Below are positions 1 to 64,000 of a DNA stretch of 64,000 nucleotides, piece by piece. The position numbers and the translations under genes were made by a program. The stretch spans positions 8,951,957-9,015,956 of the forward strand of contig MU053881.1 in assembly GCA_013239625.1 (NCBI GenBank), given 5' to 3'. Position 1 is the stretch's first letter, and every line of letters begins with the position of its first letter. Source of the DNA: Lama guanicoe. Taxonomy: Eukaryota. The notes below the pieces were generated by a model that was not told the origin of the DNA, searched no databases, and saw nothing but the letters and a program-made list of their open reading frames with translations.

Positions 1-1936
1 AGAGGCATAGGTGTGTCCTGTTGGCAGCAGAATTGAGAAACCGTCCTTGCTTCCAGAACAACACAAGGAATGACCTGGTGCGCCTGCCTCCTGTTCTATC
101 AGGCAGATCAGTGGTCTAAGGTGGCCCTTTGTAAACAAGGGGCTTTAAGACGTCCAAGTGGCAGAGAATATTCAAAAACTGTATAATCCTCCTCTGAATA
201 ACTTTCTTAAATGAAGCAAAAGAGAAACAGTCATCATATTCCCTCAAGTTAAGCTCTTTGAAGAAGAGGACTCTTGTCCTCTTCTTGTCCTTTTCTTGTC
301 CGCAGAAGCTAAATCAGAAACTTGGTTGACTCCAGGAACGTTCCAAGTGATGGCTGGGGGAGAAGGTAGCGTGGCTTCCAGGAGAGAGCTCAGAAGAGAG
401 AACAGGGGTGGGGTAGAATGCAGCCCCACGTTCCCTCCGAAGTCGTGCCCTCTTCCTGCTCCAGGACGACAGACCCTGCAAAACCCTTCCTGGGGTCCTT
501 CATGGTCATGTGGCTCTGCTGTCCGTTTTTAAACTGAGTCACCAGTGAAGGTAAGGTTTTCCTAGTGTTTCAGCCACCGTCCTCCCACCCAACTCTCCTT
601 CTGAGCTATTCGACATCAAAAGGCAGAATCAAGATCAATTACGTATCCTAATGTGGATTGAAAGTATTTTAATGGGACTTACATGGTCATTTAGTCCAAA
701 TCCCTCGGAATATCCGCGAGGAAAAAGCAGATCAAGGAAGATAAGAGATTTTCCTAATGTCCTCAGGGCTCACGTGAGCGCTGGGAAGAGAACCCTGCAC
801 ACCAATTCCTCTCGTTTATATGGATTTATGTATTTTATTGTTTTACTTTCCTCTCACACCAACAGTCTTTCCACTTCCCCACCCTTTGCCATAATCTGAA
901 AAAAAGATCACTGTCAAAGTTTTCTTATGCTGTGATTTCCTGTTGCCAGAGAGGAAGTTTAAAACTGGGCACTAGTCTAAGGAAAGCTTTGTAGGATGTC
1001 CAAATCCCCATTGTGGATGGGACCATGGTTATAGGAGCGGCCATTCCCCCCAAAGGGCTCACAGCTGGAGAGGAGCCTTTCACGCCAAGTGGTGAAGGAA
1101 GGCCAATCTCTTACTCAGGCAGATTTGGATTGGAGTCTCTGAGCGGCCCATGCCCTAACTTTAGCTTCTGTACAAATACACCAGGGAGGTGATGGTGCCT
1201 AGTGCATCTAGCCCCTACGAAGGTCAGACTTCATGTGCCTTGCCTGGCGTATTCCAAAGACGCACATAGCGAGGCAGTGTCATCACCATCTTTCCATCAC
1301 GGATGTAGGTACATCCTAGGAAAGTTGCACATTCTCGTTTAGTGCTGAAACATCCAGGGCAGGGCTCCCTCATCTGAATGATTCCGTCTCAGAAGGGCGT
1401 GCCTCCTGAGCGTCGGGCAATATCCTGTCTTACACCCTCCCATTGGGAAGGGGGTTGATGGGACGGGTTGGGTTGAGGCACCATGAACATGCAACTTTCT
1501 GCTTAAACCCGCAAGGAAAGCAGGACTGCAGACAATGGGGAGCTGTGACTCAAATCGCACTGAGCCACAGGGTGTCGGTGTGGTCTGTGTCTCTGCCTGG
1601 GACGCAAGCTCACAGACTCACGCTCGTCACCACTGGCCAGGGAAGGGCAGGGTTGACCTCCACCACCTTATTCATTAAACAGGTGGGAATCGTCCGTGAT
1701 CAGCGCGTCTCAGATGTTAGTCATTGTCCCACCACCTTCTGAAGCTTTGCTCTACGTAGTCCTTCCCTGCAGCTCCTACAGCTCGCGTTCAGTCCATTCC
1801 TTCGGCTCCTTCATTTATGTGGTGTTTTCCTTCAGACTGACTTATTTCTAACTGAAGCCTCATCCTAGCTAATAAAATCCATGAAATCTGAGCTTAGAAG
1901 TGCTGGCTGTATGTAACCACACACATATATACTTGC

Positions 1937-1937
<1 letters not shown>

Positions 1938-1970
<33 letters not shown>
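1938..1970. repeat. (TG)16 microsatellite
   Basis: Uninterrupted tg run read directly. Confidence 0.97.
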
Positions 1971-1973
<3 letters not shown>

Positions 1974-2145
1974 CACACATGCTATTTCTAATATGCATTA
2001 CACTAACTTAATAAATATTAAAATAAATATAATTTAAAAATTCAACTCTGTGCCTCTTGAGGATGTCTTATACATCTGTACCCCACACACTGGCACCTGA
2101 ATATGTGTTTGGAAATCCTGTCCTAAATGAAACCTTTTTTAAAAA

Positions 2146-2275
2146 AAAATTAATTAAATTGATTAAACATTTTTTTATGGGGGGGTAATTAGATTTATCT
2201 ATTTTTTTAACAGAGGTGCTGGGGATTGAACCCAGGACCCCATGCATGTTAAGCGTGCACTCTACCCTCTTCCCT
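2146..2275 (-). mobile_element. Vic-1-type camelid tRNA-derived SINE
   Basis: Minus strand reads ggtagagtgcacgcttaacatgcatggggtcctgggttcaatccccagcacctctgttaaaaaaatagataaatctaattacccccccataaaaaaaa: a tRNA-like head with B-box (GGTTCAATCC), a ctaattacccccc tail motif and an A-rich end, matching the Vic-1 consensus as I recall it. Confidence 0.85.
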
Positions 2276-5200
2276 GCAACTTTCTTTTCCTTTTTTTTTT
2301 TTGGACCATCAGAGCCCCTGCTTTGTGCCTTGTTCTCGTCAGAATGCAGTGCCTTGGAGTGAACTGTCATCAGGAAAAGAAATGCTCTAAACATGAAGTT
2401 CCGATTATGTTCTATAGGCCGGATAGAGAACTCAGAGATGAGACCACATGCTACTTTTCATCCTGGGGACCGGATGCTCGAAGGCGTCAAAGTGCTATTT
2501 ATTTTCTGACAGGCTGCTTGGACTTGGCACCATGTAAATCCAGAGTGTTTGTAGAGGTTCCCTTGGGGACAAAGGAAAAATCATCTGTATAGATCAGACG
2601 TGTATTAGCCGCGTTAGCGATTGGTCCCTGGGGGCTGATAAAGACCTTTTAAGACAGATCTCACCGCACAGCTTTTTCAGGGCTTTCATTGAACTAGCCT
2701 GCGGTATCATGGGTTTGGAACTTTCTTCCCATCCTAAGTGTCAGAAGAGAAAGGTGGAAGCTGAGAAGCTGGGTTGAGAAGGGCTACCTTCATCAGAGGC
2801 AAACCTCAGTACCACGTCCATGCTCCCTTCCCCCATGAATATTTCATGTTCCCAGAGTAGTAAGAAAACGTATCTGTTGCCTTTCCTGCATTCCTGTGAT
2901 GTGCAGGATGGCAGAAAGATTATTACAGCACAAGTTCAAGAATTTAAAAGTTCATCACCTTCTCAATTTAGAAAGCTCACGTGTGGTTAGGCCTTAGGAA
3001 GGCACCACAGGCCTAAAATGACCCAGGAGCCCAGAGCCCTGTCCCTGAGATATCTGGGGTGGGGGTGGGGTGCAGGCAGGGAGGGGGTGCTTGGGCCCGC
3101 GGCCGCCCGGCCTGCGGACTGAGCCAGGGAGTGGAGGCCTCAGTCCTCCACTTCTTGTCCGTAGAACGTTTGTCCCGGTTGTAAACTCAGAAGTAAAATC
3201 CAAGTTTATAACAGGATAGATTCTCCCTGCGTTCTCAGTGCTCCAGTGTTTTCCCCCATAGCGCAGTGGTTCCTAGGGCTTAGCTCAGTTCCACGTGTGT
3301 GCACGCAGACGTGTGAGTGTCTGTGTGTGCACACAGGAACGGTAAGCTCTCTAGTAAGGCAATGCCCTTTCAGGACCCTGGGCAGTGACATGATGGTCCC
3401 CCGTCCTCCGAAGGCCTTCCAAGTCATTCATCTGGGTTGCTCTGACTATTTTCCTTTCCCTTCCGGACACATTTCAGACACTTACACCATCTTCCAGCAT
3501 CCTCCTCACCCCTGCTGACCGGGATGCACGCAGCCCTCCTCAGAACGGAGGCGCCCAGGCCCTGCTCGTGAAGACACAGGAGCCACTGGCCACAGCAAGG
3601 GTCCCCAGGGAACTCTGACACTTTCCAGGGCGGGATGCAAACCTCTGCATTTTTAGCATCTGCTTCAGGAGAGTTCAACTTGAGGCAAAATGGTTAAGGA
3701 AGAAATGAGTGGTGCTCTCTGGCCTCACACATCATCACACAATCTCATCCCCTGTGGCCGTACATTTTCTTGGAGACCCCGAGTCCTGGGGACACCATCA
3801 CCAGTCTGCGTGCCATCCTGGACGCCCCGCTGTGGCTCACAGACACATTACTGCTTCTTCTCCGCCCCCCTCCCCCACCGCTGCCTTGCCCCGTAGTCCT
3901 GTTCCTGGGCCATCAGAGACATCGGCCAGCAAAGCAGTTTTCCTTGACCTGTAAGTATGAGATGCAGACGTCCTTAGACACAAGCCTGGTGGAAATGGCA
4001 GCTGCGAGTTAATGTCTGCTTCAGCCACCTGCCCATGGAGCATCCTTCCCAGACACAGCCAGACACTGAGTGGGAAATACTCAGGTGGTCACTTAAGATG
4101 ACTCTTTCTCAGAAATCCTAGGGCCTTAGACTTGATACAGAAGCATTACCTTCCCACAAGCAGCATCCACCAGTAGATAAAAAATCAAAATCTTCAACCC
4201 TTCCGTTTCTAGTCCACAGACAGGATGTCAGATCCCCGAGAGTTCCACCCAGGCCCCTCTGCCAGGGCACCGCCCACCCTCGGCGGGGTAGGAATTTTTT
4301 CCAGGGAGGTATGCAGGGCAAACTTACTGTTTCCCACAAGGACAGAAGCAATTCCAAATGGAAACAGCAGCAGCCTCCCTGCTGAAAGCTCCCCCCGGGG
4401 CTGCATCGCCCACAGGACAAGAGCTTCCCTGCATCCGCCCTCTTCGCCTCCCCGCCCACCGCCCGCCTTTCGCCCCGTGCTGCGGGAATACTGCATTTCT
4501 TGCATGATCCTCGTCCCAGGTCACACTTTAAGACTCTATGTATGAGGTTTTCTCTTGTGGGCAAGGTTTTTCTTCCATTCCTCTATTTCTTAAGAGTAGG
4601 AGATAATTCCTATTCTTCCTCCAAAACCTACTCACACCCTTGCTTTTGAGGGATTTTTCCACGTCCTTTGCACTCCAGACATGACCGTCTAACCTTGACA
4701 TCAAATGACTTGCTCCCTGCAAAGCACTCCCAACAGTGACCAGCACAGAGCAGATGCCCAGTGATTTTTAAAAAGCTGTAAGTACTACCTTGTCACTGCG
4801 TTAAACCACCTTATGCCTGCAGCATTTGATCCTTGGCCCCTATTAGACAGGATGCTCCTGTCTATGACTTTGCTGAGCCACTCATGTCCTGCCAATGTCT
4901 GGCACATAGTGGGTCTCAGAGAGGATGTGCTGAACTGAAAGGGAGTAACGCAGTCTGAGTGCCTTGGGAATGCTACGTGGTGCCTGGTTCCCTATGGCAG
5001 GGACCCAGCCTGCAGAACATTTGGAGGCTCTTCTCAGTTCTGTTCCCAGTCCAATGTCTCATGCTTGCCTGTCGTTCTATCTGGGCACAGCTGTCTGGGT
5101 GCTTGACATAGCAGGCCAGGGCCCAGAAGCCACACGCCCTAGAGCAAAAGCAGCAGACGCAAGACAAGAGCTGGGCCCTTTCCTTCCATTATTCTCATCA

Positions 5201-5458
5201 AGCTCTGTGTTCCAGCACCTTCCCTTAATCTGATTGAAGAGGGGCCCTCATAGCAGGGCAGAAGCAAAGAATGAAGCCAGTTCTTCAAGGAGCCATTCAC
5301 CTTAATGGCGATTTTTTTTTTTTTTGCTGTCCATCACAACAAGTGCGGCCCCTGACTGGGGCCGACTGCTGCTCTTGGATGCAGGCGTCAGGGCCTGCCT
5401 GAAGTTGCCGGTGTTCTGCTGCACAAGTCAGCCCTTCCTGATTTAATTAGAGTTTTTT

Positions 5459-5459
5459 C

Positions 5460-5495
<36 letters not shown>
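5459..5495. repeat. (CT)n microsatellite, one interruption
   Basis: Read directly. Confidence 0.95.
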
Positions 5496-7571
5496 TGACC
5501 TTCTGCTTGATTATGTAGTAAAGTATTCCTGGGGAGCAATAATCCTATAAACTCGACATCAGCCCTCACAGCTCTGAAAACGACAGAGCTGTCAACATTT
5601 CAGCCTTACAACTTCCAGACAGGATCAGCTCAGAGATACGATAAATGGGAGAGAAACAGAAGGACCAGGACCCGTTCAGAGTTTAAAAAAAAAAAAAAAA
5701 GGAGAGTTAAATAAATGAAAGTACCCCAATAAGGATGACGGAAGCTTTCAATTTCAGGATACACAGGAAACTTGTGCCTTTCTGCCTGGGCCATTAACAC
5801 AGTGATTTAGTAATTTCCGTGGGAGCTGCCAGCCCCTTGGAATGCTATTAGTGTCAGAGTCAGGGAAAATGAGGAAGGCTTTTTTTTTTCCTCCCAGAGT
5901 ATGCAAACAGAAGCTTAGAAACATGTTTGCATTTGGATTGGATGATCTAAACCAACAAAGTTCAACCTTTTCACTGGGAGCTGGGAGCTGTTTGACAAGA
6001 CCGACTTTTTATCAGGCAGGTTCAAAGTCTACACACTGCAGAGGTTTCCTTAATAAGAGGGACTAATAAGATTATTTCCTTAAAGATCTAACTTGAGCAC
6101 CCGTCCTCCTATTAGACAGCAGAGCCGATTCATTCTCGAAATTGCTTACCTTCAAAAGAAGAGCTCTGTTGATTGGAGCAGGGCCCCAGCATGGCACACT
6201 GAGATGCTATTAGCAGGATTTTCATTTGGATTTGAAGTGGCTATTATTTTTGTCTCTTTTTTTTCCTGGATTTTCTCTTTCTGTCACCAACAAAATTAAT
6301 TTCCCAAACTAAATACAAAGACTGCATGTCAGTGAGGTGGCGTCAGAATCATGGCTGTTCCTCAAAATCTCTCTAAACATCTTGCCTCCCCTTGGGGACA
6401 TATTTAGCTAGCTACCAAAAAGAAAAAAAAAAAAAACTCTGGTAAATGTAGACACGTTTCTGGGCGAGCAGGCTTTAACGTAAGGAGAGAGAAATGGGGC
6501 GCGTCTGTGTTAAGTACACAGAAGAACAGAGCAAAGGGTTCTATTCAGAAAATTTTTTCCAGGCTTCTCTTTTGACCCATTTGGGATCATAACCCAAAAT
6601 CTTCAGTCGAAGGGGGAGGTTTGAGGAAGAAAGACCGTGTGATCATCCAATTGAATTCCCTTGGACGTCCCGCCCCCTGCCTTCCCGTACCATGGTTTCT
6701 GTGAGCTGCTGAAATAATGAGCCATTTTCAGTCTCCCAGCCCTGGGTGGGATGACAGTCACCCATTTATTTAAAAGTGGCCCTGTTTGTCGAAAAGTGAT
6801 TTAAAAATGGGGGCCATTTAAGCAGGTCACTGTATTTCTCAAAGGTGAACTGGTGATCAGAGTATGATATTTAATGGTCTAAAAGAGGCAAGAGAAAAAT
6901 TTTCTCCTGATGGAAATGGAGTTGATCTTCTAAGGAGAGAGGACAGAAGCCATCTGTGGAACTTGGTCCTTTCTGGCCACCAATGACTGAATCACTTTGA
7001 GCTCTGTGTCCTTATCCCTAGCACCCTGGAGGACACCGCATTTCACTGACTCTGTGATACGCATTTCCTTGCTCATTTTAACATTTCTGAAGTAGGAATT
7101 CCTCTTGTAACTCACGGCATGCCATAGTTTAACTGGCAAAGGTTTTTCCTCTCTTACAACAGTGAGTTATTTTGCAAGTGAGTGCATTTTAGAGTTGATG
7201 AACTATTTTCAGAGACACTTAGTAAATCTTGCTTGGATAAATGACTGAATAAATGGGCCATCTCCTCAAGGGACTCCCAATACTTAAGGGAACAATTATA
7301 TTTAACGACCAAAAAAACCTTCCAACTTTTGCATCATGGACTGGGATATAATTTTTTTTTAAAAATCCTACATAGATATGATAAAAATGAAACAACACAA
7401 CAAATACAAAGCAATGAAGTCTGAAAGGTAGGGGGGCAAAAAGACCAGGCAGTTCCACTTTATCTCTCTTGCAATAAATGTGATGCTAAAAGAAAGAGAA
7501 CCGACATTTGCTATTTCAGGCACTTTCTCCATAGTTTCTTTCAGAAGGTCCACGCAGTAGAAGTTACTAGT

Positions 7572-7700
7572 TATTTCACAGATGAGGTAACTGGGCCTTA
7601 GAGGCTAAGACACTCTCGCAAGATCCGATACCTGGCAAATATAAAAGTCAGATTGAACCCAGATCTTTCAGACACAGGTTTTCCACTACGTCCTGCTGAT
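7572..7700 (-). mobile_element. MIR SINE fragment
   Basis: atttcacagatgaggtaactgggccttagaggctaag...ttgaacccagatct is the reverse complement of the MIR core. Confidence 0.75.
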
Positions 7701-7811
7701 TCTCAGGAACAGTTCTGACTAGGGACTGGGTGGTGTCCATTTAATCAAGTTTATTTGCACCAGAAACAAGTGCTCAGAGCAGAGCTGCTTCTGCTGTTTT
7801 AATACCCTAGG

Positions 7812-7993
7812 ATGGTAGTTTCCGAACCACTTCACACTGGAATCTCCCAGGGATCTTTAAAAAAAAAAAAAATTCAGATACCTGGATCCCACCCCTGCAT
7901 TCTGATTTCTCCGCTGTGGGGTGTGACCCGGGCATTCAGATCTGAAAAGCTTCCCAGACGATTCTAATGCCCAGCAAAGCCTGGGAACCACTG
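7812..7993. mobile_element. MER5A-type hAT-Charlie MITE
   Basis: gaatctcccagggatctttaaaaa..cagatacctggatcccacccc..ttctgattt..gattctaatg..gaaccactg matches MER5A/MER5A1 organisation and terminal repeat. Confidence 0.75.
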
Positions 7994-8511
7994 ATCTCAG
8001 TGGTTCTCCTGTTGCTCCAGGGAAACGAGACAGACAACTCATTCCTGGTGGGAAATGGGCATGAACAATCACCAACGGAGCCTCTTTACCAACTCGCCAT
8101 TATTCCGCTCTCTTGTAAATCATACCTGTCATATTTTAAGAGGCTCTGTCCCTTTTTTAAAACCTGTATTCATATTAAGTCCCTTTAGTTCATTTTCCCA
8201 TAGACTTGCTAATGACAGTTCATGAAATCAAAGTAAAAGGAATCTGGTGTGTTACTGACCTTGGAGTCTTGAGTTAATACAGACTCTTGCCTTCTTGTTT
8301 TATGTACTGCTGGAAGGAGCTTGACCAATGTCCAGTTTTCTGGAGAACCACCACGCCCTGCTCTTGGTTTATGTAGTGAGTGAACTCAATGGGCACATCC
8401 CTAGGCCTAGCCAGTTGGTCTGTTTCACCTCCATCCCAGAGCAGTCAGTTTACGGGTGTACCCATGACCCCAGCGGAGGCCAGGGCTGTCACTGGAGTAG
8501 TTGGGGAATTG

Positions 8512-9111
8512 TGTAGTAAAGGGTTACCCTTACTCAAAAAGAGGTCTGGCCTTTGTCCTTGGCTCTTGAGAGGTGATCTGAAAGCCCTTGGAATGTTCTG
8601 CCCAGTAAGAGTTTTTGTCTACCTGGAGGCCTTGAGCCACACTGGATAGTCTAACAATGTGATTTTTGGTGGGAGCTTTGGACCATGTGGTATCACCCCT
8701 GGAAAGACTGGGCACTGAAGGTCAGCACGTGGGTGATCAACCATGTCTCTGTGACTGAGTCCCAGTAAAAACTCTGGGCTCTAAGACTGGGGAGCACTTC
8801 CCTGGTTGGTAATACTCTGAATGTGGTCACACACTGTTACCTGGACAAGTTAGTGCTGTCCCTGGCTGTACTGGGGAGCACGTCTGGAAGCTTTGCTTTG
8901 GGAACTTCCCTGGACTGTGTTTCATGAGTTTCTTCCCTTGATTTAATTTAATCTATATCCTTTTATGGTAACAAACCGCAATGATGAATGTAAGAGCTGT
9001 CAGTGAATTCTGTTAGCAAATTATCAAAACTGAAGGCGATTTTGGGGGCTCCCAAGCTTTGCAGTCAATGTCAGAAGTGAAGGTGATCTTGTGGACTTTC
9101 CTGACTCTACA
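8512..9111 (+). mobile_element. Solo ERVL LTR, MER77/MER21C-like
   Basis: About 600 bp with TG...CA ends; internal aaaaagaggtctggcctttg, aagcccttggaatgt, ggatagtctaacaatgtgattt, ttccctggttggtaatactc and gtcagaagtgaagg match this LTR family as recalled. Confidence 0.75.
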
Positions 9112-10148
9112 GGCAGAGAATCTTCTTTTCCATGGGACTCAGTCCTCCCAGGACGTCAGCTGGAGTTGCCGGAGTCCATTTTGGTCATCACAGAAAACAC
9201 CAACAGGGAAGACAAGGGTCCCGTTTGAGCCCCTGAAATCTAACCTGCCTGGAGGTACACCTGGACTCCTTAACGAGCAAAGAACCTCTTTTTTCGTTAA
9301 GCCCACTCTTACCTGAGATGCTCTCATTTGTAATACACTACATGGCTTCATTAGGTTCTTGTAATGAATCAATTAAACGGCATGATGTGTGAAAGGGCTT
9401 AGTATAATATCTGGAACTTAGGGGTTTGATGCATGCAAGCCAGTTAATAATTATTATTACAGTCATTTTGATTTTGAATATTTTCCTATTGAAAAAAAAT
9501 TTTTAAAGCTTGATGATCCTAAAATCAGACAAGGATGTGCTGGCGATGCTGACTCCAGGGGACTTGGTCCTGTCTCTGCCTGCAGACCTCTCACAGCTGG
9601 GCTGGCACCCCCTTGGCTTACTCACCTGCCTGTCCCTGCTCCTCTTAACTCCTGTGTTTTCAGATACGTTTGGGAGCGCACTTAGGACTGTCTGTGATAA
9701 AATATGCATATTTCCTGAAACCCAAAGTATTCTCACTGAATGTAATAAGTGGAAAGTTATCTTACAGGAAATGAAAATCTAAGATTAATACTCTTCGATG
9801 CCATGTAGTCCCCTCGGGACAATTACTCACTGCATTACAGCAAAATAAACTTGCAAAATGTGGGAATCAGTTTTCTCCTTGGGTTTCTAGGATAAGCGAA
9901 GTCCTGAAACTACTCAAAGTCAGCTCCTGGCTGCCAGACCCGCCACCTTAACTCACAAAAGAGGCATCAGATTCGCCAGAACACGAGACTTTAAACCAAT
10001 TCATGGCCATTTCCTCAGTGCTGAGCAAAAGTATAGAAAAATAAAACATCAATTTAAAGCCAATCCGTCCATCAATAGTTACTGATCACTATTTACTAAC
10101 ACTGTGAGAGGTAAGTTACATCACCACTGACCCCAAGGAACTTTTAAC

Positions 10149-10327
10149 ATTCATTCATCCCTCCTTCAGTCATCAACTGTCTACTCAATGTTACTCTGGG
10201 CCAAGCACTCTGCTGGATGCTAGGAAACAAAACGCCCTGAGGGACTTAGTTTTAAAGAGCAGCAAATCCCAAATACGGTTCATTCCAAGAATCACAGAAA
10301 ACTTTTATACATCTACAGGCATCTGAG
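10149..10327 (+). repeat. Local direct repeat, copy A (about 180 bp)
   Basis: Aligns by eye with 10815-10994 (ctctgggccaagcact, ctgctggatgctaggaaacaaaa, tttaaagagcagcaaa, ggttcattccaaga). Confidence 0.9.
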
Positions 10328-10814
10328 CCCTTTGCTTCATCCTACTGTATGAAAAATTTCTCAGGGGACCGGAAACCTATTGTCAGTAAGTGGCTCCCTT
10401 GACCGTGTGCTTCACCAAGTTTGAGAACCACGGGGAGAGATGATGAAACAAACATGAAAACAATCAAACACAAGGCAGTGATTGTGTGCTAACGGGGCGG
10501 ATGAGCGGCGCATGGAGGGGTGAGCCGAGGGAGAGGTCACTCCAGACAAGGCCCCTCTGACACCCTCCCGGCTGCCATGTAGTTATGACCTAGCCTGAGT
10601 TTATTCAAACCCTCACATCATGATGCCTCCCCAAAGCATTAAACAGACCTGTGGAGTTCACTCCCAGGCGGAGAGTCACCAAGATGAGTCAGGCAGGCTC
10701 GTCCACACACAGTCTCACCCCAAGGCCTCCGACACCGCGCGGCTCAAAGGACAAAGTCTTAGAACTTCCACAGCCATAAGCATCCTTGCCTTAAATATAG
10801 AAGGACCTGAGAAG

Positions 10815-10994
10815 ATTCATTCATCCCCTCCTTCAGTCAAGAAATTTCGGCTAAACTTTCTCTGGGCCAAGCACTACTGCTGGATGCTAGGAAACAAAAT
10901 GCCCTGATGGACTTAGATTTAAAGAGCAGCAAACCCCAAATATGGTTCATTCCAAGACTCACAGGAAAGCCTTATAAATATACAAGGATCGGAG
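10815..10994 (+). repeat. Local direct repeat, copy B (about 180 bp)
   Basis: Second, diverged copy of 10149-10327. Confidence 0.9.
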
Positions 10995-11194
10995 GTGCTT
11001 TTGTTGGCATTATTTCTGAGCGGCTGTGAAGTGCAGCGTTGGCGCACCTTTTCCCCTTGGGCCACATGTTTTCAAATTTGCTTTCCTAGAAACAGAAGCA
11101 GCGCTCCGACCCTGGGGCTGCCCCAGCTTGCTGAGCCTCGATTCATCTGTCTAGAGGTGGAAGGAAGGGCAGTCTTTAAAGGAGGGGGCGGGGT

Positions 11195-11380
11195 GGCGAG
11201 ACAGACCTGGGTACCGTTCTCAGCTTCGCCATCTGCTGTGGAGCGGTTCTGAAAGGATGCATTTCACGTCTCTGAATCTCAGTTTCCTAATCTTAATAAA
11301 AGGAGAGTGCCCAGGGTGAGGCTTAAATGAGATAATGCACGTGAAGAGAATCAAAATGATATATGGTCAACAAGCGGCAG
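11195..11380 (+). mobile_element. MIR SINE fragment
   Basis: agacctggg...tctctgaatctcagtttcctaatct...gtgaggcttaaatgagataatgca matches the MIR core and 3' part. Confidence 0.75.
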
Positions 11381-11779
11381 AGATGACAGTAATATTGTTT
11401 CAATACACTGGCTACGAAAGGCTTGGTATCTTCAGTGTAAGATGGGTAACTCAGGGAGGGGGTTCTTCCTCCTGCCACCCACAATGAGCTGCACTGTTTC
11501 CATCTCAGCGTGGGATGTCAAAGGACGGCAAAATGGAGCAGCTCAGCACACTGGGCTTCACTGCCGTCATAAGACCATCTTTCCTCGCTCTCTCTGTTTC
11601 TTCTCAGGCAACAGCAACTATGTTATAATAGTGTAATGGCAACTAGAGAAAGAAATTTAAATTCGTTTTTAGTATAAGGTATTACAAAACATGCTTCCAC
11701 AGTTTTAAAATAAAAGAATGTTATCCATTAGCCAATTTTGGAGGGGGTTTGTGTGCTAACTAAAAATAAATTGGGCAAG

Positions 11780-11930
11780 CAGGAGGTAACTCTGATACGA
11801 TGGAAGTATTTTAAAATTGGATTTGGGGGATACTGTGCAACCGTACACAGTTACTGAAAATCATTACATTGTATACTTACAATGGGTGAAATTTTTGGCA
11901 TAAAAATTACTTTTCCATAAAGAGATATGG
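11780..11930 (+). mobile_element. Old L1 (L1MB/L1ME-type) 3' end
   Basis: gatggaagtattttaaaattggat...actgaaaatcattacattgtatacttacaatgggtgaaattt resembles an L1MB 3'UTR end and is followed by an A-rich tail. Confidence 0.6.
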
Positions 11931-12199
11931 CAACTAAAAATAAAGAAATAAAGAGGAAGGAAGGAAGGGAGAAAAGAAGAAAGGATGAGGTTAAACTATG
12001 AATTGTAAGTATTCATCCCTCTGTTTTATACAGGAACATTACTTTGACAAACTCTTAAGCATCAGACCCATGCCCTGGTAGTGGGCAACTTGGAGTTTCT
12101 ACGGACCTGGTCCTTCTCCGACTCATGACCTGATCGCAACACAGAAAGCAGAGCTGCTCCTGCAAATACAAGTGGAGAATGGCAAAACCACCACTGGTT

Positions 12200-12520
12200 C
12201 ATTTCTGTCTTTGTTGAAGACTCTTCTCCCTGGCTGACTCCTGCAGAACTGTCTTAACACTCTTTAAATCTTTCGTTGATCAAAATCTACTTACCAATCT
12301 TTCTCTGCTCAAAGGAGCAGAGAAGGCAAGTCAGGCAAAGGTAGACAGATCTGAATATGCTCGTGATGTCTCTCCCTCTGGAAGACCCCCTCACTGGTGG
12401 AATTTTAGGTGCCAGACCACAGGTCCTGAGAGCAACGGGGCATCCTCTAGTCCTTTCTATCTCCCCTTGGACATGACCACAGAAGAGAAATCTGGCTCAG
12501 GCAGACAGAATGTTCACCAT
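12200..12520 (-). mobile_element. Possible ancient MamGyp-type LTR fragment
   Basis: Minus strand aggatgccccgttgctctcaggacctgtggt...ttccaccagtgagggg resembles MamGypLTR motifs from memory; weak match, boundaries uncertain. Confidence 0.35.
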
Positions 12521-15409
12521 GTAAGAGGCAGAGAATTTGATAAAATCAAAGTAGTGATTTTTAGCAATTACTGATTTACCACTTTTCCTGCCTCTGCCCG
12601 CGGCGCTCCCTAATGCCTCCAACATCAGGTATTTAGCTTCATCTGCACCGAAATCTCCGCTCGAACATGCCTGCAGTTGGCAACTGTTCTTGCAAGCACT
12701 CGTTTGATTCTTTGAATATGCAGACTTAACACACCATCATTTCTAAGAGTCATGCAAGTTGAACATACGGCATCCCAGGAAATAGTGGTTAGTCTCATAG
12801 TGAAAGAATGAAGGTTGATGGGTATGAATCTTGTTCGGACCGCACTGGTGGCACTCCCCTGCACGTACAATCACTCAAACCAACATAAGCGCCCGATCAC
12901 TTCAATGTAAAGCAGGGAGAACCTACTTAAATGATCAGAAGATGCGAGAAAGATTCCTCTCACCAGATACTTCCAACAATATGTGCACGGCCTGGTGTAT
13001 AACCACATAATTATCTCGAACTTTGTAAGGGAATCCTCCTTTGACAAACGTTCTGAGATGCCTTAAGGAGGAAGATACACCGGACGAGTCTAAAGCTCAA
13101 ACATGTTCTCAAAGAAAAAAAACAAAAAACCCTACATTTTCATACTCCCCTCCGCCACGTTTTATGATTCTGCTGTCCTCTGAAGCTCAGTGTATTACTC
13201 TCTAGGAAGACCACACATTTTAAGGAACTGGAATGATTTAATGAATGTGGTCAAAATATGCTGTTTCACATCCTAAGGTCTTGTAGGTGGCTTCACATTG
13301 TCACCTCCTTTAGTAACTCCCAGGGGAAGAGGTTACCGTGGGCGAGTCATGGAAGGGTCACAAAATATTCTGGAAGAAATGTTAAGTGTGAAGGTAGGAT
13401 TGGTCTCGACCCACACTCCTCACTGAAGTCCCAAGCATGTTGAACCATGAAGAACTCCATACTTACTGTGTTTTGTTTTTTTTTTTCCTCTCCAATTTTA
13501 TCATCCCCAACCTCTCCCCATCTTTCAGCCCCACCTAACTCTCTAAGCCGGGTGGATGTAGCCAGGCCTCATGCCCCTACCAGGCCATGTATACAAATCC
13601 CAAATATGGGCCAGATTTTGTGATATTCTCTCAAGAGACACTCCCCCCACCCCCTGCCAATATTTGATTCTAACCCGCCTTACTTCACGCTTGCTTCCCT
13701 GGTTCTCCAGTTGTCTATCCCTCCGTTTCAATCCCAATGCTTCCGGGGTTTCCCCCAACACAGATCTCAGTATCTGCCAAGTCTTTGTCCTCTTCTCTCC
13801 ATCCTGCCCCCTTCTGTTCACTGCTCTATTAGTGCCACTCCCCTTGCTCCACTGTATGCATCTGTTTCAAAGACTGCCACTCCCCACTAACTGCTAGTTT
13901 CCTGAGCGAATGAAGCAGGTGTTATTTCCCTATGTTCAAGGCCTAACACCCTGCTGGGCTCATTCCAGGCACTAACTTATTGCCTGAGGAATGAATCAAC
14001 AGGGTCCTTCACAAACCAGCCACCAAAAAAATAAAAAGTAAAAGAAATAAATGATTCCTTTAGCAGCCAGAATTATTTCTTGACAAAATGCAAAACTGTC
14101 CCAATATTCTCAGCCCCTATAGCATTGGGACACTTTGACCCTGGAGACAGAGAATATTTTTCCCCAAACGCAGAACTTTCAAAATATAGGGGGAAAAAAG
14201 ATCATTTGGAATTGGAGCATTATTTTTCAAGGCAGTGGTTGGGAGACACATAAAAATACAGCCCAGAACAAAGGAAGAGCTAAAAAAAACTCCAGAAATC
14301 AGCCTATTCATCTATGGAGACCACCGAGTCTCTCACTGCGTCACTTAAAATGAATCTGGTTCCTGAAGGAATCTATTCACTAGGGGATCAGGAAAGGCCT
14401 CTCTGGTGATTGAAGGGACCCCCAGAGAGAGAGTGACGGGAGACACAGATAGGGTCGGTGTGCTCTGTCACAGTCGGCACGGCCTCGTGGGAAACCCATG
14501 GAAAGCCAGCAGCCCTTGGCGAAGCCCACGGGGCTGCCAGCATTCCTATGCTGATGCCCGAAGAACCGAAATTCCGTGGAAATCAAGTAGCAGCTCATGT
14601 GAGCTGCAAGACTCGAACACTAACGTGCAGCCTAATGAGCATATTCTGACTGCAGGCTCTGCTTGTTAACTGTTGAAAATATTTTCACAAGGCTTTGGGT
14701 ATGGCAGGTTCGTGCGAGTTTCGCAACGTCTGGGCTGAAAGGGATCTCTGTGTAAGCCCGGCTCGAGCAAGTCACCTGACTCCTGTCAGTGACTAGAAAT
14801 GGAATCAGAGCGCGTTCTGGACTTGGGTGTTTCTTGACAAAGCCCACTGGGGTTTTGCAGAAACCAAAAGGTGAACAGCTTCGCCAGGGTTGGTGAAGAG
14901 AAAACGGCCGTCAGGCTCCTACCAGAGGGATGCACGGTGCTCCTCTGATCTGTGAAACGAAACCTGACTCAAGACTTGCCTGGAACGGGAGCTGAGAAGG
15001 TTCTGGTGTGACATCAGTGGCGTTCGGTGAGAGCAAGTTTTTAAGGGAACACATGCACCTTGGGCAGATTAAACGAACCTGTCAATTGTCCAGCCAGAAG
15101 TGTTATCCTCATGCAGGTAAACCCCATCATCCTAATTTTCCAGAAAAGGTTCTTGAGGTCAAGAGAGGCCAGTGGGACTGACAAGCCACTCAGCTATTTG
15201 GTGAACATGGGGCTGCATGGAAATGTATTCCTGACATTTCTAACTACAAGCTATGACGCTGTTGCTTCTTTTGCGTTGGTTTGGGCTCTTTACACAGGAG
15301 GCTTGATATTTACATGGCACAGTTATGTCCATTTCCTCACTCTGATCTGCACACGACCCCCGGTACTAACGCGGACCAGACTCCATCAGTGGGGAATCTC
15401 AGTTGGGAG

Positions 15410-15570
15410 TGCTTAGTGGTGATCTGGGGTGGTTATTAAAATGCACATCCCTTGGCCCCAACCCAGACCTACTGGGAGAGAATCTCTAGGGTGGGACCCA
15501 GGCATCTGAATTTTAATAAAGAAAAACAAAGCCAAAATCTCCCATGCATCTGATATCCATCAAACCACTG
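15410..15570. mobile_element. MER5A-type MITE
   Basis: ttattaaaatgcacatcccttggccccaacccagacctactg..agaatctctagggtgggacccaggcatctgaattttaa is the MER5A core. Confidence 0.7.
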
Positions 15571-18509
15571 TTGCCAGAGATGACGGTCATCTATGAACTA
15601 TGGAGATACCCACCCCCAAATATCTTCCTTTGGATCCTGCCTTTAGGAGCCTGAAAATGTTGTGAAGTCTACTCACCACTCAGTGTTGAGGATTTGCCAC
15701 AATTTTCAAGACTCCCTGAGAACATGCATGTGTGAGGAGAGATTCGCAGGAACAACACACACCCGTTCACAGGCTGAGTGAGACTGAAGCATCACTCAGG
15801 TCAGGGCCTCCTGAATAAAGCCTTTGTCACAAGTGAGACCTTCCTGTTCCCCTCCCCGTCTTGGCTTTATCGTGGACTACCACTGACTTAACAAAATTTC
15901 TTTAGGTGAAAAACAATCTACTTTTCCGCTTGCCTAAATGCATTCAATGAGGAGAAAACTGTGCATCACTGCCAGACATGTAAAACAAGCGTCACCTGCC
16001 CTAAACACAAAGTAAAGGTAAAAACAGACATCACGAGATGAACGCAAGATGATATAAACACCAAAGAGGCCCTCCTTGATTTAACCTGGAAGATTAAGTG
16101 AGCTGAAAAAGGGATCTCCTTGTGGTGTGATTCCGTCATTTTGTGCACATTGCTGTGTGTCTACAACTTCAAGCAACCCGCCACTGTTACCCCGAGTATG
16201 CCCCCAAGGGATGCTCCCCACTCTTAATCTGCTGCAGGGTACAGGTAAGTGTCTCCCCTGAAAGTCTGAGTTACGAGCACTGTGGAAGGAGTCTTGGAGG
16301 GAAGGTGCATGGGGCCTGGGGGTCACAGGGGTCACACATGGGAGACCTCTGCACCCTCTTTGAACTTCATGGTTCTGTCCAAGGCCACCCAGGCTCTGCT
16401 GACTCATCTCACCGCCAAAACCTCCTCATTAGGGGTTCACGGGAGGCACCGCAGAGGTGGGGATGGTTGGGCAGGAGGGAGAGAGGCATTCTTTTATTCC
16501 AGGTTTGTAGCCTCCTCAAGGGTAGGGCTCAGCCTACTAAGGCCTTTCCTGACTGTAAAGATAAAAAGATAAAATAGCTCCCTCAACCGCAGTGGAGTTT
16601 AGCACGTCTCTGACAAGCAGCAATAATTAAGATCTAGCATAAACACAGCGCCTCCGAGGACAGTAAAAGCTGACTAAATGGGAATTTGTTCTGTTTGGCT
16701 TTTCTTTCCTTTATTTAGTTTTCCCGGGGAAGTTTCACTTTGAAGCAGGGCGGGCCCTGGGCGGAAGTGCAGAGTCTGGGATCTCCCCGAATGCCGCGCC
16801 GGTCAAGGCCACCTACCCCAGAAGGGTGTCCCAGCTTCCCACACTGTGCCTGGCCGGCCTCCGTCCACTGTGGTCCCTGTGGGCTTCTTTGCTAAGAGGA
16901 GGTGCTCAGTGCCCAGTGGGTGTGTGCTACTTAAAGTCCTCGTCCTGCATTCTCTCACCGCCCAACACATCAGAACCCCGCCTCTGCGCTGTGGACTGGG
17001 GGCGGGAAGGGGGGCTGGCAGTGGTTAACCAGGAGCTTTTCCAAGAAGTGACCCACTGACGACCCTTAGGTTACAGAAGGCTGACAGTGGCGGGGCTTGG
17101 GAGCAAGAGGTCTCGAGCGAGGTGCCGTTAACCCCATAGGTAACATCTGTGTGGCTGGTGGTGGCGAGCGCGGCTCCGGCCCTGGAGTTAGCCCACCCGA
17201 GGCCAGGTCCCCGCTCCTCTACTTTTAGCTGAATCAACTCAAGCACTTAACTCAATCTTTGTAAACACCAATTCTCTCATCAGTAAATAGGGCTGTCAGG
17301 ATGAGTAAGTGGGACGCACCATGGAAAGCACTTTGCATAGCCCCTGGAATTTAATAACCACTCACTGAACATTTATTGTCAATATTATCCATCTTATCAA
17401 ATAATAGCCATATTACTCACATGAGGCCAGAACCATCCATGGGTCAGAACGACCCAGTTCAGGCAACTTTCGGGGGATGAGAAACGTATCATGTGAGATT
17501 CATGTTTCTCCTCTAAACTGTCACAGCCGATCCCCCCCTCCCCGCCCGTAGTTGTCCATCACTAACGAAATTCCTCCCTTTCCTTCCTCTGACACAGCCC
17601 TCGTTTCTTGACACACAGTCTCACTCTTCTCTCCTCAGACAGCAGCGAGGAGTCAGTGATCTCGGAGGCAACGAGAGACTTAAATATAACACGTGAAACA
17701 TACTCAACCTTCCGATCTGAAAGGACGGGTAAATCGCACAATTTGAAAGGAGCAGAGTCTCCTTCCTCAGAAGATGCCTACCTGTTACAGGGGTTTCTCT
17801 TTGCCCCCCCCTCCCCCATCACGGCGGAAACACCACCATTCCCACTGACGGAAACGGTGCTACCAGCCTCACAGCCGCAGACGCGTGCAGGCGGGATCCC
17901 AGGGAAGAACCAGCATCCGTCTTCCAGCTTCAGGTTAGTCCATCGGGGGAACGTGGTGCAGATGTTATTTCTAAACAAGAAATGCCCTCGGTGCTAATTG
18001 CTTCTAAGAGCTGTTCAGTTAAAGGGGACACATATTTCCGCTTATCGGAGGGGATGCCATTTAGAACGGGTCCCAGTTAATAAAGGAAGCTTTAAGCGGC
18101 AGGCCGTCAGCAAAGGAAATCAGGGTTCCAGGGGTCAGGTGACACCCCCCGCATGCCAAGCCGTCTGCCTGGAGGGCCTTGGGCTGAGGGGCTCAAAAGT
18201 TAGTAGACATGACCACACGGAGAACACATTTCTGCATGTCAACCATTGCTAAGTCCCCGCCACAGCAAAACGACCAAGCCGCTGTCAATGTCAGGCTAAC
18301 GAGTTGGGATTCCACTTCCTGCCACTCTTCTCTGAGTGGTATTTCACAGGGGACTGTCATTAGCTGGGGACTGGATCCCTGTTTGGTGCCTGTAGGCAGT
18401 TAGAGTTCATATACCTTGTTGGCAAATACCACATTGATGGTCAAAATGAGACAAGAATAGATTAGAAAAACGTACTCCTGGGGAGGACAAGGCTCAATCA
18501 AGCTGAACG

Positions 18510-18790
18510 AGAAACAGACTCACAGACATAGAAAACAATCTCCTGGAGACCAGGGGTCAAGGGGCGAGAAGGGATACAATGGGAGTTTGGGATCTGCAGA
18601 TAAGAACTACTATGTATAGAAGAGATAAACAACAAGGTCCTATGGTATAGCACGGGGAACTACATTCAGTATCTTGTAGCCACCTATCAAGAAAACGAAT
18701 ATGAGAAGGAACGTATACACGTGACAAACATTGTTCTGTATGACACTGTGAACTGGCTATAATTCAATAAAAAGAAAGGAAAAAAAAAAA
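18510..18790 (+). mobile_element. 5'-truncated L1 3'UTR (cetartiodactyl/camelid type)
   Basis: gaaacagactcacagacatagaaaacaa...gggagtttggg...aaacaacaaggtcctatggtatagcacggggaactacattcagtatcttgta...caataaaaa plus a poly(A) tail; homologous to 32636-32920. Confidence 0.85.
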
Positions 18791-19223
18791 GACCTTGGAA
18801 AGACAGCAAGGGAGGAGAATTCTAGAAGAATTCCCAAAGACACGCTTGAACGTGGACAACTCATCTTGGTAGCCACTTCCAAGAGGTGTGCAACTTCTAT
18901 GCTCCGGTTGCTGCTTCTGGACCTCATAGAAGGAATGGCGACAGGATAGCATCCCTGAAGCCTTGAGCTACTTCCTCTGATGTGGGGGAGGCAAACATCA
19001 ATCAAATAGTTCTCTGTGCAGGCATGCATGCGTGCACGCACACACTGGTCAAGTGAACTGTGATAAAAGCTTCAGAAGAAAAGAAGATGCAGTAAGAGTG
19101 GATAAGTGTGAGAATTAACCCAGAGCGATTGTGAAAGACCTCGTTTAGGTCCTGGTAACGGAGCTCAGAGCTGCAGGATGAGCAGGTGATGACAGAAGGG
19201 AGGGGCAGGAACACTAAGCAGTG

Positions 19224-19660
19224 CAGGCAGATCTCACGTCAGAACCCTTGGCAGAACATGCATTTTTGTTTGTTTGTTTGTTTGTTTGTTTTTAACAAAT
19301 TGAGCGTTGGTGGCCACGCTGCGTGGAACAGGTCTACTGGAGCCATTTTTCCAATAGCATTTGCTTGCTTCCTGCTTCTGTATCACATTTGGTAATTCTC
19401 ACAATGTATCGAACTTTTTCATTATTTTACTTGTTATAGTGATCTGTGATCAGCGATCTTTGATGTTACTACCACTACTCATTGAAGGCTCACACAATGG
19501 TTAGCATTTTGTTTTAAGCAAGAAAGTATTTTTTAGCTAAGGCACGTACATTCTTTAGACATAATACTATTGCACATTTAACACACTATACTGTAGTGTA
19601 AGTTTTACATGCACTGGGAAACCAAAAAATTCCGATGCCCTGCTTTATTGTGACACTGTT
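19224..19660 (+). mobile_element. Internally deleted Tigger1 derivative (TcMar-Tigger), in copy 1
   Basis: One Tigger1 end (ttttaacaaattga..gccatttttccaatagcat..ggtaattctc..gtgatctgtgatcag.gatctttgatgttacta) is joined to the other (tgaaggctca..ggttagcatttt..tttagacataat..gcactgggaaaccaaaaaattc). Confidence 0.8.
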
Positions 19661-20589
19661 ACCTACTTCTTTCTCTGTCCTTCCAGCTCTTCCAGAGCTT
19701 ACTCTATTTCCCACTAATTTGCCTCTTACTGTATACCACCATATCGACCTCAGTATCCAGAACACAGAAGGAATCAACAAATACTCACTGATTCATCTCT
19801 AACCGAGAGCATGGCAAAAGCATGCTGTGAAGGACTCATCCAAATGTAATTTTTTCCCCCATCTTCCCACCAAAGGAGTTACTAATGACTTGACCCTCCT
19901 AATGGCCAACCTTTCCCCCAGGACCAAAACAACGTATTTCCCTTTGAGGTTTACCAGCAGAAGCAACCGTTTTGAAAGAAACACGTGTAATTTGTCATGC
20001 CTGGAGACAATGTTTGTTTTTCTCAAACAGCCGTTTTATTTGGCAAACATGCACCACTTGAAGCATTGCTACAATGCGTGTTTGTAGAAGCAGCTTCAGA
20101 TTTTATCTGGGTTCTGAGTGGACTGGTGGGTGACACAGCTACTTTAATATATTCCTCAATTAAATAGGTAGATAGAAATAGAATTTAAATATTCAGGAAT
20201 AATAATTGTTGGGGAGAGGAGCCCTAAGCGATATTCCTCACTGTCTATCATATTTCTATTCTTATTTCTCAAATTTAGGGCTTATTAACATTTTTCTAAT
20301 ATTTTTTCTCCAAGCGAGCAGAAAGGTGAATATAGAAGTGAAACTAAAGAGTAACAAAGTTACGTTACACGGCTCTCTTTTCATACTTTGCACCCTACTT
20401 GGTCATATTTGCACACCTCTTGATGATTCTTAAACATACACTGCAGTCTGAGAGACAAAATAGTATTTATACATGCTTTTATCAAAGAGAAAAGAAAAAG
20501 AATGGCTAAGAAGAGATAGAAGTTGAAAAGTAACCGTAGATATTAAGGATTTACCATCACCTATCACGTGTGCTTATGCAGTGACTGTA

Positions 20590-20745
20590 GTCATCCCTCT
20601 CCTTTAATCCTCAAAATCCTCCCATGAAGCTGTTATGATTATAACCCCCACTTTGCAGAGGTCCAGGGACTTGAAGTCACGTGTCCCAGATCAGACCATA
20701 AGAATTGGTGGAACCTGGTGTCCACCTGATTTCAAAGCCCCAACT
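20590..20745 (-). mobile_element. MIR fragment inside the triplicated unit (also at about 22750-22905 and 24966-25121)
   Basis: tttaatcctcaaaatcctcccatgaag..ataacccccactttgcagag..tgaagtcacgtgtcccagatca..ctgatttcaaagccc. Confidence 0.65.
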
Positions 20746-21083
20746 TGACGTGACCCCAGCCCAGAAGGAAAGGTGAGAATAATTCATTTCAGGCCACGAT
20801 GTCATTCTGTGGAGGGTCCAACAGCAAGGAAAGACCCCTTCACCCCTACCTATTTCTGAAAGTCGGTAGGAATGCGTATTTGCCGCTCATCCTGGAGAAT
20901 TCGGGAAGTGTGGGTGCACGAATGAAAGATTTTCTTCCCCTGCACACTTTCTGTGCAGCAGGACTCAGGGAAGGAAGATGACGACAAATTGGAAAACTCA
21001 GTCAGAGACAGAAACCTCAGAGGAGAAGGCCCTGCAGAAACCCGTGAACACACCACTGGGCTTACAGCAAAGCTCTCTTCAAA

Positions 21084-23243
21084 AAATGGCGACAGGATAG
21101 CATCCCTGAAGCCTTGAGCTACTTCCTCTGATGTGGGGGAGGCAAACATCAATCAAATAGTTCTCTGTGCAGGCATGCATGCGTGCACGCACACACTGGT
21201 CAAGTGAACTGTGATAAAAGCTTCAGAAGAAAAGAAGATGCAGTAAGAGTGGATAAGTGTGAGAATTAACCCAGAGCGATTGTGAAAGACCTCGTTTAGG
21301 TCCTGGTAACGGAGCTCAGAGCTGCAGGATGAGCAGGTGATGACAGAAGGGAGGGGCAGGAACACTAAGCAGTGCAGGCAGATCTCACGTCAGAACCCTT
21401 GGCAGAACATGCATTTTTGTTTGTTTGTTTGTTTGTTTGTTTTTAACAAATTGAGCGTTGGTGGCCACGCTGCGTGGAACAGGTCTACTGGAGCCATTTT
21501 TCCAATAGCATCTGCTTGCTTCCTGCTTCTGTATCACATTTGGTAATTCTCACAATGTATCGAACTTTTTCATTATTTTACTTGTTATGGTGATCTGTGA
21601 TCAGCGATCTTTGATGTTACTACCACTACTCATTGAAGGCTCACACAATGGTTAGCATTTTGTTTTAAGCAAGAAAGTATTTTTTTAGCTAAGGCACATA
21701 CATTCTTTAGACATAATACTATTGCACACTTAACACACTATACTGTAGTGTAAGTGTAAGTTTTACATGCACTGGGAAACCAAAAAATTCCGATGCCCTG
21801 CTTTATTGTGACACTGTTACCTACTTCTTTCTCTGTCCTTCCAGCTCTTCCAGAGCTTACTCTATTTCCCACTAATTTGCCTCTTACTGTATACCACCAT
21901 ATCGACCTCAGTATCCAGAACACAGAAGGAATCAACAAATACTCACTGATTCATCTCTAACCGAGAGCATGGCAAAAGCATGCTGTGAAGGACTCATCCA
22001 AATGTAATTTTTTTCCCCATCTTCCCACCAAAGGAGTTACTAATGACTTGACCCTCCTAATGGCCAACCTTTCCCCCAGGACCAAAACAACGTATTTCCC
22101 TTTGAGGTTTACCAGCAGAAGCAACCGTTTTGAAAGAAACACGTGTAATTTGTCATGCCTGGAGACAATGTTTGTTTTTCTCAAACAGCCGTTTTATTTG
22201 GCAAACATGCACCACTTGAAGCATTGCTACAATGCGTGTTTGTAGAAGCAGCTTCAGATTTTATCTGGGTTCTGAGTGGACTGGTGGGTGACACAGCTAC
22301 TTTAATATATTCCTCAATTAAATAGGTAGATAGAAATAGAATTTAAATATTCAGGAATAATAATTGTTGGGGAGAGGAGCCCTAAGCGATATTCCTCACT
22401 GTCTATCATATTTCTATTCTTATTTCTCAAATTTAGGGCTTATTAACATTTTTCTAATATTTTTTCTCCAAGCGAGCAGAAAGGTGAATATAGAAGTGAA
22501 ACTAAAGAGTAACAGAAAGTTACGTTACACGGCTCTCTTTTCATACTTTGCACCCTACTTGGTCATATTTGCACACCTCTTGATGATTCTTAAACATACA
22601 CTGCAGTCTGAGAGACAAAATAGTATTTATACATGCTTTTATCAAAGAGAAAAGAAAAAGAATGGCTAAGAAGAGATAGAAGTTGAAAAGTAACCGTAGA
22701 TATTAAGGATTTACCATCACCTATCACGTGTGCTTATGCAGTGACTGTAGTCATCCCTCTCCTTTAATCCTCAAAATCCTCCCATGAAGCTGTTATGATT
22801 ATAACCCCCACTTTGCAGAGGTCCAGGGACTTGAAGTCACGTGTCCCAGATCAGACCATAAGAATTGGTGGAACCTGGTGTCCACCTGATTTCAAAGCCC
22901 CAACTTGACGTGACCCCAGCCCAGAAGGAAAGGTGAGAATAATTCATTTCAGGCCACGATGTCATTCTGTGGAGGGTCCAACAGCAAGGAAAGACCCCTT
23001 CACCCCTACCTATTTCTGAAAGTCGGTAGGAATGCGTATTTGCCGCTCATCCTGGAGAATTCGGGAAGTGTGGGTGCACGAATGAAAGATTTTCTTCCCC
23101 TGCACACTTTCTGTGCAGCAGGACTCAGGGAAGGAAGATGACGACAAATTGGAAAACTCAGTCAGAGACAGAAACCTCAGAGGAGAAGGCCCTGCAGAAA
23201 CCCGTGAACACACCACTGGGCTTACAGCAAAGCTCTCTTCAAA
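21084..23243 (+). repeat. Tandem segmental repeat, copy 2 (2160 bp, lacks 58 bp at its start)
   Basis: Begins a+aatggcgacagg and ends ctcttcaaa; length = 2209+1+6+2-58. Confidence 0.97.
21375..21818 (+). mobile_element. Tigger1 derivative, in copy 2
   Basis: Duplicate of 19224-19660. Confidence 0.8.
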
Positions 23244-25459
23244 ACTTCCAAGAGGTGTGCAACTTCTATGCTCCGGTTGCTGCTTCTGGACCTCATAGAA
23301 GGAATGGCGACAGGATAGCATCCCTGAAGCCTTGAGCTACTTCCTCTGATGTGGGGGAGGCAAACATCAATCAAATAGTTCTCTGTGCAGGCATGCATGC
23401 GTGCACGCACACACTGGTCAAGTGAACTGTGATAAAAGCTTCAGAAGAAAAGAAGATGCAGTAAGAGTGGATAAGTGTGAGAATTAACCCAGAGCGATTG
23501 TGAAAGACCTTGTTTAGGTCCTGGTAACGGAGCTCAGAGCTGCAGGATGAGCAGGTGATGACAGAAGGGAGGGGCAGGAACACTAAGCAGTGCAGGCAGA
23601 TCTCACGTCAGAACCCTTGGCAGAACATGCATTTTTGTTTGTTTGTTTGTTTGTTTGTTTTTAACAAATTGAGCGTTGGTGGCCACGCTGCGTGGAACAG
23701 GTCTACTGGAGCCATTTTTCCAATAGCATTTGCTTGCTTCCTGCTTCTGTATCACATTTGGTAATTCTCACAATGTATCGAACTTTTTCATTATTTTACT
23801 TGTTATGGTGATCTGTGATCAGCGATCTTTGATGTTACTACCACTACTCATTGAAGGCTCACACAATGGTTAGCATTTTGTTTTAAGCAAGAAAGTATTT
23901 TTTTAGCTAAGGCACATACATTCTTTAGACATAATACTATTGCACACTTAACACACTATACTGTAGTGTAAGTGTAAGTTTTACATGCACTGGGAAACCA
24001 AAAAATTCCGATGCCCTGCTTTATTGTGACACTGTTACCTACTTCTTTCTCTGTCCTTCCAGCTCTTCCAGAGCTTACTCTATTTCCCACTAATTTGCCT
24101 CTTACTGTATACCACCATATCGACCTCAGTATCCAGAACACAGAAGGAATCAACAAATACTCACTGATTCATCTCTAACCGAGAGCATGGCAAAAGCATG
24201 CTGTGAAGGACTCATCCAAATGTAATTTTTTTCCCCATCTTCCCACCAAAGGAGTTACTAATGACTTGACCCTCCTAATGGCCAACCTTTCCCCCAGGAC
24301 CAAAACAACGTATTTCCCTTTGAGGTTTACCAGCAGAAGCAACCGTTTTGAAAGAAACACGTGTAATTTGTCATGCCTGGAGACAATGTTTGTTTTTCTC
24401 AAACAGCCGTTTTATTTGGCAAACATGCACCACTTGAAGCATTGCTACAATGCGTGTTTGTAGAAGCAGCTTCAGATTTTATCTGGGTTCTGAGTGGACT
24501 GGTGGGTGACACAGCTACTTTAATATATTCCTCAATTAAATAGGTAGATAGAAATAGAATTTAAATATTCAGGAATAATAATTGTTGGGGAGAGGAGCCC
24601 TAAGCGATATTCCTCACTGTCTATCATATTTCTATTCTTATTTCTCAAATTTAGGGCTTATTAACATTTTTCTAATATTTTTTCTCCAAGCGAGCAGAAA
24701 GGTGAATATAGAAGTGAAACTAAAGAGTAACAAAGTTACGTTACACGGCTCTCTTTTCATACTTTGCACCCTACTTGGTCATATTTGCACACCTCTTGAT
24801 GATTCTTAAACATACACTGCAGTCTGAGAGACAAAATAGTATTTATACATGCTTTTATCAAAGAGAAAAGAAAAAGAATGGCTAAGAAGAGATAGAAGTT
24901 GAAAAGTAACAGTAGATATTAAGGATTTACCATCACCTGTCACGTGTGCTTATGCAGTGACTGTAGTCATCCCTCTCCTTTAATCCTCAAAATCCTCCCA
25001 TGAAGCTGTTATGATTATAACCCCCACTTTGCAGAGGTCCAGGGACTTGAAGTCACGTGTCCCAGATCAGACCATAAGAATTGGTGGAACCTGGTGTCCA
25101 CCTGATTTCAAAGCCCCAACTTGACGTGACCCCAGCCCAGAAGGAAAGGTGAGAATAATTCATTTCAGGCCACGATGTCATTCTGTGGAGGGTCCAACAG
25201 CAAGGAAAGACCCCTTCACCCCTACCTATTTCTGAAAGTCGGTAGGAATGCGTATTTGCCGCTCATCCTGGAGAATTCGGGAAGTGTGGGTGCACGAATG
25301 AAAGATTTTCTTCCCCTGCACACTTTCTGTGCAGCAGGACTCAGGGAAGGAAGATGACGACAAATTGGAAAACTCAGTCAGAGACAGAAACCTCAGAGGA
25401 GAAGGCCCTGCAGAAACCCGTGAACACACCACTGGGCTTACAGCAAAGCTCTCTTCAAA
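23244..25459 (+). repeat. Tandem segmental repeat, copy 3 (2216 bp)
   Basis: Begins acttccaagagg, ends ctcttcaaa, then unique tgctgacacc; length = 2209+1+6. Confidence 0.97.
23593..24036 (+). mobile_element. Tigger1 derivative, in copy 3
   Basis: Duplicate of 19224-19660. Confidence 0.8.
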
Positions 25460-28189
25460 TGCTGACACCGACATTATCACGTAAATGCCTGTTAACAGAA
25501 CAATGCCTCGTGGGGGTAAAAATGTGCCACCTTAAAAAACAAAATAACAAAAAAACAAGGCAGCACCGACCTCCAGGCAGATTTGTAGGACCTCCGGTAA
25601 CCATTCCCGGACAGCATCATGTTCTACGGAGTGAAACACCAGCTCTGGAGGAAATCCCTAAACTTAAGGATGTAGACAACTGCTCTTTGTGGCTCCTGAG
25701 GAACTATTAGAGTCAGTGAAGGAGACAGAACGTGTCGTCCTCAGGTCTTCAGCATCCCTCTGGAGCCACACGTGGACCACCTCATCTCTTGATGCTTGCT
25801 TCTGGTTGGGATGCGTGCCAGACACCTCTCTGCAACTGTCACCAACGCCACCGGGGAAGTCGGTGGTGGAGCAGAGAGAATGTTCTTCCTGCACGTGCCA
25901 GCATGCTCTGCCTTCATGCCCAAGTTGTCCCCAGGAGACACATAATGACCTCCAAGCCAGAGGTCAGTGGCTGACCCTTGACTCACACAGGTGGCCTGTG
26001 TAGGTCCTAATGACACCATCATGACAGTTACTCTGTCCTTTCCTCAAAGGAAAAGTGAGATGAGCAGCACATGAAGGAAGGTTCTGGGCTATTACAATTT
26101 GCTTAAACCAGGGCGCACAAATTCACAGGCCTAAAGCACCTGGTTTGATTCCAGGAACGAGACTGGCCAAGGGAAATCACAGCCTCTTGACCTGTTTCTC
26201 ACGGGTCTGCTTTTGACAGAGGCATGCAGATAAGAAACAGGTCACTCTCCTCTTCACCATAAGAAAAACAGTATTTCAGCCTTGATGACAAAGGCAAGTG
26301 ACCCCAATCCTCACTGTTGGGAAGACAACATAGGGGGATGGGGACCAAGGCCCCTGGGAAGTGTAGGTTCCATCCGAAGGGTCCGCTGCCCTGGCACATG
26401 ACTGATGTCACTTGGGGGTGTGGCTCAGAGATCTGACTGTCTGATGTTTCAAAAGCAGTTAGAAATCTAGACATTTATTTTGTTTTGAATCCTAGCCACT
26501 AACTACAAATTTTCTTAATTGCTACGTAGGTCACAGAAAAACAGGTTTGCTCCCTTCAACAGTAAGAGAGGGCCAAAAACAAGGCTACAACTTGCCTCCT
26601 GATTCCTAACCACAGATTTTGGGAATCCCTGGTCATATTTAGGGTTCCAGGCGTTTTGCTTGTGGGCTAAGCAATCATCATCTTTGTTGATTTATTTACT
26701 ATATATCTATCAATCATTTACTATCTATAAAGCACTTCATTATATTCTGTGGAATATTTACATATTTCTTATGTAGGGTGCATGGGTATCATTATATATA
26801 AAATCCACAGATATACAGAAGTTCCTGCATGTGCACATATAAATGAGACAGTCCACGTTTTTAGGAGTATACTATAAAGAGAAACATCTGCACAAAATTG
26901 GAATATGATGGCTAAAACATCACTAGAGAACTTTTATTAAAGACCTGGGCTTTGCTGGATGAAATCTAAGGGTATTACACAGACGCTCTGCTTACACACG
27001 TGGGGTGTACAATCGAAGCCAAATGCATCCTCGTGGGCAGTTACCGATAACGTATAGACACACAGATAGAGAAAACTTCGGCAGAGATGCGACTGGCCAT
27101 GAGATTCTGAGTCATATTCTAAGGGTTGGAGTGAAAAATGAAGGCCAAGTTCTATTTTTTCAGCAGATTACAAAAAAAGGCAGAATCAACGTGGTCAATG
27201 AATGTCTGCTCTGGCAGAGATGGAGAAACAGTTTTGATACGGAAAGCATCTGATGGAGAAGCTGTGTTTTCAGACAATGTTTGGCTGGTGGATGGATGAC
27301 CACCTGTGGGCTCTGGGCAAAGGTCTTTGCAGAGATCTGATAAGGAGAAGGTTAGAGAAAGGACGGCTGAAAAGTGGCTTGGAAACCGAGGACCGCCCCT
27401 TGACACCCGTCTTCCCACTGTTGGGAGAGGTCCCGCTGATCGCGATTCCCACAGGCTGGTGAATGACAGCAGAGGGGCCAGAAAGAGGGGCTACAGGAAC
27501 CCCTTCCCGCATACTTTGCCAGGCCCGGGGACTTCAGCATTTATGTTTCCAGGTTTGCTTTTGGGGCCCTCGCTGTCTGAAAGCCCATTATTCCTCTCCC
27601 TATTTTGCTTCCTCTGTGTCAAAAAAAAAATAATGCTCTGGCAGTTGGAGGAGGCAAGTGTGCGCATTTTCGAAGTAGGAATCATGCAGAGTTGAACATT
27701 GCTTTACCCAAATAAAACTTTTTGCTTTCAGATTTTTCAGTGGGCATGTTCCTTTTTTTAGCTGAAAAATTTTCTGGTCTGTATTAACAGCTTCTTTCAC
27801 CCGCTTAGTCTGTCCCGTTTCGCCAGCTGTGGACCCAGCCAGTGTGATTTCTTTTGTGCCCGGCTTTAAACAGTCTTAGAAACAGACCGTATTCTGCCAT
27901 CAATCCATGCAGAGAAATCGCCCTGACAATGAATGGAGCCTCTGTGCAGGAATCAAAGCCAGGGCACGGCTTCATCATATCTTTTTTTTTTTTTTTAAGT
28001 CTGCTTTTTATTTTGTCTGTTATTAACAAAAAATACACTCAAAGAGCTGAGACAGAGGTTAAAGCAAGAAACGAGGAAATGAGAAACTCAACTTCCGTGA
28101 TGTTATTTCTTGCCTCTGTAAACTGTAATAGGATCTAGCCACCTTTCAAAATATTTCAAGTGTGAATACCTGGATAATTACAATAAAAA

Positions 28190-28345
28190 TAATGCTGCTT
28201 AACACTGATTAAGCACATATTATGACTCAGGCACTGTGCTAAGTACTTTTTAAAAAATGTAATAATTTTCTACAATAGGAAATGTTACTAAAGCCCCATT
28301 TTACCCCACTGGCAGTAGGATTTGAACTAAGGTGGTCTGACTGCA
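28190..28345 (-). mobile_element. MIR fragment
   Basis: taacactgattaagcac..caggcactgtgctaagtacttt..ccccatttta..ggatttgaact...gtctgact. Confidence 0.65.
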
Positions 28346-28358
28346 GATAGCATATTCT

Positions 28359-28390
28359 TTTATATATATATATTTTTTTTTAATTGAGGT
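28359..28390 (-). mobile_element. 32-bp retroinsertion (L1-like 3' tip plus A/TA tail) with a 15-bp TSD
   Basis: Perfect direct repeat cagatagcatattct at 28344-28358 and 28391-28405; the insert on the minus strand is acctcaattaaaaaaaaatatatatatataaa. Confidence 0.8.
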
Positions 28391-31300
28391 CAGATAGCAT
28401 ATTCTCAACTGTTTCTCGAAACTACCTTAAAAGAAGGACCAAAGGATATTCTTCTTCATGACAAGAAATAGAAGCACCCACTACGTTGGTTTATGAAAGG
28501 TAGCTGGCCAGAATCTAAGTAACACAACCAGAAAGAAACAAAGAAAATCCAAATCAGTTCATGAGAATGCCATCATTAATAACAGGGCTTTCACAACGGC
28601 CAAGTGACCAGGAAGACAGCAGACACGTGGCCCGAGGGCAGCCCAAACTGGCTGGCCGGCCCCAGGGCAAATGTTGCAGCTCCTCTGGGCTACCCGATTC
28701 CTCGGCCCGCACACCACGGAATGAGGGGGCTGCGCTGTGTGGAGAGGACGGGATCTGGGGAGAGGGTGAAACAGGCGTCAGTCCACAACGGGTCTGCTCC
28801 CCGCACTGGGGCGCTCCCGCTTTCAGATGCTATACAAGTTACAACCAACAATCCTACTTTTACCTCAAAACCTACAAGTCGGACAGAGACGAGGCAAAGG
28901 AAAATAAGGATTTCCAATGGTTGCAACTATTTGCTTAGAAATTATCTTTGAGGCCAATCTTTGATTATTTGCCATTTTGACTCAGTAATGCCTTCGTGCA
29001 ACCAGGGAACATTCAGGCACGATGCTGGGCAAGGGGGATGCGGTGCTTGCTCAGTGAGACTCAGCATTCTTCTCAGAACTGCGCCCAGCACCAGACACCG
29101 CAACACTATGCAGCAGGGGCGAGGAGGGCAGAGCTGTGGCAGCCGGCCCACGTGGGCTTTGGTTTTGCTGCCCCTTCCGCTATGAAGGGTTGCTGCTAGA
29201 CTCCGTCTCCCAGCTTCACCTGCACCCGGGTGGAGTCACGTAACTCTTCATGGAAAAGGGAGAGGAAGTGATGGGTCAGCGATCTGGAAGGTGGTCCTTT
29301 TCCTATGGCGGGATGGAGAGGATGCTGCTGATCAAAGAGAAGGCAGAACCAACAACTGGAAGGAGTCTGGGCTCCTGAATAGTTATGGAGAAGGCTGGCC
29401 CTGTGGCATGGGACTATGATGCGAGTGAAATACACATTTTTGTTCTAAGTGAAGCGCCTGGGGGAACCCAGGCTGTTCTAATTCCACAAGTAGCATCACT
29501 TTAACTAACACGTGACCTATAAGCAAAGCGTTGCTGAAGATCGATTCTGTGATGCACCATTTTGACTCTTCAGAGACCTAAATATGTCCTGTATTTTCAA
29601 GATCTTGTTTGGCATTCCAGTGTTGCTTGTACACAACGTTAATACGGACTAATAAACTCATCATAACCACGAGTCGTAAATCAGATGCCTTTTATTCTTG
29701 ATGAAATAGATTCAATCCAGGAAATAATTTTACAGATTCCTTTACTGTAGATTAATCTACGGTTCCCATGTTCTAAGGAATTTCTAATTCAAAGACTCCT
29801 TGGGGGTAAATCACTTGAAAAAGGAACACAGCAATACTTCCCATGAGCTAAGCCCTGCGCTAAGACCTTTTTATGTATTGCGTTATTTCAACTCATCTCA
29901 CAAAAATCCTACAAAGGAGGATCCTGGAGCAGAGCATTGGCTCAAGTCCACAGAGATACTCAGTCGGGTCCAGGATTTGAATTCATTGCCTGACGTCTAC
30001 TGTGCACGTGTTTTCTCAAACAGCGTAGTAAAAAAGAACACCGCGACTCACTGTTGGCAAAACAGAAACCTCCGTGGACTCTGTCCACCGCCGATGATTT
30101 GTATTCCTATCATTGCCACGGGAAAGTCAAAAGAATTCAACAAAAAGTTAATATGAAAGCTACTACTGTAAAAGGCTTCTATCAAGAACAAAAGAGGAAC
30201 GAGTATTCATCTGAAATAAAAGATCTATGCTACGACTCCCCCTGGCCACAGGGCTGGTAGACTTTCTCAACTGCCACCAACAACCCTCTGGGTTCGCTTT
30301 AGAGGCCATCTGTCCCACACTTCCAACTCGTGTGGTTTGCAACTCGTGGGTCATCCGCATTCCCAGGCGCACAGAAGTCACCCGACCCCACCATGGTCAA
30401 GCAGAGCACCTATTCCTTTGGCCACGGAGGTCAGGAACAGGCGGGCCCCGTAAGCTAGGTCACGCAGACCTGCGGAGACTCAAGGACAAGCCGAACTAAT
30501 TAGACTCCTGGAACGACTGGAAAATGAAAGCCTCTTCACTGTTGAGATTGCAAGGAGACAGGATGAACGCCTGGAGCTGCCTGGGGGACAAAGGGAGGGA
30601 GGGAAGCATGATTGATAACCATCTTGCTTCCACTGAGAGGCAGAGAATGGAACCGAACAGAAGAGATCCAGGATGGGAACCCCCGCAACCAACTCTTCCT
30701 GAACTTTTCTATCCTCTCGGTCAATACGTTCTTTTCATTCTTGTTTCTGGCTACACTGGAGATTGGAGTTCTCTCACTTGCAATTGTATGGACACTGAAA
30801 AGAAAACCACTTCATTACTAACATCGAGGGAAAGGAAACATAAGCACCGATGCCTTAAAGAAATCAGCATGCAAAACTTAACAGTGGTTTAAGACCAACA
30901 AAAGAACTGGTCTGCTTGGGACAGGGCTTAGATCTCATGGCTCCCCAGAACCCAAACAAGAACCTCGAACAGCCTGTGCTCCCAGTTTGGTCCCTGGGAA
31001 TAATCATCTCTATGCTCTGTGAGGTTGGAGTCTGGAGAACATAAAGTAACAATGAGAAAATATCTAACAAAGTACACTGAGTAAGTGCTTACTAACGTAT
31101 GTGAAAGGAAGGAAGGGAGAAAACAGGAAGAGGGAAAGAAGGGGTTAACCTTTGCATTGGAGTCACTGGAAATTGTGCCCCCCGCTCCCCAGTACTGCGT
31201 TTTGATGAGTTCAGGGAGCTCTCAGAGCCCCACAAATTCCAACCACCTAAGCCCCAGGCTAAGGCTTCTGGGTGAGAGAGACGAGCTCTGAACAGAGCCC

Positions 31301-32313
31301 GCAGGGGAAGCATGTCTGTCTACTGTTTTTGCTTGCCCAGTTCCCATCCCCTTCTTTTAAAACAGTGTCTCAGTCTGTCTTCCTCATTCCCAGGCAGGGA
31401 GGGTCACTGGGGAGACGCCACCTGCAGTCACCGATTCCTTTCCCCATGGCCACGCTGACTGGCTTAGGGAAGGGGGCGTGACCCCAGGTTATTCTGAGAC
31501 TCAATCTTAGAATTTGGTTGTGTGCAGCCATGAAGAAAAAGCAGCTCTACCCACAAGCTGGTTGGGTGGTCAAGCCTAGAACTACTGGGATTAATCTTGT
31601 CATTACAAAGAAAAGTCTTCCTCAAAATAAGGGCAAGAGGGAAAAAAAAAAGGGTGGGAGGCAAGGGATGAAGAAAGTGTAGCTGGTTTGGGCAGCTAGA
31701 TCTAGGCATGCCTTCAGCTAGGGTTTCTCTGTTGTCGTGGGAGGCAATGAATCCCCCTTTCGTTTTTGCTGAAGCGAGCTGCAGTTCAGTTGCTGACATT
31801 TTTAGGGAAGAGAGTCCTAATATTCTAGGCAGTATCGTTCCAGGGAGCTTGGTACCTGAGGTGTGAGCGGCTGGCTCCCCCAACGGGAAGTTGAACTTCA
31901 AGCATGCCATTTGGTAATGGCACCAGGGATTTAAAAAAAGAAAGAAACGTGAGCAGAGCTGAGATTCCTGCATGTGACACACTGGGTGGGTAGTTTTAAC
32001 TTCTCACGCTCTAAGTTCCTTCTTCTGTGAAATGAGGAGTGAGACTCATTCAGGGGTCACCAACAGCAGGCTTTTGGCAAAGATAACCGATGAGTATGTT
32101 CAGCCATTTTATCTCCTTACTTCCTGGCATGACATTTGCCTACTTACTTTGTCTTACAAAGCATTAATTGAGCACTTACTGTCTTACACCCCCCTCTCTG
32201 GGACCTGTAGACACTTGAATTTGTAATCTCTTGACTAATTTTCCCTTAGGGCACATCAGCACCATCATCCCATGTTTCTATCCCAGATCTGCCTGCTTCT
32301 GAAGTCTGAATTT

Positions 32314-32926
32314 CAAAAAGACATATGCACCTCAATGTTCACAGCAGCACTGTATACAAGAGCCATGACATGGAAGCAACCTAAATGTCCATCAACAGAT
32401 GACTGGCTAAAGAAGTGGTGGTATATTTATACAATGGAATACTGCTCAGCCATAAAAAAGAATAAAATAATACCATTTGCAGCAACATGCATGGACTTGG
32501 AGATCATCATTCTAAGTGGAGTAAGCCAGAAATAGAAATAAAAATACCGTAAGATATCACTCATATGTGGAATCTAAAAAAAAAAAAAAACAAAAAAAGG
32601 AAAAAAAGGGACACTATGAACTCATCTACAAAATAGAAACAGACTCGCAGACACAGTAAACAATCTTATGGTTACTGGGGAAAGGGGGTGGGAAGGGATA
32701 AATTTGGGAGTTTGAGATTTACAAATGTTAGCCACTATATATAAAAATAGATTATAAAAAAAGTTTCTGCTGCATAGCACAGAGAACGATGTTCAATATC
32801 TTGTAATAACCTTTAATGAAAAGAATATGAAAATGAATATATGTATGTATATGCATGACTGGGACATTGTGCTGTGCACCAGGCATTGACACATTATAAC
32901 TGACTGTACTTCAAAAAAAAAAATTA
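32314..32926 (+). mobile_element. 5'-truncated L1 (ORF2 C-terminus, 3'UTR, poly(A)) with TSD
   Basis: ORF 32272-32535 contains KDICTSMFTAALYTRAMTWKQPKCPSTDDWLKKWWYIYTMEYCSAIKKN (L1 ORF2p end); TSD aagtctga(a/g)ttt at 32302-32313 and 32927-32938. Confidence 0.93.
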
Positions 32927-34464
32927 AAGTCTGAGTTTGTAAGTCTGGCCATTTATTATGGCGGGACAGCCCCAAAGAAGGACGGACGTGGGCTAGCACA
33001 CCTGTCTGCTTAAACTTCTGTCAGGATCCTAAGAAGTTACCTTCCTAGGGATTATCCTATTGATGAGAGGCCTGTTCATGCATTCAAGACGTGGATGGTA
33101 TCGAAGCATCCCACAGGGCCTGTATCTTAGCGATCAATCCATCTGACTTCTCTATTGCTTTCCCTTTTCCTGCAGGGCGGGGAAATCAATTGTGTGTTAG
33201 CTACTCTCTGTCTGAATCCAGGGAGCCTGGGAATTGAAATGCACATTGTTTCATTAGCTCCATCAGCAAGGAAAAAAAAAAAAAAAAAAGGAAAGAAAGA
33301 AACTTCCTTAAATGACTTCACCAAATGAAGTGTATATTAATAGATAGTTGATTTATCTTTCCATGACACTGAGGAAAAACAAGAGAAATTAAAAAAACCC
33401 CAAAAAGCCAACCGCCACCAATCCCCTAAAACCAATGCCCACATTAAATCATAAGATATGATATCCAGAAATGAGAGTGGGCTGGGCTAGGAGACCAGGA
33501 GGAAAAAACTCTGTATGTACATGAAATCTGTATACACACATGCCTTGACAGACTGTATAGTAGGGGGGAAAAAAAAGAAATTCTATTTTAAGTTTAGATA
33601 TGTGAAATTTTTTCCTGTTAGTTCAGATTGGCTCAAAAAACCACGCAGGGCTGCATTAATGAAGATTAAGTATATTTAGAGAGAATAATTCAGAAGACTT
33701 TATCAGTTTGGCACTATTTCCTTCAAAATGCAAAATCCCTAATTTAACAGGATGTAGATGAATTCCTAGATTTATTGAAAACGTTTGGAGTTGAATAAAT
33801 GGAGTAGGAGTCAGAAATCATTTGTCTCTGGTATTTTGGATTCTCTGTCTTGAATTAAAACCCAAATAACACAAACTCTCAGTTTGGGGTGGTGTTCTGA
33901 AGAGAAACTGGTACACACTTCGGTATTTCCTTCCAATGCATGACAACCCTGCTAACCTGCTTTTCACCCCTTTTTGGAACAAAAGAATTACAGTGACAAA
34001 TGCAAATTGTGAAATCTCATATTCACTGGCTGGCTGAGAGGAAAACCTAGTTTTCTGTTTCTCTGGTACCCAGAAGGCGCCTACTGCCTCACGCTGGAGA
34101 AGGTTAAAAGCAGGTGAGCAGAGAATACTCGGACTGCAAACTCCCAGAAGACAGAAACAACGCCATCCTTGGTCGATGCCTGGATAAGCAATCACGAGTT
34201 TATGTGACTTTAACATACGACTTAGCCTAAAACCCAAGGATGAATGATCTTCTCTAAAACCACTCTTCCTGCTTTAAATGATCCAACACAGAAGAGAAGT
34301 AAAGTAGGTAGAGGAGGAGGAGAGGGACAAAAAGGGGAGACACGAAGCTGCAAGAATTAAGCTTTGACTGTGTGCATCCTATGGGCTAGACTGCCCACGA
34401 GTCAATTCACACACACTGTGTTACTAATCTCTGTACAAAACCAAAATGCAAAGCCTTCAGGCCA

Positions 34465-34600
34465 TTATTATTTTTCCCACCATTTTACAGAAGAGGAAAC
34501 TGAGGCTTGAGAGACTCGGCAATTCTGTCCAAAATCTAAACACTAATAAGTGATGGAGTCAGAACTATAATTACACAGTGACTTGAGCACCTGTTCTCAT
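34465..34600 (-). mobile_element. MIR fragment
   Basis: ccattttacagaagaggaaactgaggcttgagaga is the MIR core, reverse complement. Confidence 0.8.
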
Positions 34601-36863
34601 AACTATCGCTACCACTCTGACACTGAGGGCGTCCTGCCCACTGTTTTCTGTTGAATTCACCCTGAAGTTGGTTGCAGAAAACTCCACCATTGTTATCCAT
34701 CCGTGGGCCAGTTAGGTTCACCCCATGGTTTACCCAGGTACCCCCGGACTCCTCCCTTTCCTTCTCAGTCACAAACTGATACTCATCATACACCAGGAAG
34801 AGGACCACATCCATAAGCTTAACCCTGGTCTTGCTAGATCCGTGTGATTTTTCAGCGGAACCCAGTGATGTGTTGGTAGGCAAAAACCTTTCATGTGTCA
34901 GATGACATTTTTGTGATGTTAGAAACGTCATGGGGCTTTGGACTCGTGACCGTGCTCGTCCTCAGAAGGCTGGAAGCATCTCTGTAAGGTCAACGCAGAG
35001 GAAGAGGCCGGGCTAACGAATGGAGGCGATGCTTTTGCGTTGGTGGAGTGCCTACTCAAAGCAAGCTACTCAAGAGTGGCTCCTCCTCCTCCTCCGTCTT
35101 TAGCACACACAGCCGTGGCATCTAACTGCGTTAATGGGTTTCTTGGGGATTGGAACTGGAGCTGTGAAGGGCTTGTTAGACTGGGGTTCAGAAACCCTTC
35201 CTTGTGAAATGATGTGTACCCTGGTACCCAGCAGTGTAAGCCACTGCCAGTGCAGCTCGGGTCTGCCCCGTGGCGTTTGGGGCTCATCCACAAACATGCC
35301 TCACCCATGCCCAGCACAGCCCCAGCCTGGCCCTCTCCGTCTCCCCGACTAACGTGACCTGATCCCTTGGACTTGCTGGGTGAGCTGAACTGAGTTTGTG
35401 CTGATGAACAAAATCATCCTGGGGGAATGAGGGAAAAAAAAAAGCAAGCAAACAAAAGCAAAAGCAAAAAAATGTATATATATAACAATAATCAGGGTTT
35501 TAGTCGGAGCTGGTCAGTGTTTCAATGTCCACTGCGAGAAAGGAAGCCGAGCTTACACCCAATTTCAAAATCATCATCCTTTCCCTGTGCTCTGAAAATT
35601 AAGCAACCCTCCCTCCCCCATTTTTAATGGTAGAAGCAGCGAGTTGGTCAGATGATCATAAAAAGTTCATGCATGTAATGGTGAGAAATACGGTGGGAAA
35701 AGCCGCTGTTGTCCAGCAGAAACCTGGCCGCTGAACTTCGCAAGCAGACCCTGTGCTCGAGGAATCTGACAGCTGCTTGACTGATTCAACCTACATTTGT
35801 TTTATTTTTTTTAATCCAAAGCAGCCTTCCCCCATGATGTTCATTTCTTTTCCGCCAGCCGTATTTTAAGCTAAGGTGGGGAAAATTAAAAGCCACTAAT
35901 TCCTTGGTGAAAAGATCAAAAAAGAACCCAAAAGGCAGCTGAGGGGACTTTTTGTCTCTTTAATTGCTCTCATTTCAGTTTGACTGCTCCCTTGTACTTT
36001 TTTGTTTTTACATCTTTTGCTCCAAGTGCCAAAAATCTCCTTTCTCTTGCAGTTACTGTAAAAGCAGGTTGGAGAACAATATGCCGTGAAGAGCTGAACT
36101 TGGAAATGATCTCGGGGCCTTACTGAGGTGGGGTGGGAGCAGTCTCCTGGCCCAGGACTGCACAAGGGGCATCTTTATTATTAGACGAGAGAGAGCTAGC
36201 TCGCTCAGGTCATTGGCCAGTTCGTGTTTTGAAGGCCAAGTCTGATGAGCTAGGCTATTGGTTAGTAATTCAGAAGCCTGTTATTAATGATACAGAAACT
36301 TGGAATCAATATAGAAAACTCTTAATCCACGATCTTCATAAATTCTTTCCAGATGGTCAAGGCTTATTGCTTGAGCTTAGAATGACCATACACTCACCCC
36401 ATCCCCTTTCATTCACTCTTTGCATTCCTTCGAACTAAGTCACAGTATCTCTAATTAAATGTGCTTATGGCTTAGAACTAGACTCTAAGGAGGCAATGAG
36501 TAAGAAAGATGATGAAAGAATGCTTTCTATATATTAATTCCAGGCTCCCATAAACATTCTTTTCTTTTCTTTTCTTTTTTTTGCCTACCTCCTTCATATA
36601 CTATTTTGTGTTTTTCTTTACCATCATATTTCCTAGTATACAGTATCATTGACTTAATATTTCTTACATCAATTAACTCAGTTATTTCACTTAAATAAAT
36701 GTATCTGGGGGGGGAAACTTTGTTACTTTACAACACAAGGAAACTTTACAACACTACGCCACAAATCAAAGGTAAAAGCAAACATAACAAAAAATATGAG
36801 AAACAAATGATCGGAAACAAAAGCGTTTACAAATTCTTACAAATGCTACTGCCAGCGAGCTGT

Positions 36864-37497
36864 AAGTAAGAGTCTCATTATTCATGATAGTTATGTTTTA
36901 TAAAGTCCCCATGGACACTGAATTAGGGAATACCGAACCTTTGCTCCTAGGGGAAATAAAGGGTTAGGTTCCCACGAGCCTCCGGTCACATCATTTTCAC
37001 CAACTGACCAACATGTGGCTCTGCTTTGTGTTTCTGTTTAAAGGCATCTTACTTAATAGATGTTGTTCACTTGTTAACACTGAACTCACGGCCAACGGCC
37101 CTATAATTCACGCCTGAACTAAGCTTATGTAACACATGCACTTTGTCCATCAAGCACATCGCAGCCCTCCTGTCCTCAGAATCACCAGCGCCTCACTCAG
37201 GGAGCATTTTCAATAGCAGAATTACCAACAGAAAACCCATAAAAGTGTGAAGAGTGCGGCACTAAAGAGACTGTGAGAGGACACTCTGTAATATCTGGAG
37301 AACAGAAACAAGGGCGTCTCCTTGCTCTGCCTTTCGGGGGATACATACGCACAGGGCAACTCAGATTGCTCACTGCTCTGCACGTGGCCGTGAACGGCTG
37401 TAAAAGGGCTGCAAGTATGGATTCTGGGGTTAAGAATAAATTTTAGTGAGTATGCAGATTCACAAACACGGAGCCCACGAATAATAAGGATCGGCTG
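36864..37497 (+). mobile_element. MER82 (TcMar-Tigger non-autonomous element), near full length
   Basis: Terminal inverted repeats (tctcattattc ... gaataataaggatcggctg) and internal gctcctaggggaaata.agggttaggttcc, tgaactcacggccaac, aataaattttag match MER82 as recalled. Confidence 0.85.
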
Positions 37498-39534
37498 CGT
37501 TATGAAGTAAGATGTGCTAGTATCAAATGAAGGCTTTTTCCTGGACATAGTAAAAAAAGACTGAAAGAGTAAAAACAGCCAAATACTGCTCTTGCAACGT
37601 AATTCAAAGCACTCAATGTCAGGTGCATGAAGCAGCCACTCCCCTGCAGTGTCACCATCAGTACTTGTTCCATGTTCTCTATCCCTTTGGGACATGTGAG
37701 ACTTTGTCAGGTGGCTTCCTGGAGGCTTGGCCCTGGCTGCTCTGGGACAGTGAAGGATGGCTCACAACCTTTCATGGAAAGTAGAAAGGTGCCTACGTTT
37801 CCCTCCCTCCTCCCTCCCTCTCCCACTGCCCCCGTTTGCAGTTGGACGTAGCCTTCTACAGAGTTGTGCTGGAAACAGAGCAGATTTTGTGCACAGCAAT
37901 TTGTAGGAGATCTTTACAAAGCCAGGGCTCATAAGGCATTTCCGAAAGCCTTTCTCTCTAAGCCACATTTATTCTGGTGTGTTACCTGACTCCAACATCA
38001 AGAGGAGGGTCATTGACTAATACATCTCTTAAAACTCAGTTATTCAAAGAATTCTGCCCTAGTTTATGTTGTTCTAAATCTACTGGTGTCAAGACTATAA
38101 AGGAAGAGTGGGTTCTAGTGAAGTTATTGTATATAGGACAATAGTAGGTCATATGTTTGTCTTGGGTGGGGGGAGTCTGCAAGCATGTCCACTCAATCTT
38201 GCGCATGTTTACACCTGGTGAAAATGCATTTGTGATCTCACAATGTATGGTCTCGACTGCTGAGGATCATATCCACCTGCCCCTGCCCTCATCCTACTGA
38301 GTTCTAGAGAGGTTCTTGGCTGGTAGAGCAGTATTTCCTCTAGTATCGTCTCTGCTGTTGGGTTGTTTCTCGGTTCTGAGTTGCTAAAGATCTTTTGTCA
38401 ATGGAGGCTTTAATAATTAACAGAGGACCTCAAAGACGCAGCACAGCAGCCCTTCCAGCCAGCAGGAATGTCACTGCCTAGCCACTGTCTGCCTCCTTGG
38501 TGTTTCAAAGGTTGCATACCAGATGCTTTCCTTTCCACCTTGCATTTAGGATGGAAGCGTTTTTCCATCTACCTCATCACCACTACGGCGTTCTGTGCCG
38601 CAATAAAGAACTCTGAAGAATCTCCTCAGCTCTGGGTGACAGCCTGATGTGCGTTACTGCCGCTGACACCCTTAGCCAAGGGCTACGCTGAGTGCGAGTC
38701 AGATCAGACGCGGGTAACTGGCAAGGTAAGCACCCAGATCTGGCTATCACAGAAGGAATTGTGACGGAATAAGATCGTTTTAACGTTTTCGCCCCAAACC
38801 AAAGCTTGAGCAGCCTACATGTACATGAATGCCCGGCTTTTAAAGAAAGACACTGTGAGCCGAACCTAGGTTTCTATCCAGATGAAGCATCCTGCTTTGG
38901 AATTATCATTTTAATTCCTTTTGTAGAAAAGACTGCCATTCTGCCCATGCTGCTGAATTCCGCTGTTGACTCTATGCTACTAAGCTTGTTCCCAGGGTAG
39001 AAACCCACGGAGTTTTCTTTGTGAGAATATGGGAAATAGCTCTTAAAAGTATTAAAGGATTATGTGAAACTTAATTTGCTATTCCCTCCCGCTACGACTC
39101 TTGCTGACACCATGTCCTCATCACCACATTCCTCTAACAGGTACCTATTGACGCTCCTGTCACAGGTTTACCTTCTATAATATAATCCACGCACAGACCC
39201 CACCATCAGATAATCTCATTTAAACCGTGTTATGTGTACGTTTGTCCTGTTTCACAGCCTGCTGCCCAGCACACTAGACCTAAACACCTCTGATGCTGTG
39301 GACAAAGGTCTTCGCCTTGGTCCTACCCTACTCAGCCAAACTCCTCATTTATTTTGGAAACCTATTCTTCCACATTTCTTACTGGTTTCAGCAGATTCCC
39401 TGAGCACAGGATATGGACACACCCCTGAGCATCCATTTTTTTTTTTTTTTTTTTCATCTCCTTAAAATAGACGTTACCTTTTTTTTTTTTTTGTATGTTT
39501 TCTTTCAGGCTTTAGGTGAAATGAAAAAAAAAAC

Positions 39535-39731
39535 AGGAAGTAAATATGCCTTCTTTCTCAGCCCACGCGATCTCCACCACAGCTGCTCAACTCTTGTCTG
39601 TTGCAGCATGGACGGAGCCACAGACAATAAATGAATGAGCCGCAGGGCCGTGTACCAAGCCAACTTTATTTACAGAAATGGGCAGTGGGTCAGATTTGGG
39701 CCATGGGTTGTATGCGGTTTGCCAACCCCTA
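39535..39731 (+). mobile_element. MER58A (hAT-Charlie)
   Basis: gctcaactct..gcagcatgga..gccacagacaata..aatgaatgag..actttatttacagaaa..ggcagtgggtcagatttgg..tttgccaacccct. Confidence 0.8.
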
Positions 39732-40539
39732 ACCTACAGCATCAAGACAAACACATACGTGATCTTATTCAATTGTTTGTTTTCTTGCACGTATTCTGTG
39801 AATGATACGTTAAAGCTCAGCTTTGGCTCACATTTTAGAAGTCAGACCCCTTGATGACATCAGAAAAAATATTAGCAAAAGCAAGACCTCGTTGATATTT
39901 TAAGTAATTCGCATCACGCACGTCTTCTCCTACCTTCACATACCTTATCTGGCCTTAACAGCCCGGCTGCTGGACGTTACTACTACTGTCTGTTTTGCAG
40001 TTATGTGCACTGGGCACTACAGAGGGTTTAAAGTGGATCTTCCCAAAGGTGTCCATGTAAAAAGCGACACATCTGAGATTCAAAGCCAGGGAGCCCAAAG
40101 CACAAACAGTCCTGCTAACAAATCTGTCCCATCACCTCTCAGACACTGATTGTACCATGTAACACAGAGCTAGGCACGCTGTGTCCTTAATTTTTAATAT
40201 ATATTAACAACTAATTAATTGAATGAGTAATTGTCTGCTAATAAAAGCATACTGACTTATTGTTAAGTGTTTGAATAATACAGAAAAGGAGAAAAAGAAT
40301 GCAAATGTATCCTAATTTCCCCTTCTAGAGAGAAGCACTATTAACATCGTGGTATCTCTGCTTTTGATCTATTTTTTGTCTCCCAGCTAACATACTCACT
40401 CCCCTAATCGACTGTCACTTGAATGGTTTGTGGGATCAGCCCATGTTCTGGGGCCCTTCTGTAAAACATGCAAACATGCCCGCAGCACGCTGCTTAGAAG
40501 CTCCTCGCCTCCAATGGCCTTCTCCCGTCTGCTCCTGCA

Positions 40540-41070
40540 AATCGTGTGTGTTCCCAAACCTATTCATGGCAGTTGCATTTTAATCTAATTTCACAATTCA
40601 GTTAAATCTGGCATGAACCAATAACACAGTGTAAACACCAACCATTTTCTTAAGTTCAGTGCTTTGAAAAACCTCAACGCATGCAAATTGCCACAAACAA
40701 TGCTGTCAAATTAGGTATGGGTACAACCGGGAGAAATTGATGGGGAGCATGTAAACATCCAGGAGGATGCGGGATTCAGGATTCCTTTGCGAGCCATTTG
40801 ATTTCTGGCTTTATTTTAAAGAACTGAAAGAGGAAACCACACATATCGCATAATGAGAGTAAGCTTATGCAAGAAAGAAAGAATTTCACACTCAAAGAGA
40901 AATTTTGCCCTTGCCCCTTAAGACCAGTGGAGTTTAGGATAGGGTGGGGTGGGGTGGGGTACTTTTCTATGTTTTAAGCTGAAACAAAATATTTAGACAC
41001 GTATGGATTGATTTTTATGCCTCCTATATCTATTTATTGTTCTAGTTAACCCATCAATCACTTTGTTTGG
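40540..41070 (+). mobile_element. Old Tigger (Tigger12/13-like) fragment with a decayed transposase 5' region
   Basis: aagttcagtgctttgaaaa..tgctgtcaaattaggtatggg..tttaaagaac..ttatgcaagaaaga..actcaaagagaa resembles a degenerate pogo/CENP-B-type HTH coding segment; from memory. Confidence 0.5.
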
Positions 41071-41504
41071 TCACATAGCATAGGAATGTTTCTCTTCTGT
41101 GGGCATTCTTTTCTTTCTTTTCACAAACTCAAAATCATACTACACATATTTCTTTGTAAGCTACTGTCATTTAACTATCAATTGAGAAAATCTTTCCTCT
41201 GCTATTAAATATTTTTCACAAAACTTTAAATTCCTCTAAAATCTTTTAGCTTGCAGATGTCACCTTTAATTCTTTGTTGCATTTAGAATTTCCCATTCTG
41301 CTTTTACAAGTAGTTCAGAGTATTTATTTATTCAATAAATAGTCATTGAGCATCTACTTAGCTGCCAGTCACCGTGGTCCAACTACTATCCATTCAAACA
41401 TAATCTTGCACAGTTTCTTTGGATAAATTCCTAGAAATAAACCTGCTGGGTCAAAAAGTAACACAATTTAAACAAGAAACTGCTACACTGTGTTATACTT
41501 ACTT

Positions 41505-41640
41505 GAATACACCCGATTCTCTCCCTGTGCCTGAGAACAGGAACCATGTCTTGTTCATCTTTTTATCCCAGAGCACAGAACCTAGATTGTGCCCAGAGTA
41601 GGTACTCAAAAAATGTTTATTGAATCTTGAATAATGAATA
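41505..41640 (+). mobile_element. L2 3' end
   Basis: aggaaccatgtcttgttcatctttttatcccagagc..gtgcccagagtaggtactcaaaaaatgtttattgaat. Confidence 0.75.
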
Positions 41641-44600
41641 GTACTTGACTCAAGTACTTATTTACTAGAATTACAGATTTTTTTTCCTAAACACTTGTAG
41701 TAAAGTCGATTAAAAATCATTATTTGCATTTGTAACAGAAGGCAGGATAAGAGAAAATACACATAAGGGGAACACCCGTTTTCATCAAGGAAGCATCTGA
41801 GGGCCTTCGTTACACCCAGTTCTTCGTCACCAGCAGTTTGGAGGCCTACCAGCACATCCACAATCCCAGGAGATTCTCCGACGAGGGCTGGAAATTCTCA
41901 GGAGAGACGTTCCATCTGCCGAGGGACCACACAACCTGGTTTCGTCCCGCTTGCTCTTCCTAGGGAGGTGGCCTTGTGAGATCTCACATCCTGCAAAAGC
42001 CCCAGCACATCCTCTGGACCACTTGCTAACTGGGCAGCACTCACTCTCTCAACAGATGTACTGGAGAGGCTGCGTCACGGACATACATGGTGCTAAGGAT
42101 AGGCTTCAAAAATACTTGCAGAAAATCAGGGATATGTGGACTCCAAGGCTTGCCAACGACTGCCAACATTCTTCTGCTTTCTCACCACCCATTCTGTGCA
42201 GGATGCACTGGTACAGCATTTCTGAGACCTTCTATACCCTTCTTGATCTGATGGCAGGATATCACCTACAGTTCCTCCTCAGTAACTTGGAATTCCCCAA
42301 GTCCCTTTAATAAACCCTACAGACCACTGGGGGTGCCCACATACTAATTAAATGGACGTCCATCCATTAGATATCTTTGTACTTTTTCCAGCACTGACTA
42401 CAGCTAAGAAAGACAGACTGATCCTGATGTAGCTCTTGAGATGATAAATGGCAAGATGAACCATACAGCATCATTGGCACCTGGTTTAAAGTTTCCATGT
42501 CTAGGTCTAAAGAAGACTATGGTGTAAGGTTAGGGGACCAGACCTTCAGGCAAGTTTTGCAACACAAGTCATCTCCAAAGTGCGCCAACTACCCTGAAAC
42601 TGTCCAACAGATACACATACATCACACTTTGTCTAAAGTAGCTGCCCTTAGCATATCTCCTCCACCAGAGACTCTACCTACCTTCCTTCCACTTTTTTTC
42701 TTCTTAAAATATTGAGGTGGCAATGGTTTGCGACTGGCAACCGGGGTAGCACTTTCTCACAGCTGTGGCAGCACTCCGCTTTTGCTGCTGGCACGTGGGT
42801 CACCTGCTTCTTCTAGGCATGCCCTTCTATTAGTTAATTTGTTAGCTTGCTTGAATCGCAGTCGAGAACCCTTCAGCCCTGGTTTGCAGCAATAAATTCA
42901 ACTGACAGCTGAAATTTGGAACGCTCACTTAATATTGATTCTGAATGTAATAACAAGCGACATGACCTTTTGGATGGTGTAAAATATGGCCGCCACAACA
43001 TCTGTGCCACATTTCTTGCTGTTTAGTAATATGCTGTAACAGCATGGAGCTGGCATTAAAGCTAAGCTTTATTATCAAGCAGATCACTCCATCTCTCTGG
43101 CTTCATTTGGGAAAAAAAAAAAAGAAAGAAAATGCTTTCAGCTTCTAGAGCTGATATCGTGTCTAATACACGGTGCTGTTTTTGAGACCTAATTTTCCCT
43201 GCAGTAACAAAAAGGAAGATATCCGATGACCAAATAGAAAGGCAGGGAAGAAACAGGGTGGGGGGAGGGGGGTAGAAAGGCCACCTGACACCCCGAATGC
43301 CAACGGGCCGGAAACTGACACAATTCTCCATGACAGTGGCAGGGACACTAAGAATTCTCAACTGCATCCTTGAAAAATATATATATCTATGAAGTTGATG
43401 TCATTTAGTGATTCCCACAAGATGTAAAAATAGCTTTCCTTTTCTCAGTCACCCCCTCCTCAACCCCCAGTAAAAAAAAAAAAGAAAGAAAGAAGGAAAA
43501 AAAAAAGATGATTACCAGTGGTCCTCGCCCTAATGCCTGAGCATCTCTCTAATTTAGCATTGCCCTAGGAAATCCTAAACTAATTTTGGTAGGATGGATA
43601 CAGGGATGTTTGCATCTGATTTACTCTGACTGTTTTTCTTTGAAGTCTTGGTATCTTTAAAACATTCTCCAAGTAGGCAGAACATCAATTTGTGCACTTT
43701 AAAAAATCCAATTTAAGCAGGTTAGAAATTGTCAAAATAGTCTAACCATATTTCTCCAACAGAATTTCCAACCATGGCACACACACACAAAAATGCTCAA
43801 CTTGAAAGCTTTCTATCATTTCAATGTATTCCATGGCTCAGATTGGCTCGCACTGTGTGAATAGTGAGGATTTAAATCTCTTTATCACAAGAGACAGATC
43901 TGGACTCTGAAACAATACTGCATCTTCTTTTTTCACTGCTGTGATATTTTGATTCTGTTTAGTTGAGCCATTTCTGGAGGGTACAAGCACAAAGTTTTAA
44001 ATCCTATTTCTCCGGAGGGAAGAAAAGAATTAAATCATATTTAGGAAGCCTTCTTCCCTGTAAAATGTACTTCCAGAATAAAAGACCTGTCAGTAGTTTC
44101 AAAGAGGTTAAACATATAGAAATCGGAGACTCGTTTTAGTCATCCGTGTGGTTAAGAGGACACTGACTCTGGTTAACATGCAAGTCTCTCTATTTCAGGT
44201 GCTTAAACTTGGCGTGGTGGCGATCGATACGCCACAAATTATTAATAGAGTGCTTTTTATATTAGGAACTACAGAAAAGGGGGTCTGGGTACTTGGTTAA
44301 GGGTTTTCTTCAGAGAGAATACCAGGTCTGGGAGGTAACTGAAAACGTCAAGCTTCCAAAGGAGACAAGTTGGCCCAGACCCTTTCTCCCCAGAAAAACC
44401 GAGGAGAAAGCCCGCTGGGATAATGTCCACAAGAGCAGAGAGACATGTGTGCTGCCTTAAAAAAGCTAATCAAGCCGTAAGTGAGCTGGCCTGACAGTGA
44501 GCCGCTGGTCAGGAGAAAAGCTTACACAGCTGACATGCCTTTAGGTGGACTGCCAAGACTGACAGGCAGCTGTCATCGGTAATTCACGCTACCTTTTTCC

Positions 44601-47600
44601 ATTAGATTCTAGCCATTATTAGGATTTTTTTTTTGATATGTTATTTGTTCAAGGAGTATTCATCTTAGGAGAGATCAGAAACAATGGAGGTCATTCCTAT
44701 ATTCTAGGGAGCACGTATTTATTTATGAAGAATAAGCTTATTATTCACACAGAATAACATGGGCAAAATGGGACGGGATGCCTTTATCGACAGCAGCCCG
44801 TGCCAGATGGCTGAAATGCCACTTTCATTTCAGGAAGAAAGGCAGTCTTCACAGGAAAGAGAAAGCCTGGACTTGCAAGGTAAGATCGTTCTTAATTATG
44901 AGGCCCAGGGAATGTATGCTCCCCACCCCCCACCGCCCAGCTTCATACATTTATCATTAGAAAGTGAAATTCAAACTAAGGAGTTCAAAGTCTACCACGG
45001 AGAGCGAAGTAAAAATGGCATCGGGTTAGAGAGTCTGTGAGGGGGAGCTGGACCCAGAGAATCAAAGAATATTTCAGCTTTGAGATGAGTGTTTGGTTCT
45101 GGGCTTCGAATGAATCAATCCTCAAACTTGGCAAGCAATAATTAATTCCAGGAGCGTATCACTCATCTGTGCAGCGCCTGCTCCCTCAAATAGAGATCTT
45201 AACAAAACTCTCCCCGGTGGGATCAGCGGAGCCATCAGACACAGCCATATGTTCAAGGCTCAGAGCGGACTGGTCAGGAGACAGCTGTCTGTGAATTGAG
45301 ATGTTAACTGCCCAGCAAAATTTTCAGAGCCTCGGGTGGACAGCCTCGGGGTTTCAACTGTTACCAAGAAAGCGGGGGGGGGGAGCCAAAAGCAAGAACC
45401 CACTCCTCTTCAGACACTTAGTCTACTCCTTTTCTTCTATCTTTCCTTTCTGGCCTGGTAATTGACTTTTTCTCCGAGAGATCCCGGGATTGCTTTGCTG
45501 ATAGCACCCACTGAGGCCAAGAGGAGCGATGAAACGGTTGGGAAAACGAAGTGCCCGCACAGGCAAGGTAAACAGGCGTGAATTGGATTACTCCAACATC
45601 CTCCACTGAGGTACGGTTCACACCTAATCTGATTATGTGAATATTATGAGCCACTAAGTATCTTTCTGTAGCAATTACCAAGCTTGTGCACATGAAAGAG
45701 GGCATTTTCTTTAGTGGTGGGCTCATCTATCAAGTGTTTAGCTTCAAAGCAAAAGTCAAGGGTGGGGAGGAGCGGAGAAAGACAGAGAGAGGGAGAGAGA
45801 GAGAGGAAGAGGGAGAGAGGGAGGAAGGCAGGATATGACTGAACGATTGGACTTACAATGTAGCAATGATTTTCTTCTCTCGTCCCTGCCTCTTCTCCAC
45901 CCCCTGCCACCTGCCCTTGTCTTTCCTCCTCTTTTTATGGAACCTCAGAGGAGTATTTTCATTCCCTAAATACACTGTAATCACTTTTTGATATAACACC
46001 ACTTTTGCTGTCTTCAAATTCCTTTTTTGGATTTCCCAGCTCAGTTCCAGCTAAGAAAGGGATACGATCTTCTCTCAGCTCTGGTTCTGCCCAGCAGGAC
46101 CAAGAGCATTCAAACCCTCATTTCTAAACTTCCCCCTGAGGCTTGGAGACGTAAGATTTGGTGCACAGGTAACAGCGGTTGTGCAAAAGTTCATCTTTCT
46201 ACCCCATTTCACCTGCCAGTAGTTAGCTTGGTTTCTTTTTGATGTACACCAAACCAATGGCAGACTTAAGTCACAAATTCTACAGAATAACCACACTGAC
46301 ACTGGATGATGACGCTGTGAGTCACGACCCCCTGAAAATGCTTGGGAAGCCTCTTACAGAAGAACTACGATACGGAGGTTCAAAGCGGAGGCCGTGGTTT
46401 AAATCCTCCACCTGCCACTTCCTGGCTGAGGAGACGTGGTGATCTTACTGCCTGAAGTTGTCACTTGCCAAAGGATTGGGAAGAGTGTATCAATAGCACA
46501 TGTTATTGTACCAAGTTGGTCTAAGTCAAGACACAAGTCCTAACGTGGTCTAGGCAGATGGGTCCCTATCGCTTCTCCAGAATTATTTTGGGCCTTGCTC
46601 CCCAACTCCAGTCATGCAGAACTTCTGCCTGGCGACACCCCCACCTGCCACACAGCCATACGCACCTCGCTTCTGCCTGAGGTACTCATTCCTTAGTCTT
46701 AAGCCTCCTTTGCTCTGACCAGTCGGCACCTCCTCAGGGAAACCTTCGGGAATTCCCAGGATTACACCACCACCTCCTTGATCCTCGGAATGGAAGCTCC
46801 AGGAAATGGGTTGTGCCTGCCTTTGGTCATCATTCCATCCCCAGCGAGTAGCTGAGGGCTTTACACATAGTAAGAACTCCACAAACATTAGTTGCTGTCA
46901 TGATGCTATGTGTGTTTGTGTTAGGGCTTCAGAGCAGAGGTTGGGAAAAACTAAGCTCTGTCCTACGGGGCTGCTAGGTGCTGGGAAGTGGCAGGGTTTT
47001 GGTGGCTTCGAATTTTCCATTATTCATATATGACAGAGATTGGATTTAATGTCAATTGAAGTGTGAGCTTAACAAGCAACACTCTGTGTTGGCTGCAAAA
47101 CTCGGCAAAATCCAACTGTACAGGTATACTGAGCTGTCATCGGTGCCACGCATCCTGGTTGCACTGGCCATTGTCCTGAAAGCCATCCCTCACCATCCTA
47201 GTATTCACAGGCACGAGCCCAGGTATTAGTATTCAAGTTTGATCATCTCTCTGCCAATCCAGTGGCTAAATACATATTTTAATTGAGCCCAGGAGTGTTG
47301 ACTTGCAGACACAGCATAGGAAAAAAAATCACTAGAAAAATGGCAAGTGCAAGCAGCCTTTTACCTCTGAATGGAATACGATACTTACCAAACATCAGTA
47401 ACAATTTTCTATTGGGGAAAAGCCTGCAGCAAGAATAACCTGCTTAGGGTTTTAAGCTACAGCTCAACAAGAAGAAAAAAGAAAAAAAAAAGGTGTTTCT
47501 GTTTCTTTAGAAAACAGAACTGCCACAGTAAGCCAGGTAAGGTAACTCTGGTGGATGAAATATAATGCAATTAGTTTTCTGTTACGTTAAGCTATTGACA

Positions 47601-47984
47601 TTATTAGCCAATAAACAGTCTCCAAATGTCCAGAATGATGTTAAGAGGGGTCATAATGATTGAAATGGGCAGCATAAATTTAATGAGGAACAGAATAACC
47701 AGGGTGGGTGAGGATTTGAAATTACATCAGACTAGTTACAGAGTAAGATTCCCAATCTCTGTGTACAGGGTAAAAAAAACCCTGCCAAATCTTTACCCTG
47801 GACCCCAAGCACTTCGTCCACCGTAACGCGCTCTCCATGCTAATTTCACTGTCATTTGCACATGGTCACACACATAATGACCTCACTGGACCTAGTCCTC
47901 TTTTTTTATGTTACGTCTCTGCAGACATTTATTTTCATATATAATGTCTTTCTCATGGGCATACAGCTAGTAATTCACTGCTCA

Positions 47985-48215
47985 TAGTACCAGTTAATGT
48001 TTATTGAGCACTTATTCTAAGGCATTGCTCCAAAGGCTTTACATTTATTATCTCACTTAATCGTCACAAGGACCTCTTGAGGTAGGTATGGCTATTGTCC
48101 TCACGTTATAGAGGGTCACACTGAGGGTCAGGGAGCTTAAATGCATCAGTGAAGGTCACACAAGCCGGTCAGTCGAACTGCTGAGCTCTGGACCCAGCCA
48201 ACACTCTCTACCATT
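47985..48215 (-). mobile_element. MIR SINE
   Basis: taatgtttattgagcactta..tttacatttattatctcacttaatc.tcacaa..tgaggtaggta..actgagggtcag..aaggtcacacaag. Confidence 0.8.
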
Positions 48216-48893
48216 TTGTAGCCTCATGGTTTAGACTATCCCCAACAAATAAAATAAGACTCCTCTGGGGACTTCAGAGACTCCATGGGAAGCCCCGATG
48301 TGGCCCTTTCATACACCACTACATCTTACATGGACTGTTTGCTCATAACCAGTATTTTCTTAATAATCTAATTAGTTTTTAAATCCCAAGTCACTTATGT
48401 GGGATGCCACTTAAAACTGGGTAACTTTTCCATTAAAAAAAAAAATAAACCTTACCAACATTCTTAACCTCTCTAGTGGGCTTTCCAATTGCTTGTTCTG
48501 TACCATGTAATTATCACATAAAGAACTATCTACTGACGCGCAAGCAAAAAAGAGAAAACAAAACAAATGGAAAACACAAACACAGGCATGTTTGTTGTTT
48601 CATATTGAGGGTTATTTAGCTTGGATAATAAATCATTACAATGAATGTCAACACTGCACAGGGGAAAGGGAGTAGTTAGTTGCATATGCTAATGGAAGAC
48701 GTGCATTACTAATAAGGAAGGGAGTGAACAGCTCCAGCCACATGCTAGTTATCGCCGCAAATCACAAGACGAGCCATGTTCACACGGAGCATATGACTGC
48801 TGCGTGACAGTGCACCACAAATATTCACATGTCAACAGCAATCGCTCCCGTACTCCATCCAAGACTACGGAAGAGTTTAAAAATAAAGCTTAC

Positions 48894-49010
48894 CTTGTCA
48901 TGCACCAAGATGTCAAGCTTAAACACATCTGCCAGTCAAACGGATTTTGCCACTCTTTACCCCGACACCGTACGCATGGTCTAAAGGCTTCAAGTGTATC
49001 AGAGTTCAAA
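48894..49010 (-). other. Candidate 117-nt exon, probably non-coding
   Basis: Minus-strand acceptor ttctttctag| and donor AAG|gtaagc flank apparently unique sequence; translation not recognised. Confidence 0.35.
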
Positions 49011-49224
49011 CTAGAAAGAACTGTGATGTTATCCATCTGTAGGTCCTGTAGCTTTCCCCCTTTAATACATGTCTCGGCTCCACGTATCCTCTGCATCTCT
49101 ATTGCCACTAGACCACCCTTGTCTCAATACTGGACCAGAGCAATAATGTGCTCCCTACCATTCTCTTGCCTCCTTCCTATCTAGCATAGAATATAGTGGA
49201 TTTTTCAAAAGCTTTTAAAAAAAT

Positions 49225-49890
49225 GTTTTGGTAAAACGTACAAAACATGAAATTTACCACCTTCACCATTTTTAAGTGTACACTTCAGTGGTATTAGGTA
49301 CATTCACATTATTGTGCAACCATCGCCACCATCCATCTCCAGAACTTTCCCATTGTTCCAAATGGTAATTCCATACCCGTGAAACAGTAACTCCTCTTTC
49401 CATTTGTCCCCCCAGCTCCTGGCAACCACCATTGTACTTTCTGTCTCTGTGAATTTGACTACTCTAGGTACCTCGTATAAATATGATCATACAGGATTTA
49501 CTTTGTGTATCTGGCTTATTTCACTTTTCATAAGGTCTTCAAGGTTCATTACATTGAGGCATGTGACACAGTTTCCCTTTTGAAGGCTGAATGCTATTCC
49601 ACTCTATGTCTATATCATATTTTGCTTTCATCTGTCAATGGACAACTGGTTTCTTTCCACCTTTTGGCTACTGTGAATAATGCTGCTATAAACATGAGTG
49701 TACAAATATGTTTCGGAGTTCTTGCTTTCCATTCTTCTAGGAACAGACTCAGAAGTGGAATCACTGGCTCATAGGGCAATTCTATGTTTAATATTTTGAG
49801 GGCCTGCCACACTGTTTTGTACAGTATTAAACCAATTTACATTCCCATCAGCTATGCATAAGGGATACAGTTTCTCCTCATCCTTACCAC
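49225..49890 (-). mobile_element. L1MB-type LINE-1 3' fragment
   Basis: Minus ORF 49615-49812 ELPYEPVIPLLSLF..ICTLMFIAALFTVAKRWK..CP is the L1 ORF2 end; the 3'UTR aaatttacca..ttttaagtgtaca..ttgtgcaaccatc is typical of L1MB. Confidence 0.9.
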
Positions 49891-49939
49891 TTAAAAAAAT
49901 AATAACCACCCCAAGACGTGTGAAAATATAGTTTTTACA

Positions 49940-50510
49940 GGTATAAACTAAACTAAGAAACACCCTTCTGTGGCTTCTACCTGCACTTAGGATAAAATGG
50001 TCGACCTTCTTCGTGGCTACCAGGCCCTGTATGATCTGTTCTCTGCAGAAGGCTCTTAAATTCCATCCCAACCTCTGCTGTTTTCTTGTTTTGCACTAGA
50101 CATGCTCATCGCCACATCATTCTTTAAACATGTCAGGCCCCTCCCCAGGTTAGGGTCTTTGAACATCCAGTTCTTTTGTGATGAAAGCTTTTTCCCCTCC
50201 CTCTTCAGGCCTGGCTTGGCTTGGCCCTCTCTGTCACAGCTTAAAGACCATCTTGTCCCCAGAAGACCAAGTGGGTTCCCTCCCCATAACTCCCTGTCTC
50301 CTCCTCCCGCTCTTTTCCCACGGAGCCCAGACGTCAGTGAGCAAGTAGAATCTCCTGCTCGTGTGTTTATTTTGCTGTTCCTCTCCGTATCTAGGTAGGA
50401 ATCCTCTGGGAGAAGAGCCAAGCCCTTGTTCTTCACTGTTACATTCCCCAGAGTTAAACAGAATGCCTGGCACACAGTAGGGACTCCATACACACCAATT
50501 ACGTTTATGA
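49940..50510 (+). mobile_element. L2 LINE fragment
   Basis: aaacacccttctgtggcttc..cttaggataaaat..aggccctgtatgatctg ... cagaatgcctggcacacagtaggga (L2 3' region). Confidence 0.7.
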
Positions 50511-51804
50511 GTGAAGGACAGAAAAATGCAGACCTACAAGCACAGCTGCGTAGCAGGCAGCAATGATAACCTCACTTGGTTCTGGGAAAAGGCTGGAAGG
50601 AGCCTATCCCAATCAGATAGTCATCAGCCCTGGCAACAGGCACTGTGAGTCCCCGGCCTGAAAAAAAAAAAAAAACCCACACATCTCAATAACAAGAGGA
50701 TCAATTCTGACATTAACACGAATATTACCAAAGCCCAAGAGATACATTTAAATTCACGGAGCTCTGCGGCAGATAATCTAAAAGCTCTGACTTGCTCTCT
50801 AGAAACAAGAAACTTTCATTTATGGCTTCCCAGCTCTTGCTAATCCTGCCCATTAGGCCCCAATATTGCATTTTACACAGGATGCGAGATCATACAAGGG
50901 GCTGATGTAATACTCAGGCACAAAACCAACTGGCAGATTTAACACTGAAATCCCCCAACTAAGAAGGCGCGGATGGAGCCCACCATGAAATGCCTTTTTT
51001 TTTTTTTTTGACAGACTCCCCCGTGTTCCTCATTACGGAGAGATGAAAGAAGACAATTCCGCATTCTGGGGCACAACCCCTGCATTTGCATAGGCAGTCA
51101 TTTGTCAACGGAAACAAACATCCCTGCATTCGCCCAGAGGTGAATGTTTACTCAGAAAGGTGACTTCTGACATTGACAATCATGTCAGTTTTCCATCTGC
51201 ATATTTTAAGGTAATGCATCGTCCCTTTCGTGCTATCAGTTCAGCTTCTTGCTTTCCCTCTTTCAATGAGCTCAGCCGACACCCAGACCTCTAGGTCTCA
51301 ATTTGAATAACTTTCCGGGAGGCGAGAAAAAATGCGATAAGGCATCAGCCCAAGGACAGGTGCTGGGGTTGCTAAAAAGTGAGCCTGGTATCTGTCGTCC
51401 TTTCATCTTCCTTACCCCACCAAGCTCCACTAGCTCAGGGCTAAAAGGCTCACCCCAGGCTGTGAATGAAACCTTCTCTAAAAATGTGGTTTCTTCCCAG
51501 ACATCTCCCTGGAACACTGGCTCAGGTAGCCAAACAGTTCATCAGCACAGCAATTTGCCCGGTCAGCTCCCTCCGTCAGAGCTGGGAAGTGTGGCTGGCG
51601 GAGGGGAGACTCGTGGGAGAGCTCCCGGTGGGCAGGCAGAGCGGGCACACTCATCCAGAAATCATAAATATGCATCTCGGCCCTGATCTTCTCTGCATGG
51701 TGGGGGACAGGCTGTAGAAGAGGCAAGTCTCACGGCCCACGGTCTCCAAGCGCCCCTGTTCCGCCTAAGAGTGAGCTCTATTTAGATCCAAAAAGGCAGG
51801 TGAA

Positions 51805-51989
51805 GGACCTGCTGTGGAGCACAGGGAACTAGATCCAGTTTCTCATAATAAAACACAATGGAAAAGAATCCGAAACAAACATGTATGTCTGTGTCACGGA
51901 ATCGCTTTCCTGTACACCTGAAACTAACATGTATATCAGTAACACTTCAACCAAAAAAAAAAAGTTAAAAAAATGTAAATCACAAAAAT
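51805..51989 (+). mobile_element. 185-bp 5'-truncated L1 3' end with TSD
   Basis: gcacagggaact..aatggaaaagaat..ctgtacacctgaaactaaca..acttcaa plus A tail; TSD aaaaaggc(a/t)ggtgaa at 51790-51804 and 51990-52004. Confidence 0.85.
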
Positions 51990-54399
51990 AAAAAGGCTGG
52001 TGAATCTGCCGCACGTGACTCAGTGGACTGTCTGACACCTGAAGGCAAGAGTGGGCACTCTGGCTTCCAGATCACAAAGCTTACCCATCACCTTCCACAG
52101 AGGTCTATTTCTGGGGAAACCACTCTTTGCCAGGTGGGATCCGACAGTGAGTTAGACAGACTCTCACTCCTTGGAGAGCTGACAATCGAGACAATTTAAA
52201 TTAAATGGCTAAATTAATTTAAACAGGATAGAAGCAGCACTAGGATGGGAAAAACAGATGGTGCTGTGAGAGCGGGGAGAGGAACCTTACTTAACCGTGG
52301 GTGGCATGGGGAGCGGGGGTGGGGGTGGTCACTGAAAATTTCCCAGGAGAAGTAAAATCTGGACAGAGACATAAAAAAGCAGATAGCAGCTTGGAGCTTA
52401 AAAAATTAGAGTAACAGAAGTGTCAGGAAGGCTCACCAGTCTCTCAAATTTACCCCCAGTGATTTTTTTTTCTTTTTTTTTCCCCACAGCTGGAATGTAA
52501 AGTGGGGAATTTCCCAGCATCCCTCTCTCAGCCAGACCCTATCTAACGAAGCCAAGATAATGAGGCATAACGTGGACCGTCAGCAGGAACGGCTGGGAAA
52601 TTCTGACTCTCATTGCTTGAGTCACCTTTCCCCCTAGAAAGCCCACGTTAGCCATCTATTGCTGGTCAGCTGTTCACTGGCTTCCTTGCCAGGCAAGCAC
52701 AAGAAGGCTAAAGTTAAAAAGGATTGGGAAAAAAAAAAAAGAAGATGAAAAAAATTGCTTTCTGTCAACGAATGCTTGCACAGCTCAACAAGTTGGAGAG
52801 CTGGCAAAGGCTTAATTAAAGTCAACAGACAATTTAAAGGGAGGGAAGCTTCAGCCTCTGCGGGAGAAACATTCTAGGTATTAAAACAGATTCACGAAAA
52901 GTCAGAAGTCCCCGCTGTTAGCTATCAAGGTAAAGGCTGGTAATGAAGTTAGGAAACTGCCTCCAAACTTGGCGTTAGCATGACTTTAGTTATGAAAAGA
53001 CGCTGAGCAACTGAAGATAATGTGTTTGTGTCTGCGCGAGGCATCTTTTCTTTCCTTCCTCCCCTTTCCTCCCATTCCCCGTCCCACCAGAAACCTAACA
53101 ATAGTACAATCCCGTCCAGCCCACGGCGCCTCAGTGTATCTCAGCTGGTTTCTGTGCTGGGGGACACTTGACATTTGCTGATCACTTGGGAGCTCGAGAC
53201 TGCCATTTCAAGCTCTCAGCATAAAGAATCTCACGCACAGAACAGAATGACATTGACTTGGGAGCTGGGAAAAGCTGCTGGTAAAAAAAAAAAAAAAAAA
53301 AGTTGCACTTTCCTCGGCTTCTGTAGGTAAGAGATAAAATGACCGCAGCAGACAGGATGGAACACAAAACCAATCTACCTCGAGGAGCACTTTTTAAAAG
53401 ATCTTTCAAAGCATTCACTTGCTTCCATCACCTTTTGCTCTAAGCGGTGAGCCTTGCATGGGCTGCCTTCAATGAGAGGGTTGGAATAACACTCTTTTGT
53501 GACTCCAAGTGCCAGTATTTAATAGTGTGTGCATGAGGGCCCCAGCCCTGGTTTTTTGGAATTCTGCAGAGAGAAGGAAAGCCAAAGAGAAAGTGTGAAC
53601 GTGGACTTTATAAGCTAGATAATCGGAGATACTGGAAAAGAAAGAAAGGGAGGAAGGAGAAAAAAAAAGCCTTATAGTAATTCTTCTGGTAGGAACTGTA
53701 GGAGGAATTCTGATGGCTTTGCAACCTCTACGTAAGCTTAATGAAGCATCTTAAGTTGGATGTTTTTTAAAACTGGGTCAAAGAATAGGGAGCAGCCCCC
53801 TGAATGCTGAAGCTACTGCATCACAGATTTACTGCCACAGTGTAGTCAATCTGTAAAAGCCTTTGCCTAAGCAGAGATGCGAACCAGCACAGCAAAAGCC
53901 TTTCTGATAAACAGAGATCAATACCGGGAGAGTATCTGAAATCGGCTTTTCATCCCTAACCTGACCCTTACCCGCTGACAACCAGCACTCTGCATGTTGG
54001 GGCACCCACTTGAATCACGCAGGGTCTCAGAGAGGCCAAAGGAGTAAATGAAGAAGGGGTGGGAGGCAACTCTTGGGAAGGGGTTGGCAATCACAAAACT
54101 AAGCATTCTTGTTGTTCTTTGATGGAATTTCTTCCCCCGATAGAGAAGTGCTCACGTGTTATGCAGACGACAAACAGATGCTAGGAGGAGCTAAGCGCTC
54201 CCACACCTAAAAGAAGAATGAGGGTGTTTGGGGATGTGGCCGGAGGAGGGGTTGTTTTTTTCCCCTCCTAAAGAGCTGGTAGGATGCCTTGCCCACTTGT
54301 AGACGACCTTAGAGCTGGGCATGCATGCACGCGCACTGTGTGTGTTTCTGTGTGTGAGCGAGAGGCTGAAATTAGTCACTTTGATTCCCTTCCAAAAAC

Positions 54400-54598
54400 G
54401 CCATCTGAGAATCAAGAGCCGCGTGTCCCTCGGGCTAGCCTCGGGAACCAGGCAGTGCTTCTCATCTGGTTCGGTCCTTCTGGCCGCGAGGCCGAGTCCT
54501 GCAGTGCTCAGCGCGTTGGCGCCGGCACGCTGATGATTCCAGGCTGATGAAACTTTTCCAATCAGCGATATTGCTAGACGCGGCCAGTCAGGCTGGCG

Positions 54599-54642
<44 letters not shown>

Positions 54643-54650
54643 CCCGGCAG
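54400..54650. promoter_or_regulatory. Small CpG-rich element with a CCAAT box (promoter/enhancer-like)
   Basis: About 20 CpGs in about 230 bp, ccaat at 54558-54562 and gcgcgcg next to (CT)19; no repeat origin recognised. Confidence 0.5.
54603..54640. repeat. (CT)19 microsatellite
   Basis: Read directly; followed by a short (GATG)n. Confidence 0.97.
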
Positions 54651-55104
54651 ATGGATGGATGGATGACAATTGTTGGATGCCTCCATGGTGTGTATGTAAG
54701 GGGGGAGTGTCAGGGGCCTGGGCTCTTAACAGCTGTTGGGAAGTTGAGGAAATCAAAATGGGAAACTCCAGTTTCCGCAGAGAGCCCTGGGATGGATTCT
54801 AGATTCTTCTTATTAGACCACTGGGCCTCAACCAGAGGCCTGCAGAGCATTTTGCGGGGTCGTGTGCTACTTGGGGATTTTAATCTTGGGTTTTCAACTT
54901 GTCAACAATCTAAAGCAACGATCTAAAAGCTAAAGTATTGCTCAATTATAAAGGTAAACTTTTCCTTTGCACGGATGCTATTTTCAGACAGTCTGTTTTT
55001 TAAATGATTTTTCCCAGGTAGTTCATATTCCTCCAGGTGGAGAAGCAGAGCTGGGCTTTTTTCCCCCAGAGTTAAGGAATTTCTTGGAGTGGCCTCTTAT
55101 GGAC

Positions 55105-55445
55105 ACTTGTTTGTTCATTCATTCTGCAAAATATTGGCAGTGCCTACCATGGACCAGGCACCATTCAGAGCCGGTAGGGTACATTTTTTGAACAAAATGG
55201 CAAGTTCCTGCCCTGGTAAAGCATACGTGTTAGTGGGTGGAGGCAAAGAAACCATAGCATAATAAGCATACAGCATGTTAGAAACTCAAAAATGCCATGA
55301 AAAAAATTTTTTAAAAAACACAAGGTCAGGGGGACTGAGAATGAGGGGTGAGTGGGAGAGGGGATGCTTCACTTTCAAATAGCAAGTTCAGGAGGGGACT
55401 CACCCAGCAGGGTCGTTTAAGAAAAGTGACTGAGAAGAGGCAGAG
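55105..55445 (-). mobile_element. L2 3' fragment
   Basis: ttgttcattcattc..aaatattg..gtgcctacca..ccaggcacc..tgaacaaaa..gttcctgccct is the reverse complement of the L2 3' end. Confidence 0.7.
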
Positions 55446-56819
55446 CAGTGAGTGGAGAAAGAAGGGTGCAGTCACTCACTGTCTTAGCCACAGACAGTCC
55501 TGGACGTTGTGACAAAGAGGCGTTCCTTGTCGGGCCGGAGTGGGGACACGGCGGTGTGGATGAAACACCTAGAAACCGGCTGCCGCTCCATCAAACTGAT
55601 TGTCGGCTCGAGGCTTAATCACCTTCCTGGCCAGAAATACAAACCCTAGTCCGAGGTGCTCAGGGAAAAAGCAGACCCAGGGAGCAGCCCCAGCTGCCTG
55701 CAGTCGGATGTTAGGACCAGAGCCTGCTCTGCAGAGCCAGTACAGCAGGGACTTCCTCCCAGGTTCCCACGGCCTCCGACAGTGTATTAAATTCTTTCCT
55801 TGTCTGACATAAAGTAATAACGGAGAGTTGTCACTGAGCAACAAAAGATGGGATGACTTTATTTTCTTTTCTTTCGAGGCACGTCCCAGGCTCCTGTTTA
55901 ATGATAGGAGAGAAGCCACTGGGGCCAAGTACGGGAAGCCACGACCTACCACCCCTCTGGGCAGGCGAGGGGGAAAGCCCTGGGCATAAAGCACACCACA
56001 CGGAGTTCTAATTCCAGAGGGCGGGACTCACACTCTCCTTGACTGAGCAGTGCAGGATGGTCCAGGTCCTCTCTCCAAATACCCACAGCCATGCTCCAGG
56101 ACAATCACACTCAAGTTACCACCGATTTCACATTTCTGAATATTCAGTAACATTCAGGAAGAGAAAATATCTGAAAAACAAAATCTGCTTTTTCCTTTCC
56201 TTTCCTTCTTTCTTTCTAAAGAACCCAGTGCTTTATTTCATACTCCATAACTAATGAAATCCAATTTCCAGGTAGGGGCTCATCAGCATCTTTGGAAACT
56301 AGCCCTTGTGTCGTAACTGTTGCAGGAACATACGCATCAGTACAGATACAAGAATGACTGTATCTTTCAAGCAACAGATTTCGTGGTCTCCCCTCAGGTC
56401 AGCCAGCCAGGAAGTGACCCCCACCCTGACAGAAGGGAGCTGATTCCCGTCCCTCCCAGGCTGAGCACAGCTTCTGGGCACATCCAGGCTTGTCTGTCAT
56501 GGCGCTGTAGGCATGCATTCCTATCCCATCTGTCCTCGCAGCCCCATGACTCATCCCCCTCCTCCCACTCACCAGCACCTCCCCACCACTCCCCCATCAC
56601 TCATCAGCATTCCTGGGAACCGATGACTTTATCCTCATGAAGTTTTATGACACTGTGCAAGGCTAGGGAAAGGAAAATCTGCAAATTCTCCACCTACAGA
56701 ATGAGAGTCCTAATAAATGTTTCCACGTACAGAACGGAACAAAGAGCAACGCTAATAAAAGCTAACACTTGTGGAACGCGGAACGCTTACCGCATACCGG
56801 GCACTTGTGAACATTTACT

Positions 56820-57010
56820 ATTGAACACTTATGCCTACTAAGTCCTCTGAACACACTTCTCTCGTTTAATCCTCACCATAGCTTTTTAGTTATGAAAAGA
56901 GGACACTGAGACACAGAGAGGTTAAGGCATTCCCTAGTTAAGAAACAGCCAGTAAGAGGCAGAATCGGGATTTGAACCCAAGACTTTGAACCAATGCTTT
57001 TAACCACTAA
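56820..57010 (-). mobile_element. MIR SINE
   Basis: ttgaacacttatg..tctcgtttaatcctcac..gaggacactgagacacagagaggttaag..gggatttgaaccca. Confidence 0.8.
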
Positions 57011-58949
57011 ATGCTAATACTGTTCACAGTGACCAGCAGTATGTATTTATAGGAGATTATGTATCTATGCAAAGTATGGAACTATCCACGATGAAAGCCG
57101 CCTGGTGTGAGGACGAACAGACCAGAGGTCAGGAGATGGACAACCAGCTGGGCTGTAGTTTTCGCTGTTGCTGTGTTGGCCAAGGTCGCAGCCTGAGAGC
57201 AGATGACACCTGAACTGAGTCAGGAGGAGAGCTTATTAAGCGGACTATTTTGAAAGTTGCAGTCAGGGTTTAGGGAAAGCAGAAGGGTTGTGGCCATGTT
57301 CTTGGGCTAGCAAAAGAGGGCAGTTGTTGGCGTCGTGAGTCCTCAAGGGGCAAGGGGAGGAGTAATGAGGGGAACCGGGAAGAGAAAGGTACACGGAGGG
57401 GGCCACCTGAGATAGCTGGCATCTCAGGGACAGAGAAATAGCCAGCTCGTGGCGCCACGACAAAGAGGAAGCTAGTGGAAGTACCCTGCGTCCCTTTGCT
57501 CCACCCTCCGATCTCCTCCCACCGAATAAACAGTTGTTACCCCGGGGACAAGCGTGCCCACTGATGCAGTGGTGGGGTCAGCCTTCAGGACAGAGGGCAA
57601 GGCCTTGAAAGGCTGGGGGGCGTGTGAAGGACGCACGGAGAATATGGAACGCAGTCATTATCATGATAAACTGGGACACATCTCAACCTCCCTGGGACTT
57701 GATTTCTTCATCATTATAATGAGACAATTGGACCACATGCAATTTATGCTGCCTTCCAGCTCTGACATTTTAAAGATTTTATGAATCCACCCTCCACCTA
57801 TGTCTCAAGAGATCTGCAGAGTAACTTCAAAAGAAGAACGTATAAAAGGCAGCCCGCACAGAGCCAACGCGAGTGGTATTCCGCATCATTTCTGCAAGTG
57901 CGTGTTGATGAAAGCGTGAAGGCAGACGGGGGCTGAGGCGGGAGGGCATCGGTCTGTTCTAGAAGGTAACCAGGGCACTGTTAAGTGATCTAAGACTAAG
58001 GCTTGAGAATTTGAAATCGTCCCAACAAAGGAAGTCACGTAACTCAAAATTCCTTGCTCCCTCTTGGAAGCAGGAGAGACACACAAGAAAGGACTGCTGA
58101 GCACACTCGGTACACCTGACAAGGCATGCTTTGCACCCTTTCGTGGGAGCCCGTGTCTTGACATTTCAAGCCGCAGCCCTGTGTTCTCACAAAGAACCAG
58201 CGGACCGTGCTGCTGGGCACTGAAGGTGCATATTTGGAGGTAAGTCCCTGGTTGGGTTGGAAGGAGATCACATCCATCTGAATCAGTTAAGGCTCATCTA
58301 ATTAGCCATTAGAAAGTGTTCCCAGATACTCGCTGATTTGTTCTCAGTTCTCAAGGTTCCTGATTGTCTGGTTCTTGACAGAGCACTAAGCTGGTCTGAG
58401 TAGACAGAAGAGCAGGTGCCCACGAGGGCCTCTGCCCTCCCCAGCTGCCGGGGACCCAGGTGCCTGTCCTCAAAGGCTGTGGAACCTGATGTGTGATGAG
58501 TTGAAGGCCTTTGGGATGGCCCCCTTGCTTTCCCCTATTCCTTCTACCCAAATAACTTAATGAAATCGCACTGTTACAGAATGATCCTTTTGTTTCCTCT
58601 GGACGCATGGTAGGGAATATGAACCCTTGATCACATTTATGAATGATTTTTCCTCTTTAATGAGGAAATTCACAGCATCTCAGGGCCCCTAAACCCAGGG
58701 AGCCAAGTGTGTGCATGTGTGTGCACGTGTGTAGAAGGAAAGGGAGGCGAGGCACTCTCGCGGTGAACTTGTTCTGCTTCACAACTGTCCTCCTTGTGGT
58801 CTGAAGACCACAAGGGCAAGAAATGGGCGAAAAAGGGAAAGGACAAATATATGAATATATTACACAACATGGAAGCGAGAACCTGTGTTCACGTGGTTTG
58901 GTCTCTACCACCACAGGTCACATGCATAAGAAAGCAAAAGCCTGAGACG

Positions 58950-59130
58950 TGAGTGGGTGGAAATACCAACGCCTTCATGTCCTAGATGCATGACCTTGGA
59001 TGAGTCCTTTGCCCTTAGTTTCCTCATTTAAGAAACGGAGCTAAGAAAACACAGTCATACCTACCACACCAGGGTGATGGAATCATAAAATGAGATCGAT
59101 TCAGTAAAATAAGTGCAAGAACTCTGTCAA
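58950..59130 (+). mobile_element. MIR fragment
   Basis: tgaccttggatgagtc..ttagtttcctcattt..acctacc..cagggt..aaatgagat. Confidence 0.7.
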
Positions 59131-61479
59131 ACGTAAATTGCCCTACAAGGCAGGGGACTGTTACCACTCTATCGAAATGGACGTGACCGCAGGGCATCCT
59201 TTGAAGAAAGATGGTACATGCGAAGGTGTCTCAGCAAAGAAGCGCCTGCAGCAGAAGACACCGGGAGTTTCCTAAAAACCTGCTCGGCATAGGAAACACC
59301 AGGTACAGAGCACGAGAATAATCCACGTTTTGAAGAAAAGTTCGGTTAAGAGAATGAATCATTTTCCCTCTCCTCCTTTTTTGCCTATTAAAAAAAAAAA
59401 GTCTCAACACTGAGCTACCATCAAGGGTGAAGCCCAGTCAGTGCACAGAGAGCTACCAAAAACGGGGGGAGGGGGGGAGTGACAGCTGTAGAGACAGTAA
59501 CATGAAAGAATATTCCAGCCATAGACGTAAGAGGCTCGACTTAACAGGTGCCTATAGTTCATAAGTCTCATTTTATATCCATTTTCACAGAATCTTTTTC
59601 TGACGCCATGCCTGGCAGCCAACATGAAGGTACCAGACACTATCTCAGATCGACAGCCTGATAGGAATCAGGTATCCATCCTTCCCTAGATAACCAGTGA
59701 AGGGTTCAAGTCAGTGCTCCAACTATTCCATCAATTAGGAAAGGTCCTTGCAAAGTCCCCTCTGCACGCGGTCCGTTATCCTTACCCAAAGACTCCATCA
59801 CGACCTTCCCACGGAGAAGACTCAGGGGCGGAGGTGAGGCACTGAGGCGTCTCCATAAGAGGTCCGGCTTGTGGTCAATGGTACCAGCCACACTGAGGAT
59901 CAGAAGAGGCTGGCTCCCCATCGGCAGAAGCCAGGGATGGGGTGCCCTCCCTTTTGTGGTCCCCTCTAAGTACAGAAAACCACCAGCGGTCCCAGCCGGA
60001 CCCAGCGGAGGCCTCCAGCTGCGAAGGAGAAACATAACAGGCAATACCCAGCCCACCCCCGCCTCCCTTCTCCCTCCCTTCCCTGTAGACAGACTCAGCG
60101 TGAGGTTCCCGAGGACTCAGTTGCGGGAGGACGCCTCCCCCACTGGCAGCCAAATGCCAACCGCAAGTCCTGCCCGTGTAATGTGTCTGACATTTCTGCA
60201 TTTCTCTGGGTTAACATTGTTTGACACAGACTTTCAAAAATATCTGCTAAAAAGGTTTGTGCGTGTGTGTGTGCGTGTGCTCACGTGCCCGCACAATTTC
60301 TGTCATTCTGAGGCATCACTGGGTGCATTTATTATTACTTTAAAAAATTATTCTCTTAGCTGCTGACACACCCTGGCTTTGGAATTTCCACTCAGGCAGA
60401 AGTAATTGGTTTCAGAAGGCTGGAAACCCTTATTTGAAACCATGTGCACATTCCTGTTGATGGATGCTATAAAATGTTCAAATACCATCTTCCCTCAAGT
60501 AAAACGGGCGTTAAAACCCGGAAGGATGAAATGTGATTGACAGCACGGCACAGTTACGTTTTAACTACCTGTTGTCAAATCATTGTAAAGCACCTGTAAC
60601 CCAAATAGGGGCAGCTCTCCTTCCTGGTCAGCTACCTTTAGGTGGGTCTTTCCAGGTCTTGAAGGGAGTATTTCTTTCTGTACCAGAAAGTACTTTCTGC
60701 TTCTCATTGTGTTTCCTCACGGGCAAAGGGCTGATTAAGGCAAACTGCCTCTCAGACATTCGTGTAAGGTGCAATCTCCGGTGGAGACCAGGGCAAATGC
60801 CTGTCCATCACGTCCCGAAGGAAGGTCTAGTGGTAGCCCGTATACCCAGAAAGCAGGGCTTTTTTTTTTTTTTCCTCGCCATGTCTTTGGAGATTTTTGT
60901 GATTTTTTTTTTTTTTAAAAAAGGAATGTCATGGCATGGCTGCTGAAGTGGACAACATCCATGTGGCAGACAAAGGAAACTCTCCCAAGAGAAAACAGAC
61001 TCCAACACCAAGTGACGTGGGAAAGGCAGCGGGATGGCTATGCAGATCTACCGCCAAATGAACGGCCGGGCACAGAGGCTCCGCCCCGGGGACTCGGGGT
61101 GCACACGCAGGGAGGCACTTCTGAATGTGCTGTGTAGCATCACAGGATGCACTACCCACCCCTGGGGATGCTTCCAACACCTCCTTGGAAACTCAGGGTG
61201 GAAATCCCAAGATTCTCTAAGTGGTGCCCACCTACAGGCAAATACAGCAGCACAGTGCAGCCCGCGGGCTCGGCCGTCAGACTGCATGCGTTCAGATGCT
61301 AAGTTTGTCCCCTACTACTCGCGTGACTTCGGGCAAGTGCCTCAATTTCTCCAACCCTACTTTGGGAATGATAATAAAAGCTACCTCAAGGGGTTATCAT
61401 GAGGATCGAGTTTTAATACCTGCAGAAACACTTGAATCCTTCTCTTTTACGACCAGTATTATTAATATCCAGTCCACCG

Positions 61480-62000
61480 CTTACTACTCCCCCACACGAG
61501 GGAAACCAGGTCCCTTTCCATTCTTGGCTAGACACCATTGTCAGAAATTTCTCCACACTGAGCACAAATTAAGCTCCCTGAAATTTCAATCGATTTACTC
61601 CAGGCCTATTAGGAGAGGCAGAGCCGGGGTAAGTCTCATTTCTCTTCCCCTGACAGTTGCACACAGTATTTGAGACAGCTGTAAATGTATCCCTAAGTCT
61701 TCAAGACCAAGCCTTCCCAGTTTTTAACAACTTTTCCTTGCATGGCAATTTTCTCAGATTTTTTCCCTCATCTTTATCACCTTTCTTTGATTTAGATTTG
61801 TCAGCATCTTTACATTGCATTGCATCGAACAGAACAGAATTTTCCGGGCGTGGTCCAAGAATACGAACTATGGGAGACAGTGTCTTTCTTAGCCCAGATA
61901 TGCCATTTCTTTGATCTTAGAAACTACGAGATACAAAATTCATATTCAATTAGCCAGCCACCCTCCTGGCCCAAATGCGATGCTCAGCTGCTTAAGAGGG
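61480..62000 (-). mobile_element. L3/CR1 LINE fragment
   Basis: attgtcagaaattt..ctccctgaaattt..aagtctcatttctcttcc.tgacag..tatttgagacagct..cccagttt..tttgtcagcatc..aacagaattttcc.gg.gtggtc resembles the reverse-complemented L3 RT/3' region. Confidence 0.6.
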
Positions 62001-63179
62001 CTAAAGGAATTCTGTTTTCTCTGACGTCAGTGTGTAGGCTACACAGAGTCAAGCACTCTCTTGTGTACAGACCCATGTAACTACACATTTGCAATTATCC
62101 TGAGGCTAAGGAATGTTCTAAAAAAATGAGTTCACAGCTCTCCCGGATGGAAATATGTATTTGGAATGAGATTTGCAAAACACCTGGATGATCCATCAGC
62201 CTAACTACCTTCTTCTTCCAAAGAAACTCGGAGAGCCACACCAAACCCACATACGGACAGAGCTGAGAGTCGGGAACTATGAAATCGTGGGTGAGAACTT
62301 TCCCAGGGTTTCTCTACACGACCAGCTGAAACTTTCCTTTCCCCTAAGCTCAGGATCACCCAGCCTACTTCTTTCCAAAAGAGATTCACTAGTGGAGATG
62401 GACTGGCAGCTTCTCCATCGGAGCCAATCGGCACACTTGCCTGGCCATCCCCATGGAAAGAGACCTGGGGGTAGGCGCGGGAAGTGATGGATGACATGCA
62501 GAGTGCGGTGTTTCAAGAAGGGGCCCCGAGGGGAACGTCACGTAGGTCTACCGAGTTGCCGTCTAGTTCAGATTTCTCAGGATAAAGGCGTCACTTGTAC
62601 AAGCAGCACTGTGTCCTCCGCGAAGAGAGGATTTGTCTCCACAACCTTCCTGGACTGTACTGACGGACAGACGACCTGCAGGAAGGAGTGGGAAGCTCAC
62701 TCACGCCTTTCTCAAAGGGGATGAACAAAAGCCTGCTTTCCACTGCCTGACAGAGACAGCTTGAAACTGGATGCGAGGTGAGTCTCCGTGCTGTAGCTTT
62801 GCAAACAACCAAAACAGCAGGAATGCCACTTTTAAAGTCATTTCTGTATTCTGGAAGCAGTTGTAACGCAAATCAAAACAACAAGAAACAGGCGAGAAAA
62901 CAAAACAAACACACCTCGGGTCCCAGGATTCGTTAGAGGCCTGCTCGACATGTAAGAAGGTATTTCTCTGATTTTCTCTGCTCAGCGTGGCTTTTCCCTT
63001 TATCACTTTATTTTGTTTAATTCCCATGGCCCGTTACATAGAGCACTGTGACATTCTATGTCCGTACGTCCACTCCCTGTAGACTGTCAACTTCTGAGGC
63101 AAAAGGACAAAGCATCGCGCTGCTCTCTGCCGTCCCTGTCCCCGCACAGTGTGACAGCCTCCTGTGGGTTCGCTCAATA

Positions 63180-63600
63180 CCACTCTTGCCCCTCTCTCTA
63201 ATCCTTTATCCACATGGTAGTCAAAACGATCTTTTAAAAAACAGATCTGGCCATGACACCCCCTTCTTAAAAATCCTTTGCTGGCTTCCCCTTTTTCTGC
63301 GGATGGAGTCCATACCCCCTCCAAGATGGCCCGGGAACTCTTGCTGGATCTGGTCCTTGCCTGCTTCTGCCCATCTGCTTCACTCCTCTCTCCTGCTCCT
63401 CCTCTCTGCCCCAGCAGCCTTGTCCTTCCATTGCTCGGAGCACACTCTTCCCCTCCCAGTCCACACACGTTCCTCCTCTCCCTCCCTTCCCCGACCCCTT
63501 CCCCCAGTTACCTGCTATTAATCAGTTCACTTCTTTAGGGAAGCCTTTCCTGATCTCATATTCAAGTCAGGTGCCCCTGATGTTACACGCTGTCGTCCTA
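63180..63600 (+). mobile_element. L2 LINE fragment
   Basis: gatcttttaaaaaacagatctggccatgacaccccc..ttaaaaatcctttgctggcttccc..ggatctggtccttgcct..tagggaagcctttcctga. Confidence 0.75.
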
Positions 63601-64000
63601 GCCTATAAATTTACCTCTAAGACCTTCCCAAAGCACATTCTCTGATACACTGGTAGAATATGATATCATCGCATCAGAAAATGGTAAGTCCGAAGTTCTG
63701 AGAAATCTTCTAAAGAGCCATACTGTGGAAGGGGAATTCTATCTCCCTTCAGGAAATAAGGTGTCAGTCCAGACGTACTTCTGGAGGTGGGGGTGGCAGT
63801 TAGAATCTATCATCATACTAAATCAGCCACCCACATCATTTTTACTTAAAAAAAAAAAAAGCCCCAGGCTGGTTAATGAGTTTAATACTCAAAAAGGCTC
63901 CCAGAGGTCTAGAAGAAGGATCAAAGGGGAGGTGTAGTGCTTTAATACAGTGCAGTTTCAAAGCCTTAATTGCCCATTCTTGAGCAACTGCCTCTATGGT

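What the first reader, a model, noticed from the sequence alone, without database searches (positions are those of the whole stretch)
18875..25459. Young 2.2-kb tandem triplication of non-coding DNA
Seen: three head-to-tail copies (18875-21083, 21084-23243, 23244-25459). Besides a 58-bp junction deletion, I found only ten differences by eye (7 substitutions and indels of 1, 2 and 6 bp), so identity is above 99%. The unit is ordinary single-copy-type DNA with old Tigger1 and MIR fragments, and no homologous repeat flanks its ends. Each copy has private variants, which a simple duplicated contig overlap would not produce. Inference: a recent, possibly polymorphic CNV. Established: intronic tandem gains can alter enhancer dosage, as with the STX17 intronic duplication in grey horses.
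Basis: partly seen in the sequence, partly recalled or inferred. Interest (0 to 1): 0.7.

Follow-up and report, generated by a model that had tools for sequence, protein, structure and literature searches.

The report
Non-coding 2.2-kb triple repeat, unconfirmed
A 2.2-kb stretch of gene-free DNA appears three times in a row in this camelid-type assembly; it is either an ordinary small copy-number gain or an assembly error, and nothing ties it to a gene or a trait.

Summary
The three head-to-tail copies are present at the stated coordinates, 99.35-99.72% alike. The differences look biological: 7 of 8 substitutions are transitions and 3 of 8 fall at CpG. That fits paralogues and alleles equally, so private variants do not exclude an assembly error. 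Both junctions share one right end and have no microhomology, and no flanking repeat exists. Variant order fits a duplication followed by unequal crossing-over at 8 of 9 sites (P 0.11). A two-haplotype false triplication needs four switches, but it would explain why the middle copy is trimmed exactly at a junction. I obtained no read-level test. Word shares in 20 public runs (0.67-0.78) cannot separate carriers from non-carriers. No exon, RNA gene or host gene was found, so the enhancer-dosage idea has no support here. Odds: real triplication about 55%, partly or wholly an artefact about 45%. The scan has no earlier look-alike. Ordinary either way.

The parts
18875..21083 (+). Copy 1 of the unit (2209 bp), continuous with the unique left flank
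21084..23243 (+). Copy 2 (2160 bp): one A, then the unit without its next 58 bases; private differences at 21512 (substitution) and near 22514 (2-bp insertion)
23244..25459 (+). Copy 3 (2216 bp), continuous with the unique right flank; private substitutions at 23511, 24911 and 24939
21083..21085 (.). Junction 1: unit end joined to unit position 60 with one extra A; equal to junction 2 minus 58 bp; no microhomology under either parse
23243..23244 (.). Junction 2: blunt join of unit end to unit start, 0 bp microhomology
19438..19856 (.). Block holding all six differences private to copy 1 (419 bp; P 0.0014 for so tight a span if placed uniformly)
19265..19291 (+). (TTTG)6.8 microsatellite, same length in all three copies (also 21416-21442 and 23634-23660)
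19292..19640 (.). Old DNA-transposon-like fragment (Tigger1-type); label and limits from recall, not tested
   Evidence: sequence; recall
20590..20740 (.). MIR-like fragment; label and limits from recall, not tested
   Evidence: sequence; recall
18480..18792 (+). Left flank: LINE-1-like 3' end with an A-rich tail, ending about 80 bp before the array; not part of the unit (label recalled; 73% alike to 32635-32837)

Best explanation
A real, probably neutral tandem array made in two steps. Step 1 (inferred): a non-homologous repair or template-switch event joined the unit's end bluntly to its start and gave two copies, X and Y. These differ at 8 sites, either because they came from different alleles or because they diverged later. 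Step 2 (inferred): an unequal crossover between two misaligned X-Y chromosomes, between copy-1 positions 19856 and 20535, gave X, a Y-left/X-right hybrid, and Y. The 58-bp loss and three small changes distinguish the two parental X-Y chromosomes or arose afterwards. Shown: the three copies, the junction sequences and the order of variants. Not shown: that the array exists in the animal, that it varies in copy number, or that it does anything.
For: Both junctions use the same right end and can share one left end, as copies of one junction would. Copy 2 matches copy 3 at all six sites in 19438-19856 and matches copy 1 at 20535 and 20563; 8 of 9 informative sites fit one crossover, and the misfit is a CpG transition. 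The substitutions are mutation-like: 7 of 8 transitions (P 0.003) and 3 of 8 at CpG (P 0.002). [quoted passage not shown] A two-allele artefact needs four haplotype switches in 2.2 kb. Blunt junctions lie within the 0-5 bp range of real non-recurrent CNVs (PMC3447954). Unchecked scan notes describe long near-identical duplications resolved in this assembly, which would point to reads longer than the 6.6-kb array.
Against: The crossover fit is not significant (P 0.11). The 58-bp loss begins one base from a junction (P about 0.002 if placed at random) and has no microhomology; this model must treat that as coincidence. Junction 2 also has none, whereas the median in de novo CNVs was 2 bp and STX17 has 6 bp. 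None of the 20 runs that hold the stretch reaches the 0.89 share expected of a collapsed carrier (top 0.78), although none reaches the 0.87 expected of an identical single-copy allele either. No read depth or junction reads were obtained.
Confidence: 0.45

Rival explanations
1. Assembly artefact from a single-copy locus. A left contig ending at the unit's end and a right contig starting at the unit's start overlapped by 2.2 kb but were not merged because the two alleles differ. A third version of the overlap (a contained contig or a gap-fill, trimmed by 58 bp at one edge) was placed between them. The 11 differences are then heterozygous sites, about 0.5%.
For: The trimmed copy is the middle one and the trim sits at a junction (P about 0.002 at random). 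Both joins have zero microhomology, as arbitrary cut points would (P 0.56 each). In the best two-haplotype phasing copy 2 is one pure haplotype and the outer copies are mosaics. The six copy-1 differences are contiguous (P 0.013), like an allele block. Adjacent overlapping contigs with a single contained contig between them are a handled class (PMC2864568). Heterozygous regions are the main source of false duplications, some joined by incorrect gap filling (PMC9516828). Long-read gap fillers overfill gaps (PMC3504050, PMC9635638) and were used on one camelid reference (PMC6618069).
Against: There is no N at either junction, whereas gaps between copies are a main mark of false duplications. Four haplotype switches are needed. 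Copy 2 shows only two small private differences and no run of indel errors. Searches listed no paper that, in what I read, documents this exact gap-free three-copy signature; the fill mechanism is my inference. The assembly method of this window is unknown to me.
Confidence: 0.35
2. A real two-copy duplication (junction 2) on both chromosomes, with a false third copy. The assembler stepped from copy Y of one chromosome into copy X of the other, an unequal crossover made in silico.
For: It gives the same sequence as the best explanation. All 11 differences and the 58-bp loss become X-Y differences or heterozygous sites, and both junctions are real. The copies share difference-free stretches of up to 520 bp, where short reads could cross over.
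Against: Reads longer than 6.6 kb would prevent it, and unchecked notes suggest such reads. The 58-bp loss at the junction still needs a separate mutation.
Confidence: 0.1
3. A real triplication made in one replication accident. One broken end at the unit's right edge re-started twice upstream, at two sites 59 bp apart and possibly on different homologues, so the two junctions differ from birth.
For: It explains the shared right end and the shifted left end without a separate deletion. Two rounds of template switching, the second into the other homologue, are proposed for head-to-tail triplication (PMC8165465). The A-rich LINE-like tail lies about 80 bp from the left start.
Against: That mechanism uses microhomology and gave identical breakpoints in the cited case; here there is none and the starts differ. 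Two homologues alone cannot give the variant order without four switches. No stable fold lies at either breakpoint (z -0.25, -0.61 and -1.7).
Confidence: 0.1

Closest known systems
Horse STX17 intron-6 copy-number variant, alleles G1/G2/G3 (PMC11362437, PMC3443021; passages read)
   Same: [quoted passage not shown]
   Different: STX17 has 6-bp microhomology at the breakpoints, long-read and ddPCR proof, a conserved MITF-site enhancer, a host gene and a phenotype. Here there is no microhomology, the two junctions differ, and there is no read proof, host gene, enhancer or trait.
Non-recurrent tandem CNVs with blunt or microhomologous junctions (PMC3447954; tandem triplication of 20q11.21, PMC8165465; passages read)
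   Same: Direct orientation, no flanking homology, junction within the 0-5 bp homology range.
   Different: In the cited triplication all copies had equal length and the same breakpoints, with microhomology. Here the middle copy is 58 bp short at its junction and the copies differ at 11 sites.
False heterotype duplications; duplicated overlapping and contained contigs (PMC2864568, PMC9516828; passages read)
   Same: Adjacent, near-identical copies of ordinary DNA that differ at allele-like levels (0.23-0.41%), with an overlap-contained-overlap layout.
   Different: Those usually have gaps between the copies; here the sequence is continuous. Half depth and discordant pairs, their defining tests, were not measured.

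Membership tests
Real small tandem CNV of the STX17 G3 kind | Head-to-tail direct copies of a non-coding unit | tested here: met
   no Pfam family above cut-off and no Rfam match
Real small tandem CNV of the STX17 G3 kind | One breakpoint junction repeated at every join | tested here: inconclusive
   Same right end; junction 1 equals junction 2 minus 58 bp
Real small tandem CNV of the STX17 G3 kind | Raised read depth and reads crossing the junctions | not tested
   No read-level result was obtained (laid nothing)
Real small tandem CNV of the STX17 G3 kind | Copy number varies between animals | tested here: inconclusive
   20 of 24 listed runs hold 0.67-0.78 of 304 words; carrier and non-carrier expectations differ by about 0.02, equal to the noise
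Real small tandem CNV of the STX17 G3 kind | Unit holds a conserved enhancer acting on a host or neighbour gene, with a trait | not testable with these tools
   No conservation, chromatin or trait data on hand; no exon found in 64 kb; CACGTG 3 per unit against 0.8 expected is only a hint
Microhomology-mediated (MMBIR-type) tandem gain | Microhomology at the junctions | tested here: not met
   0 bp at junction 2 and 0 bp at junction 1 under both parses; a 4-bp match near junction 1 would need three extra A
NAHR-mediated (recurrent) duplication as the first step | Homologous repeats at both ends of the unit | tested here: not met
   Local score 22 against shuffled mean 19 and maximum 32; no such pair in the self-BLAST
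False heterotype duplication (overlapping and contained contigs) | Adjacent copies differing at allele-like levels | tested here: met
   0.23-0.41%, with a mutation-like spectrum
False heterotype duplication (overlapping and contained contigs) | Assembly gap between the copies | tested here: not met
   No N in the window; a closed gap would leave none, so this lowers but does not exclude the reading
False heterotype duplication (overlapping and contained contigs) | Copies reducible to two haplotypes | tested here: inconclusive
   Possible with four switches, copy 2 pure; P(runs <= 5) 0.06
False heterotype duplication (overlapping and contained contigs) | Reduced depth per copy and discordant read pairs | not tested
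   No read-level result was obtained

The most novel reading that the evidence does not exclude
The array is real, varies from one to three copies among South American camelids, and holds a distal enhancer whose dose changes expression of a gene outside this window and a visible trait, as STX17 does in horses. Its two unequal, microhomology-free junctions would then record how such an array grows.
Probability: 0.03. Interest if true: 0.6.

Novelty: new member of a known kind. Interest (0 to 1): 0.15.

Why it matters
If real, it is one more small tandem copy-number variant, usable as a marker and as a clean example of growth by unequal crossing-over. It would matter more only if the unit proved to hold an enhancer with a dose effect, and nothing here shows that. 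If false, it is a 4.4-kb over-assembly that would hide up to 11 heterozygous sites and give false variant calls. The general lesson is that private, mutation-like differences between tandem copies do not prove that an array is real.

Tried and rejected
Coding content: 195 of the 211 stop-to-stop frames of 75 aa or more were scanned against Pfam; the 16 left out lie in copies 2-3 or across the junctions. Three of 195 gave weak hits, all below the curated cut-offs (E 0.004-0.012). 0 of 69 splice-site-bounded exon candidates hit; candidates in copies 2-3 and in part of copy 1 were left out of that list. Rfam at gathering score: 0 matches in 64 kb. Short exons without a Pfam family or non-coding exons would be missed, so 'intronic' is neither shown nor excluded. 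Tandem Repeats Finder cannot see a 2.2-kb period (limit 500). No whole genome is held, so I could not count similar arrays genome-wide. Run word shares were considered as evidence against carriers and rejected: the carrier/non-carrier difference is about 0.02, the noise is about 0.02, and the loss of words in contigs is unknown. A 31-base motif from the unit's right end had 0 exact matches in the metagenome contigs; this is uninformative because host DNA is not expected there. A hairpin cause for the 58-bp loss was rejected (z -0.25). NAHR between flanking repeats was rejected. Sequencing error as the source of the differences was rejected (spectrum). Scan look-ups near the window and by sequence returned nothing, and the word search gave only prokaryotic repeats. 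Paper searches listed no title or abstract start on a camelid CNV of this kind; with no gene name the locus itself could not be searched. No supplements were opened.
Full report
Observation. The array is in the sequence as described. A self-BLAST of the window and global alignments give three direct copies at 18875-21083, 21084-23243 and 23244-25459, with identities of 99.35-99.72%. All three end on the same base. Copy 3 begins at the first base of the unit, so junction 2 is a blunt end-to-start join. Copy 2 begins with one A and then resumes at unit position 60, so junction 1 equals junction 2 minus 58 bp. Six are private to copy 1, two to copy 2 and three to copy 3. The window has no N, and no other near-identical duplication appears in it.

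Context. I found no gene. Of 211 stop-to-stop frames of 75 aa or more, 195 were scanned against Pfam; three gave weak hits below the curated cut-offs. None of 69 splice-bounded candidates hit, and Rfam gave no match. Short or non-coding exons would be missed, so 'intronic' stays open. The camelid assignment rests on unchecked notes of this scan and on a recalled SINE-type motif at 2222. Those notes place ATP10B and SUGP1 5.1 and 5.6 Mb beyond the window on the same piece. The Tigger1, MIR and LINE-1 labels are from recall. A LINE-like 3' end with an A-rich tail stops about 80 bp left of the array.

Junctions. Neither join has microhomology, and neither has the 58-bp loss. The two breakpoint regions share no homology beyond shuffles (score 22; shuffled mean 19, maximum 32), and none folds stably (z -0.25 to -1.7). 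Recombination between flanking repeats is therefore excluded as the first step. De novo CNV junctions in mouse cells showed 0-5 bp of homology, median 2 (PMC3447954, passages), so a blunt join is allowed but is not the commonest kind. The 58-bp loss starts one base after the junction. If one deletion fell at random in the array, the chance of that is about 0.002. This is the oddest feature.

Variants. They look like real mutations, not read errors: 7 of 8 substitutions are transitions (P 0.003) and 3 of 8 lie at CpG (P 0.002). That is true of alleles as well as paralogues. Along the unit the private sites run copy 3, copy 2, six of copy 1, copy 2, copy 3, copy 3. The six copy-1 sites fall within 419 bp (P 0.0014) with nothing between them (P 0.013), so the differences come in blocks. 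One reading is an unequal crossover: copy 2 matches copy 3 on the left and copy 1 on the right at 8 of 9 informative sites. That fit is not significant (P 0.11). The other reading is a mosaic of two alleles, which needs four switches, with copy 2 pure and the outer copies mixed. If all 11 differences arose after copying, the age would be about 68,000-154,000 generations under assumed rates of 2.5e-8 and 1.1e-8. If the copies came from different alleles, much less time is needed.

Outside evidence. Twenty of 24 listed runs, from 8 studies and 4 organism labels, hold 0.67-0.78 of 304 sampled words of 18800-25600; all are stored as contigs. An identical single-copy allele would hold 0.87 of the distinct words, a collapsed carrier 0.89, and all three copies 0.98, with noise of about 0.02. 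An unrelated allele at 0.3-0.5% divergence would hold 0.79-0.74, or 0.85-0.80 if words are counted by occurrence. The unit is therefore real DNA shared by related animals, and no run stands out. The shares cannot tell carriers from non-carriers. No read-level result was obtained (laid nothing), so depth and junction reads, the decisive tests, remain open. A motif scan of metagenome contigs gave 0 matches and is uninformative.

Mechanism. My best reading (0.45) is a real array made in two inferred steps: a blunt tandem duplication, then an unequal crossover between two duplicated chromosomes. It explains the shared junction end and most of the variant order, and it fits the gap-free sequence. 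[quoted passage not shown] Unchecked scan notes describe a 34-kb inverted duplication and a many-copy 90-kb block resolved in this assembly. They moved my odds from 60% artefact to about 45%. The model leaves the junction-located 58-bp loss as a coincidence.

Rivals. The main rival (0.35) is a false triplication of single-copy DNA: two overlapping contig ends from different alleles with a third, trimmed version between them. The same paper handles overlapping contigs with one contained contig in between. Ko et al. found heterozygosity to be the main source of false duplications, mostly with gaps between copies and sometimes joined by incorrect gap filling (PMC9516828, passages). Overfilled gaps are documented (PMC3504050, PMC9635638, PMC8848313; passages), also in a camel reference (PMC6618069, passages). 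A published alpaca reference was a meta-assembly with 8X long reads (PMC6598621, passages). I do not know how this window was assembled. Searches showed me no paper documenting a gap-free triple with a trimmed middle copy, so that step is my inference. Two lesser rivals are a real duplication with a false third copy (0.1) and a single replication accident that re-started twice from one end (0.1; compare PMC8165465, passages). These confidences are judgements, not computed values.

Comparison. The closest functional case is the horse STX17 4.6-kb variant: three head-to-tail copies, 6-bp microhomology, a conserved MITF-site enhancer and a dose-dependent trait (PMC11362437 and PMC3443021, passages). 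This array shares the layout only. It has no microhomology, unequal junctions, and no shown host gene, enhancer or trait. Three CACGTG sites per unit against 0.8 expected are too weak to count. Searches listed no title or abstract start on such a camelid variant; the locus has no name to search by, and no supplements were opened.

Verdict. It is about 55% a real triplication and about 45% partly or wholly an assembly product. In both cases it belongs to a known kind, and no function is in evidence. Interest 0.15.

Noticed in passing
window 10135-10367 and 10801-11023: An older local direct duplication of about 200-230 bp, 78-84% alike and 666 bp apart. By recall it begins in an L2-type tail, and the pair is more alike than independent old copies usually are.
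   Followed up: partly
window 18480-18792 and about 32310-32920: Two LINE-1-like 3' fragments with A-rich tails, 73% alike over 205 bp; label recalled. The first ends about 80 bp before the array.
   Followed up: partly
window 25455-25459: The shared right end of all three copies reads TT/CAAA, which by recall resembles a degenerate LINE-1 endonuclease site, but the break lies after the A run and not at the expected cut.
   Followed up: no
window 20381-20422 (and 22541-22582, 24757-24798): A two-copy 21-bp imperfect repeat inside each unit.
   Followed up: no
window 1-64000: No exon or RNA gene was detected in 64 kb. G+C is 45% and CpG observed/expected reaches only about 0.6 in 1-kb windows, highest at 17001-18000 just left of the array. 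The window looks like a gene desert or a very long intron.
   Followed up: partly
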